Assembly: GCA_963721805.1 (NCBI GenBank)
Contig: CAVRJY010000002.1
Span: forward strand, 224,001-288,000
Source: Nitrospirota bacterium
Lineage (GTDB): Bacteria > Nitrospirota > Thermodesulfovibrionia > Thermodesulfovibrionales > JdFR-86
Direction of reading: 5' to 3'
Length of the DNA: 64,000 bases
Within the stretch, counting starts at the first letter, position 1; the number at the start of each line of letters is the position of its first letter. The notes under the pieces are model-generated. The model did no database searches, was not told where the DNA came from, and saw only the letters and a program-made list of their open reading frames with translations. The position numbers and the translations under genes are program-made. Positions 1 to 64,000 of the stretch are shown here, piece after piece.

Positions 1-642
1 GAGCCTCGCCAGATATGGGCGCAGTCCGGCCGATTCCCACCAAGCTATCACAGAGCCTGTGTTCGGGAACCAGTAGACGTAATCCCGGCGCGCAACGTCG
101 AGCGCGCTGAATCCAGCGTCGCTTAAGACCGTGCGGTACTCCTCTGTATCGGGGAAGTACCAAGGGGGCTCGAAGCCCTCGAACCGGCCCTCGTACCCGA
201 GTTCGCGTATCGCCTCGCCAGTGTATCTGAGGAACGTCGGGCAGAACTCGCTCGCCGGGAACTGCAGCGCTATCCTCCCGCCGGGCCGGAGCGCCATGTG
301 CATCCGCCTTGCCGCCTCCCGGGGCTGCTTCACCCACTGCAGCGCGGAGTTTGAGTATATGACGTCGAACTCCTGGTCAAAGCCCATCTCCTGCACCGCC
401 GTCCGCACGAACGAGAGGTTGGGGGCCTCCTTCAGCCCCGCGCGGCCTATCATCTCGGCCGACGGGTCTATACCGATCACTCGGCCGGCCCTGCCCGCGA
501 TATGAAGCGTGATCTCCCCCGTGCCGCAGCCGATATCGAGCACCTCGTCGGCAGGCCCGATCCCGGCCTCGTCCGCCAGTGTGTAGCCCACGGTCTTTTG
601 CGGCCCCATCGTGCTTTCGTACAGCCTGGCGTCCCATCTCAT
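1..642 (-). CDS. Class I SAM-dependent methyltransferase (Tam-like), runs off the window edge
   Basis: Not in the ORF track. Manual translation gives MRWDARLYESTMGPQKTVG...VLDIGCGTG...VIGIDPSAEMI (SAM motif I). SD AAGGAGG upstream. Confidence 0.85.
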   Translation of the reverse strand, partial: MRWDARLYESTMGPQKTVGYTLADEAGIGPADEVLDIGCGTGEITLHIAGRAGRVIGIDPSAEMIGRAGLKEAPNLSFVRTAVQEMGFDQEFDVIYSNSALQWVKQPREAARRMHMALRPGGRIALQFPASEFCPTFLRYTGEAIRELGYEGRFEGFEPPWYFPDTEEYRTVLSDAGFSALDVARRDYVYWFPNTGSVIAWWESAGLRPYLARL

Positions 643-662
643 CTCTGCACCTCCTTGGAAAT

Positions 663-697
663 AAAAAAAGCCCCGGTGATTGTCTCTCACCGCGGCC
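663..697 (-). terminator. Intrinsic terminator of a putative attenuator
   Basis: GGCCGCGGTGA-gagacaa-TCACCGGGGC followed by T7, 20 nt upstream of the methyltransferase start. Confidence 0.8.
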
Positions 698-725
698 TTT
701 GCGTGATGTTTATGTGGTTTGCCGT

Positions 726-827
726 TTAGCTGATAATCTGCCTCACGACGGCCGCGGACGAGCACCCTGCGACTATAAGTCGCGTGCGTTTGGTTGCTGC
801 GCCATGGACCGTGATAATTCGCATCAT
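726..827 (-). CDS. Putative attenuator leader peptide, 33 aa, Ile/Val/Leu-rich
   Basis: MMRIITVHGAATKRTRLIVAGCSSAAVVRQIIS*. Lies between promoter and terminator and contains a sequence complementary to the terminator 5' arm. Confidence 0.65.
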   Translation of the reverse strand: MMRIITVHGAATKRTRLIVAGCSSAAVVRQIIS

Positions 828-832
828 CCCTA

Positions 833-862
833 AAAATACACCTTCCCGGCATGGGCTGTCAA
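833..862 (-). promoter_or_regulatory. Sigma70-type promoter for the leader and methyltransferase
   Basis: TTGACA-18 nt-TATTTT. Confidence 0.6.
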
Positions 863-1047
863 TCTGCCTGTATCGGCCTTACTTTTTAGTAACCAGCTGA
901 TTAATAAGTATTATATATTTTTAGGGTATCTCCTCGGCAAAATTCACAATTTATTCATTAAATTTTCTTATTTGCTTATTCAGCTAATAAATCAACGTGT
1001 TACGTTTTTTTGAGCCGCTTATAGTCAATGAATACCGAAACTATATC

Positions 1048-1076
1048 TTGACTAAGGCTTCAAAATATGTTAAATT
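1048..1076 (+). promoter_or_regulatory. Sigma70-type promoter of the thi operon
   Basis: TTGACT-17 nt-TAAATT with extended -10 TG. IHF-like AATCAACGTGTTA at 990-1002. Confidence 0.65.
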
Positions 1077-1082
1077 TGATTT

Positions 1083-1184
1083 TGCCCTGGAGAAGGCCTT
1101 AAGCGGTCTGGGATATCCGGGGGGTAGAGGAAAGACCCTGAGTACCTGAACCGGGAGGGAATCCGGGGGAGGGAAGGGAACTGG
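1083..1184 (+). ncRNA. TPP riboswitch-like aptamer (divergent)
   Basis: ACCC...ACCTGAACCGG...CCGG...AGGGAAG core upstream of thiSGEC, followed by a terminator. Canonical UGAGA and GCG elements are altered. Confidence 0.6.
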
Positions 1185-1219
1185 GGCCGTATCCTTGATG
1201 CGAGGGGATGCGGTTTTTT
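1185..1219 (+). terminator. Expression-platform terminator upstream of thiS
   Basis: GGCCGTATCCTT...GGGGATGCGG followed by T6. Confidence 0.75.
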
Positions 1220-1225
1220 ATTGCC

Positions 1226-1423
1226 ATGAAGCTGATTATTAACGGACAGGATATGGATACGCCGGCCCTGACGGTCGGCGGGCTGCTGGCCGAGCTGGGG
1301 TTAACGCGCGAGCGCATCGCGGTCGAGGTCAACCTCGGCATAGTCCCCAAGAAGGACTACGACTCCCGCGCGCTCAGCGACGGCGACCGCGTCGAGGTCG
1401 TGAACTTCGTGGGCGGCGGATAG
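1226..1423 (+). CDS. thiS: Sulfur carrier protein ThiS
   Basis: 65 aa, MKLIING...VEVVNFVGGG with C-terminal GG, directly upstream of thiG. Confidence 0.95.
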   Translation: MKLIINGQDMDTPALTVGGLLAELGLTRERIAVEVNLGIVPKKDYDSRALSDGDRVEVVNFVGGG

Positions 1424-1460
1424 AGGCAAGAGATAAAGGCTCATACAAAAGAAAAGAGAC

Positions 1461-2234
1461 ATGCAAGATAAACTGGTCATAAAGGGCGTGGAGTTCAGCT
1501 CCCGCCTCTGGGTCGGCACCGGGAAGTTCAAGGACTTCGACGAGACCGTACGCGCTATCGAGGCCTCGGGCTCCGACGTCGTGACGGTATCGGTGCGCCG
1601 CGTCAACATCACGGACCGCAAGAGCGAGAACCTGCTCGATTATATCGACCCCAAGAAATACAAGATACTCCCGAACACCGCCGGGTGCTACACGGTCGAG
1701 GACGCCCTGCGCTACGCGAGGCTCGGCCGCGAGGCCGGGGTCTCGGACATGATAAAGATAGAGGTCATCGGGGACGAGCGCACGCTCTTCCCTGACGTGA
1801 TCGGGCTTCTCAAGGCGACCGAGATACTCGCGAAGGAGGGCTTTTTCGTGCTTCCTTATACCACGGACGACCCGATAATGTGCCAGCGCCTGATGGACGC
1901 CGGTGCGGCCGCGGTTATGCCCCTTGGCGCTCCGATAGGCTCCGGGCTAGGCATCCGCAACCCTTATAACATCAAGATCATACTCGAGACCGTCAAGGCC
2001 CCCGTCATAGTCGACGCCGGGGTCGGCACAGCCTCGGACGCCGCTCTGGCGATGGAGCTCGGGTGCGACGCGGTCCTGATAAATTCTGGAATAGCCGGGG
2101 CCAAAGACCCCGTTATGATGGCTGACGCCATGAAACACGCTGTGATCGCCGGGAGATTCGCTTACAGGGCCGGAAGGATACCGAAGAAGCTTTACGCGAC
2201 GGCCAGCAGTCCATTAGAAGGGATGTTGATATGA
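1461..2234 (+). CDS. thiG: Thiazole synthase
   Basis: [42 protein letters not shown] motifs. Confidence 0.97.
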
Positions 2235-2899
2235 TAGCAACGGGAAACGAGACTTCACCGAAGAGGGCGACCGTGTACGAACCGATAGCCTTGGACTTTA
2301 ACCTTTACCTGATCACCGACCGCACGCGCACCGAGGGCAGGCCTATAATGTCAGTCGTCGAGGACGCGCTCAAAGGCGGGGTGCGCGCGGTGCAGCTGCG
2401 CGAGAAGGACCTCGGCACGCGCCAGCTCCTGCGCCTCGCGTACGAGATGCGCGAGATCACGCTTAAGTACGACGCGCGGCTCTTCATCAACGACCGCGTG
2501 GACATCGCGATAGCGATCGAGGCCGACGGCGTCCACCTGGGCCAAAAGAGCATCCCGCCGTACGCGGCGCGGAGGCTGTCGAGGAACCTCATCATCGGCG
2601 TATCGACGCACAACCTCGCCGAGGCCCTGCGCGCCGAGGCCGACGGCGCGGACTTCATCACCCTGGGGCCGGTCTTTCAGACCAAGAGCAAGTCTAATGC
2701 CGAACCCCTGGGGCTCGGGATCATGCAGGCCGCTAAGTCGCAGCTCAGCATACCGGTCTTCGCCCTGGGCGGGATAAGGCTGGATAACGCCAAGGAGGTC
2801 ATGGACTCCGGAGTGGACGGCGTCGCTATCGTAAGCGGCATCCTCGGCGTCAAGGACGTGCGTTCGACCTCAGGCAAGCTCGTCAGGCTCCTTACATGA
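2231..2899 (+). CDS. thiE: Thiamine phosphate synthase
   Basis: LYLITD, VQLREK, INDRVD, GVHLGQ, GVSTH, ALGGI motifs. The true start may be further downstream. Confidence 0.93.
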
Positions 2900-4197
2900 C
2901 CCGCATAGAGGCGGCCAAAAAAGGCATACTGACCGACGAGGTCAGGACGGCCGCCAGCCGCGAGGGCCTCGCCCCGGAGCGCCTCTCAGAGGACATCGCG
3001 CTGGGGCTGAGCGTCATCGCCCGCAACGCCAACCGCTCGATCCCTCCGCTTGGGATCGGACGGGGCATGACCACCAAGATCAACGCCAACATCGGCACCT
3101 CAAGAGACCGCATCTCGTTTGACGAGGAGAAGGAAAAGCTCCGCGTCCTGGTCGAGCTCGGCTGCGACGCGGTGATGGAGCTCTCTACCGGAGGGCCGAT
3201 ACGCGAGTTTAGGCAATACGTGATCGACAACGCCCCGATACCGCTCGGCACCGTGCCGGTCTACGAGGCCGCGATACGCTCGGTCGAGCGCAACGGCAGG
3301 ATGTCGGCGATGACCGCCGAGGACATGATTAACATGGTCGAGGAGCACGGGGCGCAGGGCGTGGATTTCGTCACCGTCCACTCCGGCCTCACGATGAAGG
3401 CCGTAGAGCGCCTCAAGAGCCAGGGCCGCATCATGGACATCGTAAGCCGCGGCGGCTCGTTCCTGCTTGAGTGGATGGTAATGAATGGGAAGGAAAACCC
3501 GTTTTACGAACACTTCGACCGGCTGCTCGATATCGCGGCCCGTTATGATATGACGTTAAGCCTCGGCGACGCCCTGCGGCCCGGATGCATACAGGACGCA
3601 ACGGACCGCGCCCAGATCGAGGAGTTAGTCACGCTTGGCGAGCTTCGCGACCGCGCGCTTGAGAGAAACGTGCAGGTGATCATCGAGGGCCCCGGCCACG
3701 TGCAGCTCAACCAGGTCGAACTCAACATCAAGCTCCAGAAGGCCCTGTGCGGCGGCGCTCCGTTTTATGTCCTTGGACCGCTCGTGACCGACTGCGGCAT
3801 GGGCTATGACCATATCACCGGCGCCATAGGCGGCGCGATAGCCGGCGCGGCAGGTGCGGACTTCCTTTGCTATGTTACGCCCGCCGAGCACATCAAGCTC
3901 CCCGACGTCGAGGCCGTGCGCGACGGCGTCGTGGCTTCGAAGATCGCGGCCCACGCGGCCGATATCGCAAAGGGCATCCCCTCGGCCATGGAGCGCGATA
4001 AAAAGATGGCCCGCGCGCGCAAGGCTTTGGACTGGGAGGGCCAGATCAACCTGAGCTTCAACCCCGAGCGCGTGCGCAGCTGGCGCGCCTCGGTCCCGCT
4101 TCACGACTCGGAGGTATGCAGCATGTGCGGCGAGTTCTGCGCTATGCGCACCGTAGAGCGCGCCCTGGGCAAAGACAAGAAACCCTCGCCCAAATAG
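2896..4197 (+). CDS. thiC: Phosphomethylpyrimidine synthase (short form)
   Basis: KINANIGTS, VSRGGS, EGPGH, CYVTPAEH, C-terminal CSMCGEFC, within the thi operon. Confidence 0.9.
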   Translation: MTRIEAAKKGILTDEVRTAASREGLAPERLSEDIALGLSVIARNANRSIPPLGIGRGMTTKINANIGTSRDRISFDEEKEKLRVLVELGCDAVMELSTGGPIREFRQYVIDNAPIPLGTVPVYEAAIRSVERNGRMSAMTAEDMINMVEEHGAQGVDFVTVHSGLTMKAVERLKSQGRIMDIVSRGGSFLLEWMVMNGKENPFYEHFDRLLDIAARYDMTLSLGDALRPGCIQDATDRAQIEELVTLGELRDRALERNVQVIIEGPGHVQLNQVELNIKLQKALCGGAPFYVLGPLVTDCGMGYDHITGAIGGAIAGAAGADFLCYVTPAEHIKLPDVEAVRDGVVASKIAAHAADIAKGIPSAMERDKKMARARKALDWEGQINLSFNPERVRSWRASVPLHDSEVCSMCGEFCAMRTVERALGKDKKPSPK

Positions 4198-4206
4198 CAC
4201 CGTGCC

Positions 4207-4506
4207 ATGTACCGCGCTATTATCATAGCCGCCTCTATCACTATCCTCCTCGCAGCCTGTGGACGCCCCAATGGCGCTGTCCTGTTCAAGACCGTCGGCT
4301 GCACCAAGTGCCATGTACTAAACGGCATCGGCATCGGCAGGATCGACCTTTCGCACGAGGCCGATACGAGGACGCGCGGATGGGTGCGCGATCAGATCAC
4401 CTACCCCAAGAGCCACCGTGAGGATACGGGCATGCCGAGCTTTGCGTTCCTGAGCAGCTCCGAGATCAACGCCCTCGCGGATTATGTGATAAAAGGCGGT
4501 AAGTAA
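4207..4506 (+). CDS. Monoheme c-type cytochrome lipoprotein
   Basis: Lipobox LLAAC, heme motif CTKCH, distal MP. Confidence 0.85.
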   Translation: MYRAIIIAASITILLAACGRPNGAVLFKTVGCTKCHVLNGIGIGRIDLSHEADTRTRGWVRDQITYPKSHREDTGMPSFAFLSSSEINALADYVIKGGK

Positions 4507-4582
4507 GGGGCTGAGCCCCCAGTCGGCTATTCGGGGCGCTAATACGCCCCTCACTTATGAGCTGGGTCCCTGCCCCGCTCAT
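4507..4582 (-). repeat. Structured repeat family B (TGAG-stem-CGAATA plus hairpin), copy 1
   Basis: The reverse complement shares TGAGCGGGGCAGGG...ATAAGTGAG...CGAATA...GGGGGC with 28733-28798. Confidence 0.7.
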
Positions 4583-4587
4583 GAATA

Positions 4588-5793
4588 TTAATACACCGTC
4601 CATTTGCGGCTTTCCTTCCGAAGCAACACGATATGCTTCTCTGTTATCGCGGCCTTGATCAGGCTCCCTATGAACCCCAGAAACGTGAGCTTTCCCTTGC
4701 CAGGCATCGCGAGCCATCCGACGGCTAGGTGCTTGCCCAGGCTTATGACCTCCCCGAGCACCCTCGGCTTGTAAGGCTTCCTCTTGCCGCCTGTGGCGTC
4801 CGCATGGATGTTGAATGCGACTACCCGGCCCTGCTGCAGGGCGAACTGCGCGGCCGCCGCCACGGGCGCACCGGTCGAGGGGTCTACCGCAAGGGCGCTG
4901 TCTCCGATTACGTATACGCCCGGCATGCCCTCGGCCATCAGGTAGCGGTTCACGATCACCCGCCCGAGCGGGCCTGTCTTGAAACCGCTCCCGGTTACGA
5001 GGTCCGGTATGCGGATCCCCCCGGTCCATATTACCGTGCGGGCACGAAGCGTCTTGCCATTTGATAGCTTGACCTCTTCCGCTGTCACAGACTCGATCCG
5101 CGCCCCGGTGATCGCCTGCACTCCCTTCGTCGCGAGCCTCTCCTGTATGCGGTGCGCGAGCCGCTCCTTCATCTGGGGTATCAGGTAGGCCGCGCCCTCG
5201 ACGATTATGACCTCGCTAAGGGAGCGGAGCGCATCGTCATGGCCGAGGCATACGTCGAGGTGCTCGACGAGCTCGGCCGCGAACTCCACGCCCGAGAGCC
5301 CCCCGCCCCCGATCACGAACCGCAGCATCTCGCGCCGCCTCTCAGGGTCAGGCTCCGAGCGCGCATCGCGGCAGAGGCCGGTGATGTGGGCGTGTATGTC
5401 CTGCGCGTCATCGAGGCTCTGAAGCGGGAACCCGTAGCGTTCTAATCCCGGTATGCCGTAGAAGTTCGTCTGGCTCCCGAGCGCGACGACGAGGTACTCA
5501 AAGTTGAGCGGCCCCTCCGTTGTCACGATCCGGCGCGACGCGGGTTCTATTGCGACGAGCTCTGTGCAGAGAAACTCGATACCGAGCCCGCTTATCAGGC
5601 GCTTTATGGGGATGCTCACCCGCTCCTCGCGCACCGCGGCCTCGTGCAGCTGGGTCTTGAGCGTGTGGAAGTGGTTTCGGTCGATCAGGTGGACACGGAA
5701 CTCCGGCCTCTTTCGGAACAGCCGTGCGAGCCTGAGCGCGGCCGTTATCCCGCCGTACCCCGCCCCTGCCACGACGATGTTCCCGCCCTGCAT
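4588..5793 (-). CDS. Type II NADH dehydrogenase-like FAD/NAD(P) oxidoreductase
   Basis: GAGYGG and GGGLSGVE dinucleotide motifs, IWTGG, VIGD, AQFALQQG. Confidence 0.88.
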   Translation of the reverse strand: MQGGNIVVAGAGYGGITAALRLARLFRKRPEFRVHLIDRNHFHTLKTQLHEAAVREERVSIPIKRLISGLGIEFLCTELVAIEPASRRIVTTEGPLNFEYLVVALGSQTNFYGIPGLERYGFPLQSLDDAQDIHAHITGLCRDARSEPDPERRREMLRFVIGGGGLSGVEFAAELVEHLDVCLGHDDALRSLSEVIIVEGAAYLIPQMKERLAHRIQERLATKGVQAITGARIESVTAEEVKLSNGKTLRARTVIWTGGIRIPDLVTGSGFKTGPLGRVIVNRYLMAEGMPGVYVIGDSALAVDPSTGAPVAAAAQFALQQGRVVAFNIHADATGGKRKPYKPRVLGEVISLGKHLAVGWLAMPGKGKLTFLGFIGSLIKAAITEKHIVLLRKESRKWTVY

Positions 5794-5891
5794 CGCGACC
5801 ACCCCCCTTACAAAGATTCTAGCATGCAACAAAGGCGGCGCGGTTTTTATTATAATAGGTTCTAATACGGCATGGGACAGGTAATAACGCA

Positions 5892-7064
5892 ATGAGGCTT
5901 AGGTTCATGACAGCTGGGGAATCGCACGGGCCGGCCCTCACCGGGATAATCGAGGGCATACCCTCGGGGCTTGAGCTCGCCTCTGAGTACATCAACCAGC
6001 GCCTGCGCGAGCGCCAGCGCGGATACGGCCGCGGCGGCCGCATGAAGATAGAGTCCGATGCGGCGGACGTCACCTCCGGCATACGCTGGGGCCGGACCCT
6101 CGGCGGGCCGATCACGCTCGTCGTGGAAAACCGCGACTGGCCGAACTGGCGCGAGGGCATGAGCCCGGACGCGGCCCACGCGGGCTCGATAAAGCCGGTC
6201 ACCGCGCCGCGCCCCGGCCACGCGGATCTTTCCGGCGCGCTTAAATACAACCACCACGACGTCCGGAACATACTCGAGCGCTCAAGCGCGCGCGAGACAA
6301 CGATGCGCGTCGCCCTCGGCGCGGTCGCGCAGCGGTTCCTCGAGGAGTTCGGTATCACGACCGGATGCTTCGTCACCCGCATAGGTGACGTCACGTCAGA
6401 CCACTTCCGCGACGCTTCAGCGCTCGGGCTGCGGTCGATGAAGGAGCGTGCGAACGCCTCCGAGGTCCGCTGCCCCGACGAGCAGGCCTCGGCCGGGATG
6501 ATCGAGGCGATAGACCGGGCCTCGGCCGACGGCGATTCGCTAGGCGGAGAGTTCGAGGTATTCGTGCTGGGCGCTCCGATAGGGCTTGGCAGCCACGTGC
6601 AATGGGACCGCAAGCTCGACGGCCGCCTCGCGCAGGCGGTCATGTCCGTGCAGGCCATAAAGGCCGTCGAGATCGGCATGGGGTTTGAGGCTGCAAGCCT
6701 ACCTGGCTCCTCCGTGATGGACGTAATCGAGGGCGACGCTCCGCCCTGGACTCGTGCCTCAAACAACGCCGGTGGGATCGAGGGCGGCATGACCAACGGT
6801 ATGCCGATCGTGGTGCGCGCGGCGATGAAGCCGATCCCCACGCAGCGCAGAGCAATGATGACCGTGGATATACTCTCTCGCCATCCGGTCGAGGCCGCGT
6901 ACGAGCGCTCGGACGTATGCGCCGTGCCGGCCGCGGCTATCATCGCCGAGGCGATGGTCAGCCTCACCGTGGCCGACGCGATGCTTGAGAAGTTCGGCGG
7001 CGACAGCATGCAGGAGTGCTCGCGCAACTTCGAGTCCTACATCGAGGCGCTCCGGAATTTTTGA
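5892..7064 (+). CDS. aroC: Chorismate synthase
   Basis: TAGESHG, RPGHAD, ERSSARET, MKPIPT, ERSDVCAVP. Confidence 0.97.
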   Translation: MRLRFMTAGESHGPALTGIIEGIPSGLELASEYINQRLRERQRGYGRGGRMKIESDAADVTSGIRWGRTLGGPITLVVENRDWPNWREGMSPDAAHAGSIKPVTAPRPGHADLSGALKYNHHDVRNILERSSARETTMRVALGAVAQRFLEEFGITTGCFVTRIGDVTSDHFRDASALGLRSMKERANASEVRCPDEQASAGMIEAIDRASADGDSLGGEFEVFVLGAPIGLGSHVQWDRKLDGRLAQAVMSVQAIKAVEIGMGFEAASLPGSSVMDVIEGDAPPWTRASNNAGGIEGGMTNGMPIVVRAAMKPIPTQRRAMMTVDILSRHPVEAAYERSDVCAVPAAAIIAEAMVSLTVADAMLEKFGGDSMQECSRNFESYIEALRNF

Positions 7065-7579
7065 TGAGGAACATTATTCTTACGGGCTTCATGGGCACCG
7101 GGAAGTCCGCTGTGGCCGCTGAACTTAGCCGCCTGACCGGGATGAAGCTCATCGACATAGACCACGAGATCGAGTCAGCCGAGGGCATGAGCATCGCGGA
7201 TATCTTCGAGCAAAAGGGCGAGCCCCGCTTCCGCGATATAGAGTCTGAGGCGATCAGGCGCATAGCGGGCGCGGCGCGCGGCGCGGTGATCTCCACCGGC
7301 GGCGGCGCGGTGATGAGGGACGAGAACCTCGACGTGCTGAGGCAGGGCGAGGGCGTGATCGTATGCTTAATGGCAAGCCCCGAGACCGTCTACCGGCGCA
7401 CCTGCAAGAGCACGCACCGCCCGCTGCTGCAATCGCCCGATCCGAGGGCTAAGATAGAAGGGCTGCTCGAGCTCCGCATGCCAAGATACGAGCTTGCGGA
7501 CGAGATCGTCCATACCGACAATCTCACGCCCCGCGAGGTGGCCGATGAAATTCTCAGGAGGATCAAGTGGACACATTGA
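7064..7579 (+). CDS. aroK: Shikimate kinase
   Basis: GFMGTGKS P-loop, STGGG, RPLL. Start overlaps the aroC stop (TGATG). Confidence 0.95.
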   Translation: MRNIILTGFMGTGKSAVAAELSRLTGMKLIDIDHEIESAEGMSIADIFEQKGEPRFRDIESEAIRRIAGAARGAVISTGGGAVMRDENLDVLRQGEGVIVCLMASPETVYRRTCKSTHRPLLQSPDPRAKIEGLLELRMPRYELADEIVHTDNLTPREVADEILRRIKWTH

Positions 7580-8643
7580 GGGTAGAGCTGGGCGAGCGCA
7601 GCTATGACATCCATATCGGCGCCGGCGTGATCGGCGAGCTCGGTGGCGCGGTGAAGGCCATGGGCGCGGGCACCAAGGTTACGGTCGTGAGCTCCTATGC
7701 GATATTCCCGCTTTACGGCGGCCGGGTGATGGACTCGCTGCGCGAGGCCGGGCTGTTTCCCACAAGCATCCTCGTGCCGGACGGCGAGGAGACGAAGTCC
7801 ATGCACTGGGCCGAGTACCTGCTGACCGAGATGCTGAAGCTCAAGCTCGACCGCCGAAGCGTGGTCGTGGCATTGGGCGGCGGCGTGATCGGGGACCTGA
7901 CCGGCTTTGTCGCCTCGCTTTACATGAGGGGGATACGGTTCGTGCAGGTGCCGACCACGCTGCTTTCGCAGGTCGACAGCTCGGTCGGCGGCAAAACCGG
8001 CGTAAACCACCCGCTCGGCAAGAACCTCATAGGCGCGTTCTGGCAGCCCTCGCTCGTGCTGGCGGACACCGAGACCTTAAGCTCTCTGCCCCGGCGCGAG
8101 TTCGTCTCGGGCATGGGCGAGGTCATCAAATACGGCATCATACGCGACCGCGAGTTCTTCGAGAGCCTGCGCGCCCGGCATGACAGCATCATGGAACTTC
8201 AGCCCGATGCCCTTGCCGCGATCATCAGGCGCTCGTGCGAGATCAAGGCCGAGGTCGTCGGCGCGGACGAGCGCGAAAGCGGCCTGCGCGCGATACTGAA
8301 CTTCGGCCACACGATAGGCCATGCGATAGAGAACGCGACGGGCTACGGCCGCTACCTGCACGGCGAGGCCGTCTCGATAGGGATGGCCGCGGAATCGAGG
8401 CTGGCCGCGGCAGTGGGGATTATGCCCGCTTCGGACTCAGGCGAGGTTACGGAACTCGCGGCCCTCTACGGGCTCCCCTCCGAGGTGCCGCCTGAGCTCG
8501 ACAGGAACCGGATGCTCTCCGCGATGGAGATAGATAAAAAGACCCTGCAGGGCCGGATACGGTTCGTGCTCCCGACGCGCATAGGCGAGGTCCGGCTGAA
8601 CGTCACCGTGGGGCGCGACGACATCCTCAAGGCGATCGGCTAG
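7567..8643 (+). CDS. aroB: 3-dehydroquinate synthase
   Basis: GGGVIGDL, PTTLLSQVDSSVGGKTG, LNFGHTIGHA, HGEAV. Confidence 0.97.
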   Translation: MDTLRVELGERSYDIHIGAGVIGELGGAVKAMGAGTKVTVVSSYAIFPLYGGRVMDSLREAGLFPTSILVPDGEETKSMHWAEYLLTEMLKLKLDRRSVVVALGGGVIGDLTGFVASLYMRGIRFVQVPTTLLSQVDSSVGGKTGVNHPLGKNLIGAFWQPSLVLADTETLSSLPRREFVSGMGEVIKYGIIRDREFFESLRARHDSIMELQPDALAAIIRRSCEIKAEVVGADERESGLRAILNFGHTIGHAIENATGYGRYLHGEAVSIGMAAESRLAAAVGIMPASDSGEVTELAALYGLPSEVPPELDRNRMLSAMEIDKKTLQGRIRFVLPTRIGEVRLNVTVGRDDILKAIG

Positions 8644-8856
8644 GTAAGTTTTTCATTGTGTTTTCCGGTGTGAAGTGTTAGTCTAACGCGGTCGGTTGTT
8701 TGACCGATAGCGATGTCGGGGGAGGCATCGTGATGGGGGGAATCGTGACAGAATATTCGCTGCCGCCACAACGCACCAAGACCATCCACGTCCCTTCCGG
8801 TTTCTTATGCATTGGTATTTGATCGCGGCCATGCCGCGTCTTTATCCGGGGGGGAT

Positions 8857-10458
8857 ATGAAGTTAAATGATCTGTCAATCAATAAGAAGATAGCGATCCC
8901 CATACTCGGCGTGATCGCGCTCGGGATCCTCGTCACCAGCTTCGTGACCTCGATGGCGACCAGGAAGATCGTGCTTGACGACGTGAGAAATACGACCCTG
9001 CCAGCATACAGGGATACGGTATTAAACGCGCTGACCACGTTGATGGTTACCGGATGCATGAAAGACGGCAAGCGGCCGTTCCTCGATCAGATGTCTCATA
9101 TCGCCGAGGTGAAGGTCCTGCGCTCCGAGGCGCTCGACAAGGACTTCGGCAAGGCGCGCCCCGAGGATTACCCGCAGAGCGATATCGAGAGGGAGGTCCT
9201 CGCGACCGGCGCGGAGAAGACCATAACGGACGGAGACCACCTGAGGGGCTATTTCCCCTACGTCGCGAAGTCCGACTCGATGGGGAAGGACTGCCTCAGT
9301 TGCCATAAGGTGCCGGAGGGCACGGCCCTCGGGGTCATAAGCATAGACGTACCGCTTTCGGCTTCGTTTACTGCGATAAGGAACCAGCAATACCTTTACT
9401 TCGGGCTCGGGCTGCTGGGCATAGCGGCAATATCCGTGCTCGTGCTGCTTATCACCGGCCGCACGCTAAAACCCCTGGGCCTGGCGGTCGAGAAGATCGA
9501 CCTCCTCTCGGCCGGGGACCTGCGCGTCGAGATAGAGGCGTCCTCCAAAGACGAGATCGGCGTGCTCGCGCACAGCATGAACAGGATGATCGGGTCCTAT
9601 AACGGCATGATCACGAGCATCATGTCGGCCGTGGGGGATGTCGTCGCGGCCGTCGACATCATGCGCTCGAGGGCGGAGCAGACCTCCGAGGGGGCCAGAA
9701 ACCAGTCAGGGCAGGCGCACCAGATAGCGGCCGCGTCCGAGGAGATGCACCAGACCATAGTCGACATAGCCAGGAACGCGACCACGGCCTCTGAGTCCTC
9801 GGCCGATGCGATGGAGATTGCCGAGAGCGGCAAGCAGATCACTGACATAGCGGTCGAGACGATTCAGGAGGTCAATTCGGCCTCGACCGAGCTGGCGACG
9901 ATGGTCAGGACGCTCGACGGCAGGGTGCTTGAGATCGGGAGCATCCTGACCCTGATCAGGGACGTGGCCGACCAGACTAACCTGCTTGCGCTCAATGCAG
10001 CGATCGAGGCGGCGCGCGCCGGGGAGCAGGGCAGGGGGTTCGCGGTCGTGGCGGACGAGGTCAGGAAGCTAGCCGAAAAGACGTTGAAGGCGACCGCCGA
10101 GGTCTCGGATAAGATTTCGAGAGTCCAGCAGGATTCGGTCGAGACGATGGCGGCGATGGAAAAATCCACCAAGGGCGTGACAAAGGCGACCGGCCACATC
10201 CAGAACCTCAACAACGTCCTGCAGGCCATCGTGGAGTCGATCCAGAAGGTCAGTGACGAGATAACCCAGATCGCGGCCGCGGTCGATCAGCAGTCGCAGG
10301 CTTCCGAGGAGGTCACGGCCAACATAGAGCGCTCATCCCTTATATCAAAGGACATGGAGGGGATGTCCGACGACGTGCTGCGTGAGGTCAACAGCCTAGT
10401 GCAGATCGCCGAGGAGCTGCGCAACTGCACCGCAGGGTTCAAGACTAAGGGCGGCTAG
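8857..10458 (+). CDS. Methyl-accepting chemotaxis protein with a periplasmic c-type heme sensor
   Basis: Two TM helices flanking a domain with CLSCH, then HAMP and the [34 protein letters not shown] hairpin. Confidence 0.93.
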
Positions 10459-10630
10459 CTAGTGCCTGGATGGCCACGGCCGACGAGGCTTGCAGCGGCC
10501 TCATTCTAGCCCCCTGTGCGCCTATTTTAAATATATCTATAGTTACGATGACATATTGATTTCTCTGTGCTGAATTGTTATCCTAAAGATTGAAATTTAG
10601 GCTGCCTATGGCTGTGCAGGGGAGGATTTC

Positions 10631-11956
10631 ATGTTCGGAAAGCGCAAAAAGGAACAGATGCGAGCGCTCGTAGACCGGATCGGCGAGAGGAACTGCATAG
10701 TGGACGACATCGCCAGCAACGGCGACGGTACGGCTTCGGCGCTCCGCTCTGCGATAAACGGCATAGGGTCCGCCCTGGACGACATCCTCTATAACACGAA
10801 CTCCGCGGTGGCCGAGGCCACGAAGCTTGACGCCGAGATCAGCAAGATCAAGCTGATGACCAAGAAGCAGAAGATGCAGACCGAGCGCATAGCCACGTCC
10901 TCGGAGGAGATGTCGCAGACCATAATAGATATATCGCGGAACTCATCGACCGCGTCCGAGGAGGCCAGAAACGCGGTTTCCATTGTAGAGCAGAGCCGCG
11001 CCAAGATGGAGCGCACGACCGAGCGCATAAGCTCCGTCATCACCTCGACCGAGGCGCTCAAGGCCTCTATCGAGAACCTCACGAAGCGCACCCAGGAGGT
11101 CGAGGAGGTCATCAGCTTCATCAAGGACGTCGCAGACCAGACGAACCTCCTGGCGCTTAACGCCGCCATCGAGGCCGCGCGCGCCGGTGAGCAGGGCAGG
11201 GGGTTCGCGGTCGTGGCCGACGAGGTCAGGAAGCTCGCCGAGCGCACGACCAAGGCCACGGACGACATAGGCAGGACCCTCAACCGCATAAAGGACGAGA
11301 CCGCGGTGACGAACACCTCGATGAAGGCCTCTATGGTCGAGGTCGAGGCCTCGCGCCACGAGATCGACGCTTTGAGGGTATCCTTCGGAGAGGTCATCGA
11401 CCATGTGCAGCTCACGCACGACAACATCACCAAGATCGCGACCGCGGTCGAGGAGCAGTCGGCGGCCACCGAGGAGGTGGCCCAGAGCGTCGAGGACACC
11501 CTGAAGATGGCGGTCGAGATCGACCGCGACGCCGATACCCTGATGAAGATAACCGACACGGTGCACGCAAACGCCAACGCGGCCGCGCAGGCTATAGAGC
11601 AGTTCAAGTTCGAGCCCGGCCGCAACTCCCTGATGGAGCGCGTGAAGGCCGACCACAGGCTATGGGTCAAGAGGCTCTACAGGATGTACCACGGGCTTGA
11701 GAAGATCGACAAGGTCGGTGGCCACCGCGAGTGCCGCCTTGGCAAGTGGTACTACAGCGAGGCCTCGCAGGCGGTGCAGCACATGCCTGCCTTCAGGGAA
11801 CTCGAACGCCCCCACGAGCAGCTCCATACGATGGCGCAGCAGTGCGTGGACATGTACAACCGCGGCCAGCGCGACCAGTGCCTCCAGAACATCGCTGAGA
11901 TCGAGCGCATCTCCAACGAGGTAGTCGCGAGGCTAGACGCCTTAAAGCACGGTTAA
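10631..11956 (+). CDS. Soluble chemoreceptor with a C-terminal CZB domain
   Basis: MCP signalling domain, no TM. HRLWV...[11 protein letters not shown]...H zinc-binding motif. Confidence 0.92.
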
Positions 11957-11994
11957 GGCAGGCTGCGCGCGCTATCCGTGGCTTTGCCGGTAAA

Positions 11995-14900
11995 TTAAAC
12001 GGGCCGGTCCGGCCCCAGCTTGGACCCCTTCCAGATCATGTAGATCGCCGGGTAGATCACGAGTTCCAGTATAGTGGAGGTCACAACGCCCCCGACCATC
12101 GGGGCCGCGATGCGCTTCATCACGTCAGCCCCCGCGCCGTGGCTGAACATGATCGGCACCAGGCCTGCCAGTATCACGCTTACGGTCATCACCTTGGGCC
12201 TGATCCTCTTTACCGCGCCGCTCATTATCGCTTCCTTCAGGTCCTCGCGGTGGCGCATCATGCCGCGCCGCACCGCATCATCGTATGCCATGTCCAGATA
12301 GAGCAGCATCACGACGCCGGTCTCGGCGTCGAGCCCCGCGAGCGCGATCAGCCCGACCGCGACCGCTATGCTCATGTTATACCCGAGCCAGTACAGCAGC
12401 CAGAACGAGCCCACGAGCGAAAACGGGACCGCCAGAAGGACGATGAAGGTCTTGGTCATGGACTTCGTGTTCAGGAATATCAGGACGAAGATGATAAAGG
12501 CCGTAAGCGGTATCACCAGCTTCAGCCGCTCGTAGGTCTTGACCATATACTCGTACTCGCCGCTCCACTCGATGCGGTAGCCCTCCGGGATCTTGAGCCC
12601 GGCGAGCCTGGCCTTTGCCTCCTCCACGTACCCGCCGATGTCCCGGCCGCCCATGTCGATATAGACGTAAGAGGTGATCAGCCCCTCCTCGCTCTTGATT
12701 ACGGTCGGGCCCCTGACGACCCTGATGTCCGCCAGTTCGACGAGCGGCACTTGGAGGACCTCTCCGGGCTCGGCAGGGAGCCCGTTATTCGTCGTGACGC
12801 CAGAACCGCTCATCGCTCCGCTGCCGGAGGAGCCAGCACGTGGCTGCATCACGGGGACGAGCACGCGCTTCAGGGCCTCGACCCGGTCGCGCAGCTCGCG
12901 CGCGTACATCAGGTGCACGCTGTAGCGCTCGCGGCCCTCTATCGTGGTAGTCAGGTTCGATCCGCCTATGGCGGTCTCGATGACGTTGTTTACGTCATCG
13001 ACCTGCAGGCCATAGCGCGCTGCTGCCTCGCGCTTTACCACGAAGTCCAGGAAATACCCGGTCGTCAGCCGCTCGGCATAGACGCTCCGAGTCCCCCGGA
13101 TGCCCTGCAGGCGCTTCTCTAAATCAAGCCCGATCTTCTCGAGCTCCCCGATGTCCGGGCCCAGCACCTTGATGCCCACGGGCGTGCGTATGCCCGTGGC
13201 GAGCATGTCGATGCGCGCCTTGATCGGCATAGTGAAAGAGTTGCTGACGCCCGGTATGCTCACCGCGTCGTTAAGCTGGTTTTTTATGTCCTCCACGGTG
13301 ATGCCGGGCCGCCACATGGACTCGGGCTTGAGGTTGATGACCGTTTCGAACATCTCCATCGGAGCTGGGTCGGTCGCGGTCTCGGCGCGCCCGGCCTTCC
13401 CGAATACCTGGCTGACCTCCGGGACCGTCATCAGCAGGCGGTCCTGCACCTGCAGCAGCCGGTCGACGGTCTGGATCGAGGGACCGGGCACGGTGATGGG
13501 CATGTAAAAGAGCGAGCCCTCATAGAGCGGGGGCATGAACTCCGATCCGAGCTTCATGTAAGGGTACGCGGTCGCGGCCAGCACGACGAGCGCGGCTATT
13601 ATTATGAGGTACCGGAACCTCAGCGCGAATGATGCTATAGGGTTATAGACCGTCCTCAGGAGCTTGCTTATCGGATTTCGGTCTTCGTGCACGATCTTGC
13701 CGCGCACGAATATGGTCATAAGCACGGGTGTGAGCGTAATCGCCAAAAACGAGGCGAACAGCATGGCGAAGGTCTTGGTGAAGGCCAGGGGCTTAAACAG
13801 CCTCCCGGCCTGCGACTGGAGCGTGAAGACCGGCAGGAACCCGACCGTTATCACGAGCATCGAAAAAAACAGCGACGGCCCTACCTCCTTGGCCGCCTCT
13901 ACTATAACGTCCGTGCGGCTTCCCGGCCGTCCCTTCTCGTCCCATTCCTCTAATTTCTTGTGTGCGTTCTCGACCATTATGATCGAGGCGTCCACCATCG
14001 CGCCTATCGCTATCGCTATGCCGCTTAAGCTCATGATGTTCGTCGTGAGGCCCAGATAATACATGCAGATAAACGATATGATGATCGCGACCGGGAGCGT
14101 TACGATCACGACGAGCGCGCTTGGGAGGTGAAACAGGAACACGAGGCAGACAGCGCTTACGGCGAGCGTGAGCTTGATGATCTCGTCTCTGAGCGTGTCG
14201 ATCGATCTATGGATTAGGTCGGAGCGGTCGTAGGTGACGACGAGGTGCACGCCCTTGGGCAGGCTCGGCTGGACGTCGGTGCGTATCCGCTCCTTCACGC
14301 GGTCGATCACGTTCAGGACGTTCTCCCCAAACCTTACGACCACTATCCCGCCCACGACCTCGCCCTTGCCGTCGAGCTCCGCGATGCCCCGCCGGATCTC
14401 GGGGCCGAGCTTTACCTGCGCGACGTCGCCCACGTATACGGGCGTGCCCTGGCCGTTCGTCCTGACCGGGATCTCCGAGATATCGGATTCCTTCTTGATG
14501 TACCCCCGGCCTCGCACCATGTATTCCACGCCCGACATCTCGAGCACCCGGCCCTCGACGTCGGCGTTGCTCTTCTTGATCGCCTCCATCACCTCGGGCA
14601 GGGTCACGCCGAACGCGGCCAGCTTGTTGGGGTCGACGAGCACCTGGTACTGTTTTACGAAACCCCCGATGCTCGCTACCTGCGAGACGCCCGGGACGCT
14701 CTCCAACGTGAGCTTGACGTAATAGTCCTGCATCGAGCGCAGCTGGGCGAGGTTGTACTGTCCGCTGTCGTCTTGTAGCGCATAGCTGAAGCCCCAGCCG
14801 AGGCTCGTCGCGTCCGGCCCGAGGACTGGATTGGCGCCCGGCGGGAGCTTGCTCCGGACCGCTTGCAGGTATTCGAGCACGCGGCTGCGGCCCCAGTAGA

Positions 14901-15207
14901 TGTCCGTGCCCTCGTCGAATATCACATAGACGAACGAGCTGCCGAGGAAGGAGAACCCGCGCACGACCTGCACGTGCGGGGCCGCAAGCAGGGTGGAGCT
15001 GATGGGGTAGGTGATCTGGTCTTCGACGAGGTCCGGGCTCTTGCCGGCCCAGTCGGTATAGATGATGACCTGCGAGTCGCTAAGGTCTGGGATCGCGTCC
15101 AGGGGGGTGCGCTTTAAGGCCCATATCCCCCATATGCAGAGCGAGGCCACGAACAGAAACACGAGGAATTTGTTTCGGGCGCTCAGCTCGATTATTTTTC
15201 CGATCAC
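11995..15207 (-). CDS. cusA: CusA/CzcA heavy-metal RND efflux permease
   Basis: PLDAIPDLSD, GPDATSLGW, AIGAMVDA, RIRPKVMT, MKRIAAPMVGG. Confidence 0.93.
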   Translation of the reverse strand: MIGKIIELSARNKFLVFLFVASLCIWGIWALKRTPLDAIPDLSDSQVIIYTDWAGKSPDLVEDQITYPISSTLLAAPHVQVVRGFSFLGSSFVYVIFDEGTDIYWGRSRVLEYLQAVRSKLPPGANPVLGPDATSLGWGFSYALQDDSGQYNLAQLRSMQDYYVKLTLESVPGVSQVASIGGFVKQYQVLVDPNKLAAFGVTLPEVMEAIKKSNADVEGRVLEMSGVEYMVRGRGYIKKESDISEIPVRTNGQGTPVYVGDVAQVKLGPEIRRGIAELDGKGEVVGGIVVVRFGENVLNVIDRVKERIRTDVQPSLPKGVHLVVTYDRSDLIHRSIDTLRDEIIKLTLAVSAVCLVFLFHLPSALVVIVTLPVAIIISFICMYYLGLTTNIMSLSGIAIAIGAMVDASIIMVENAHKKLEEWDEKGRPGSRTDVIVEAAKEVGPSLFFSMLVITVGFLPVFTLQSQAGRLFKPLAFTKTFAMLFASFLAITLTPVLMTIFVRGKIVHEDRNPISKLLRTVYNPIASFALRFRYLIIIAALVVLAATAYPYMKLGSEFMPPLYEGSLFYMPITVPGPSIQTVDRLLQVQDRLLMTVPEVSQVFGKAGRAETATDPAPMEMFETVINLKPESMWRPGITVEDIKNQLNDAVSIPGVSNSFTMPIKARIDMLATGIRTPVGIKVLGPDIGELEKIGLDLEKRLQGIRGTRSVYAERLTTGYFLDFVVKREAAARYGLQVDDVNNVIETAIGGSNLTTTIEGRERYSVHLMYARELRDRVEALKRVLVPVMQPRAGSSGSGAMSGSGVTTNNGLPAEPGEVLQVPLVELADIRVVRGPTVIKSEEGLITSYVYIDMGGRDIGGYVEEAKARLAGLKIPEGYRIEWSGEYEYMVKTYERLKLVIPLTAFIIFVLIFLNTKSMTKTFIVLLAVPFSLVGSFWLLYWLGYNMSIAVAVGLIALAGLDAETGVVMLLYLDMAYDDAVRRGMMRHREDLKEAIMSGAVKRIRPKVMTVSVILAGLVPIMFSHGAGADVMKRIAAPMVGGVVTSTILELVIYPAIYMIWKGSKLGPDRPV

Positions 15208-15226
15208 GGTGCGGTTGCTCTGCTTC

Positions 15227-16366
15227 CTACTTCTCTACGCCACGGAGCTTTGCCTCGGAGTCTATGAGGAACGCCCCGGCTGCCGCGACGGGCTCGCCTT
15301 CGGTCAGGCCGTTGATGATCTCGACCCTGTCGCCGGCCTCAATGCCAGTCGTGACCTCGCGCGGTTCGAACTGCCCCTCGCCCTTATCCACGAACACGAC
15401 GTTCCTCACCCCGGTATCTATCACCGCGTCGGAGGGCACAGAGAGACGCGGCCCGAGCGGGACGCGGATCTCTACGTTGGCGTACATCTCGGGCCTGAGG
15501 TCCCCGCGGGGGTTCGGGAGCACGAGCCGCACCTTGGCGGTCCTCGTCTGGGTCGAGAGCACCGGGTAGATGAAGTCCACCTTCGAGTGGAAGACCCGGC
15601 CGGGATAGGAGGTCAGCGTGAGTTCCGCTGGCATGCCGGGCCGTATGTTCGCAAGCTCGAACTCATATACGTCGGCCAGCGCCCAGAGGGTCGAGAGCTC
15701 GGCCACGTCCACTATCTTCTCGCCGGGCATCACGCGCGAGCCCTGCACCGCAGCGCGCGCAACGACCACGCCGCTTACCGGGCTGTAGACCGAAAACGTG
15801 CGCTGTGGCGTGCGTTCTTTCGTCAGGCGGTCGATGTCCGCCTCCGAGATGTCCCAAAGCGCGAGCCTCTGGCGCGCGGCCTCGACCATGCGGCCCGCGT
15901 CGGCCTTCATCGGCTCGTCGTTTTTAGATGAGGCCTCGTCGGCCCACTTGAGCGCCGAGAGGTATTCGCGTTCGGTGGCTATGAGTTCGGGGCTGTAGAG
16001 GTCGGCCACGCGGCCGCCCTTCCTGATGTACATCCCGGTGGTGTTGGCGTACAGCCGGTCGAGCCATCCCTCGACCTTGGTCGTGACTGTCGCCAGCCGG
16101 GTCTCGTCGTAGTCAAGGCGGCCCACGGTGCGTATCGTGTGGGTGAAGTCGGCCTTCGTCGCGTTAACGATCTTCACGCCCATAAGCTGCTGCTTTTCGA
16201 CCGGTATATCGACCTCTTCGGGCGCTGCCTCCTCGGCGGCGGCCGGGGCATTGGCTGCCGGAGCCTGTGCGGCCTGCTGCTGCTTTTTATAATGCATATA
16301 ATAATAAGACCCCGCTATCGCGGCTGCTATCAGAATTACAAGTGCTATCAATGCCGGTCGCTTCAT
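15227..16366 (-). CDS. cusB: RND periplasmic adaptor (CusB-like)
   Basis: LYSPEL, TRTAKVR, LRPEMY, FLIDSE, adjacent to cusA. Confidence 0.88.
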   Translation of the reverse strand: MKRPALIALVILIAAAIAGSYYYMHYKKQQQAAQAPAANAPAAAEEAAPEEVDIPVEKQQLMGVKIVNATKADFTHTIRTVGRLDYDETRLATVTTKVEGWLDRLYANTTGMYIRKGGRVADLYSPELIATEREYLSALKWADEASSKNDEPMKADAGRMVEAARQRLALWDISEADIDRLTKERTPQRTFSVYSPVSGVVVARAAVQGSRVMPGEKIVDVAELSTLWALADVYEFELANIRPGMPAELTLTSYPGRVFHSKVDFIYPVLSTQTRTAKVRLVLPNPRGDLRPEMYANVEIRVPLGPRLSVPSDAVIDTGVRNVVFVDKGEGQFEPREVTTGIEAGDRVEIINGLTEGEPVAAAGAFLIDSEAKLRGVEK

Positions 16367-17655
16367 TTCCCCTCCCCCGCGCCATGCTGCTCCATGCCGG
16401 TCATCCCGGCCGAGGCCTCAAGCCTGATCGCGGCCTTCTGGCGCGCGGCGTACTGCTCCCAGTATTGCAGTTCCGATTCCGCCACGCCCCGAAGCGCGTT
16501 GATCGTCTCGGAGGCAGAGCCCTTCCCCGAGGCATAGGCCTCAAGCGCGGAGTCGAAGCTTTGCCGGGCCCTGGGTATAAGCGAATCTTTGTAAAGCGAC
16601 ATCAGCGTATCGGCGGAGCGGGCCATGACGACGTTTTCGCGGATCGTCGAGGCGAGCATCTGGCGGGTGTCCTCAAGCTCAGCCCTCGCGCCTTCGGTCG
16701 AGGCGAGCGCCTCGTCCACGGCCGGGTTGAGCTTGCTTCCGTAGTAAACGGGCAGGTTGACCGTGCTGGTGAGCCTCCACATGTTGTTTAAAGGCTCGCC
16801 CCTGAAGGAGTACCTTGCGTCGAGCGTGATGTCCGGGTAGTAGTCCCGCTTGGCCGAGCGCACCCGGGCCTCGGCCGCGTGGACCATAGCCTCGCGCTCC
16901 CTGACCATCGGAGAGTGCGAGAGGTGCTCGGATATGTACTGGCCCGGATCGGCAGCGAGCTTCGCCATCGGGGGCTCGGCCGGATCGCCCTCGACCTCGG
17001 GTATGGATGAGCCCCGCCCGAGTGCCTGTACGAGCATCGCGCGCGCGGTGCCGGCCTGCTCGCGGAGCATGGCCTCGCGCTCCTTGATCACGTACTTTTC
17101 CTTTTGGGCCATCAGCGGCTCAAGCTGCATGCCCGATCCGGCGGAGTATCTGGCGAGCGCCGCGTCCTCGACGCGGCCGAACAGCTCCTCGAGCTCCGTG
17201 ACGGCCTCAAGCCCGCGCTCCGCGCTGTAAAGGTCGATATAAAGCTCGCGGACTCGCTCCGCGGCCTTCACGCGGGCTTCATTGGCCGCCGCTAGCGAGG
17301 CCTCGGCCTCGGCCTCGGCCGTGTCTTCCTTAAGCCCGAGCTTGCCGGGCCACGGGAACGTCTGCGTCAGGCCGACCATGGCCTGCGTGTCGGGGCTCTT
17401 GCCCCAGTTGTCCTTGCCGTTTTGCTCGTCCTGATACGCGGTCATGAGCATCGGGTCCGGGCGGACCGAGGACTGCGGCACCCTGCGCCCCGCGGCCCGT
17501 GCGCGCGCATCGGCCGCTAGCACCGCAGGGCTGTTGTGTACGGCCTCCTCTATGAGAGGGGCGAGTTCAAGCCCGGCGGCTGATGCCTCCGGGCTTGAAA
17601 GGAGTGACAGCGCGGCCGCGAGAGCGGCCGCGCATATGGCCATCCTACTGCGCAT
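16363..17655 (-). CDS. TolC-family outer membrane efflux protein
   Basis: Signal peptide, QTFPWPGKL, YYPDITL, helical repeats, operon position. Confidence 0.88.
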   Translation of the reverse strand: MRSRMAICAAALAAALSLLSSPEASAAGLELAPLIEEAVHNSPAVLAADARARAAGRRVPQSSVRPDPMLMTAYQDEQNGKDNWGKSPDTQAMVGLTQTFPWPGKLGLKEDTAEAEAEASLAAANEARVKAAERVRELYIDLYSAERGLEAVTELEELFGRVEDAALARYSAGSGMQLEPLMAQKEKYVIKEREAMLREQAGTARAMLVQALGRGSSIPEVEGDPAEPPMAKLAADPGQYISEHLSHSPMVREREAMVHAAEARVRSAKRDYYPDITLDARYSFRGEPLNNMWRLTSTVNLPVYYGSKLNPAVDEALASTEGARAELEDTRQMLASTIRENVVMARSADTLMSLYKDSLIPRARQSFDSALEAYASGKGSASETINALRGVAESELQYWEQYAARQKAAIRLEASAGMTGMEQHGAGEGK

Positions 17656-18037
17656 CGAGCGTGAATTTCACCGAGTATGTCTTGCCGCCGGTGGTTATCT
17701 TCGCCTTGGCGCCCCACGAGCCGGCCATCGAGACGTTCAGCACTCCGCTGTAGCCGTTGCCCTTCTGCGTTAGCACGGTCTTGTAGTTCATCGCCGGCAT
17801 GCCGGACATCGCGGGCATCCCGTACTCGACGACGACCGTAGCATCCTTGACGAACTTGCCCATCTTGTCCGCGATCTCGACGGTTACCGTGTTTTCGCCG
17901 ACCACGGGCGGGTTTTTGTCGAGCCTCACGACCACGGTGTTGCTCCCGGCGGCCTTCTTGACCTCGAAGTCCTTTGCATAGGCCATGCCGGCCCATAGCG
18001 CGATTACCATCGTTAAGGCCAGAGTCTTTTTAAGCAT
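17645..18037 (-). CDS. Periplasmic FixH/YtkA-like Met-rich metal chaperone
   Basis: Signal peptide, PPVVGEN, MPAMSGMPAM, SMAGSW. First gene of the cus operon. Confidence 0.75.
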   Translation of the reverse strand: MLKKTLALTMVIALWAGMAYAKDFEVKKAAGSNTVVVRLDKNPPVVGENTVTVEIADKMGKFVKDATVVVEYGMPAMSGMPAMNYKTVLTQKGNGYSGVLNVSMAGSWGAKAKITTGGKTYSVKFTLDAQ

Positions 18038-18266
18038 TGTCTGCGTCCTCCTTGCGATAGATTATTACACATTATGGCGGCCGTCAACACGCCATATTTA
18101 AATTATAAATAAGCGGGTGCGAATAGTCTATGAAAGAGTAGTGAATTAATTGTGAATTAGCATTCGTGCTATGCTCATGCTCAGCGATGCCCGCGGTTGT
18201 CCCTGGGCTTGACAGCCTGGGCGTCTCGTTAGATGATTGTGGCTATAACGCAGGCATGGAGGGCAG

Positions 18267-20963
18267 ATGGAACGCGAGGTATTTACGGACTTGGTGCTCA
18301 GAGACGGCCGGAGCATACGCGTCAGGCCGATCACGACCGACGACGGCAAGCGGATCGAGGAGCTTTTCTACAGGCTGAGCCCCCGTACGAGGTACTTCAG
18401 GTTTCAGTATACCAAGACCACGATCAGCGCCGAGGAGGTCTACCACTTCACGCACGTCTCGCCACCCGAGAACATGGCATTTGCGGCGACGATGCGCGAC
18501 ACCGGCGAGGAGCGCATAGTGGCGGTCGGGCGATGGTACCGGACTTCCGACCCCGCGAAGGCCGAGGTGAGCTTCGTGGTCGAGGACGGCGTGCAGGTCA
18601 GGGGGCTCGGCACAGCCCTGCTCGAGCGGCTGGCCGAGGCCGCTATAAAATACCGCATCATGACGTTCGTGGCCGCCGTTATCGTCGAAAACGCGCGGAT
18701 GCTCGATGTCTTTGAGGAGAGCGGGTTTACGACCACGAGGAGATTCGACGACGGGGTCTATTACCTGACGATCAACCTCGGCGAGAAGCGCGCGTTCGAC
18801 GTCAAGAGCGCGCAGCGCGAACACGTCGCGCGCTCGGCCGGGGTGCGCATGCTGCTATATCCCGACACGGTGGCCGTGATTGGCGCCTCCCACAAGCACG
18901 ATACCGTGGGCGGGGCGGTATTCAGAAACGTCCTGCAGAGCGACTTTGCGGGTACCGTCTTTCCTGTAAACCCGACGGCGCGCTCCATAGGGGCGGTGCA
19001 TGCGTATGCGAGCGTGCTCGAGATCCCGGTTGCTGTCGACCTGGCCGTGATCGTCGTACCGGCGCGCGCGGTGCCGGACGTGGTAGAGCAGTGCGGCAAA
19101 AAGGGCGTCAAGGGCATCGTGATAATCTCGGCCGGGTTTGGCGAGGCCGGGGCCGAGGGCAAGGCCCTGCAAGACCGCGTAAATGAACTTGTCGTGGGCT
19201 ACGGCATGCGCCTGATCGGGCCGAACTGCCTGGGCGTGCTGAACTTCGACCCGGCCTGCATGCTCAACGCGACGTTCTCCCCGATAGCGCCGCCGGCCGG
19301 CAAGCTGAGCATATCCACGCAAAGCGGCGCGCTGGGATTAGCGCTCATCGACTACGCCAAGAGCCTGAACCTTGGGCTCTCGCACTTTATAAGCATCGGA
19401 AACCGCGTGGACATATCGAGCACCGACCTGCTGGAGTTCTGGGAGGACGACGACAAGACGAACGTGATCCTGCTCTATGAGGAGGCCTTCGGAGACCCGC
19501 GCAAGTTCGCGCGGATCGCGCGCCGCGTCTCGCGCAAAAAGCCTATCGTAGCTGTAAAGTCCGGCCGCTCCGAGGTCGGGGCCAGGGCCGCGTCGTCCCA
19601 TACCGGGGCGCTGGCGGCCTCGGACGTCGCGGTGGACGCGATGTTCCGCGAGGCCGGCGTCATCAGGGTCAACACGATCAGCGAGATGTTCAACGTAGCC
19701 CGCTCATTCGCCGAGCAGCCGATGCCGCGCGGAAACCGCATAGGCATACTCACGAACGCCGGAGGCCCCGGGGTGCTCACGGCCGACGCGTGCGAGGGCT
19801 GGGGCCTCATCGTGCCCCCCCTGGCCGAACCGACCATGGCCGCGATGCGGGAGTTTCTGCCGCCATCGGCCTCGGTCCGAAACCCGGTGGACGCAATAGC
19901 CTCGGCCACTCCGGAGTCATACAGGCGGTGCCTGACGCTGATGCTCGCGGACCCCAACATCGACGCGGTGGTAGTGATCTACATCCCTCCGCTCGTTACG
20001 CACCCTGACGACATAGCCTCGTGCATCGCCGAGGCGCTCACCGGGTATGACGGCGATAAGCCGGTGCTTACGAGCTTCATGACGCTCCAAAAGGGGATCT
20101 CCGACATCATGGTCGAAGGTGGCCGGCGCGTGCCGATGTTCACCTTCCCCGAAGACGCGGTTACCGCGCTTGGGCGCGCGTGGCAGTACCAGCAGTACAA
20201 GACCCGGGATGAGGGCAGCGTGCCCGAGTTTCCGGGGATCGCCAAAGACCTCGCGCGAGAGGAGGCGCTTGGCGGCCTGACGCTCTCGGACAAGCCGGTC
20301 TGGCTCATGCCGGAGGCCGCGATGAAACTGCTTGGGGCTTACGGCATTTCGTCCCCGAAGGTCGAGGCCGCACAGAGCGCGGACGATGCGGCGCTCGCGG
20401 CAGGGCGCATTGGCTATCCGGTCGCGCTCAAGCTGCGCTCGGCTACGATCACGCACAAGACGGACGTCAAGGGCGTGGCGCTTAACCTCAAGGACGAGGC
20501 AGAGGTGCGCGCGGCATACGCGGCGATAGAGGATGCCCTGCGGCAGCGGGGGATGATCGAGGGGATGCAGGGCGTGCTGGTGCAGCGGATGCTGGGCGGC
20601 GACGGCGGCACCGAGATCATCCTGGGCATGGCGGCCGATCCGCTGTTCGGGCCGCTGGTAATGCTCGGCCTCGGTGGCATACACGTCGAGCTCCTGAAGG
20701 ACGTCGCGTTTTCGATCCCGCCGCTTCGCGACCTCGACCCCGAGCGGATGCTAAAGCAGCTTAAGACCTATCCGCTTCTAACGGGATGGCGCGGAAGGAA
20801 GCCCGCTGACGTCGCGGCGCTAAAAGACGTGCTCCTGCGGTTTTCGACCCTGATAGAGGACCTGCCCGAGATCGACCAGATTGAGATCAACCCTCTGGTG
20901 GTGCTCGATGAGGGCATGGGCTGCTCTGCGCTCGATTGCAGGATAAGCGTCAGGCAGGTCTAG
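18267..20963 (+). CDS. GNAT acetyltransferase fused to ADP-forming acyl-CoA synthetase domains (Pat/Acd-like)
   Basis: N-terminal GNAT (QVRGLGT), CoA-binding VAVIGAS, GPNCLG, SHTGAL, TNAGGPG, ATP-grasp HKTD and EINPL. Confidence 0.9.
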   Translation: MEREVFTDLVLRDGRSIRVRPITTDDGKRIEELFYRLSPRTRYFRFQYTKTTISAEEVYHFTHVSPPENMAFAATMRDTGEERIVAVGRWYRTSDPAKAEVSFVVEDGVQVRGLGTALLERLAEAAIKYRIMTFVAAVIVENARMLDVFEESGFTTTRRFDDGVYYLTINLGEKRAFDVKSAQREHVARSAGVRMLLYPDTVAVIGASHKHDTVGGAVFRNVLQSDFAGTVFPVNPTARSIGAVHAYASVLEIPVAVDLAVIVVPARAVPDVVEQCGKKGVKGIVIISAGFGEAGAEGKALQDRVNELVVGYGMRLIGPNCLGVLNFDPACMLNATFSPIAPPAGKLSISTQSGALGLALIDYAKSLNLGLSHFISIGNRVDISSTDLLEFWEDDDKTNVILLYEEAFGDPRKFARIARRVSRKKPIVAVKSGRSEVGARAASSHTGALAASDVAVDAMFREAGVIRVNTISEMFNVARSFAEQPMPRGNRIGILTNAGGPGVLTADACEGWGLIVPPLAEPTMAAMREFLPPSASVRNPVDAIASATPESYRRCLTLMLADPNIDAVVVIYIPPLVTHPDDIASCIAEALTGYDGDKPVLTSFMTLQKGISDIMVEGGRRVPMFTFPEDAVTALGRAWQYQQYKTRDEGSVPEFPGIAKDLAREEALGGLTLSDKPVWLMPEAAMKLLGAYGISSPKVEAAQSADDAALAAGRIGYPVALKLRSATITHKTDVKGVALNLKDEAEVRAAYAAIEDALRQRGMIEGMQGVLVQRMLGGDGGTEIILGMAADPLFGPLVMLGLGGIHVELLKDVAFSIPPLRDLDPERMLKQLKTYPLLTGWRGRKPADVAALKDVLLRFSTLIEDLPEIDQIEINPLVVLDEGMGCSALDCRISVRQV

Positions 20964-20995
20964 CGGCAGCTATTAAACGACGGGCCTTGAAGCCC

Positions 20996-21030
20996 CCCAA
21001 GGAATTCGAGTGAAACGAGAATTCCTTGGG
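20996..21030. repeat. Perfect hairpin between convergent genes
   Basis: CCCAAGGAATTC-GAGTGAAACGA-GAATTCCTTGGG. Confidence 0.6.
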
Positions 21031-21032
21031 CT

Positions 21033-21863
21033 CTATTTCGCGGCCCTGAAGTGCAGGGTATTCGGGACGTAGTAGAGCCCGGTATAGCCAAGGTGCATCC
21101 GCAGCCACGGGATATAGATGTGGCTGCTCGGGCCGCCGTCCATCGCGAGGGCCGAGACCGCGCCCGCCGCGACCATAAGGTCTCCCATCTCGTGGAGCGT
21201 GGCCCCGTTTGAGTCCTCGTCATCGCCGAAGACCCCCGCCACCAGCACGTCGCCGGTGTTCGTGAGCCCTATGGCCACGCGGTCCGAGAGGTGCGTGTCG
21301 TCGACAGGCATGTCGTTTAGCCCTCCCATCACGACCATCGGCTTGGACTGTACGGCATCGGCGGGAGCGGTCTCGGGCTTATAGTCCGCCGCGCGCACGA
21401 TCCTTATCCCGGCCGAGTCCTCAAACAGCATCCCGCCCGAGGACCACTTGACCTGCCTCGATGCGCGCCGCCCGCTGTCGACCAGAAGCCCGAGCGGGAT
21501 CAGGTGGCCGTTCGTGTCATACCCGAAGAACCCGCCGCTGATCACGAGCAGGTCGGCCCGCGAGGCCGCGTCCGTGTATATGCCTTTTTTCTCCCCGCTA
21601 GCGCGCCGGTCGCGCGCCTTAAAGACGAGCCCCGATTTCGAGAGCCGCGCTATCACGACCGTGATCTCGCGGCCTAGGGCTTCTCTGTAGATCCTGACCT
21701 CGCCCTCGACGCCGAACGAGGCCGGCACGCGGTATGTTGACGAGGGCGCGGATGAGGGGAGTTCGGGGAACGAGGATGCCGATGCTGCCGCGGTGAAGAT
21801 CAGCAGCAGGACCGCCGCGGCTAACGGCGCGCGCGCAGCCACTATATGCCCGGGGCCGCGCAC
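21033..21863 (-). CDS. Secreted phosphodiester glycosidase family (NAGPA/DUF2233-like) protein
   Basis: Signal peptide, ISGGFF, RVAIG, ALAMDGGPSS (compare NLDGGGS). Confidence 0.7.
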   Translation of the reverse strand: MRGPGHIVAARAPLAAAVLLLIFTAAASASSFPELPSSAPSSTYRVPASFGVEGEVRIYREALGREITVVIARLSKSGLVFKARDRRASGEKKGIYTDAASRADLLVISGGFFGYDTNGHLIPLGLLVDSGRRASRQVKWSSGGMLFEDSAGIRIVRAADYKPETAPADAVQSKPMVVMGGLNDMPVDDTHLSDRVAIGLTNTGDVLVAGVFGDDEDSNGATLHEMGDLMVAAGAVSALAMDGGPSSHIYIPWLRMHLGYTGLYYVPNTLHFRAAK

Positions 21864-21873
21864 CTCGTCGGCC

Positions 21874-23598
21874 TCAGCGGATGTACGCCTCTGTGACGTA
21901 GCGCCGCATCATGCGGTGGGTGTTGAAGTAGTATGCGTTTTTCCCTATCGCGTTTTGCATCATCCTGATCCACATGTGGCGCTCGTTGTAGTACGTCGGG
22001 ATGATCTTGTGCTCGAGCTTTCTGTAGAGGTCGTCGGCGTCCACGTCGTCGTTGGCCTCGACGAGCGAGGTCTCGGTCGCGGCCGGGCCGATCGCCCAGC
22101 CCGTGTAGTCTTCGATATGGCCCTCGATCCACCAGCCGTCGAGCACGCTGAAGTTCATCACCCCGTTGTGCGCGGCCTTCATCCCCGAGGTGCCGGAGGC
22201 CTCGCGCGGCCTCATCGGCGTATTGAGCCATACGTCCACGCCCGATACCAGGTCGAGCGCGAGCCGCATGTCGTAGCCCGGCAGGTAAACGAGCTTCACC
22301 CTGCCGCCGAGCTTCCGCATGGCATCGAATATGCCGTGGATCATCTCCTTGCCGGGGATGTCCTTGGGGTGGGCCTTGCCAGCGAAGATAAGCTGGAGCT
22401 TTCCCTCGCCTATGCGCGCGAGGCGCTCGATGTCCTTAAACAGCAGGTACCCGCGTTTGTATGCCGTGGCGCGCCGCGCGAACCCGAACGTCAGCACCTT
22501 GCAGTCCATGCCGGCGCCGGTCTGGGCGTTTACCATGTCTATGAGCCTGCACTTGGCCTCCATGTGCGCGTCCCAGAGCTCGTCGTCCGGCACGCGGCTG
22601 ACGCGCACGAAGAGCTCCGGCTCGTTGGCCCAGCCGGGCAGGTATTTGTCATAGAGGCGGCGCATGCTCTCGCAGGTCCATGTGTATGAGTGCACGCCGT
22701 TGGTGATCGCCGAGATCTCATATCCGGGGAAGAGGCTCAGGGAGACCTCGGCGTGCTTTTTGGCCACGCCGTTTACGTATTCGCTGAGGTTCAGGCCGAG
22801 GATCGTCATGTTAAGGCCGTGCTCGCCCCCGAGGCGGCGGAGGACCTGCTCGGGCAGGATCGGCCCCAGGACCTGCGTTACCAGATCTTGCGGGAAGGAG
22901 TCGTGGCCGGCCGCGACAGGCGTGTGGGTTGTGAAGACGCAGAGGTCCCTCACGCGCCTGACGTCCCAGACCAGATTTTCGTCCCAGACCTCCTCGATGT
23001 CGCGCTTGAACTCGCGCAGGAGCTCGACCGTAAGCAGGCTGGCGTGGCCCTCGTTCATGTGGTATTTCTTGATCTCGAAGTCCAGCTCACGGAGCAGCCG
23101 CACGCCGCCTATGCCGAGCACGGCCTCCTGCCTGAGCCTGTAGCGCGCGTCGCCGCCATACAGGACGCGGGTGATCGTGCGGTCCTCCGGGGTGTTGGAC
23201 TCGATGTCCGTATCCAGAAGCAGGATCGGTATCTTGCCGCCGGTGACGCTCTGCTGGACGTACAGCCATGCCTGCACAGCGACCTCGCGGCCCTCCAGCG
23301 ATACGTACACCTTGTGCGGCAGCAAGGTCATGAAGTGGTAGGGGTCCCATGGGGCGGCCTGCTCGCTCTGCACCCCGTCGGGGGAGATCGTCTGGTTGAA
23401 GTACCCGTCCTTGCAGATCAGCGTGAGGGCGACCATCGGGAGCTTCAGGTCCGCGGCCGAGCGGAGCGTGTCTCCGGCCAGAACGCCCAGGCCGCCGCTA
23501 TAGGTGTGGATATCGTTGTGTATGCCTATCTCCATCGAGAAATAGGCGATCTTGGGCTCCTTGGTGAAATCCGAAAGCTCCGGGATATTGCTATTCAT
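21874..23598 (-). CDS. glgP: Alpha-glucan (glycogen) phosphorylase, short form
   Basis: AYFSMEIG, YSGGLGVLAGD, HMNEGH, FTTHTPV, EASGTSGMKA (PLP Lys). Confidence 0.95.
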   Translation of the reverse strand: MNSNIPELSDFTKEPKIAYFSMEIGIHNDIHTYSGGLGVLAGDTLRSAADLKLPMVALTLICKDGYFNQTISPDGVQSEQAAPWDPYHFMTLLPHKVYVSLEGREVAVQAWLYVQQSVTGGKIPILLLDTDIESNTPEDRTITRVLYGGDARYRLRQEAVLGIGGVRLLRELDFEIKKYHMNEGHASLLTVELLREFKRDIEEVWDENLVWDVRRVRDLCVFTTHTPVAAGHDSFPQDLVTQVLGPILPEQVLRRLGGEHGLNMTILGLNLSEYVNGVAKKHAEVSLSLFPGYEISAITNGVHSYTWTCESMRRLYDKYLPGWANEPELFVRVSRVPDDELWDAHMEAKCRLIDMVNAQTGAGMDCKVLTFGFARRATAYKRGYLLFKDIERLARIGEGKLQLIFAGKAHPKDIPGKEMIHGIFDAMRKLGGRVKLVYLPGYDMRLALDLVSGVDVWLNTPMRPREASGTSGMKAAHNGVMNFSVLDGWWIEGHIEDYTGWAIGPAATETSLVEANDDVDADDLYRKLEHKIIPTYYNERHMWIRMMQNAIGKNAYYFNTHRMMRRYVTEAYIR

Positions 23599-23723
23599 AT
23601 TGTCTATTCTATCAAACGCACAGCCGGGTTACAAGGCAGAGGTCTCGGGCATGAACAAGCGCCATTGACAAAGCTGCATAAGGTGATATAATTATCACAA
23701 CCTGGCTAATGGAAGGAGCTCAC

Positions 23724-24152
23724 ATGGCTAAGACGACCAAGACCGAAGCGAAGGGTGCGGTGAAGCAGCCAGCTGCAAAGAGGACCACTGCCAAAAAAGT
23801 AACCGGGAAGAGGGCCGCCGCGCCTAAAAAGGCCGCCGCACCCAAGAAGGGCATAAAGAAGCAGTATCTCAAGTCCGACGGGCTGTGCAAGGTGACGTTC
23901 TGCCTCCCGGCCGAGGCAGTAGAGGGCGCCGAGCGAGTGGCCATCGTCGGGGACTTCAACGAATGGGACGAAACGGCCCACCGGATGGAGAGGCTGGATA
24001 ACGGCGACTACAGCATCACGATGCTGCTCGTCCCGGAGCGCGAGTACCGGTTTAAATACCTGATCGACGACGACCGCTGGGAGAACGACTGGGCCGCCGA
24101 CCGTTACGATCCCAACATCCACGACGGGGAAGACTCGGTAGTCATACTTTAG
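23724..24152 (+). CDS. Glycogen-binding (CBM48/isoamylase early-set) protein with a Lys/Ala-rich N-terminus
   Basis: VGDFNEW, YRFKYLID..RWEND. Divergent from glgP, SD GGAG. Confidence 0.85.
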   Translation: MAKTTKTEAKGAVKQPAAKRTTAKKVTGKRAAAPKKAAAPKKGIKKQYLKSDGLCKVTFCLPAEAVEGAERVAIVGDFNEWDETAHRMERLDNGDYSITMLLVPEREYRFKYLIDDDRWENDWAADRYDPNIHDGEDSVVIL

Positions 24153-24165
24153 CCGGGCCCGCGCG

Positions 24166-24696
24166 ATGACCGCCCCCCGGGAGACAGGCGAGCTCCTATT
24201 TCTCGGGGACTCGCTCATCGAGTACTTCGACTGGGCGGAACGCTTCCCGCACCGCAGGGTCCGCAACCTCGGGGTCTCGGGCGAGCCGGTCGAGGGGCTG
24301 CTAGAGCGCATCGACGTCGTGACAAGCGAATACCCCGAGGCCGCCGCCTTCATAATGACCGGTATCAACGATATCGCGATGGATCAAAGCGGCTTCATCG
24401 GCGAGTACCGCAAGATAATCCTAAAGCTTCGCGAGGCGTACCCGGCCGGTCTCCGCATCCATATCCACACGCTCCTGCCCACGCTCCTCCACTGGATCGA
24501 CCCCGCTGAGATCAGGCGCGTAAACTCCCTGATAGCGAAGCTGTCGGAGGAGACCGGCGTTCGGCTCATCGATATGCACGACCTGTTTTTGGAGCGCGGG
24601 CTGCATGATCTGCTCGCCGCGGACGGCATACACCTCAGCGGCCGGGGCTATGAGCTCTGGGCCTCGGTGCTCGAGCCGGTCATAGCCGAACTTTAG
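24166..24696 (+). CDS. SGNH/GDSL hydrolase
   Basis: FLGDSL, NLGVSG, GIND, DGIHL blocks. Confidence 0.9.
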
Positions 24697-24750
24697 GGGG
24701 ATCATCCTGCCGCAACCCGACTTTGCCCGGTTTTGTTATACTATTTGATC

Positions 24751-24956
24751 ATGAAACAGGGACCGCAAGAACCGATCGTCCCGCTCGAGGGGCTGCTCTG
24801 CCCTGTATGCGGCAAGGAGCTCGACAAGGCGGCCAAGACCGACGAGGGCTACCTATGCCATGGCTGCGGCGAGACGATCCCCGAGAACTTGGCCATAAAC
24901 CCATTCTTCGGCTGCTCGGTCGGGCTGACGAGCAACAAGAGCCGGGAGATGAGGCG

Positions 24957-24960
<4 letters not shown>
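24751..24960 (+). CDS. Small zinc-ribbon protein upstream of trpB
   Basis: CPVCG...CHGCG, 69 aa. Stop overlaps the trpB start (ATGA). Extended -10 TGtTATACT 8 nt upstream. Confidence 0.7.
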
Positions 24961-26128
<1,168 letters not shown>

Positions 26129-26132
<4 letters not shown>

Positions 26133-26902
26133 GCAGGATAAAAAAGACATTCGCCACCCTCAAGCGCCAGGGCGGCAAGGCCTTCATCCCATACGTGATG
26201 GCCGGGGACCCTACGCTAGAGCGCACGGCGGAACTGGTGCGCATGCTCGAAGGCTGCGGTGCGGACATCATAGAGCTCGGAGTGCCGTTTAGCGACCCTC
26301 TGGCCGACGGCCCTGTGATCCAGCGCGCTGCCGAGCGTGCGCTCGCCGCGGGAACGAGGCTCAGGCATGTAGTCACGCTCGTGCGCGAACTGAGGCTTAC
26401 CACCCAGATCCCGATAGTGCTGATGACCTACTATAACCCGATATTCAAATACGGCGAGGCGAGGTTCGCGGCCGAGGCTTCGGCCGCGGGGGTGGACGGG
26501 CTCATCATACCCGACCTGCCTCCGCACGAGGCGAAGAACCTGATCGCTCTTTGCCGCCGTTCCGGGATAGATAACATATTTCTGACCGCTCCGACCTCAA
26601 CCCCGGAGCGCAGGAAGATCGTAGCCCGCGCCTCGAGCGGATTTATATATTACGTTTCGATAACCGGGATCACGGGCGCGGGCCTCGCGATGGACACCTC
26701 GATAGCCGAGTCCGTGCAGGGGATCGCCAGAGAGAGCGGGGGCAAGCCGGTCGCCGTAGGCTTCGGCGTCTCGACCCCCGAGGAGGCATCGGCGGTGGCC
26801 GCGTTCGCTGACGGCGTGATCGTCGGAAGCGCGATCGTGCGCCGGGCGGGCGAGCCGGGCCTGCGGGAGTTTGTCACCACACTCAGGGCGGCGATCCGCT
26901 GA
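26129..26902 (+). CDS. trpA: Tryptophan synthase alpha chain
   Basis: [37 protein letters not shown]. Confidence 0.97.
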
Positions 26903-26915
26903 ACATGGAGACACC

Positions 26916-27680
26916 ATGAGGCTCAAGGTGCTTGGCGCATCCGGGGCCGAGTTTCCGGGGTTTTATCCCCCCGCGTTTCTCATCGACGATGAGATATTGC
27001 TGGACGCCGGGACGATCGGCGCTGTGCTCAGCGAGGACGCGCAGTGGAAGCTGCGTCATATCCTGCTTACGCACTCACACCTCGACCACATACGCGGCAT
27101 CCCGTTTCTGGCTGATAACATAGTGCTCATGAACAAGAAGCATTCAGTCACCATTATGGGCATCAAGCCGACACTCGATACGCTCAAAGACAGCCTCTTT
27201 AACAACACCGTCTGGCCGGATTTCACCGCGATCCCCAACGCCAAGAGCCCGGTGCTGAAGCTCAAGCAGATAACCGCCGGCCGGGTGTTTAAGATTAACG
27301 GGTACAGGATCACCGCTTATCCGGTCGCGCACTCGGTGCCGGCCATTGGCTACATTGTCGAAAACGCGGGGGGCCACAGGCTGCTGTATACCGGCGACAC
27401 AGGCCCCACCGAGGCGATCTGGCGCGCCGCATCCAAACACGTAAACGCTGCGATCATCGAGGTCTCGATGCCCAACTCGATGCGCGATATGGCCAAGTTG
27501 ACGGGGCACCTGACCTCCGCGCTGCTGAAAGAAGAGCTCGCGAAGATCGGGGACATCCCGGACATGATACTCATAACCCACCCGAAACCCCAGTACATGA
27601 TGACGATCGCGCGCGAGCTCAAGGCCCTCAAGCGGGGCAACATCAGCATGCTCAGAAGCGGCGACGTCTTCGACTTTTAG
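26916..27680 (+). CDS. Class II cyclic-nucleotide phosphodiesterase / MBL-fold hydrolase
   Basis: LLDAGT, THSHLDHI (HxHxDH), FNNTVWPDF, TGDTGPT, GHLT. Confidence 0.85.
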   Translation: MRLKVLGASGAEFPGFYPPAFLIDDEILLDAGTIGAVLSEDAQWKLRHILLTHSHLDHIRGIPFLADNIVLMNKKHSVTIMGIKPTLDTLKDSLFNNTVWPDFTAIPNAKSPVLKLKQITAGRVFKINGYRITAYPVAHSVPAIGYIVENAGGHRLLYTGDTGPTEAIWRAASKHVNAAIIEVSMPNSMRDMAKLTGHLTSALLKEELAKIGDIPDMILITHPKPQYMMTIARELKALKRGNISMLRSGDVFDF

Positions 27681-27700
27681 GCAGGCGGAGAGAGAAAACA

Positions 27701-28557
<857 letters not shown>

Positions 28558-28558
<1 letters not shown>

Positions 28559-28685
28559 AAAGTCGCGCTAAATTGGCTGATACGTTGTCGCGGCTTCGGA
28601 AATCCGTCCTCCAGAGTACATCCCAGTACACTTGCGGACGTCTTCCTCGCCGCTCCTAGTCTGAGCCTAATTTATCGCACTTTGA
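28558..28685. repeat. Structured repeat family A (long imperfect hairpin), copy 1
   Basis: Shares TGATACGTTGTC, GAGTAC-n6-GTACAC and TCCTAGTCTGA with 56136-56260. Confidence 0.8.
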
Positions 28686-28732
28686 TGTGGCTCTTGCATA
28701 GTCGTGCGAGCGGTCAACGGCATTGATTTGAG

Positions 28733-28798
28733 TGAGCGGGGCAGGGGCCCCGTGAATAAGTGAGCGATGCGAATATTTGCCAGGGGGCGCTGCCCCCT
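28733..28798 (+). repeat. Structured repeat family B, copy 2
   Basis: TGAGCGGGGCAGGGGCCCCGTGAATA-AG-TGAGCGATGCGAATA-n7-GGGGGCGCTGCCCCC. Confidence 0.7.
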
Positions 28799-28976
28799 AT
28801 TCGATGTGGAAGGTCGCGACCTCTTTCATGCCGGGCAGGTATTCGCCGACCGGGACGAGTTTCTTGTTCTGGTTCACGCAGTCTATGATGATCGTCCAGA
28901 GCTGGTTGAGTTCGGTCTTTTCCCTCTCGGTCTCAGGCGTGAAGTGTATCAGCGTCCCCTCGAGTTCGATCTTCAT
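28797..28976 (-). CDS. Small hypothetical protein (59 aa), absent from the ORF track
   Basis: MKIELEGTLIHFTPETEREKTELNQLWTIIIDCVNQNKKLVPVGEYLPGMKEVATFHIE. SD AGGAGG and genome-typical codon usage. Confidence 0.85.
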   Translation of the reverse strand: MKIELEGTLIHFTPETEREKTELNQLWTIIIDCVNQNKKLVPVGEYLPGMKEVATFHIE

Positions 28977-29087
28977 TCAGGGCCTCCTGTCGGGATGAGC
29001 TTCTGAATTAGGTTATATCATCAAACAGGGAAGGATTCAAGGGAGACGGAATGGCCGGGCGCGCGGGTGCGGCAGGGGAGCTCGTGG

Positions 29088-30468
29088 CTAGTCGACCTCT
29101 TCTTCGGACGAGAGGTAGTGCTCCTCGCTCATCGCGTTTCGGAACGTTGTGCAGTAGCCGAGGTATGTCAGCTTGACCAGGCCGGTCGGGCCGTTTCTCT
29201 GTTTGGCCACGATGACCTCGGCCTTGTTTTTTATTTCCTCGTTGTCCCGGTCGTAGACAGCGGGCCTGTAGAGGAACAGGATTACGTCGGCGTCCTGCTC
29301 GATGGCTCCGGACTCGCGCAGGTCGGCGAGCGTCGGGTGTTTGTCCTTGGACGGGCGGGTCTCGACCGAGCGGTTAAGCTGGCTCAGGGCCATCACCGGG
29401 ACGTCGAGTTCCTTTGCGAGGGCCTTCAGAGAGCGCGAGATCTCGGATATCTCCTGGTTGCGGTTCTCTGAGCGCTCCCTGCCGCGCATGAGCTGCAGGT
29501 AGTCGACCACGAGCAGGCTCAGGCCGTGCTCTTTCTTGAACCTCCGGGCCTTGGCGCGCATCTCGAGCACGCTCAGGGCCGAGGTGTCGTCGATGTATAT
29601 CTTGCTGTCGATTAGGCGGGCGGCCGCTGCGGTGAGCTTGCCCCAGTCGTCGCGCTGGTTGATAAAGCCCTTCCTGACCTTGTTGGAGTCCATCATGGCC
29701 TCCGAGCAAAGGAGCCGCAAGGCGAGCTGGTGCTTTGACATCTCAAGGCTGAATACCGCGACCGGCTCCTTGCGCGTCATGCCGACGTACTGCGCGATGT
29801 TGAGCGCGAAGGCGGTCTTGCCCATCGAGGGCCGTCCCCCGATCACGACCAAGTCGCCGCGCTGGAACCCCGACGTCATATCGTCGAGGTCCGTGAAGCC
29901 CTGACGGCACGCCGGTGATCGTCTCTTTCTTTTCGTACAGCTCCTCGATCATCTTGAAGCTGTCGTTTACGATCTCGCGCAGGTGCGAGAAGTCGCTCTT
30001 TATGTGGCGCTCCGAGATCTCGAAGATCGATTTCTCGGCATAGTCCATAAGCTCCTTGGCCTCGTGCGCGTCCTCGTAGACCTTCGCGGCGATGTCCGTG
30101 CCGGTGCGCAGCAGGGCGCGCAGCAGGGCCTTCTCGCCGACGATCTCGGCGTGGTAGCGGACGTTGGCAGCGGTGGCGATCTGGTTGGCGAGCGTGGCCA
30201 GGTACATAGGGCCGCCGACCGCCTCGAGTTCGCCCTTGGTGCTGAGGTGGTTTTTGACCGTGACGAGGTCTATCGGCTCGGAGCGGTCGAAGAGGTCGAG
30301 CATCGAGGCGTAGATCTTGCGGTGGGCCTCGCGGTAGAAGTCATTTGCCGTGAGCGCCTCGATGCACTTGAGGATGGCGTTGTTCTCTATGAGAATGGCC
30401 CCGAGGACGGATTGCTCCGCCTCGAGGCTCTGTGGCGGAAGTTTCTCTGATAAGACGTCGAGTGCCAC
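29088..30468 (-). CDS. dnaB: Replicative DNA helicase, split by a +1 frameshift near 29899-29901
   Basis: N-half [14 protein letters not shown]-half [32 protein letters not shown]. Span 1381 nt = 460 codons + 1. Confidence 0.93.
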
Positions 30469-30471
30469 GGC

Positions 30472-30918
30472 CTACTGCTCCGCAACCACCTCTACGGGGA
30501 GGCTGGCAGTGACCTCGTGGCCGAGCTTGACCTCGACGCTGTAGCTCCCGAGGCGCTTGATCGGGTCCGCGATCACGATTTTCTTGCGGTCGATCTCGAT
30601 GCCGAGTTCCTTAAGCTTGCCGGCGATGTCCATGCTCGTGACAGAGCCGAAGAGCTTGTCCTCTTCGCCGGCCTTGGCGCTTATCGTGACCTTGAGCGTA
30701 GCCAGGCGCTCGGCCACGGTGGCGGCTGCGGCCTTGAGCTTCTTTGAGCGGTCCTGGATGACGCGGCGCTCGTGCTCGACCGCGCGCATGTTCTTGGTAT
30801 CGGCCTGCACCGCGAGCTTCTTGGGGAACAGGAAGTTCCTCGCGTAGCCGTCAGCCACGGTCACTATGTCGCCCATCTTGCCGAGGCTCTCGATATCGTC
30901 ACGCAATATAACCTTCAT
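30472..30918 (-). CDS. rplI: 50S ribosomal protein L9
   Basis: MKVIL...GYARNFLFPK, KLFGSVT, upstream of dnaB. Confidence 0.97.
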   Translation of the reverse strand: MKVILRDDIESLGKMGDIVTVADGYARNFLFPKKLAVQADTKNMRAVEHERRVIQDRSKKLKAAAATVAERLATLKVTISAKAGEEDKLFGSVTSMDIAGKLKELGIEIDRKKIVIADPIKRLGSYSVEVKLGHEVTASLPVEVVAEQ

Positions 30919-31107
30919 CGTTTTGTGTCTCCTTCTTAAAGAATATTACCGGTCCTGAGGAATGTATAGTATATTATCCCGAACTGCATATAATCAACCC
31001 CGCAGGGCTGCGGCCCGGCGGATGGCGTTGGCAATCTATGTCGGCTTCGGCCGCTTCCCCCCGGAAAACCTTGCTTTTTCCGCGTCCTGAGGGGTATGTT
31101 AGTAACC

Positions 31108-32007
31108 ATGGAGCAACTGAACCTTGAGCTTGGCCATGAATTCCGGGCTCTAAGCGCCGACGAGCACCGCAGGCTGCTTCTGAGGGACATCGAGCACAAG
31201 GCGCTGTCCACGCTCAAACTCGGGTTCAAGGGCAAGGTCCTCGACGTGCTCGACGATCCGAACTCCACCTCGACCGATATCGAGGCCCTGAAGACCCAGA
31301 TCGACCGCGAGGTCCTCGGGCGGCTGTTCGATATGTCCAACTCGCTCTATTTCGGCAATCTCAGGGTCGGGGAGACCGCGTCGTTTCTGGATATCGTGAT
31401 GCGCCTCGGCATGAAGCAGACGAGGACGCTCATACTCGCTCTCTCGCTGTTTTCGGTGACCAAGGACCGGGAACTGAGGGTATACGCCGCGCGGGCCTTC
31501 GCCACGCTGATGCTGGCCCGGATGTTCGCGACAGAGGCCGGGTACCGCAAAGACGTGCAGGAGAGGCTGGAGCTCGGGGGCCTGATGTTCGAGATCGGCA
31601 AGGTCGTGATGTTCGTATACAAGAAGTACCACGCCCGGTTCCACCTGAAGGACGAGTTCATAGACGCACACCACCACGAGATCGGCGTCAAGGTGATCGA
31701 GAAGTTCAACATGCCCGGGTTCCTGAAGGGGATAATCTCGGAGCGCCGCCTTGCGTTCGACGAGGAATCCTACGGGGTCGCGGGCATCGTTTATCTGATG
31801 AACTGCGCCGTGGACGACACGTTCAAACGATACGGGAAGTTCGTGGTCTCGGCCCCGCCCTCCGGGGTCGAGAAGCTCGGCCCGGCAGGCTGCGCCGCGA
31901 TACTTCGCGAGCAGTTTGCGGCGCTCGGCATCGGGGACCTGATCGAGGTGCTCGAACCGGGCAGGCGCCCCAGGTCCAGCACAGTTGATACGCGCAGCGC
32001 ATTTTAG
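31108..32007 (+). CDS. HDOD domain protein (degenerate)
   Basis: SNSLYF, RLGMK, GLMFEIGK (compare GLLHDIGK), HHEIG. Confidence 0.75.
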   Translation: MEQLNLELGHEFRALSADEHRRLLLRDIEHKALSTLKLGFKGKVLDVLDDPNSTSTDIEALKTQIDREVLGRLFDMSNSLYFGNLRVGETASFLDIVMRLGMKQTRTLILALSLFSVTKDRELRVYAARAFATLMLARMFATEAGYRKDVQERLELGGLMFEIGKVVMFVYKKYHARFHLKDEFIDAHHHEIGVKVIEKFNMPGFLKGIISERRLAFDEESYGVAGIVYLMNCAVDDTFKRYGKFVVSAPPSGVEKLGPAGCAAILREQFAALGIGDLIEVLEPGRRPRSSTVDTRSAF

Positions 32008-32022
32008 GTAAAATTTTCACCT

Positions 32023-33318
32023 ATGGCACTCGCCGCTGCACAGGATAACCGCAAGCTCCGCGTCATGATCGTCGAGGACGAACTCGACACCTGCATGGCC
32101 CTGAAGATCATCCTGAAGGGCAACTTCCCATGCGACGAGATATTCATGACCGCAAACGGCGAGGAGGCATGGGAAACCCTCCAGCGCGAGCCGGTGGACC
32201 TGATCATCTCGGACTGGAACATGCCGCGCATGAGCGGCGACAGGCTGCTGGAGCTCGTGCGCGGCAACGCCAAGACCCAGAAGACCCCATTCCTGATGCT
32301 CACGGTGCGCAAGGACCCGGAGAGCGTGACCACGGCGATAAAGGCCGGCGTCAACGGCTATGTGATCAAGCCCTTCGGGCAGAACACCATAATCAGCAAG
32401 GTCGAGTCGATGATCGGCATAAAGCACAGCACGCAGCACGGCGAGCAGGACAAGCCCGGCTCCGGCAGCCAGAAGGTCTCGCGTGACACCGTGTTTTCGA
32501 AGCTCACGCGCGCAATCGAGCGCGGGGACTTCGTCCTGCCGGCCTTGCCGCACCTTATCGTTAAGATCGAGGACGCACTGGTAAACCCCGCATCGAACAC
32601 AGATTCCCTGGCCGGGCTGATCGAGATAGATTCGGCCGTCGCGGCCAAGATAATCGCGGTCTCGAACTCGCCCTTTTACAAGGGGACGAACAAATGCGCC
32701 AACGTCCGCGAGGCTCTGATCAGGATCGGCCTTCAGGAGGCCCGGCAGCTCGTCTTCATCATATCGAGCAAGAGCCTGTTTACGACGCGCGACAAGCGCT
32801 TCGTGGACCTCGTCGAGCAGCTGTTCATGCACTCGGTCGCGGTAGGCGCCGCCAGCCAGCACATCGCGCGACAGCTCAGGCTCGGCGACCCGCACGAGTA
32901 TTTCCTCTTCGGCCTCCTGCACGACATCGGAAAGCTCGCAGTCATACAGATACTCTCCGATATCATCCCGGACCCGGCCGAGCTCTCCTATGAGTCTATC
33001 ATGGAGGCCATGGACTCGATGCACACCGGCATAGGCAGGACCATGCTCGACAAATGGCGCTTCGGCCCCGTGTTCTGCGAGGTCGCGCTCAAGCACGAGG
33101 AGGTCTCGGCCTATGACAAGCCGGGCAAGGAACTATCAGTGGTACATTTCTGTAACATCCTGGTCCGGGAGCTCGGGTTCAGCCTGAAGGAAAACGTCGA
33201 GAAAGACATGCTCAAGCACATCACCTCACGCCATCTGCTAGGGATGAACGCGGACATGATCGAGGCCGCCTCTGAGGACGTCCGCCAGTATGTGGCAAAG
33301 GTCAAGAGCATGGTTTAG
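32023..33318 (+). CDS. Response regulator (REC) plus HDOD domain
   Basis: VEDE, ISDWNMPRMSG, KPF, then LPALP, SNSPFY, GLLHDIGK. Confidence 0.9.
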   Translation: MALAAAQDNRKLRVMIVEDELDTCMALKIILKGNFPCDEIFMTANGEEAWETLQREPVDLIISDWNMPRMSGDRLLELVRGNAKTQKTPFLMLTVRKDPESVTTAIKAGVNGYVIKPFGQNTIISKVESMIGIKHSTQHGEQDKPGSGSQKVSRDTVFSKLTRAIERGDFVLPALPHLIVKIEDALVNPASNTDSLAGLIEIDSAVAAKIIAVSNSPFYKGTNKCANVREALIRIGLQEARQLVFIISSKSLFTTRDKRFVDLVEQLFMHSVAVGAASQHIARQLRLGDPHEYFLFGLLHDIGKLAVIQILSDIIPDPAELSYESIMEAMDSMHTGIGRTMLDKWRFGPVFCEVALKHEEVSAYDKPGKELSVVHFCNILVRELGFSLKENVEKDMLKHITSRHLLGMNADMIEAASEDVRQYVAKVKSMV

Positions 33319-33448
33319 CCATCCAGGCTACAGGAAAGAAATCAACGTTTCCATGGTCTTTCCTCCATAAACATCAGGTTTTTATTGCAAATATGCCCTT
33401 TAATGCGCTATTATTTAAAATAATTAAAAATAAACATCGAGGAGACCG

Positions 33449-33868
33449 ATGGCGAGGATAGGTGGAGCAAAAAAGTTCAGGGTAGTAATAGGGGTATCGG
33501 ACAAGCTGGTGTCCAGAGACCTGACGGTTATGCTTAACCGCCTGAACAGCGACGTGGCCAACGAGGCAGCGACCACAACCGACGTCATCTTAAAGATTGC
33601 GGCCGACGAGTCGAAGCCAGACATAGTGATCATGCAGCTCGGCCTTCCGGGCGAGCTCGACGCGGTTCAGGCGGCGTGGGAGATCTACGAGAAGTTCAAT
33701 GTCCCGACGCTTTATATAGTGAGCGCTGGGGACCGCCCCATGCTCGAAAAGATGGCCGAGAAATATTACTACGGCCACATACGCAAGCCTTACGATCAGG
33801 CCTCGTTATCGGCGGCCATGCAGAAGGCGATCATCAAGCACCTCAACGAATTCCTCAAATCGGGCTAA
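33449..33868 (+). CDS. Stand-alone atypical receiver-domain protein
   Basis: PDIVIMQLGLPG (Gln at the phospho-Asp position), KPY. Confidence 0.75.
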   Translation: MARIGGAKKFRVVIGVSDKLVSRDLTVMLNRLNSDVANEAATTTDVILKIAADESKPDIVIMQLGLPGELDAVQAAWEIYEKFNVPTLYIVSAGDRPMLEKMAEKYYYGHIRKPYDQASLSAAMQKAIIKHLNEFLKSG

Positions 33869-33870
33869 AT

Positions 33871-33909
33871 AAAAAAAGGCCCCCTCCCGGCGGGAGGGGG
33901 CCTTTTTTT
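33871..33909. terminator. Bidirectional intrinsic terminator
   Basis: A-run, GGCCCCCTCCC hairpin, T7, between convergent genes. Confidence 0.92.
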
Positions 33910-33922
33910 GCTTAAGTACGGT

Positions 33923-35584
<1,662 letters not shown>

Positions 35585-35598
35585 GCGAATCCCCCTTG

Positions 35599-35823
35599 TC
35601 AGTTTTTTCCTTTGTAGTCGCGGATAAGTTCGGCCATACGGTCCTTCTTCAGTAGCTTGAGCTTCTTGAGCTTGTTGCGCTCGAACTCGTCCTCAGGGCT
35701 CAGGTAGACCTTCGCGTCCATCTCCGCGATCTTCTCCGCGAGGGACTTGTGTTCCACGGCGAGCCTGCGGTACTCGTCGTTTTCGGCATCGAGGATTCTT
35801 GCGATTTTAGCTTCGGCTGTCAT
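35599..35823 (-). CDS. DUF465/YdcH family small coiled-coil protein
   Basis: EHKSL...[18 protein letters not shown]. Confidence 0.8.
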
Positions 35824-35869
35824 GTCCTTGGCTCCTCCCTATACCGCTTGTTATGTGGCGTCTCCCGAC

Positions 35870-36490
35870 CTACTTGGCGGGCTCGATTACCTTGACCTTC
35901 ATCTCGATGCGCTGCAGCGGGTTGTCGCGGCCGTCCCTGGGGGCGTTTACTATCTTGTCCACGACGTCCATGCCAGAGGTGACCTCGCCAAACACGGTGT
36001 AGTTGCCGTCGAGCTGCGGCAGCGGCGCAACGCAGATGTAAAACTGCGAGCCCGCGCTGTCGGGGTTCTGGCTGCGGGCCATTGAGAGCGTGCCGCGCAG
36101 GTGGGGCCTTGCGTTGAACTCGGCCTTGACGGTATAGCCCGGCCCTCCGGTGCCGTACATCGCGCGGTTGGGGCCCTTGGTGTTCGGGTCGCCGCCCTGT
36201 ATGACGAAGCCGGGGATGACGCGGTGAAATATCGTGCCGTCATAGAAGCCCTTCTTCGCGAGCGTTATGAAATTGCTGACGTGGTTCGGGGCCACGTCGG
36301 GGTAAAACTTGAGCTCGATGTTCCCCATAGAGGTTTCGATCACTGCTGTTGTCTTTGCCATTGTCCTTAGCTCTTCCTTTGAAAATGATCTTGATACCGG
36401 TTCGCCGGCGGCAAATGCGAACCCGGCCCAGACGAGCAGCGAAGCCGCCGCCAGTAACGATAAATAAGCGATCCTGAATCTTGCGTTCAT
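35870..36490 (-). CDS. Cyclophilin-type peptidyl-prolyl isomerase
   Basis: FYDGTIFHRVIPGFVIQGGDP, SMARS, SAGSQFYI, YTVFG. Confidence 0.95.
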   Translation of the reverse strand: MNARFRIAYLSLLAAASLLVWAGFAFAAGEPVSRSFSKEELRTMAKTTAVIETSMGNIELKFYPDVAPNHVSNFITLAKKGFYDGTIFHRVIPGFVIQGGDPNTKGPNRAMYGTGGPGYTVKAEFNARPHLRGTLSMARSQNPDSAGSQFYICVAPLPQLDGNYTVFGEVTSGMDVVDKIVNAPRDGRDNPLQRIEMKVKVIEPAK

Positions 36491-37848
36491 GATACCTCCT
36501 CGTGTATTTTCCCTCCAAGCAAAAACGCGTTAGCCACGCAGTCGTTTACGCTCACGCCCCTAAGCGCGTTGCCCGAGACATAGAGCCCGGGGTGCGCCGA
36601 TGCGAAACCGTCTATCCGGGCGACCCGCTCGCGGTGCCCGACGTTGTATTGAGGTATCGCGAGCTCGTGGCGGTAGACCTTCACGAACTCCGGGTCCGCG
36701 CCGATGCCCGCCATGGTGGAGAGTTCGGCCCTCACCGTATCAGTAAGCCTGCGGTCGTCGAGCTCGGCCACGGCAGGGTTCCGCGCCCCGCCGGCCATCG
36801 CGCGCACGAGCACCATGCCCTCCGGCGCGCGGTTTTCAAACACGCTCGAATCATACAGCACCCCGAGCACCTTCCTGCCCTCAGCCTGCGGCACCAGAAA
36901 GCCGAAGGCGTCTATCTCGGCAGTCGCGAGCTTATCGCGCCGGTATCCCAGACACACCACCGAGAGAGGCGGGTAGGGTATCTCGGCCAGCGTGCGCGAT
37001 GCGGCCTTGTCCAGCCCCTTCACTATCTCGGCGCTCTGGTGCGCCGGGGTGCAGAGCACGACCGCGTCCGCTTCGAGCGCCGAGCCGTCCTTGAGGTGCA
37101 CCTTGAATCCGTCCTTCCTGCTCTTGTCGAGCCCGAGCACCTTCATGTTAGGCCTGAACGACTCGCCGAGGGCTGCGGCGAGCGCGTTTGGCAGCTCCTG
37201 CATCCCGCCCCTGAATGACGTGAGGGTGCCGCCCGGTCCGGCGCCGACTTTTTTCTTGCGTTCCTTCATCAGGGCTATCATGCCCTTGATCAGGCTCCCG
37301 TACTTGCGTTCGAGGTCGTAGATCGTTGGAAAGCAGCTTCTGAGGCTCATGGCCTCAGGGTCCCCGGCATATATGCCCGAGGCCATCGGGTCGATGAGCT
37401 TCTCGGCTGCCTCGCGGCCGAGCCTCCGGCGCGCGAACGCGGCGAGCGTCTCGTCCTCGACCGCGCCCTTTGCGATGAACGGCTCCATCGCGAGGCGGAG
37501 CTTGCCGCGCACGCTCATCAGCGGCGAGCGCATGAACGAGTACGCGGACTCCGGCAGCCGGTTGAGCCGTCCGCCTGAGTATATAAATCTTTTCCGGGCC
37601 AGGTCGCTGCTTTTAAGCGGCGATATGCCGAGCATCGTGGCCAGCTCCAGTGTCTTTGGCTTGTTGTCGAGGAAACCGTTGACGCCGCTTTCGCAGACAT
37701 AGCCCCTGACGCTGTCGGACCATATCTTGCCGCCCGGACGCGAGGCTGACTCAAGCACCGTCACCTCGGCGCCTCCGAAGCGCTTAAGCGCATAGGCAAG
37801 CGCGAGCCCTGATATTCCCCCGCCGACTACGATAATCCTTACGCCCAA
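36487..37848 (-). CDS. hemY: HemY-type proto/coproporphyrinogen oxidase
   Basis: GGGISGL FAD motif, GIYAGDP, FGFLVP, AIPQYNVGH, GVSVNDC. Confidence 0.92.
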   Translation of the reverse strand: MGVRIIVVGGGISGLALAYALKRFGGAEVTVLESASRPGGKIWSDSVRGYVCESGVNGFLDNKPKTLELATMLGISPLKSSDLARKRFIYSGGRLNRLPESAYSFMRSPLMSVRGKLRLAMEPFIAKGAVEDETLAAFARRRLGREAAEKLIDPMASGIYAGDPEAMSLRSCFPTIYDLERKYGSLIKGMIALMKERKKKVGAGPGGTLTSFRGGMQELPNALAAALGESFRPNMKVLGLDKSRKDGFKVHLKDGSALEADAVVLCTPAHQSAEIVKGLDKAASRTLAEIPYPPLSVVCLGYRRDKLATAEIDAFGFLVPQAEGRKVLGVLYDSSVFENRAPEGMVLVRAMAGGARNPAVAELDDRRLTDTVRAELSTMAGIGADPEFVKVYRHELAIPQYNVGHRERVARIDGFASAHPGLYVSGNALRGVSVNDCVANAFLLGGKIHEEVS

Positions 37849-38786
37849 TCACGCTCCTTCGCGGCCTTCATGGCAAGCTCGAAGAGCGCACCTATGAACT
37901 TAGGGTGCACGTTCAGAGATTCGGTACGCCTGAGATTCACTCCCAATTCCCCCGCCATCCGCCTATATAGTATATCAATTTCATATAGAGTCTCAATATG
38001 GTCAGAGACAAAGCTTATAGGCACCATAAGTATGTCTTTTGTCCCGGCTGAGGCGAGCCTGTGCAGCTCGTCCTCGGTCGAAGGGGTAAGCCACTTGACC
38101 GGGCCGCTGCGCGACTGGTACGAGATGCTCCACGGCACGCCCTTAAAGCGCGCGGTGACGGCCTTTATGGTAGCCATTATATGGTCGGCATAGGGGTCAC
38201 CGGCATCGATAATGCTCTGGGGCAGGCTGTGGGCGCTGAAGAGCAGGTGGCTTGATGGCGCATCCGCGAGAGCGCGGCCGACAAGGTCCGAAAGCGCATC
38301 GATATACAGCGGGTGGTCGTACCACGCCGGAACGATCGCGGGCTCAAGCGGCGAGAGCGCCTCGCGGAGCGCGAGCTCGGCCGAGCCGCTCGTCGCAATG
38401 CTCCAGTGGGGATAGAGGCTCAGCCCGATTACCCGCCGCACTCCGGACTCTACGATCTCCCTGGCTACGCTCTCGATAAACGGGTGCCAGTAGCGCATCC
38501 CTATCGAGACCTTGAAATCAGTGCCGAGGCGGGCGGACAGCGCATCGGCCTGGGCGCGGGTGATCGGAACTATCGGCGAGCCGCCGCCTATCTGCTGGTA
38601 ATACGAGATCGTCTTTGGCGCGCGGCGTTTCGCTATTATGGCTGCTATAGGCTTTTGCATGAAGGCGAACGGGCCCAGGGGGATTATCCTGCGGTCAGAA
38701 AACAGGTTAAACAGAAAGGGCCGGACCGCATCGAGCGTATCCGGCCCCCCGAGGTTCAGGAGGACTACTGCTACGGTCTCCGCCAC
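37839..38786 (-). CDS. hemH: Ferrochelatase
   Basis: LLNLGGP, GGGSP, MRYWHP, FSAHSLP, YQSRSGP, FVSDHIETLYEID. Confidence 0.95.
   Translation of the reverse strand: MAETVAVVLLNLGGPDTLDAVRPFLFNLFSDRRIIPLGPFAFMQKPIAAIIAKRRAPKTISYYQQIGGGSPIVPITRAQADALSARLGTDFKVSIGMRYWHPFIESVAREIVESGVRRVIGLSLYPHWSIATSGSAELALREALSPLEPAIVPAWYDHPLYIDALSDLVGRALADAPSSHLLFSAHSLPQSIIDAGDPYADHIMATIKAVTARFKGVPWSISYQSRSGPVKWLTPSTEDELHRLASAGTKDILMVPISFVSDHIETLYEIDILYRRMAGELGVNLRRTESLNVHPKFIGALFELAMKAAKERDWA
37969..37996 (-). promoter_or_regulatory. Candidate internal promoter in hemH driving hemY and downstream genes
   Basis: TTGAGA-16 nt-TATACT with extended -10 TG, inside an AT-rich synonymous-codon patch. Confidence 0.45.
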
Positions 38787-38795
38787 TATAGCCTA

Positions 38796-39815
38796 TTACC
38801 GCGCGCTGTACTCATGCACCGCCTCGACTAGCGCCTTGACCCCGTCAACCGGAGTCTCGGGGATTATGCCGTGGCCGAGGTTGAAGATATGCCCCCTGGC
38901 CTTCCTGCCCTGATCGACGATGACCTTGGCGCGCTTTATTATCTCGGCAGGCGAAGAAAGCAGCGCGAGCGGATCGAGGTTGCCCTGCACCGAGGCCTTG
39001 TCGCCTATCGTGCGTATGGCATCCTTGAGGTCGACCTTCCAGTCTATGCCGTAGACGTCCGCACCGGCCTTCTTGACGTCCTTGAGGCAGGCCGAGGAAC
39101 CGTTGGCGAAATATATGATCGGCACGCCGAGCTTTTTGACCTCTGAGATTATGCCCTTGACGTGCGGCAGGTAGGCGCGGAAGTCGTCCGGAGCGAGCGC
39201 CCCGGCCCATGAGTCGAAGAGCTGCACGGCCTGCGCCCCTGCCTTTATCTGAGCGATCATATATGCCTGCACGCTCGCGGAAATCTTTGCGAGGATGTCG
39301 TTATATAGCGCGGGATTTTGGTACATCATGCGCTTGGTGTTTATGAACTGCTTCGACGAGCCGCCCTCGATCATGTAGGTCGCGAGAGTGAAGGGCGCGC
39401 CCGAAAACCCGATCAGCGGGACCTTGAGCTCGCGCCTGAGGATGCGGATAGTGTCCATCACGTATTTAAGTTCGTCTTCAGGCTCGGGTACGATCAGCTT
39501 GTCGAGCGCGGCGCGGTTGCGGATGGGGTCGACGAGCACAGGGCCTTTTTTCTCGTGGAACTCGACCCTCATGCCCATCGCATCAGAGACGACCAGGATA
39601 TCGGAGAACAATATCGCCGCGTCCACGCCCAGGACGTCCACCGGCTGGTGCGTGACCTTGGCAGCGAGTTCGGGCGTCTTACAAAGCGTGAGGAAGTCGA
39701 CCTCGGCGCGGACCGCCTGGTACTCCTTCAGGAACCGCCCGGCCTGCCGCATGAACCATATGGGAGTATACGGGACCGCTTCGCCCCGGCATGCCTTCAG
39801 AAAAACATCGTTCAT
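38796..39815 (-). CDS. hemE: Uroporphyrinogen decarboxylase
   Basis: PIWFMRQAGR, AAILFSDIL, QGNLDP, HIFNLGHG. Confidence 0.97.
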   Translation of the reverse strand: MNDVFLKACRGEAVPYTPIWFMRQAGRFLKEYQAVRAEVDFLTLCKTPELAAKVTHQPVDVLGVDAAILFSDILVVSDAMGMRVEFHEKKGPVLVDPIRNRAALDKLIVPEPEDELKYVMDTIRILRRELKVPLIGFSGAPFTLATYMIEGGSSKQFINTKRMMYQNPALYNDILAKISASVQAYMIAQIKAGAQAVQLFDSWAGALAPDDFRAYLPHVKGIISEVKKLGVPIIYFANGSSACLKDVKKAGADVYGIDWKVDLKDAIRTIGDKASVQGNLDPLALLSSPAEIIKRAKVIVDQGRKARGHIFNLGHGIIPETPVDGVKALVEAVHEYSAR

Positions 39816-40894
39816 TATTTATCAGCCTCCGGTGTTCTTAATTTTCTGGGTACGTAGCTGCAGAAGGGTTCCTCGGCCATGTAATCGCCGGTGACGGCGT
39901 AAGCCCGCGCGCGGCACCCGCCGCATACGTTCACGAACTCGCACGAGCCGCAGCGGCCCTTGTAGCTCTTGAAATCCCGCATGTCCTTAAACAGCGGGGA
40001 GTTCTCCCATATGTCCTTAAACGACTGCGTGCGGATGTTCCCTGCGGCCTTTGGGAAGTAGCTGCAGGGCAGGACGTTTCCGTCGACGTCGATCAGGCAT
40101 ATGAGCTGCCCGGCGAGGCAGCCCTTCGAGCCTCCGGTCGAGAACTTCAGCGTGCGGCGCTTGACGGCCTCGCCGCCTTCCTTTGCGCGCTGTAATTGCA
40201 CTCGGTAATAGTGCGGGGCGCAGGTCGGGCGCACGAGCATGTCCTCTTCCTGCTTTTCCATGTCATAGTGCCAGTCGAGGATCTTGTCGTAACCTTCTTT
40301 TGAGATCAGCTCGCCCATGATGTCCTCGCCGCGTCCTGTAGGCACGATCATGAACATGTACCACGCGGTGGCGCCGAGCGACTTGGCGAGCTTGTAGATC
40401 TTCGGTATCTCCTCCTCGTTGCGCTTGGTGAACGAGGAGTTGATGATGAACTCGATGCCGTTTTCTTTAAACAGACGCGCGGCGTTGAGCGTGCCCGCAA
40501 ACGCGCCGGGCTGGCAGCGGAAGTCGTCGTGGACCTCGGCGGTCGAGCCGTCGAGGCTCATCGAGACGATGCGGATGCCGGCGTCCTTGATCTTGGCGCA
40601 GATGTCCTGCGTCACGAGCGTGCCGTTGGTCGCAAGGCACATGCGCAGGCCCTTCCCGGTGCCGTATTTCGCGATATCGAATACGTCGGGCCGCAACAGG
40701 GGCTCGCCGCCAGATAGCACCACGACGGGCTTGGCGTAGCTTGCGATGTCGTCCAGCACGCGCTTGGCCTCGGCAAAGTCGAAGTCAGGGTGGCCCTTGG
40801 CCTCGGTCTCGGAGGACGAACGGCAGTGGACGCACTTAAGGTTGCAGCGCCTCGTTATCTCCCATGCTACCCACTTCGGTACGAACTCGATCAC
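39815..40894 (-). CDS. Radical SAM/SPASM protein, AhbD/NirJ-like
   Basis: [34 protein letters not shown] cysteines (GCLAG, CGSC...CGGCRARA), coupled to hemE. Confidence 0.85.
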
Positions 40895-40896
40895 TA

Positions 40897-42549
40897 TTAG
40901 ACGCTCCCTATTAAGTATTTACCCATATTATACCTATGTAGAGCCCCGTTTTCATGCCAGACGTGCTCCTGTATCGCATCCATGAGCGGGCCGAAGGTCG
41001 CGGGGCGGAGCGCGGAAACCGCGACAGCGTTGTAGCGGGCCGAAAGATTACGGACCAGCTCAGCGTCCGCGAGGTCGATCTTGTTCAGCACGATTATGCG
41101 GCTCTTGCTCTCAAGCCCAAGTTCGGCCAGTATCTTCTCTACGGCCTCCATCTGCTGCTCCACTCTCGGGTTCGAGACGTCCAGCACGTGAATCAGCACG
41201 TCGGCGTCCGCGAGTTCCTCTAAAGTGGCCTTAAACGCGGTCATCAGGTCCTTGGGCAGGTCGCGGATGAAACCGACCGTATCCGTGATTATCACCTCGC
41301 GCTCGCGCGGGAACCGCAGGCGGCGTGAGGCGGTATCGAGCGTTGCGAACATCTTGTTTTCGACGAACGTGGCGCTCTTAGTCAGGCTGTTAAGTAGCGT
41401 GGACTTCCCGGCGTTCGTGTATCCGACTATCGAGACTATCGGGAGGCCGGCTTCGACCCGCCGGCTCTTGCGCTGCTTCCTAGCGAGGCCCAGGGTCTTT
41501 AACTCGCGCTCAAGCAGCGTTATGCGGTCGCGCACGCGGCGTCGGTCGTTCTCTAACTTCGACTCGCCCGGCCCGCGGCCGCCTATGCCACCCATCAGAC
41601 GCGACATCGCGGTGCCCTTGCCTGTGAGCCGCGGCAGGCGGTATTTGAGCTGCGCCAATTCGACCTGCACCTTGCCGTCGCGGCTGTGGGCGCGGCGAGC
41701 GAAGATGTCGAGGATCAACTGAGACCGGTCGATGACCTTCATCTCGGTTATGTCGCTTATGGCCTTGATCTGCGACGGCCCGAGGTCCTGGTCGAAGATC
41801 AGGAGTGTGGCGCCCTTGTTGAGCGCCTCGATGATGAGCTCCTTGATCCTGCCCTCGCCCATGAGGTACTTGGGGTTGATCTCGCGCGGCCTCTGGATCA
41901 CGGTATCGAGCACGACCACGTCGCTCGACTCCGCGAGCTCGTGGAGCTCGTCGGTGGATTCCGCCTGATCTTGTTTTGGCTTTTTTGAGACGCTCACCAA
42001 GATCGCACGCTCTCTGGGGTCGCTCCGGTCCACGGCGCGGCGGCGCTCCATCTCGCTCTCGGTATTTTTGAGCACGTCTTGGAGGTCGGCCTTCGGGTGG
42101 TGGAGGTCCTCTATTGTCTTTTCGGTCCCGGCAGCGGTGATCCGCCCGACATGCACGTTCGAGAGCGCCTCGTCGCCGACGTCTATCGCCGCGACGAGGT
42201 CGAGCCTCAGAAGCGCCAGGTCGGTCAGGTCGTCCTCGGTGAGCGGCTCGCCTCTTAGGTGGGTGTGTATGAGCCTGAGGCCGCGCAGGGCCTTCCTGCC
42301 CAGGGGGTAGTCCTCGAGGCCGGGGATGAAAATCCTTCCCGCGTCGCCCACGATCACGTGCGTGACCCTGCCGGAGCGCGCGACGAGGATGCCGATCTGG
42401 CGGTCGATCCCGGCCGAGAGCTCGGCCGCGTAACGTGCGAGCTCAGGGGTGATGATCAGCCCCGGAGGGACGCGCCTGCGGAAAATACGTTCGAGCGCGC
42501 TTTTCTCGCTGTCTTTAAGCCCCGCCGTATTGCCAGATATCGAGGGTAT
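40897..42549 (-). CDS. hflX: GTPase HflX (long form), probable non-canonical ATA start
   Basis: [22 protein letters not shown]. The frame stays open upstream through ISGNTAGLK...RQIG with no ATG/GTG/TTG. Confidence 0.9.
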
Positions 42550-42555
42550 CTCAGC

Positions 42556-44481
42556 CTACCATTTCTTTGAGAGCTTGACGTAGACGTCCGTGACATGTCC
42601 GTCGGCGAGATAGGGATTCTTCGCGTCTCTTACGAGGTTGTTGAAGTTCGAGTATGCGACCTCCAGCCCCGCGTTCCAGCCGTGGTAAAACTCGTACCCG
42701 ACCGTGGTCCTGTACGTCGTCTGCTCCGAGCCGACCTCGGAATAAGAGGTCAGCAGGCCGTCTTCCGGGAGATAGTGCGCGACCGAGACGGTATAATTGA
42801 CGCTCCCGGTAATGTTGAGCTTCTTTATCGGCATGTAGGTGACTGAGCCGAAGTATGAGTTGGCCTGGTCGGTGTAGCGCACGTTGTCGTCGTAGATGAG
42901 GGTGGCAGGAGTTGTCGACGAGCCGTATACCATGTCCTGGCGCACGCGGTTAGTAAACAGCGCATACCCGCCCGAGAGCGCGACCTTCTCGGTGACCGGC
43001 ATGCTCAGGCTGCAAGTAAGCTGCTGGCGCTGCAGGAGGCGGTTGTCGGCCTCGGCCGTCGAGGCTTCGAAATTCAGGTTGTCGCGCACCCCGCGCGAAT
43101 TGAGGTAGCTGACGCTGCCGGACAGCCAGCCAAGGGGGCTCCAGGTGATCGACGCGGTCCCCTGGTCGGCATGGTCCGAGTCGGTGTTGTAGGCCGGGTT
43201 GTCCATGTCCGTGTGGGTGTACGCGGCCTTCCAGTTCAGGTGCCAGGGCAGCCTGCCGGAGGCCGCCAGGGTCTCGGAGCCTTTGGTGGTCTGCGAGGGC
43301 AGGTCCCAGTGCCAGGAGTCCGTGCGCTGTGTGGCCTTTAGATTGTAATCGGCGCTGAACGTGACCCACCTGCTTGCGTTCCAGCGCGCTATGGCCGAGT
43401 ACTCGTCCGATGACGTGCTCATCGAGTCCTTTATGCCGGTGATCGGTGAGGTGTATGCTGCGTATCCGAGGTAACCGGACCTGAGTGTGTTTGGGTTGTC
43501 GACGTCGGTGTCGAGGTGGTGGTAATTTAGGGCGAACGAGAGGTAATCGATCGGCCTGACGAAGACCGAGGCCCCGCCCTCGAGGATCTGCTCCTGGGCC
43601 CCGCTGGATTCGTTGTAGCGCTCGGTCTGCGCGATGCTACCCGAGACCGTGACCGCTCCGGTGTACGACGAATGCATCCTGAGCGTGTCGGTGTGGCCTG
43701 TGAGGTCCGGGACGAGGTTGTGCGGGTAGAAGCCTGCCGTACGTGTTGAGCTCGCGTCGTAGTACTCGGTCATCACCCTCTGGCCGCCCGATAAGAACCA
43801 CTTGTCCTCGTGCGAGAACTCAAGCTCCACGGGGCCCAGGTGCACGTTCGAGCCGTAGTCTATGATGTTCGTATGCCAGTCGATGCGCCTTGCCTCCGAG
43901 GCCCTCGTGATATCCGGATAAGAGCCGCTGCGGAAGAGCTGCTGCACCTCGCCGTACTTGTTCACGAACATCCCGTTAAAGAACAGGTGAAACGGGTACC
44001 CGAACGGCTTGAGCCTCAAAGATACGGTATCGAGCGTGAAGTCCACGCCGTACCGCCTGCCCCCGTCCCGCACGTCCACGCCCGGGGAGGTGGTGGATGG
44101 GTCGAGGTCGATCAGTTCGATCCTGCCGAGGTTATGGTGCAGCGAGCGCTTTATCCACCTCAGCAGGAGGATGTCCCCGTATGCATAGCTCAGGTCGCCG
44201 AAATAATCACGCGGCCCCGTGACGTCGAACTCGAAATGCAGCCTCTGCGGGAACGGGAAGAGCAGTATGTTGCCCGAGGCGATGGCCGAAGAGCGCAAGT
44301 CCTCGTACTCAGCGGCCGATGAGGGGTGCGAAGAGGGCGCGACGCTCCGGTAGCCCGTGCCGAGGAAGATATCCGGCTCGATCTCAGGGTAGGTGTAGAC
44401 AGGGGTCTCGTCGGCCGATGCGATCCCGCAGAAGATCAGGACCAAGATTGAAAACGGCGACCAGAGCCACACGCGCCTCAT
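42556..44481 (-). CDS. MtrB/PioB-like outer-membrane beta-barrel porin
   Basis: Signal peptide, aromatic-rich alternating strands, C-terminal Trp. Start overlaps the stop of the decaheme cytochrome gene. Confidence 0.8.
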   Translation of the reverse strand: MRRVWLWSPFSILVLIFCGIASADETPVYTYPEIEPDIFLGTGYRSVAPSSHPSSAAEYEDLRSSAIASGNILLFPFPQRLHFEFDVTGPRDYFGDLSYAYGDILLLRWIKRSLHHNLGRIELIDLDPSTTSPGVDVRDGGRRYGVDFTLDTVSLRLKPFGYPFHLFFNGMFVNKYGEVQQLFRSGSYPDITRASEARRIDWHTNIIDYGSNVHLGPVELEFSHEDKWFLSGGQRVMTEYYDASSTRTAGFYPHNLVPDLTGHTDTLRMHSSYTGAVTVSGSIAQTERYNESSGAQEQILEGGASVFVRPIDYLSFALNYHHLDTDVDNPNTLRSGYLGYAAYTSPITGIKDSMSTSSDEYSAIARWNASRWVTFSADYNLKATQRTDSWHWDLPSQTTKGSETLAASGRLPWHLNWKAAYTHTDMDNPAYNTDSDHADQGTASITWSPLGWLSGSVSYLNSRGVRDNLNFEASTAEADNRLLQRQQLTCSLSMPVTEKVALSGGYALFTNRVRQDMVYGSSTTPATLIYDDNVRYTDQANSYFGSVTYMPIKKLNITGSVNYTVSVAHYLPEDGLLTSYSEVGSEQTTYRTTVGYEFYHGWNAGLEVAYSNFNNLVRDAKNPYLADGHVTDVYVKLSKKW

Positions 44482-45485
44482 TGGGTGAACCTTCCCTTGC
44501 CGCTTCGGGACGGGACGTCGGTGCCGTGGATCTGCGAATGGCAGTCCGTGCACCTCGTGTAGAACGTGGCCTTCGTCTCCCGGCTGCCGTTCGCCCCGGT
44601 TATATCATGGCCGGTGTGGCACTGCAGGCACAGAAACGGCTGGCTTACGGTGAGGAGGTCCTCGTTGACCGAGCCGTGCGGCTTGTGGCAGGCCGTGCAG
44701 TCCTCGGTGAGGTCGGCGTGCTCGAACGCGAACGGGCCCTCTTTCTCGGCGTGGCATCTGGTGCAGGTGGACTTCACCGTGGCGTTTCTAAGCAGCTTGT
44801 CCGTTACCGTGCCGTGGGGGTTGTGGCAGTCGGTGCAGAAGACCTTGCGCTCGAGGATCGGGTGGTGGCTCGGGAGCGAGAACTCCGCGAGCACGTCCTC
44901 GTGGCATTTGGTGCACATGTTGTAAGTCTCGCGCGGCCTGACGATCAGGTCGGCCCCGGCGTGTATCTGGTGGCAGTCCGAGCAGCTCACGTCGTTCTGC
45001 GCGTGTTCCCCGGCGTTCCACGAATGGAGGTTGAACGTCGCGTTGGCGGTGTGGCACTTCAGACATACGAGGGAGCGCGCTCGGGCCGGGAGCGTCTTGA
45101 AGTCTATCAGGGTCTTGAAATTGCACTCGGTGCGTTTGCCGTTCTTGAGGTCCTCGGCGACCTTCTCGGGCGTGAGGCCCTCGATGGCCAGGCTCCCGGG
45201 GCCGTGGCAGCTCTCGCAGTCCACGATCGGCAGGCCGGCGGTGCGCGACATCTGGGCCCCCATCGTGCTGCCCTCGAAGGCCTTCCTTATGCGGTCGTGC
45301 TCGTGGCAGGCCGCGAGGCAGGCGTTGGTGCCGACGTAATCCGCGTCGAACCGGCCGAGGATCATGAGCTCATAGTCCTTTTGGGCCCAGATGGGAGGGG
45401 ACGACCGCAAGGTCTCGCAACCGGCCAGGAAGAGCGCGAGGCAGGTGAGCAACAAAATGATCCGCCGCCGTGTGAGTTGCGCCAT
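44478..45485 (-). CDS. DmsE/MtrA-like decaheme c-type cytochrome lipoprotein
   Basis: Lipobox LFLAGC, nine CxxCH plus one CxxxCH (CLAACH), CHNPHG, GPFAFEH, CHSQIHG. Confidence 0.92.
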   Translation of the reverse strand: MAQLTRRRIILLLTCLALFLAGCETLRSSPPIWAQKDYELMILGRFDADYVGTNACLAACHEHDRIRKAFEGSTMGAQMSRTAGLPIVDCESCHGPGSLAIEGLTPEKVAEDLKNGKRTECNFKTLIDFKTLPARARSLVCLKCHTANATFNLHSWNAGEHAQNDVSCSDCHQIHAGADLIVRPRETYNMCTKCHEDVLAEFSLPSHHPILERKVFCTDCHNPHGTVTDKLLRNATVKSTCTRCHAEKEGPFAFEHADLTEDCTACHKPHGSVNEDLLTVSQPFLCLQCHTGHDITGANGSRETKATFYTRCTDCHSQIHGTDVPSRSGKGRFTQ

Positions 45486-45543
45486 TTCGACCCCCGGAGT
45501 TACTTAGTCCGTTAATTATACATAAATGAGGGCTGGACGGGGC

Positions 45544-45579
45544 AAAAAAAACCGGGGCGGCATTTCCTGCCGCCCCGGT
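45544..45579 (-). terminator. Intrinsic terminator of the cold-shock gene
   Basis: ACCGGGGCGGCA-ggaaa-TGCCGCCCCGG followed by a T-run. Confidence 0.88.
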
Positions 45580-45608
45580 GTTATCGGCCTCCTGAGCCGA
45601 ACGTTTGG

Positions 45609-45809
45609 TTATCTCTTGGTGACGTTGATCGCCCTCGGGCCCTTCGGGCCCTGTTCGACCTCGAAGCTGACGGCGTCGCCCTCTGCAAGGGTCTTGAAAC
45701 CGTCGGACATGATTGCTGAAAAATGCACGAACACCTCGGCCCCGTCATCTGACTTGATGAAACCGAACCCCTTCGTCTCGTTGAACCACTTCACTGTTCC
45801 GTTAGGCAT
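45609..45809 (-). CDS. Cold-shock protein
   Basis: GTVKWFN, KGFGFI (RNP1), VFVHFS (RNP2). Confidence 0.97.
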
Positions 45810-46139
45810 CTGCGTACTCTCTCCTTAAAAATAAATAGCGATACATGCTTCAAAAGCACATCCATACCATGTCACACACCAAGACCAAATGTCAACCATT
45901 TATTTTAGCGCTCAGACGCGGCCTGCAACGCCCACCCTCGGGCAACCTGGCCGATGAATGCATGATGGGGTATCGCTCCGGCCGGATGCGCGTTACGGCA
46001 TACTTTTTGCGCGCCCGTATCCAGCCAGCCCAACCGGATGTCAAAAATCCACCGGCAAAAACACGGCACATCATGCCCCAAACCGTCAGGAGTGCGCATC
46101 ATCAGGTCGAAAGCAGCTGATATTTAATGGAATATTCTC

Positions 46140-46155
46140 TGGCACAGGGATTGCT
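46140..46155 (+). promoter_or_regulatory. Sigma54 (-24/-12) promoter
   Basis: TGGCAC-AGGGA-TTGCT, an exact consensus match, 35 nt upstream of the ATG at 46191. Confidence 0.8.
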
Positions 46156-46190
46156 TTAATCTGTACAAAATCTTCTCCCGGAGGGTAAGG

Positions 46191-47279
46191 ATGGAGAGCT
46201 TGGCGGAAGTGACCGGAGCGATGGCGGCCAATGCGGCCTGTGTAATGGATGAGGAGACGGAGCTTGAATCCGCCGGTATGCCGACGTACATGCTGGAGGC
46301 CGTCTGGTGGGATTATATAGAACGCGCGACCGACAGGTTCCTGGCGGCCCTCAAGGGCATATATAATGAGCACTCACGCACCGGATCGCTCGGCGAAGAC
46401 GTCTATGCCGCACTGAGCGCCAGCCTCGTGGAGTTCGAGATCAGCGCCAGGATGTTCGAGCGCTCGGGCGTCAGCGAGGAAATCATCGGGCTCGCGCGCA
46501 AGCGCTACCATGAGAGGACCCGCGAGGCATTTGGCGGGAGCTATTTCGTAAACCGCACGCGCACCTGGCCTCGCGGCTACCACGGCGACTACCTGACCAT
46601 AGAGGGGATGTACAGAAACACCCCGCTCTCTGAGGGCATGGGCATGCTGATAGACCGGTACTTCCTCGAGACGAGGCTCCCGGTGGCTGTGCGCGGCAGG
46701 ATGTCCACGCTTCGGGACATGCTCGCTGAGGAGCTTGCGAAGGGCGCGCCGTTGAGCATCCTGGACATAGCCTCAGGGCCGTGCCGCGAGCTCGCGGAGC
46801 TGGCAGCGCCCATCACGGCCTCCGGCTCGCGCGTCACCTGCCTCGACATCGACGACGAGGCGCTCGGGTTTGCGCATAGCAGGCTCTCGGCGCTCGGGCT
46901 GGGCGAGGAGCACGTGACACTCAAGAAACACAACGCCGTGAAGCTCGTAAACGTCGAGCGCAGCCTGCGCGAGTTCGGGCCTCAGGACTTCATCTACAGC
47001 CTCGGGCTTTTTGACTACCTCTCGGACCGCACCATCTCAACCATGCTGCGCTCCCTGCACGCCATGCTGAAGCCGGGCGGAAGGCTCGTAGTCGCGTTCC
47101 CGGACATAGAGCGCTACAGCACGATCGAGTTCAACTGGTTCATAGACTGGCAGATCCTCCACCGCACGCGCAACGAAAGCAGGAGGATCATCGCCGAGGC
47201 CGGGATACCGGACGGACTGGTTGCCGAGACGCGCGAGCCCTCGGGCGTGATCGTCCTCTATACGATAACGAAGGAGTGA
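46191..47279 (+). CDS. PhcB-like SAM-dependent methyltransferase
   Basis: WPRGYHGDY, AVRGR, ILDIASGPCRE, FIYSLGLFDYL, LKPGG, W.ILHRT. Confidence 0.75.
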   Translation: MESLAEVTGAMAANAACVMDEETELESAGMPTYMLEAVWWDYIERATDRFLAALKGIYNEHSRTGSLGEDVYAALSASLVEFEISARMFERSGVSEEIIGLARKRYHERTREAFGGSYFVNRTRTWPRGYHGDYLTIEGMYRNTPLSEGMGMLIDRYFLETRLPVAVRGRMSTLRDMLAEELAKGAPLSILDIASGPCRELAELAAPITASGSRVTCLDIDDEALGFAHSRLSALGLGEEHVTLKKHNAVKLVNVERSLREFGPQDFIYSLGLFDYLSDRTISTMLRSLHAMLKPGGRLVVAFPDIERYSTIEFNWFIDWQILHRTRNESRRIIAEAGIPDGLVAETREPSGVIVLYTITKE

Positions 47280-47317
47280 ACCGGATTTTGAGATAGGTTC
47301 TGGTTTATAATTCCATT

Positions 47318-49072
47318 GTGAACCAGTGGGAGGAGGGAGATCGCAGGGCGTACATCGAGGACCAGCTGCTCGGCCTCACGCGCTACTGGTTCGACGTTAT
47401 CCTGCTGGTTGGGGCCGCGCTGTACCTGATATTCGCCGTGGTCGATTACTTCGCGGCCCGCGCCCAGTTCAACGAGTTCCTGAAGCTCCGCCTGATCGTA
47501 TCGTCCTCGCTCCTGCTGATGTTCTACCTCAACCGGACTACAAAGGGCGCGCTGCTGCGCGGCCCGCTGAGATACCCGCTGATATTCGTCCCCCCGGTGA
47601 TCGCCTCGCTCGGCATAGAGCTGATGGTCTTGAGGCTCGGCGGCCATGCGTCGCATTATTACGCCGGGCTCTCCCTCGTGGTGATAAGCGTGATCGGGTT
47701 CATACCGATGGGGGTCCTGCCCTCGGCCGCGTGCGCGCTGATCGTATACCTTATATACCTCGTGCCGATCCTGGAGTTCGACCTGATAACGAATATGCCG
47801 ATCTTCCTGAGCAACAACGCGTTTTTGATCGCGACATGCATACTGGCGCTCTCGTTTCGTGCGCTCAACCAGCACAACCTCAGGCGGACGCTCGAACTCC
47901 AGTTCGAGCTCGACAGCGACAAAAAGACGCTCGAGCAGTACTCGGGCGGCCTCGAACGCCTTGTAAACGAGCGCACGCGCGAGCTGAACCGCTCGGAGCT
48001 CCTGTACCGCTCGCTCTTTGAGTATGCAAACGACGGCATCATCACGATGGGCCCCGACGGCGGGATCCTGAACGTAAACCGCAAGGGCTGCGAGATGTAC
48101 GGGTATGAAAAGTCCGAGCTCGTCGGGCGGGGCATCGGCATGCTCGAGCCGGATACCGAGCCTTCGACCCTGGCCGGGCGGCTGCGCGCGGTGGCCGAGG
48201 GCGGATCGTTGCTCTACGAGGCGCGCCATGCGAGGAAAGACGGCACGAGAATAGACGTCGAGATCAGCGCCCGCGCGGTGAGCGTCGAAGACAGGCTGCT
48301 CATACAGGCGTTCGTCCGCGACGTGACCGAGAAAAAACGGCTCCAAAGCCAGCTCATGCACGCCCAGAAATTAGACTCCATAGGCAAGCTCGCCGGGGGC
48401 ATATCGCACGACTTCAACAACGTGCTCACCTCCATCCTCGGCTCTTGCGAGATGATACTTGGCGAGGAGTCGCTGGATGAATACTCGCTAGGCGCTGCGC
48501 GCAACATCGAGGGCGCGGCCCGAAGCGGAGTCACGATGGTCTCGAAGCTCCTGGACTTCGCGCGGCGCGGCGGGTCGCACGAGCGCGTCCCGTTCGATCT
48601 AAACGTCGTGGTCGAGGACACGCTGCGCATCGCCGCGGGGCTTATCAAGAAAGACACTGTCAGGCTGCGCACGGAGATCGTTCCGGGCCTGCCGCCGGTC
48701 GAGGGCGACCCCGGGCAGATCGAGCAGGTCCTGATGAACCTCATCGTAAACGCGATAGACGCCAAGCCCGGCGAGATCCGCATATCGACCGGCGCGGTGG
48801 AGATGAGCCCCGAGGCGCTCGGCGTGGGCGCATCCGGCGAGCCCGGCATGTTCGTGGCGCTTACGGTTGCGGATAACGGCGAGGGCATATCGGCCGAGCA
48901 CATGGAGCATATCTTCGAGCCGTTTTACAGCACCAAGAACAAGGGCAACGGCACCGGGCTCGGGCTCGCGATGGCCTACGGGATAATCAAGGAGCACGGC
49001 GGGTACATCAAGGCCGAGAGCGACGGCCGCACGGGCACAGCCTTCCGCATATACCTACCCGCGCGGGTTTAG
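47318..49072 (+). CDS. Multi-TM PAS sensor histidine kinase
   Basis: About 6 TM helices (SHYYAGL), PAS (RKDG), GISHDFNN H-box, NLIVNA, DNGEGI, GTGLGL. Confidence 0.93.
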   Translation: MNQWEEGDRRAYIEDQLLGLTRYWFDVILLVGAALYLIFAVVDYFAARAQFNEFLKLRLIVSSSLLLMFYLNRTTKGALLRGPLRYPLIFVPPVIASLGIELMVLRLGGHASHYYAGLSLVVISVIGFIPMGVLPSAACALIVYLIYLVPILEFDLITNMPIFLSNNAFLIATCILALSFRALNQHNLRRTLELQFELDSDKKTLEQYSGGLERLVNERTRELNRSELLYRSLFEYANDGIITMGPDGGILNVNRKGCEMYGYEKSELVGRGIGMLEPDTEPSTLAGRLRAVAEGGSLLYEARHARKDGTRIDVEISARAVSVEDRLLIQAFVRDVTEKKRLQSQLMHAQKLDSIGKLAGGISHDFNNVLTSILGSCEMILGEESLDEYSLGAARNIEGAARSGVTMVSKLLDFARRGGSHERVPFDLNVVVEDTLRIAAGLIKKDTVRLRTEIVPGLPPVEGDPGQIEQVLMNLIVNAIDAKPGEIRISTGAVEMSPEALGVGASGEPGMFVALTVADNGEGISAEHMEHIFEPFYSTKNKGNGTGLGLAMAYGIIKEHGGYIKAESDGRTGTAFRIYLPARV

Positions 49073-50149
49073 CGAGGGCTCGTCGCTGAGGCTCCGGTAG
49101 ACCTCGGCGATCTCGGCCTCGCTGCGGCCGAAGGCCTCGAGCACGGCAGGGTCGAAGTGCGAGGGCAGGGTCTTGCCGTCGCCCCTTGTGATGATCTTGA
49201 CCGCCTCGCGGTGGGTGAAGGCGGGCTTATAGGGCCGCTTGCTCACGAGCGCGTCGTACTGGTCGCAGATCTTCACTATCCGGCCCTCAAGCGGGATCCC
49301 CTCGCCGCGCAGCCCGCCGGGATACCCAGAGCCGTCCCAGCATTCGTGGTGGTTAAGCGCTATCGAGGCCGCGACCATCAGCTTCGGGTGCGAAGAGTTC
49401 GACAGTATGCGCTCGCCGATGATCGTATGGCTCTTGATGACCTCGAACTGCTCGGCCGTGAGTATGCCCTCTTTCAGGAGCACGCTGTCGGCTATCGCGA
49501 TCTTGCCTATGTCGTGCATAGGGCTCGCGAAGGCGATAGTCTCGGTGAAGTCCTCCGGCATGCCGAGGGCGGAGGATATGACGCGCGTGTAGTGGCCGAT
49601 GCGGACGATGTGCGAGCCGGTGTCCGCGTCGCGGTGCTCGGCCACCGCAGTAAGGCGCTGCACGACCTCGTCGCTCAGGCTGTTGACCATCGACATGGCG
49701 TCGGCCAGCTCGGAGGTGCGCTGCCGTACGGTGCGCTCGAGCATGGCCTTGTAGTCGCGCTCGACCTCTATTAGCCGCTTGTACCTGACGGCCTTTCTGA
49801 TCGAGTGCAGGAGGTGCACGGTGCGGTAGGGCTTGAGGATGAAATCGAACGCGCCGTTTTTGATCGCGTCCAGCGCGAGGTCCAGGTCCGCAAAAGCGGT
49901 CATCAGGAGCACCGGGATGTTGGGGTCGGAGGCGCGCATACGCTCGAGCAGCATCAACCCGTTGATCTGCGGCATCTTGATGTCCGAGAGTACCGCGTCA
50001 TACGCGCCGAGCTTAAAGCGCTCGATGGCTTCGGCCGCATCGCCGCAGGGCGTCACGTTGAAGCCGTACTTTGTCAGCAGCGACGCGATGGAAGACAGGA
50101 TGAACCGGTCGTCATCGACCACCAGCACCGCGCCGGTCTCTTCTGACAT
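49055..50149 (-). CDS. Response regulator with HD-GYP domain (RpfG-like)
   Basis: VVDDD, SDIKMP, KPY, then HDIGK, HHECWDGSGYP, RPYK. Confidence 0.93.
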   Translation of the reverse strand: MSEETGAVLVVDDDRFILSSIASLLTKYGFNVTPCGDAAEAIERFKLGAYDAVLSDIKMPQINGLMLLERMRASDPNIPVLLMTAFADLDLALDAIKNGAFDFILKPYRTVHLLHSIRKAVRYKRLIEVERDYKAMLERTVRQRTSELADAMSMVNSLSDEVVQRLTAVAEHRDADTGSHIVRIGHYTRVISSALGMPEDFTETIAFASPMHDIGKIAIADSVLLKEGILTAEQFEVIKSHTIIGERILSNSSHPKLMVAASIALNHHECWDGSGYPGGLRGEGIPLEGRIVKICDQYDALVSKRPYKPAFTHREAVKIITRGDGKTLPSHFDPAVLEAFGRSEAEIAEVYRSLSDEPSLNPRG

Positions 50150-50304
50150 CGAACCCCCCTTCCAGCAATGAACTCGCGTCCAACCTTATAGTTAAATATT
50201 ATATTTCAAGGGATATATGCTTGTAAACATATAATTATTACTTTAGGCGGCGCCACGTGCACCTTTTTTCCGGGTCGACTCCATGCCTCCGGCCCCATGC
50301 GAAT

Positions 50305-50338
50305 AAAAAAAGGACTCGCCGCGAGGCGAGTCCTTTTA
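50305..50338 (-). terminator. Terminator downstream of tRNA-Val
   Basis: AAAAGGACTCGCC-gcga-GGCGAGTCCTTTT hairpin with a T-run on the minus strand. Confidence 0.85.
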
Positions 50339-50345
50339 ATCTCCA

Positions 50346-50420
50346 TGGTGGGCGATGAGGGGCTTGAACCCACGACCCCTGCCGTGTGAAGGCAGTGCTC
50401 TCCCACTGAGCTAATCGCCC
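50346..50420 (-). tRNA. tRNA-Val (CAC)
   Basis: GGGCGAT/ATCGCCC acceptor stem, CTGCC-TTCACAC-GGCAG anticodon arm, TTCAAG T-loop, encoded CCA. One U-U mismatch in the T-stem. Confidence 0.95.
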
Positions 50421-50562
50421 GGCATGCTAACGCGTTGAATTTTATACCAGTTGGCCCGCCGTGTGCAAGCGGCTGAGGACGATGTTATTTGGGCGTGGAA
50501 CTATACGGCAGTTACCGCCACCTTGCACCGGGCCATCGTCATAGGGCGGCCTGGTGTTGAGA

Positions 50563-51150
50563 CTACGCCGCACGCCTCCTGAGCAGATACCCGCCCGCGA
50601 ATATCAGAGAGACAAAGGTAATCAAGAGCCATGCGGGATTGTAGCCGACTGCTGAAGGTGCTGCGGGAGCCGCTTCGTACTCAATGATGTATGCGCCATA
50701 CCCGTTATATGACGCGATGTTTGTCTCCCAAATATTCCCGTATCCCGGTCCCTTCATATCGACGCCGTATTTGCCGGTACCCGGCTGTCCTGAACCCCAG
50801 GGCGAGGGCGACCAGCCCGTGACGTCAACAGTACCTTCGCCGTTGATCCATGATACCGAGTTGTCACCGGCCTGCGTGGCGCCGATCCATGCTATTCCCC
50901 ACGACCACCCGAGCCCGGAGAATACGCTCTTCACAGTGTTGTATTCCGCTTCGGTGGTTATCGTTACGAGGTGTCCGGGCTGGCCGCTGTAAGTCTTTGT
51001 CAGGGCATCCGCGTTCGCCTGATCCCATGTGCCAGTATAAAGAATCCCATCGTAGTAATGGCCGTTATACAAGATCGGAGAGGCCTCGGCAATTGAAACG
51101 ATCATCAGCAGCGCCAGGCACAACACTATGGTTATCAGCTTGCGGTTCAT
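50563..51150 (-). CDS. Secreted C-type lectin-like protein with a C-terminal sorting-signal-like anchor
   Basis: Signal peptide, YNGHYY, TWDQA, GHLVTITTEAE, AWIGA, YIIEY. C-terminal TM followed by RRR. Confidence 0.78.
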   Translation of the reverse strand: MNRKLITIVLCLALLMIVSIAEASPILYNGHYYDGILYTGTWDQANADALTKTYSGQPGHLVTITTEAEYNTVKSVFSGLGWSWGIAWIGATQAGDNSVSWINGEGTVDVTGWSPSPWGSGQPGTGKYGVDMKGPGYGNIWETNIASYNGYGAYIIEYEAAPAAPSAVGYNPAWLLITFVSLIFAGGYLLRRRAA

Positions 51151-51334
51151 TGATCCCCCCGAACATTAATATTTCAATGATCGGATAACTTTATAATAAA
51201 TATATATAAATGTCAATTAAAATGTCTCTTGGCGAGGTCTCCTGGCCGGCCGCGCTAGGGGATTTGCTGAAGTGGTGGTAAAATGAAAATATCACCACAA
51301 GCGCCGATGGATGGCGCAGAAGGAGGCCGGCACG

Positions 51335-51604
51335 ATGAGGAAGGCAGTTTTAGCGGTATCGTTGATCGTTGCAATGGCGGGCGGAGTGAGCGTATTCGCC
51401 GCCGGATCGGGCACGACTTCCGGCACGACGACGGGGACTACGACGGGGACTACGTCGGGCTCCGACACGGGCACGCCTCCTCCCGATAATCCGATGCCTT
51501 GGAATATGCCTGACCAATACAGAAATCCCGCGCATCCGGTCGAAGGCGGCTCGGACATCAACTCTCCCATCCCGATAGAGAACGCGCCCGTAATCAACCC
51601 GTAG
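51335..51604 (+). CDS. Small secreted Gly/Thr/Pro-rich protein
   Basis: SD AAGGAGG, signal peptide, GTTS/GTTT x4 encoded by 12-nt tandem units near 51410-51457. Confidence 0.7.
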   Translation: MRKAVLAVSLIVAMAGGVSVFAAGSGTTSGTTTGTTTGTTSGSDTGTPPPDNPMPWNMPDQYRNPAHPVEGGSDINSPIPIENAPVINP

Positions 51605-51677
51605 ACGAATTATTAAGGGCTGAGGGCCGCATCAACGCGGGTATCGCCCTGCGCTCATCTGTTATTATCTCAGTATC

Positions 51678-52961
51678 ATGGCCCCTGAGATAACAGCCCC
51701 GCGCTCGCCGCGCTACAAGTGGTGGGTCGTCTTCATGCTCTGGGGCGTATGCTTCTTCAATTACGCCGACCGGCAGGCGATCTACTCGGTCTTCCCGGTG
51801 CTCAAAGACGAGCTCGGGCTCGACAAGGTCCAGCTCGGGCTCATAGGCTCGGCCTTCATGTGGGTCTACGCGGCCGGCGCGCCGTTTGCCGGGTTCGTCA
51901 GCGACCGCATGAGGCGTAAGACGCTCATACTCGGGGGCTGCGCGTTTTGGAGCGTAGTGACCATGGCCACCGGCTGGTGCTCGCGGCTCTGGCAGTTCGT
52001 CACGGTCCGGGCGCTCGAGGGCTTCGGCGAGACGTTCTATTTCCCTGCGTCGATGGCCCTGATCAGCGATTACCACGGCCCGGACACGCGCTCGCGTGCG
52101 CTATCGTTCCACCAGTCGAGCGTGTATGCCGGGACTATCATGGGAAGCTGGCTCGGCGCATGGTTTGCGGAGCACATTGGCTGGAGGATGGGTTTTTACT
52201 TTTTTGGTTCAGCTGGAATCGTACTCTCGGTGGTTCTTTGGCGCGCCTTGCGCGAGCCCGTGCGCGGCGAGGCCGAGGCGGTGGCACAGGCCGAGGCACT
52301 CCCGCCCCTGCCGCTTAAGGAAACCGCCAAGGTCATATTCCATAACCCGATGGTGATACTTTTGATGCTCGCGTTTCTGGCCGCGAACTTCGTCGCGACG
52401 ATATTCCTGACATGGACGCCGACCTTTCTGGTCGAGAAGTTCAACTTCCACCTGACGACGGCCGGGCTTTCGGGCGCTGTATTCATCCACCTCGCGAGCG
52501 CGGCGAGCGTGCCGTTTGGCGGGATCATGGCCGACAGGTTCTCGCGCCGGATGGCCGGGGGGAGAATGCTCGTGCAGGCTATAGGGCTGCTGGTAGGCTC
52601 TGAGTTCGTGTTCCTGATCGGCACGACCGCGGACGTGACGACGCTCCTTATATCGATGGTCTGCTTCGGGCTCTGTAAGGGGCTCTACGACTCGAATATC
52701 TTCGCATCGCTCTATGACGCTATAGAGCCCCGAGCCCGCGCGAGCGCGGCCGGGGTGATGAACGCGGTCGGGTGGGGCGGGGGCGCGCTCGGGCCGCTCG
52801 CGCTCGGCATATTCTCTAAATACGGAGGGCAGCCCACGGAGATGGAGAACATGAGCCTCGCGATCTCTTACTGCGCCGCGATCTACATAGCCGGGGCCGG
52901 GCTGCTCATGGCCAATATCGTGCTGTTCGCCAAGGATCACTCGATCAGACAATCCTCTTAA
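51678..52961 (+). CDS. MFS transporter
   Basis: NYADRQ, GFVSDRMRRK motif A, RALEGFGE, about 12 TM. Confidence 0.93.
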   Translation: MAPEITAPRSPRYKWWVVFMLWGVCFFNYADRQAIYSVFPVLKDELGLDKVQLGLIGSAFMWVYAAGAPFAGFVSDRMRRKTLILGGCAFWSVVTMATGWCSRLWQFVTVRALEGFGETFYFPASMALISDYHGPDTRSRALSFHQSSVYAGTIMGSWLGAWFAEHIGWRMGFYFFGSAGIVLSVVLWRALREPVRGEAEAVAQAEALPPLPLKETAKVIFHNPMVILLMLAFLAANFVATIFLTWTPTFLVEKFNFHLTTAGLSGAVFIHLASAASVPFGGIMADRFSRRMAGGRMLVQAIGLLVGSEFVFLIGTTADVTTLLISMVCFGLCKGLYDSNIFASLYDAIEPRARASAAGVMNAVGWGGGALGPLALGIFSKYGGQPTEMENMSLAISYCAAIYIAGAGLLMANIVLFAKDHSIRQSS

Positions 52962-52998
52962 TCTATTTTCCTGCCGATAATATCAATTGTTGACTGAG

Positions 52999-53021
52999 AA
53001 AGTGGCCGGCCGGCCACTTTT
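52999..53021 (+). terminator. Probable terminator after the MFS gene
   Basis: Perfect palindrome AAAGTGGCCGGCCGGCCACTTT. Confidence 0.55.
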
Positions 53022-53024
53022 AAA

Positions 53025-53074
53025 TGAGCGGGGTCTTTCCCGCGAATAGCTGCCACGGGACGCTGTCCCGAATA
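53025..53074 (+). repeat. Structured repeat family B, copy 3
   Basis: TGAGCGGG-gtcttt-CCCGCGAATA-n7-CGGGACGCTGTCCCG-AATA. Confidence 0.6.
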
Positions 53075-53104
53075 CTTGACAAAATTACTCGGGTATTATA
53101 ATCT
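53072..53104 (+). promoter_or_regulatory. IscR type-1-like operator overlapping a sigma70 promoter
   Basis: ATACTTGACAAAATTACTCGGGTAT (53072-53096) matches ATASYYGACTRWWWYAGTCRRSTAT at 23/25 positions. Promoter TTGACA-17-TAATCT. Confidence 0.8.
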
Positions 53105-53110
53105 TTATTC

Positions 53111-53593
53111 ATGTTGAGGCTATCGACAAAGGGACAGTACGGCGTGCGGGCGATGGTCGAGGTCGCGCGCGGGTATCCGGCCGAGACGACCTCGATAAAG
53201 GAGATCTCGGCCCGGCAGGACGTCTCGGTGGCCTATCTGGAGCAGATACTGAGCACGCTTAGGCGCGCCGGGCTGATCACGAGCGTCAAGGGCCCGGGCG
53301 GCGGTTACAGGCTCAGCCGCCCTCCAAAGGAGGTCAGCATCGGGTTGATACTGCGTGCGCTGGAGGGTCCGGTCGCGATCACCTCGTGCATGGACCCGGC
53401 CGAGGGGTGCGTCAGGGCCGACAGCTGCGTGAGCCACCTGCTCTGGAAGTCCCTCGGCGAGAAGATCGAGGGGTTCCTCGATACGATCTCTCTAGAGACC
53501 CTCCTTGCCGAGGAGCGCCAGCTTCTGAGAAAACGCCCCGCCGCCCTTCGTATCGTCGGACGCAAGGGAGGGAAGGCGGTAGCCTCGGCATGA
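53111..53593 (+). CDS. iscR: Rrf2-family regulator, IscR-like
   Basis: LSTKGQYGVRAM, YLEQIL, SVKGPGGGY, three Cys plus His (C..C..CVSH). Confidence 0.85.
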   Translation: MLRLSTKGQYGVRAMVEVARGYPAETTSIKEISARQDVSVAYLEQILSTLRRAGLITSVKGPGGGYRLSRPPKEVSIGLILRALEGPVAITSCMDPAEGCVRADSCVSHLLWKSLGEKIEGFLDTISLETLLAEERQLLRKRPAALRIVGRKGGKAVASA

Positions 53594-53853
53594 CGATCAA
53601 GTTCGTAAACGACGTGCACGCGGACGTTACGACTGACGTTGTGTACATGATGTGCCCGATGCATCTGCTGAAGCTCGAGGAGATGATAAAGGAGATAGAG
53701 CCGGGGCAGGTGCTCGAGATTCTGACGGACTACGACGGCGCGCTCGAGGACATACCGGCATGGTGCGAGAAGCACGGCCACGAGTTCATAGGGATAGACG
53801 AGGCCGAGGATTTCTACAAGTTCTATATAAGAAAGAGGAAGGAGGGCTGCTAA
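53590..53853 (+). CDS. TusA-family sulfur carrier
   Basis: D....CPMH, GQVLEILTD...DIPAWC. Start overlaps the iscR stop (ATGA). Confidence 0.88.
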   Translation: MTIKFVNDVHADVTTDVVYMMCPMHLLKLEEMIKEIEPGQVLEILTDYDGALEDIPAWCEKHGHEFIGIDEAEDFYKFYIRKRKEGC

Positions 53854-53856
53854 GAG

Positions 53857-55065
53857 ATGGGCGCAAGGTATTTTGACCATGTGGCAACGAATCCGCTGAG
53901 GGCCGACGTGCTCGAGGCGATGCTCCCGTATTTCAAGGAGGAGTTCGGCAACCCGTTGAGCAACTACCGGCTCGGCGTTGCGGCGCGCGAGGCGATAGAG
54001 AAGGCAAGGGGACAGGTAGGAGAGCTTATAGGCGCGAAGCCCCAGGCTGTCATATTCACCGCAAGCGGGGCGGAGTCCAACAACATGGCCCTGCGCGGCT
54101 TGGCGCTGGCCAAGAAGGACAAGGGCACGCACGTCATAGTCTCGAAGGTCGAGCACCACTCGGTTCTGAACGCGGCGAGGTTTCTGGAGAAGTCCGGCTT
54201 CACCGTGACGTACCTGCCGATTGACGGCCACGGGCTGGTTACGCCAGAGGTGCTCAAGAAGTCCATGACCAAGGAGACCGTGCTCGTATCGGTCTCGGCC
54301 GCGAGCTCGGAGGTAGGCACGATAGAGCCGACCGCGGAACTCGCGAAGGTCGCGCACGAGGGCGGGGCGCTGTTTCACGCCGACGGGGTGGCCACGACCG
54401 GCAATATCCCGGTTGACGTGAAGGCAATGGGCGTTGACGCCTACAGTATCGCGGCGCATCAGTTTTACGGCCCCAAGGGCGCCGGAGCGCTATACGTAAA
54501 AGAGGGCACGCGCATCGTGCCGCTGATATACGGCGGGATTCAGGAGGGCGGACGCCGCGCGGGCACCGAGAACGTCCCGGCGATCGTCGGGATGGGCGCG
54601 GCGGCCGCGATAGCGCGCGCTTCCCTTGAGGGGCGCATGGCTCACTTGCTGCCGCTTCGAGACAAACTCATCGCCGGGGTGATGGAGCGCATACCTAACG
54701 TTCTGTTTACCGGAGCCCCGGCCGACCGCCTTCCGGGCCACGCGAGCTTCTGCGTGGAGTACATAGAAGGCGAGTCGATGATGATGCTATTGGAGGCGCG
54801 CGAGATACTGGTCGCGAGCGGCTCGGCCTGCTCCTCTAAGGCATTGAAATCATCGCCCGTGCTGCTGTCGATGGGCATACCGTCGCACGTGGCTCAGGGC
54901 TCTGTCGTATTTACTATGGGCGAGGGCACGACGGAGGACGACGTGACGTACGTCCTAGAGACGTTCCCCCAGATAGTGACGAGGCTTCGCGAAATCTCCC
55001 CCTACGCCGGAGGACGCGGCTGGGGCGAAAACCAGGAGGGCGCAACATGTATTCCCCAAAAGTAA
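53857..55065 (+). CDS. IscS/NifS homolog lacking the PLP Schiff-base lysine
   Basis: YFDHVAT, FGNPLS, EHHSV, GTENV and SGSACSS present, but HQFYGPKG replaces HKxxGPKG. Confidence 0.9.
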   Translation: MGARYFDHVATNPLRADVLEAMLPYFKEEFGNPLSNYRLGVAAREAIEKARGQVGELIGAKPQAVIFTASGAESNNMALRGLALAKKDKGTHVIVSKVEHHSVLNAARFLEKSGFTVTYLPIDGHGLVTPEVLKKSMTKETVLVSVSAASSEVGTIEPTAELAKVAHEGGALFHADGVATTGNIPVDVKAMGVDAYSIAAHQFYGPKGAGALYVKEGTRIVPLIYGGIQEGGRRAGTENVPAIVGMGAAAAIARASLEGRMAHLLPLRDKLIAGVMERIPNVLFTGAPADRLPGHASFCVEYIEGESMMMLLEAREILVASGSACSSKALKSSPVLLSMGIPSHVAQGSVVFTMGEGTTEDDVTYVLETFPQIVTRLREISPYAGGRGWGENQEGATCIPQK

Positions 55066-55418
55066 TGGAACACTTCATGAACCCGCGCAACGTGGGCGAG
55101 ATCGAAAACCCCGACGGCGTGGGCGAGGTCGGCAACCCGACCTGCGGCGACGCGATGAGGATCACGATCAAGGTCAAGGACGGCATCATCGAGGACGTGA
55201 AGTTCCGCACCTTCGGATGCGGCTCGGCCATCGCGGTCAGCAGCATGGTGACCGAGATGGTCAAGGGCAAGACGCTTGACGAGGGGCTCGCCATCACCAA
55301 GGACGCCGTAGCCAGCGAGCTGGGAGGCCTGCCGCCCCAGAAGATGCACTGCTCCAACCTCGGGGCCGATGCCCTGCACGCGGCCATAGCCGACTACAAA
55401 AAGAAACACCCGCAGTGA
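55047..55418 (+). CDS. iscU: Fe-S scaffold IscU/NifU-N
   Basis: YSPKVMEHF, GNPTCGD, FGCGSAIA, KMHCS. Confidence 0.93.
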   Translation: MYSPKVMEHFMNPRNVGEIENPDGVGEVGNPTCGDAMRITIKVKDGIIEDVKFRTFGCGSAIAVSSMVTEMVKGKTLDEGLAITKDAVASELGGLPPQKMHCSNLGADALHAAIADYKKKHPQ

Positions 55419-55655
55419 TTCTCTCGCCCCGCGGAGCGGCCCCAACAGGCCGCTTCGCGGCCGGGGCAGACTGAAACCAGCGGCAGCCGGGCGTTTTGAG
55501 TGCTGCCGCCCCCTCATGCGCCGCCAGCCGGTGCTTTCGAAAAAATGCGCGGATCGGCCCGTTTTTCGCTTGACATTTTTTTCGCGGATAGGGTATTTTT
55601 AACGTCCAAGAGGGGATTCCTCTCAATAAGTCGAAACTGAGCGAGGGTAAGAGGA

Positions 55656-56072
55656 TTGTATGCTCTAGGGTCCCATTTGTTGATTGAGCTTCGAGAGTGC
55701 GACTCCGAAGTGCTCAATAGTCTGGAGAGGGTTCGCGGGGCGCTTATCGCCGCCGCCGAACATGCGAAAGCAACTATTGTCGACGTATCATTCCACGAGT
55801 TCAACCCCTTCGGGATAAGCGGCATGGTCATCATAGCCGAATCCCACCTCAGCATCCACACATGGCCCGAGTTCGGGTACGCCGCGGTGGACATATTCAC
55901 CTGCGGAGACCTCATCAAGCCCGAAAGCGCGGCGGCGTTCCTGATCGAGGCGTTCGGCTCCAAGAGCCCCTCGGTGGTTGAGATGAAACGGGGGATACTC
56001 TCTCCGGCCGACAACAAACGATTACCCCATAAGTTCTCCGAATGCGAGGGGCTGCTCCAACCCATCGACTAA
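55656..56072 (+). CDS. speD: S-adenosylmethionine decarboxylase proenzyme
   Basis: LGSHLL, AESHLSIHTWPE, DIFTCG. TTG start after SD AGAGG. Confidence 0.9.
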   Translation: MYALGSHLLIELRECDSEVLNSLERVRGALIAAAEHAKATIVDVSFHEFNPFGISGMVIIAESHLSIHTWPEFGYAAVDIFTCGDLIKPESAAAFLIEAFGSKSPSVVEMKRGILSPADNKRLPHKFSECEGLLQPID

Positions 56073-56102
56073 GCGGACACAATCCTTAATCTGCGTAATG
56101 CC

Positions 56103-56135
56103 AGGGCTCCGGTAAAACGGAGCCCTTTCTTTTTT
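56103..56135 (+). terminator. Intrinsic terminator after speD
   Basis: AGGGCTCCG-gtaaaa-CGGAGCCCT followed by a T-rich tail. Confidence 0.88.
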
Positions 56136-56260
56136 GAAAGCGCGTTAAATACGCGTGATACGTTGTCACGGCTTCGAAGACGCGCCCTCGGAGTACGTCT
56201 CAGTACACCGTCGGGCGGTCTTCTTGCCCTTCCTAGTCTGACGCGATTTATCGCGCTTTG
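56136..56260. repeat. Structured repeat family A, copy 2
   Basis: Colinear with 28558-28685, with compensatory stem changes. Confidence 0.8.
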
Positions 56261-56319
56261 CGAAGTGCGCGGCTCCGCCGCTGCCTCCGCGCCTCGTGGT
56301 CAGCGGCATTATTCAGAGA

Positions 56320-56379
56320 TGAGCGCTATCGCGCGAATAGGGACCGGGGGCCAGTCGGCCCCCGGCCCCCTTCCGAATA
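56320..56379 (+). repeat. Structured repeat family B, copy 4
   Basis: TGAGCGC-tatc-GCGCGAATA, then hairpin CCGGGGGCC-agtc-GGCCCCCGG and a further CGAATA. Confidence 0.6.
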
Positions 56380-56388
56380 AGATGCTGA

Positions 56389-56550
56389 TTACTTCTCTGA
56401 GCCGCAACAGGACTGAGACGGCGCATTTTTTCCGCCGCAGCAGCCTTTGAACATGGACATGCAGCTCTCCTTGAAGCCCTCGCCGGTAAAGTTGATCTGG
56501 CAACCGTCCTCGGTCTCGGACACCTTCATGCTACAGCATTCCTTTTCCAT
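56389..56550 (-). CDS. 53-aa Cys-rich putative metal(loid)-binding protein, absent from the ORF track
   Basis: MEKECCSMKVSETEDGCQINFTGEGFKESCMSMFKGCCGGKNAPSQSCCGSEK. SD GGGAGGTG. Confidence 0.85.
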   Translation of the reverse strand: MEKECCSMKVSETEDGCQINFTGEGFKESCMSMFKGCCGGKNAPSQSCCGSEK

Positions 56551-56580
56551 GATTATTCACCTCCCTTCAGCCTCTGACTA

Positions 56581-56596
56581 TTCGAGAACACTCGAA
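56581..56596. promoter_or_regulatory. Candidate ArsR operator
   Basis: TTCGA-n6-TCGAA palindrome. A related TTCCA-n6-TAGAA at 56950-56965 overlaps the arsR -10 box and start. Confidence 0.55.
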
Positions 56597-56616
56597 CAAA
56601 GCGCGCAAAAAAAAGG

Positions 56617-56955
56617 CTATTCCAGAAATTTTTTGATCGCCTCCACCGCAGCGCTGTTGACCTTGCAGCGGAAGAGCTGCCCGTCGCGCTCGCAGGTCAC
56701 GAGCCCGGCGGCCTGCAGCTCCTTGAAGTGGTGCGATATCGTCGAGCGCGAGAGATCCATGCAGTCGCAGACCTGTGTGAAGGCCCTCTCGATGCCCCCT
56801 TCAGAGCCACAGCAGGAGCTCCCCTTCATGCGAAACTCTGCGCCGACCATCGACCCCTCCGGCACGCAGCAGTTTTTGTAGAGCATGACGAATATCCTGA
56901 GCCGCTGCTCGTTGGAGAGGGCCTTGAAGATCCTGGCATAGTTCGAAAGTTCCAC
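56617..56955 (-). CDS. ArsR/SmtB family transcriptional regulator
   Basis: FKALSNEQRLRIF, SRSTISHHFKEL..AGLV, two CC pairs. Promoter TTGACA-17-TATTCT at 56962-56990 implies a GTG start at 56955. Confidence 0.9.
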   Translation of the reverse strand: MELSNYARIFKALSNEQRLRIFVMLYKNCCVPEGSMVGAEFRMKGSSCCGSEGGIERAFTQVCDCMDLSRSTISHHFKELQAAGLVTCERDGQLFRCKVNSAAVEAIKKFLE

Positions 56956-57012
56956 GATCATAGAATAACAGTATCTCCAGCCCTTGTCAAGCGGGGGGGC
57001 TATTGATCCGTT

Positions 57013-59481
57013 TTAAGTGACCGCGCGAGGGACGAGCCACCTGATCAGCCACACCTTTATCGCGTCATTGACGCCGAGGCATGCGAGGAACGCGTACCCA
57101 AGGATCGTGAGCGTCTGCCACCATGGAAGGGGCATGAGGCCGGGCAGGCCGACGAGGGTCAGGGCGGTGCCGATCAGGGTCTCGGCGATGGTCGCGCCCA
57201 TCAGGGTCTTGCTCGGCATCGTAGTCCAGAACCAGCTTCGCTCCCTCCCGGAGATGATCGAGACCGTACCGAAGTAAAGCAGCGTCAGGAAGCTGAAGGT
57301 GTAAAGCGCATTGTCGCTGGTCGCGAGCCCGAAACGCGTCCAGCATATCCACAGGAGCAGCAGGGCCTCGACGAGCGTCGCGATGCCGATAGCGACCGAG
57401 ACGATGATGAACCCGCCGATCCGCCATGTCTCTGGTCTCCTCGAGGGACGGACGTTGTCCGTGGCGAGCGATATCTTTCCGGCGTCGGTCAGGAAGACCT
57501 GAAGCAGCATCGCGAAGGCCGAGATGACGAAATGGCCGGTTATGACGAACGCGACCGCGACGAACGCGGACTTAAGGATCGTCCGGCTGATCTTGTTGAT
57601 GATCCACGTAAGGATGCGCTGGTAGATCGTCCGGCCCTGCGTTACGAGCTCGACTATGTTCGTCAGGCCGGGCTCGGTGAGCACGACGCTCGCAGCGCCC
57701 TTGGCCACGTCGGTCGCGGCGCTGACGGCTATGCCGACCTCGGCCTGCCGGAGCGCGGGGGCGTCGTTTACGCCGTCGCCGGTCATGCCGGTGACATGGC
57801 CCGCGGCCTGGAGGTGCTGCACCACGATGTACTTGTCCTCGGGATAGACCTCGGCGAACCCGTCCGCGCCCCTTAGCAGGTCGACCGCCTCGCCTCCGGG
57901 CTGCGCTGCCGCCGCCTTCAGGTCGGCCACGCGCCGGATGTTCGGAAGCCCTACGCCCGCGCCGATCTCAGAGCCCACCGCGAGCGCATCTCCGGTGAGC
58001 ATCTTGACCGAGACGCCGAGGTCTTTGAGTTCCGCGATCAGCTCCCTGGCGTCCGGACGGGGCGGGTCATACAGTGTGACCAGCCCTAGAAGCGTGAGCG
58101 GGCCGGTCTCGGGCCCGCGCGCTACAGCGAGCGTCCTGTAGCCCTTTGAAGCCGAATCGCTGACACGCGCCTCCAGGGCCTCAATCTCCGGGAGCGCGAG
58201 CCCGCAGGCCGCGGCTACCGTGCGCACAGCGCCCTTGATCACCCTTGTGCGCTGGCCGAACTGCTCGACCAATGCTTCAGTGCGCCTGATTTTCGCGTCA
58301 AACGGGATGAACGATATTGGGGTGGCCGGTGCGATGTTGTTAAACGCGCCCCGGGCCTTCGCCGCGGCGAGGAAGGCCAGGTCGATCGGATCCTGATTGG
58401 CCTCCTGCGAGGCCAGCGCCCCGGCGGCCAGCACCCCGGCCTCGGTGGCATGCCCGATCGGGATAACTCCGGTTACGGCGAGCTGGTTTTGCGTGATCGT
58501 GCCGGTCTTGTCCACGCACAGGACGTCCATCGTCGCTGCGTCCTCCGAGGCGCTCAGCCGCGTGACCAGCACGCCGCGCTTGGCGAGTTCGTTGGAGCCG
58601 ACGGCCATGCTTACGGTGAACATCACCGGCAGCGCCACAGGCACCGCGCTCATCAGGAGCACGAGCAGCAGCGGGAGCACCTCCAGGATCGGCAGGCCGC
58701 GCAGCAGCGACATCACGGCCACGACTGCCATCAGCACGCCCACGATCACGAAGAGCCAGCGCACGATGCCGGCCACGACCCCCTCGATATGGAGCTTGGG
58801 GCGCGCCTGCTGGACGAGTTCGGTGGTGCGGCCGAAATACGTCTTCGCGCCGGTGAGTATGACCACGCCGTTGCCCTCGCCCCGGCGCACGACCGATCCC
58901 GAGGAGAGCACCTCGCCGGGTGCACGGTTTACGTCCCTCGACTCTCCGGTGAGCACGGACTGGTCGACCCGCAGGGTCCCGGTGAGGAGTTTAATGTCCG
59001 CAGGGACGATATCGCCCGGCCGCACGCGGACTATATCGCCCGGCACGAGTTCGCGGGCCGCTATGACCTGCCATGCGGCATCGCGCAGGACGCGGGCGCT
59101 GACCTGGAGCCTCCGCCGCAGCGCCTCGACCACGCCCGCCGCGCGGAGCTCCTGCATGTAGCTTAGCGCGGCGTTGACGACCAGAAGCGCGCTTACGACC
59201 GCGAGGTCGGAGTATTTGTGGAGCGCGGCCGAGAGCGCCATGATCACCTCGAGCATCCAGGCCGAGAGGCCCCAGAACTTGCTAAGGAACATCAGGACCG
59301 GGTGCTTCTTTCGCTCCGTGACCTCGTTGTAGCCGTGCTCATGCAGGCGAAGCTGCGCCTCGGCCTGCGTCAGGCCGGCCGCGGGGTCCACGCGGAGCGC
59401 GGCGAGGGTGTCAGCGACCGTAGCGGCCGCGATGTCCGGTGCGGCCGCAGGGCCGGCAGCTGTCGGGCCATGTTGCTCCAT
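57013..59481 (-). CDS. Plasma-membrane proton-efflux P-type ATPase (P3A-like)
   Basis: DQSVLTGES, PVALP, DKTGT, PFD, KGA, DPPRPD, MLTGD, TGDGVNDAPAL. Confidence 0.88.
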   Translation of the reverse strand: MEQHGPTAAGPAAAPDIAAATVADTLAALRVDPAAGLTQAEAQLRLHEHGYNEVTERKKHPVLMFLSKFWGLSAWMLEVIMALSAALHKYSDLAVVSALLVVNAALSYMQELRAAGVVEALRRRLQVSARVLRDAAWQVIAARELVPGDIVRVRPGDIVPADIKLLTGTLRVDQSVLTGESRDVNRAPGEVLSSGSVVRRGEGNGVVILTGAKTYFGRTTELVQQARPKLHIEGVVAGIVRWLFVIVGVLMAVVAVMSLLRGLPILEVLPLLLVLLMSAVPVALPVMFTVSMAVGSNELAKRGVLVTRLSASEDAATMDVLCVDKTGTITQNQLAVTGVIPIGHATEAGVLAAGALASQEANQDPIDLAFLAAAKARGAFNNIAPATPISFIPFDAKIRRTEALVEQFGQRTRVIKGAVRTVAAACGLALPEIEALEARVSDSASKGYRTLAVARGPETGPLTLLGLVTLYDPPRPDARELIAELKDLGVSVKMLTGDALAVGSEIGAGVGLPNIRRVADLKAAAAQPGGEAVDLLRGADGFAEVYPEDKYIVVQHLQAAGHVTGMTGDGVNDAPALRQAEVGIAVSAATDVAKGAASVVLTEPGLTNIVELVTQGRTIYQRILTWIINKISRTILKSAFVAVAFVITGHFVISAFAMLLQVFLTDAGKISLATDNVRPSRRPETWRIGGFIIVSVAIGIATLVEALLLLWICWTRFGLATSDNALYTFSFLTLLYFGTVSIISGRERSWFWTTMPSKTLMGATIAETLIGTALTLVGLPGLMPLPWWQTLTILGYAFLACLGVNDAIKVWLIRWLVPRAVT

Positions 59482-59611
59482 GTCTCAAAGATACCACAGC
59501 CGCGGCTCTCATGCCAGGGATGGCAAGCCCGGCGGCCTTGTTGCGCGGCCCGCTGGCAGGTGATAACATTTAGTACGGCGCAGTCTCCTTAAGAGTGTAT
59601 GGGGGTAAAGA

Positions 59612-61963
59612 GTGAAACTATCGCTGGGGACGCGGACGCAGATTATCGTCGCCTGCACGCTGGCGGTCGTCTTCGGCGCGGCCCTCTACATATCGGTCCG
59701 GGCGCTGCACTCCAACTTCAGGGAATACGAGACCCACGAGGCCTCGGACGAACTCGCCCGCGCCCAGGAGCAGATCAACGAACACATCCGCCAGCTCGAG
59801 GCCCACGCCAAGGACTATGGCGCGTGGGACGATACCGTGCGCTTCATCGAGGGCGAGTACCCCAAATACCCATCGGTAGATATAGATACAAGCGTTTACG
59901 GCAACCTCGATATCGATCTCGTCGTGATCACGGACCTCCACGGCAAGGTGCTCTACCAGGCCATGCGCATGCGTGACTACCCAGGGACGCGCATACGCAA
60001 CGGCATCGCGCGCAAGGACGAACTCGGCGATATCCCGGAGGCGTTACTGCGCAAGATCAGCTCTCTGGCGCCCATAAGCGAGCGCCGCTCCGGGCTGCTG
60101 GAATTCGGCGGCGCGCCGGTGGCGGTTGCGGGCTATAACGTCACGCATTCAAACGGCGAGGGGCAGTTCGGCACGATCTTCATGGGCAAGGTGCTCGACG
60201 CAACGGTCATGGAGAAGTACTCGAGGCTCGCGCAGACCGGCGTGGCCCTGAGCCCGGCCTCGCCGGCGCAGCGGATGGCAGGCGAGAAGATCGAGATAGG
60301 GGCCCACAGCTGGACCGCCCGGAAGCTCATCGCCGGACATGCCTGGCAGGGCTTGTTCCTGCTGACCACGACCGGCGAGAGGGACATGCTCCCTCAGCTG
60401 AGGACCAGCGAGCTGGTGCTCGGGCTCAACCTCGTATTGCTCTCGGTCGTCTGCGTGGTGCTGGTCAGCGCGGTCCTCTACCGGCTTGTGCTCAGGAGGA
60501 TCCGGAATTTTGCGATGCAGGCCGATCTCCTGAGCAAGGGTGACGACGAGACCCTCCGCATGCCTGTAAGCCGCAACAATGACGAGCTGGACTACCTGGC
60601 CGGGGCGCTAAACGGGCTCGTCGACGCGCTACAGAGCACGCAGCAGAGGATCATAAAAGACGCAGAGAGCGACTGCCTCACGGGGCTCGGCAACAGGAGC
60701 TTCCTGATGAACCGCCTTTCGCTCGCGTGCGCCCTGCGCGAGCGCGACCCGAACTACCGCTTCGCCCTGTACATGATCGACCTCGACGGGTTTAAGAACA
60801 TCAACGATTCCTTCGGCCACAACACCGGCGACCAGGTGCTGCGAATCATAGCCGGCCGCATCCTGAGCCACACGCGGCAGTCCGACACCGCGGTGCGCCT
60901 CGGCGGGGACGAATTCGTCATCCTGCAGATGAACACCGGCAGCGCGCAGGACAGCGACGCCTTTGCCCGGAGGATCATAAGCGGGATCGCGGAGCCGTTT
61001 CAGTGCGACGGGCAGATACTGGACATAACAGCGAGCATGGGGATCAGCATGAGCATAGACCTTACGGACAAGCGCGCCCCGCAGGATTTCCTGCGCGACG
61101 CGGACATCGCGATGTATGCGGCGAAGAAAGAGGGCAAGAACCGCCACAGCTTCTTCTGCACCGAGATGGGCAGCATGGTCAGCGAACGCCTCGCGCTCGT
61201 GCACGACATGAAGGCCGCTATCGGGCGCGGCGAACTCGAGGTCTGGTATCAGCCGATCGTATCGCTGGCGGAGGGCAAGGTAGTGGAGCTCGAGGCCCTC
61301 GCGCGGTGGAGGCATCCGTCGCGCGGGCTCATAACGCCCGACTTTTTCATCCCGATAGCGGAGGAAAGCAACATGATCGTCGCGCTCGACCGCTGGGTGC
61401 TCGACGAGGCGCTCGGGGGGCTTTCAAGGATGAGGGCGATAGAGCCGAACCTCTCGGTGAGCGTCAACGTCTCGATCCGCAATTTCCTGCAGCCCGACCT
61501 CACGGATGTGATAACCGCGGCTCTTAAGGACAAGGGCCTCCCCCCGCAGGCGCTGAGCGTGGAGCTGACCGAGACCGACATAGCCCGCAACGAGGCGACC
61601 CTGGTGGGCGAGATCAGGCAGCTGACCGATCTGGGCGTGCGCTGCCTGATGGACGATTTCGGCAGCGGGTACTCCTCCCTCGGGCGGCTCGACCTGCTGC
61701 CGGTGCATACGCTCAAGATGGACCGCGCGTTCATAAGGCGCATCAACGAGGGCGACCGGCGCATAGTCGAGGCGGTCATCAACATGGCCCACGCGCTGGA
61801 GAAGAAGGTCGTGGCCGAGGGGATCGAGACCGAGCTTCAGGTCGAAGTGCTGCAATCGCTCGGTTGCGACCTGTTTCAGGGGTATCTCTTCGCCCGTCCC
61901 ATGCCTGAGCCTGAACTTACGCAGCTGTTGAAAGAAGGAATACTGGCGCTTAATCGCCCCTGA
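59612..61963 (+). CDS. CHASE4-HAMP-GGDEF-EAL signalling protein
   Basis: DYGAWDDT (CHASE4), DELDYL (HAMP), intact GGDEF, EAL, DDFGSGYSS. Confidence 0.92.
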   Translation: MKLSLGTRTQIIVACTLAVVFGAALYISVRALHSNFREYETHEASDELARAQEQINEHIRQLEAHAKDYGAWDDTVRFIEGEYPKYPSVDIDTSVYGNLDIDLVVITDLHGKVLYQAMRMRDYPGTRIRNGIARKDELGDIPEALLRKISSLAPISERRSGLLEFGGAPVAVAGYNVTHSNGEGQFGTIFMGKVLDATVMEKYSRLAQTGVALSPASPAQRMAGEKIEIGAHSWTARKLIAGHAWQGLFLLTTTGERDMLPQLRTSELVLGLNLVLLSVVCVVLVSAVLYRLVLRRIRNFAMQADLLSKGDDETLRMPVSRNNDELDYLAGALNGLVDALQSTQQRIIKDAESDCLTGLGNRSFLMNRLSLACALRERDPNYRFALYMIDLDGFKNINDSFGHNTGDQVLRIIAGRILSHTRQSDTAVRLGGDEFVILQMNTGSAQDSDAFARRIISGIAEPFQCDGQILDITASMGISMSIDLTDKRAPQDFLRDADIAMYAAKKEGKNRHSFFCTEMGSMVSERLALVHDMKAAIGRGELEVWYQPIVSLAEGKVVELEALARWRHPSRGLITPDFFIPIAEESNMIVALDRWVLDEALGGLSRMRAIEPNLSVSVNVSIRNFLQPDLTDVITAALKDKGLPPQALSVELTETDIARNEATLVGEIRQLTDLGVRCLMDDFGSGYSSLGRLDLLPVHTLKMDRAFIRRINEGDRRIVEAVINMAHALEKKVVAEGIETELQVEVLQSLGCDLFQGYLFARPMPEPELTQLLKEGILALNRP

Positions 61964-62033
61964 GACGCACGCTCCTTGGATGCGCGAAATCGCTTGAGCC
62001 CGCCAAAAGGCCTCAAAGATCCGCCCTCGAACC

Positions 62034-62222
62034 TTAAGTCACGTCATCCGCGCTGTTTAAGAGGGCCTCGGCGCTATCGAAGGCAATGCGCTTTTCCTTG
62101 TCCGAGGCGAGTATCCGGGCTCTCTCGCTGTGGTGTTTGAGGAAGTTGGCGAAATCGACGACCTCGGCCTGCTGCTCCTCGGAGAGGGTATCGATTAGCT
62201 CCATGATTTTCGCCCTGTCCAT
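62034..62222 (-). CDS. Small DUF2281-like protein
   Basis: IDTLSEEQQAEVVDFANFL. Extended -10 TGaTATAAT 6 nt upstream. Confidence 0.7.
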   Translation of the reverse strand: MDRAKIMELIDTLSEEQQAEVVDFANFLKHHSERARILASDKEKRIAFDSAEALLNSADDVT

Positions 62223-62317
62223 TCCTAGATTATATCATCTGCCAAAGTGCCCGTGGAGCACCCGCAGGAGATTATTAACTGCTGTTTAACCTTATGAAGC
62301 ATAAAACCCCGGAACGC

Positions 62318-62364
62318 GTCAATGGGAACTGGTTCCCAGGAACTGGTTCCCATTGACTGGTTCC
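62318..62364. repeat. Nested palindrome / direct repeat next to the IS insertion site
   Basis: GGAACTGGTTCCCA x2 inside the inverted repeat GTCAATGGGAAC...GTTCCCATTGAC, plus a third ACTGGTTCC. Confidence 0.7.
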
Positions 62365-62367
62365 GCC

Positions 62368-63567
62368 TGTAAAAGTCCAGTGCTCTCCGGACAGTTTTCC
62401 ATCTCATCGGTCGCACTGATCAGGCGGCCTCCTCCTCAGCTTTCTGTCTTAGCTTTTTGCCCAGCTCGATAGTTTCTATTGGCCGTCTGCCCATGTTGCG
62501 ATAGCCCTTGTGAGGGCGCTCGTTGTTGTAGTGGTGCAGCCACCGGTCGAGGTCATACTGCAGCTCATCGAGCGATGCGTAGAACCGGTACCTGAACGTC
62601 TCCGAGAAGAACTCGTCCAGGATGGTGCGATTAAACCGCTCCACGAATCCGTTTGTCCTCGGTGTCGCCACCTTCGTCCTTCGATGCGCGATGTCGTGAA
62701 GCGCCAGAAACAGCTCGTACGGATGCCGCAGCAGCTTGCCGCAGTACTCCGAGCCGTTGTCCGTCAGGACATGCTGGACCCTGATGCCATGGTCCTCGTA
62801 AAACGGCAGCACGCGGTCGTAGAGCACGTCGGCCGCCGTCTCGGGCCTCTTCGACGTGTACAGCTTGCCGAAGGCATAAGAGCCGTACGTGTCCACCACG
62901 GCCTGCAGATACACGGTCCCGATGCCCTTGAGCTTGCCCACCGTGAAGGTGTCCTGGCTGAGCAGATAGCCCGGATATGCGCTCTCCACATGCCTTTCCC
63001 TGAAGCACGGATTGGCCCGCTCGATGAGCTTGACCTGCTCCTCCGTTAGCTCGATCTCCTTGCCGTTAGCCTCCTGCTCAAGCCGGAGGATGCGCTTGGC
63101 CTTCGACTCCAGCCCCTCGCGAACCTGGATGCGATACACAGTTGAGGGACGCACCAATATGCCCTCCAGAAGCAGGTGCTCGAAGATGCGCTGCTTCCCC
63201 CACCGGGGGTGAGCAAGGCTCATCTCGATCACTCGCTTGCGGGCCTCCTCAGGCGTCTTGTGGGGACAGCTACGCGCTATCGGCGGAAGGTCCGCGAGCC
63301 CCGCAAACCCCTGCTCCTGAAACGCCCGCTTGTACTCGTAAAACTGGCTGCGGCTCACCCCCCGGCGGCGACAGGCCTCCGACACGTTCCTGAGCCTCTC
63401 GGCCAGCTGAAGCATTGAAAGCCTCCCTTGTGATATCTTTTCTTTGGCAGTCATGCCCTTCCTCCTTCGGTCTGTGTTTTGTGGTGAAACATTCTAACCG
63501 ATGGAAGGGCTGGCTGCCGCCTGCTTTTTCCAGCCTGATACTGTCCGGTAAGAGCGTAACCTTTACA
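62368..63567 (-). mobile_element. IS481-family insertion sequence, 1200 bp
   Basis: TGT...ACA ends, 28-bp imperfect IRs (TGTAAA...CCGGACAGT, 20/28), 7-bp direct repeat TTCCGCC on both flanks. Confidence 0.92.
62420..63454 (-). CDS. IS481-family DDE transposase
   Basis: N-terminal HTH (NVSEACRRRGVSRSQFY), QDTF, TDNGSEY, TNGFVERFNRT, YNNERPH. Confidence 0.93.
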   Translation of the reverse strand: MTAKEKISQGRLSMLQLAERLRNVSEACRRRGVSRSQFYEYKRAFQEQGFAGLADLPPIARSCPHKTPEEARKRVIEMSLAHPRWGKQRIFEHLLLEGILVRPSTVYRIQVREGLESKAKRILRLEQEANGKEIELTEEQVKLIERANPCFRERHVESAYPGYLLSQDTFTVGKLKGIGTVYLQAVVDTYGSYAFGKLYTSKRPETAADVLYDRVLPFYEDHGIRVQHVLTDNGSEYCGKLLRHPYELFLALHDIAHRRTKVATPRTNGFVERFNRTILDEFFSETFRYRFYASLDELQYDLDRWLHHYNNERPHKGYRNMGRRPIETIELGKKLRQKAEEEAA

Positions 63568-63605
63568 TTCCGCCCTGCCGTTCTATCATCGCGCATGTTA
63601 TATAT

Positions 63606-63783
63606 GGCAAACTCTAAAAATAGCTTTCTGCTGCGAGGGGCTCTGATCGCGGCATACTGTGTCATCGGGACGAAAAAGGTACTCAACGTAGCGCTGCTAC
63701 GCCTCCGTTCCTTTTTCGCCCGCTTCCTTGTCTGCCACGATCTCGCTCCCTCTCGCTTACGAAACCTATTTTTAGAGGTTGCC
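63606..63783. repeat. Long hairpin element related to repeat family A, copy 3
   Basis: Terminal arms GGCAAACTCTAAAAATAG / CTATTTTTAGAGGTTGCC, apical CGTAG-cgctg-CTACG, conserved ATAC..TGTC and TCCTTGTCTG. Confidence 0.7.
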
Positions 63784-64000
63784 TTCTGCCATCGGAACTC
63801 GGTGGGTCACGCGGAAAACGTTTCTGAACGCATGAACACGGAGGCCGAAGAAAATGCAAGTTTTCCGTAGGGTTGGACTGTCTTTTCTCCGTTCATTTGA
63901 ACGCTCTAAAAAAAAATACGCAGGTGCGGGCGCGGTAACAATGTATATAACTAAGCCGTTGACCGCTCGCACGATTATGCAGGGGAAACTTAAAGCGCGA

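Follow-up and report, generated by a model that had tools for sequence, protein, structure and literature searches.

A putative IscR-controlled iscU operon of Thermodesulfovibrionia encodes a conserved, probably non-catalytic IscS paralogue and a linked TusA

Schemes of Fe-S cluster assembly take an IscS or NifS protein beside IscU as the supplier of sulfur from cysteine. For the E. coli IscS, the available part of one report describes that each of the substitutions K206A, Q183E, H104Q, D180G and C328S abolishes activity, and that K206A still binds some PLP (PMC9978102); another source, also available in part, describes that TusA accepts persulfide from IscS and that TusA and IscU bind to competing sites on it (PMC11302665). 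The IscS of Archaeoglobus fulgidus (structures PDB 4EB5, 4HVK and 4R5F) has Asp at the Lys position and, in the accessible sections of two accounts, shows no desulfurase activity and gives a Cys ligand to the [2Fe-2S] cluster on IscU, with sulfide being proposed as the sulfur source (PMC8918507, PMC7585200). In the former of these accounts, a D199K substitution did not regain PLP. These texts bear out the precedent invoked by the initial annotation of the locus described here, namely an inactive, Lys-less IscS that supplies a ligand to the cluster on IscU. The essential Lys is also reported as missing from IscS1 of Methanosarcina acetivorans, for which the accessible text suggests an action like that of the A. 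fulgidus protein (PMC7585200), and the SMS system (SmsCB) of anaerobes is presented in the available part of its description as a sulfide-using minimal SUF system with no dedicated cysteine desulfurase (PMC12192291). The literature searched contained no description of a bacterial Lys-less IscS/NifS or of a TusA-IscU operon, although Garcia et al. (2022), which lay outside this search, may bear on the matter.

The window analysed here (the whole stretch of 64,000 nt) belongs to a 2.78-Mb, 94% complete genome of the Thermodesulfovibrionia (Nitrospirota). At positions 53072-55418 it contains a tightly packed operon, iscR-tusA-iscS*-iscU, with a single IscR type-1 box in front and all genes on the forward strand. 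The first gene, iscR (53111-53593), encodes an Rrf2 family regulator (Pfam Rrf2, 133.5 bits) with Cys-Cys-Cys-His cluster ligands, and its stop codon overlaps the start of tusA (53590-53853; PF01206, 76.3 bits) in an ATGA sequence. Only 3 nt separate tusA from iscS* (53857-55065; Aminotran_5 PF00266, 245.3 bits), which encodes a protein with the NifS/IscS fold but without the PLP lysine, a probable non-catalytic paralogue, and overlaps by 19 nt with iscU (55047-55418; NifU_N PF01592, 176.6 bits), encoding a single-domain U-type scaffold. The ORFs and coordinates agree with the initial annotation, which had proposed an Fe-S locus of the order IscR-TusA-IscS(K to Q)-IscU. Three public sequencing runs had matching contigs (shares 0.08-0.14), all of them DNA with no RNA run among them, and these contigs cover the operon stretch in pieces.

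The IscR protein and its E. coli counterpart share 39% identity, and in their alignment C92, C98, C104 and H107 pair with Cys, Cys, Cys and His; the best NCBIfam model was that of IscR (TIGR02010), with a score (139.5 bits) below the cut-off of 207.55. When the type-1 consensus, which matches the iscR promoter of E. coli twice, was used, a single match was detected in the window, at 53072-53096 of the forward strand, with two mismatches and 0.00 expected by chance; this was also the sole site with four or fewer mismatches in the whole genome. This type-1-like operator overlaps a -35 sequence TTGACA (53076-53081), and the -10 sequence TATAAT is located at 53097-53102. The spacer of 15 nt explains the absence of the iscR promoter from the output of the promoter scan, which requires 16-18 nt. 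In the orthologous upstream regions, a box scoring at least 20/25 was present in 76 of 77, and in 75 of the 77 the distance from its end to the ATG is 13-15 nt. Thus, the predicted operator overlapping the promoter, already noticed at the outset, was verified by consensus match and is conserved upstream in relatives.

When IscS* was aligned to E. coli K-12 IscS for residue mapping, the Schiff-base K206 corresponded to Gln202 (codon CAG, 54460-54462, forward strand). Further PLP or substrate contacts were also lost, T76 being replaced by A72, N155 by S151 (the pair N154/N155 is S150/S151), Q183 by A179 (DGVA), S203 by A199 and R354 by V351 (SVVFT). The initial annotation had listed the Lys to Gln change, NNE to SSE, DAxQ to DGVA and the loss of the SxRFS Arg with retention of SGSACS, all of which are seen in this alignment; the T76 and S203 changes extend its list. 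On the other hand, the equivalents of H104 (H100, the His of the E-H motif), D180 (D176), H205 (H201) and T243 (T237) are retained, as are the GPKG Lys (K207, E. coli K211) and the mobile SGSACS loop, in which C328 corresponds to C325 (codon TGC, 54829-54831, forward strand). The whole NifS/IscS fold is present, and the PDB matches include cysteine desulfurases (E 6e-122) and A. fulgidus IscS (E 1.6e-95). The TIGR03402 score of IscS* (459.6 bits) is below the NCBIfam equivalog cut-off (530.75), but the shortfall is uninformative, as the canonical paralogue of the same genome also misses it (489.3 bits). With these residues lost, IscS* is most likely unable to form persulfide from cysteine, and given the retained equivalents of H104, D180, H205 and T243 it may bind PLP or PMP non-covalently, by analogy with A. 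fulgidus IscS.

The changes are not peculiar to this genome but are common to a clade within the Thermodesulfovibrionia. In the best 120 homologues (65-83% identity), HQ, AS[S/P]E, GAE, [V/I]VF and the Cys loop were found in all 120, none with a Gln183 equivalent; therefore all have Gln at the Schiff-base position and Val or Ile at that of the substrate-carboxylate Arg. In alignment A2, Q202, A72, S150, A179 and V351 are nearly invariant, and Cys325 is invariant in the 120 homologues and in alignments A2 and A3. A C-terminal tail (55018-55065, forward strand), consisting of Gly-Trp, an acidic/Gly stretch, Cys398 and then Pro-x-Lys, is also kept, with W389 in 120/120, G388 in 119/120 and Cys398 in 109/120, seven of the remainder being truncated. 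Such a Cys tail was not found in the alignments of other Lys-less representatives or of the genome's own canonical paralogue, and this clade-specific feature of IscS* is a new observation. An IscS* orthologue was detected in 36 of 40 genomes of the same order, 60-70% identical to the protein of the window, whereas those of the canonical paralogue share only 43-59% identity with it; thus, the constraint on IscS* is no weaker than that on the canonical enzyme. The four-gene order is also kept in 77-78 of 80 loci (IscR 77/80, TusA 78/80, IscU 77/80), the three loci without IscR, two of them also without TusA, being cut contigs, and IscU being missing downstream in L038, L062 and L080.

This conservation refutes the reading of IscS* as an artefact of sequencing or assembly or as a pseudogene in decay, which can practically be discarded. 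Although AAG to CAG is a one-base change, the 402-aa ORF is intact, the changed residues are common to the 120 best homologues and the orthologues and operon are conserved in relatives, in line with the argument of the initial annotation against a sequencing error. The 151-nt contig X2 of a public run spans codon 202 without any difference, but this run may be the source sample itself.

The usual TusA motif is CPxP with a conserved Cys. In the TusA linked to IscS*, the second Pro is replaced by His (CPMH) in 79 of 79 sequences, in which C22, H25 and C59 are also invariant. The atypical motif and the tight coupling upstream of iscS* had been noticed before and were verified, whereas the invariance of CPMH among linked TusA proteins is a new observation. 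The genome holds six TusA-family genes, and the other five have CPYP (two copies), CPMP, CPQP and CPAT; some of these paralogues adjoin a DsrE-family gene, a PF04143 sulfur-transporter gene or genes for FlpD and ferredoxin-domain proteins. In a survey of tusA linkage, as had been proposed for HQ-type homologues, a TusA-family ORF was found beside 6 of 12 Lys-less homologues from other lineages and beside none of the 66 canonical homologues (Fisher p = 3.6e-6, relatives not being independent), with gene orders that differ from that of the IscS* operon. In the other six Lys-less loci no TusA was found in the available DNA, two of them ending soon after iscU. This linkage outside the clade gives new comparative support to the involvement of TusA suggested by sequence. 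The complex prediction for IscS* (alignment A2) with TusA (alignment A1) scored 0.02, relative to a mark of 0.32, and weighs neither for nor against it.

Apart from the operon's iscU, no gene of the genome matched PF01592, and the iscU product scored 205.8 bits with TIGR03419, above the cut-off (187.9). The ligands C33, C58, H101 and C102 are kept in 77-78 of 78 orthologues, in agreement with the earlier view of an intact IscU. No match for an A-type carrier (PF01521) or HscB (PF07743) was found in the 94%-complete genome, nor in the operon, whereas two Nfu-type PF01106 matches are located elsewhere. A SufC/SufBD-like pair is also present and could be the main scaffold of the cell. When a canonical desulfurase was searched for elsewhere in the genome, one NifS/IscS-type gene with every catalytic residue was found. 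Similarly, 34 of the 36 relatives with an IscS* orthologue carry a second, weaker match, and all 27 second copies retrieved from relatives were canonical. A third Aminotran_5 match (L003) was rejected, as by eye it is an aminotransferase beside a dehydrogenase-like ORF, without the desulfurase motifs. The same genome encodes DsrA (532 bits, above the cut-off of 392.85), with DsrB adjoining; the presence of DsrAB parallels the sulfate-reducing A. fulgidus.

We consider it probable that this locus is an IscR-controlled, minimal IscU-based Fe-S operon, in which a conserved non-catalytic IscS paralogue acts as platform and as Cys relay or ligand, and sulfur is provided as TusA persulfide and/or sulfide. 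IscS* would hold IscU and lend Cys325, or relay sulfur through it, like A. fulgidus IscS, while the sulfur itself would arrive from outside, by the favoured route as a persulfide on Cys22 of TusA. The latter could receive its sulfur from the canonical NifS-type desulfurase encoded elsewhere in the genome, or from the sulfur metabolism of the cell; alternatively, sulfide made by DsrAB could be used directly. Holo-IscR would repress the operon at its single type-1 box once clusters suffice. The initial annotation had derived the sulfur from sulfide or a TusA persulfide in a cysteine-independent system. Its TusA part is backed by the linkage found in other lineages, but cysteine independence is unsupported, as the canonical desulfurase coexists with IscS* here and apparently in 34 of 36 relatives, so that cysteine could remain the ultimate source of sulfur via TusA.

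A different source of sulfur would be assumed if the operon worked entirely as proposed for Archaeoglobus, with IscS* as scaffold and Cys ligand and the IscU cluster built from free sulfide of dissimilatory sulfite reduction, leaving TusA with some other task, such as competing with IscU for IscS* or controlling the flow of sulfur. This is compatible with DsrAB in the genome, with the sulfide proposed for the A. fulgidus IscS-IscU pair (PMC8918507), with the support given by sulfide to the SMS system and to IscS-deficient E. coli (PMC12192291, PMC13015791), and with the competition of IscU and TusA for IscS sites in E. coli (PMC11302665), as far as the accessible parts of these sources go. Nevertheless, we regard it as unlikely, as TusA is predicted to be co-transcribed in 78 of 80 loci with its Cys22 invariant, and a TusA without a role in replacing the lost chemistry is hard to square with its recurrence beside Lys-less homologues only. 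A role away from Fe-S assembly, in which the module relays sulfur for other thiolations or dissimilatory sulfur metabolism, or IscS* is a pseudoenzyme that partners or regulates the canonical NifS, appears quite improbable. The six TusA-family genes, some of them in sulfur-related neighbourhoods, and the coexistence of the canonical paralogue in 34 of 36 relatives would fit with it, and IscS* might indeed be a heterodimer partner or regulator instead of a platform. However, those sulfur-metabolism contexts are already occupied by the other TusA paralogues, and at the head of the operon stand the single type-1 box of the genome and the gene of an IscR with cluster ligands, followed by the only iscU that the genome contains.

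Least of all these roles would we expect IscS* to be still a cysteine desulfurase, acting through non-covalent PLP or another Lys such as that of GPKG, a reading that we take as very improbable. The retained His, Asp and Thr equivalents and the catalytic Cys, together with the PLP partially bound by E. coli K206A, could be seen in its favour. In contrast, six contacts are lost jointly when, in the available part of the E. coli study, single changes at Q183 or K206 suffice to kill the enzyme (PMC9978102), all 120 best homologues have Val or Ile in place of the carboxylate Arg, and the D199K change in A. fulgidus IscS failed to regain PLP in the accessible text (PMC8918507). The GPKG Lys argues nothing in this respect, because K211 is invariant in canonical enzymes too and is not their Schiff-base residue.

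A bacterial class thus seems to keep, under strong constraint, a version of IscS that by its sequence is almost certainly unable to desulfurate and is coupled to a sulfur carrier. The Lys is missing in 25 of the best 150 representatives of 50%-identity clusters, the named members being from Nitrospirota, Chloroflexota and one Proteobacteria-labelled MAG. These proteins are currently annotated as "cysteine desulfurase", and many database entries of this name probably lack the activity, with consequences for metabolic reconstructions of anaerobic MAGs. It is possible, though we put this forward only tentatively, that the combination of a Lys-less IscS-like protein with IscU and a dedicated TusA represents a widespread and unrecognised Fe-S route in anaerobes, where the PLP step has been abandoned, sulfur comes as TusA persulfide or sulfide from sulfur-energy metabolism, and the former desulfurase serves as docking platform, ligand and relay. 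Should the TusA route be true, Fe-S assembly would be directly tied to the persulfide and sulfide pools of sulfur-respiring anaerobes, and a tractable bacterial model would be at hand for the question of the sulfur source in Archaeoglobus.

Compared with known systems, A. fulgidus IscS shares with IscS* the NifS/IscS fold, the lack of the Schiff-base Lys, a retained Cys loop, the loss of the Gln183 and Arg354 equivalents, a gene encoded with that of IscU and a host that is a dissimilatory sulfur reducer. In IscS* the Lys is likewise absent, the Cys loop kept and iscU adjacent in 77 of 80 loci. By contrast, the archaeal protein has Asn-Asp instead of His-Gln, keeps the T76 and N155 equivalents and has no C-terminal Cys tail. 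In both trees (FastTree and IQ-TREE), which were limited to representatives of 340-450 aa, the A. fulgidus type (P0168 and kin) was placed outside the clade of the window, with supports of 95* and 99* in the first tree and 99* and 98* in the second; the 66-row tree had six rows dropped, five near-duplicate HQ sequences and one partial. An independent origin is therefore favoured by both trees, although a single clade of all 24 Lys-less rows was not rejected (AU p 0.147), and the resemblance between both proteins may be convergent. M. acetivorans IscS1, archaeal and uncharacterised, can be likened to IscS* by its published description.

The SMS scaffold family is unrelated to IscU, and SMS has neither IscU nor TusA, the parallel being the SufC/SufBD-like pair that is also present in the IscS* genome. 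The MIS system (MisS-MisU; Garcia et al., 2022, as summarised in the accessible part of the review PMC13066941) is similarly a NifS-like and single-domain U-type pair of an anaerobe, without carrier or chaperone genes, and the best NCBIfam models for the pair in the operon are FeS_nifS and NifU_clost. However, MisS is described there as a cysteine desulfurase, whereas IscS* lacks the catalytic Lys and contacts, and its operon has IscR and TusA beyond the MIS pair. Finally, the E. coli hub shares the IscS, IscU and TusA families and an IscR with a type-1 box upstream, and the ISC hallmark of an IscR that carries Cys3His ligands and whose own promoter has a type-1 operator is found here as well; iscA, hscBA and fdx of E. 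coli-type ISC are absent from the IscS* operon. In E. coli, IscS supplies the sulfur by catalysis and has no tusA linked to its gene, whereas in the IscS* operon the direction of sulfur would be reversed, from TusA to IscS*/IscU.

The region at 53072-55418 holds four plus-strand genes, iscR (53111-53593; Pfam Rrf2), tusA (53590-53853; Pfam TusA), iscS* (53857-55065; Pfam Aminotran_5), whose IscS/NifS-like product has Gln at the Schiff-base Lys position, and iscU (55047-55418; Pfam NifU_N). Their spacing is too tight for internal promoters: the iscR stop and the tusA start overlap, 3 nt separate tusA from iscS*, and iscS* and iscU overlap by 19 nt. The best NCBIfam models were IscR, TusA, FeS_nifS and NifU_clost, respectively, and only the last match passed its curated cut-off, the other three falling below theirs. 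An MFS transporter gene lies upstream, and downstream is a gene for AdoMet decarboxylase that has a promoter-like site of its own (55570-55599). On the minus strand, 56389-59481 was judged by eye to be a possible metal-handling cluster, with ORFs of 53 aa (Cys-rich, 56389-56550), 114 aa (with Cys-rich motifs, 56617-56961) and 822 aa (P-type-ATPase-like, 57013-59481).

When IscS* was aligned to E. coli K-12 IscS, Gln202 (CAG, 54460-54462) was found at K206, Ser150/Ser151 at N154/N155, Ala179 at Q183 and Val351 at R354, in agreement with the Lys-to-Gln change and further residue losses described in the initial annotation, which had proposed this alignment; T76 to Ala72 and S203 to Ala199 are losses beyond those it listed. 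H104 (His100), D180 (Asp176), H205 (His201), the GPKG Lys K211 (Lys207), T243 (Thr237) and the loop Cys C328 (Cys325) were kept. As canonical enzymes also have the GPKG Lys without exception, there is no special ground to expect rescue through it. Desulfurase activity of E. coli IscS is reported to be abolished by K206A, Q183E, H104Q, D180G or C328S, each as a single change, but not by R354K (PMC9978102).

The same replacements and the SGSACS Cys loop, whose retention had also been claimed, were present in all 120 best homologues (65-83% identity), and the replacement residues themselves were nearly invariant in a 92-row alignment. Judged by this conservation, IscS* is not a sequencing error, which the initial annotation had already argued against from the changes, and not a dying gene. 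Orthologues were found in 36 of 40 same-order genomes at 60-70% identity, the remaining four, from two families, having matches of only about 40%. The canonical NifS/IscS-type paralogue of the same genome shares only 43-59% identity with its orthologues in relatives; by this measure, the constraint on the Lys-less protein is at least equal to that on the real enzyme. The relatives that bear names were MAGs of Nitrospirota or Thermodesulfovibrionia, Candidatus Sulfobium and Dissulfurispiraceae among them. A feature beyond those first listed is the C-terminal tail, which in the Nitrospirota clade consists of an invariant Trp, an acidic/Gly stretch and then a Cys (Cys398, in 109/120 homologues, 7 of the remainder being truncated); this Cys tail is absent from the other Lys-less representatives, the canonical paralogue and E. 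coli IscS.

Among the 80 best genome loci, IscR was encoded upstream of iscS* in 77 and TusA in 78, and IscU downstream in 77. The three loci without IscR, two of them also without TusA, were cut contigs, and iscU was truly missing downstream in three loci (L038, L062 and L080), an unrelated 567-aa ORF following iscS* in L062. A complete iscR-tusA-iscS*-iscU operon, with an IscS* 66% identical to that of the window, occurred in a record labelled as a Chloroflexota MAG (L029), otherwise among Nitrospirota records; it could reflect a binning error or transfer.

The proposed IscR type-1 box at the promoter (53072-53096) was identified with the type-1 consensus, which gave two matches in the E. 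coli iscR promoter. The box, inside which the -35 hexamer falls, was the sole match in the window (2 mismatches, 0.00 expected), with no other at up to 4 mismatches in the 2.78-Mb genome. It is kept in relatives: 76 of 77 orthologous upstream regions had a box scoring at least 20/25, a score reached by 4 of 400 random control windows from the same loci, and its end lay 13-15 nt upstream of the ATG in 75/77. The IscR protein shares 39% identity with E. coli IscR, and its cluster ligands, three Cys and one His, match up in the alignment. The iscR ATG lies about 8 nt past the -10 hexamer (53097-53113), leaving no room for a Shine-Dalgarno sequence; the iscR mRNA is probably leaderless.

In the linked TusA, the CPMH motif, described initially as atypical, was invariant (79/79), as were Cys22, His25 and Cys59. 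The five other TusA-family genes of the genome carry CPYP (two copies), CPMP, CPQP and CPAT, in contexts including a DsrE-family gene, a PF04143 sulfur transporter, FlpD plus ferredoxin domains, and a pyridine nucleotide-disulfide oxidoreductase. The two CPYP genes (G000, the window's genome, C3:14823-15035 and C1:1332890-1333102) are near-identical and share their neighbours, a gene with a CofH/MqnC C-terminal domain and one for a pyridine nucleotide-disulfide oxidoreductase, either as a duplicated segment or as one region assembled twice.

With 15 diverse Lys-less representatives as seeds, a metagenome scan gave 80 loci: 12 Lys-less, 66 canonical and 2 incomplete. By profile search, a TusA-family ORF was present in the flanks of 6/12 Lys-less vs. 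0/66 canonical loci (Fisher p 3.6e-6, an overstatement since relatives are not independent), and iscU was adjacent at 9/12 Lys-less loci; of the six TusA-less loci, two stop shortly past iscU. The CPxP motif of the TusAs found there is the usual one, and gene order differs from that of the window operon, tusA lying after iscU, directly after iscS* or, in L130 only, upstream of iscS*.

Of the best representatives of clusters at 50% identity, 150 in all, 125 had the Lys and 25 another residue (Gln, Thr, Ser, Arg, Ile, Gly, Leu, Asp, Pro, Ala, Met, Glu or Asn), most of the 25 also missing the Gln183 and Arg354 equivalents. Named Lys-less members, annotated "cysteine desulfurase", came from Nitrospirae, Chloroflexota and a Proteobacteria-labelled MAG; the representative P0168 is of the A. 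fulgidus type (431 bits to 4EB5). A FastTree phylogeny of 143 rows placed the window protein in a 28-row group, 26 of them Lys-less (support 95), and an A. fulgidus-type group of 4 elsewhere (support 99), and IQ-TREE with 66 rows gave the same picture with a weak backbone. Forcing all 24 Lys-less rows into one clade, with the exclusion of one isolated row that has Met and is paired with a Lys row, cost 38.4 log-likelihood units and was not rejected (p-AU 0.147). Convergence of IscS* with Archaeoglobus IscS is likely on these trees but short of proof. Another representative, P0121, keeps the Lys within a mostly Lys-less clade, lacks the Gln183/Arg354 equivalents and shows changes in the Cys loop; it may represent a stage on the way to loss of activity.

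The iscU of the operon is the only U-type scaffold gene of the genome, which also encodes a pair made up of SufC and a short SufBD-like protein, two Nfu-type domains, DsrA (532 bits, above its cut-off) and DsrB; no A-type carrier or HscB was found in the 94% complete genome. A search for a canonical iscS elsewhere, as suggested initially, revealed the paralogue on another contig, with every catalytic residue and no iscU beside it. In relatives, all 27 fetched paralogues lacking the His-Gln pair were canonical at all eleven checked positions, and at least one second hit besides the orthologue was present in 34/36 orthologue-bearing genomes. Cysteine independence of the Fe-S system, as the initial annotation had it, thus does not follow. 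An adjacent iscU accompanied 11 of the 27 paralogues (L184, L185, L189, L190, L193-L197, L199 and L200); these relatives have canonical and Lys-less U-type modules side by side, whereas the window's genome has the Lys-less one only.

The other parts of that interpretation, a probable pseudo-desulfurase and its linkage to TusA, find support. PLP-dependent persulfide formation by IscS* is very unlikely because an internal aldimine is impossible and the substrate-binding Arg is missing; the conserved features are the dimeric fold, the mobile Cys loop, the Cys tail as a new element, and linkage to IscU, TusA and IscR. In the simplest reading, IscS* would serve as a platform and Cys ligand for the cluster on IscU, as in the A. 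fulgidus model, in which sulfide is the suggested source in the accounts cited (PMC8918507, PMC7585200). As an addition to that model, the dedicated TusA may donate persulfide to Cys325 or to IscU, being charged by the canonical paralogue or by sulfur-metabolism enzymes, and DsrAB-derived sulfide is a plausible parallel source.

The best PDB matches to IscS* were seven entries for variants of a single 406-aa "cysteine desulfurase" (9wfe, 9wep, 9wfy, 9wew, 9wf8, 9wfb and 9wer), whose source paper, possibly relevant, was not found in the literature search. In the four alignments shown, they differ mutually at the equivalents of T76, N155, Q183, S203, K206 and R354 plus two more positions, all of them changed in IscS*; the same residue set appears to be under engineering or dissection there. 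The literature searched, Garcia et al. 2022 being outside its coverage, gave no account of a clade of Lys-less IscS/NifS proteins in bacteria or of TusA linked to it. The occurrence of a Lys-less IscS with IscR, TusA and IscU is confirmed, and its interpretation is partly supported and directly testable. The Archaeoglobus precedent invoked initially holds in the accounts cited (PMC8918507, PMC7585200), and IscS* is the closest bacterial counterpart of the inactive A. fulgidus IscS; the Lys is reported missing from M. acetivorans IscS1 as well (PMC7585200). Compared with MIS, as described in PMC13066941, the window operon resembles the minimal pair, with IscR and TusA added.
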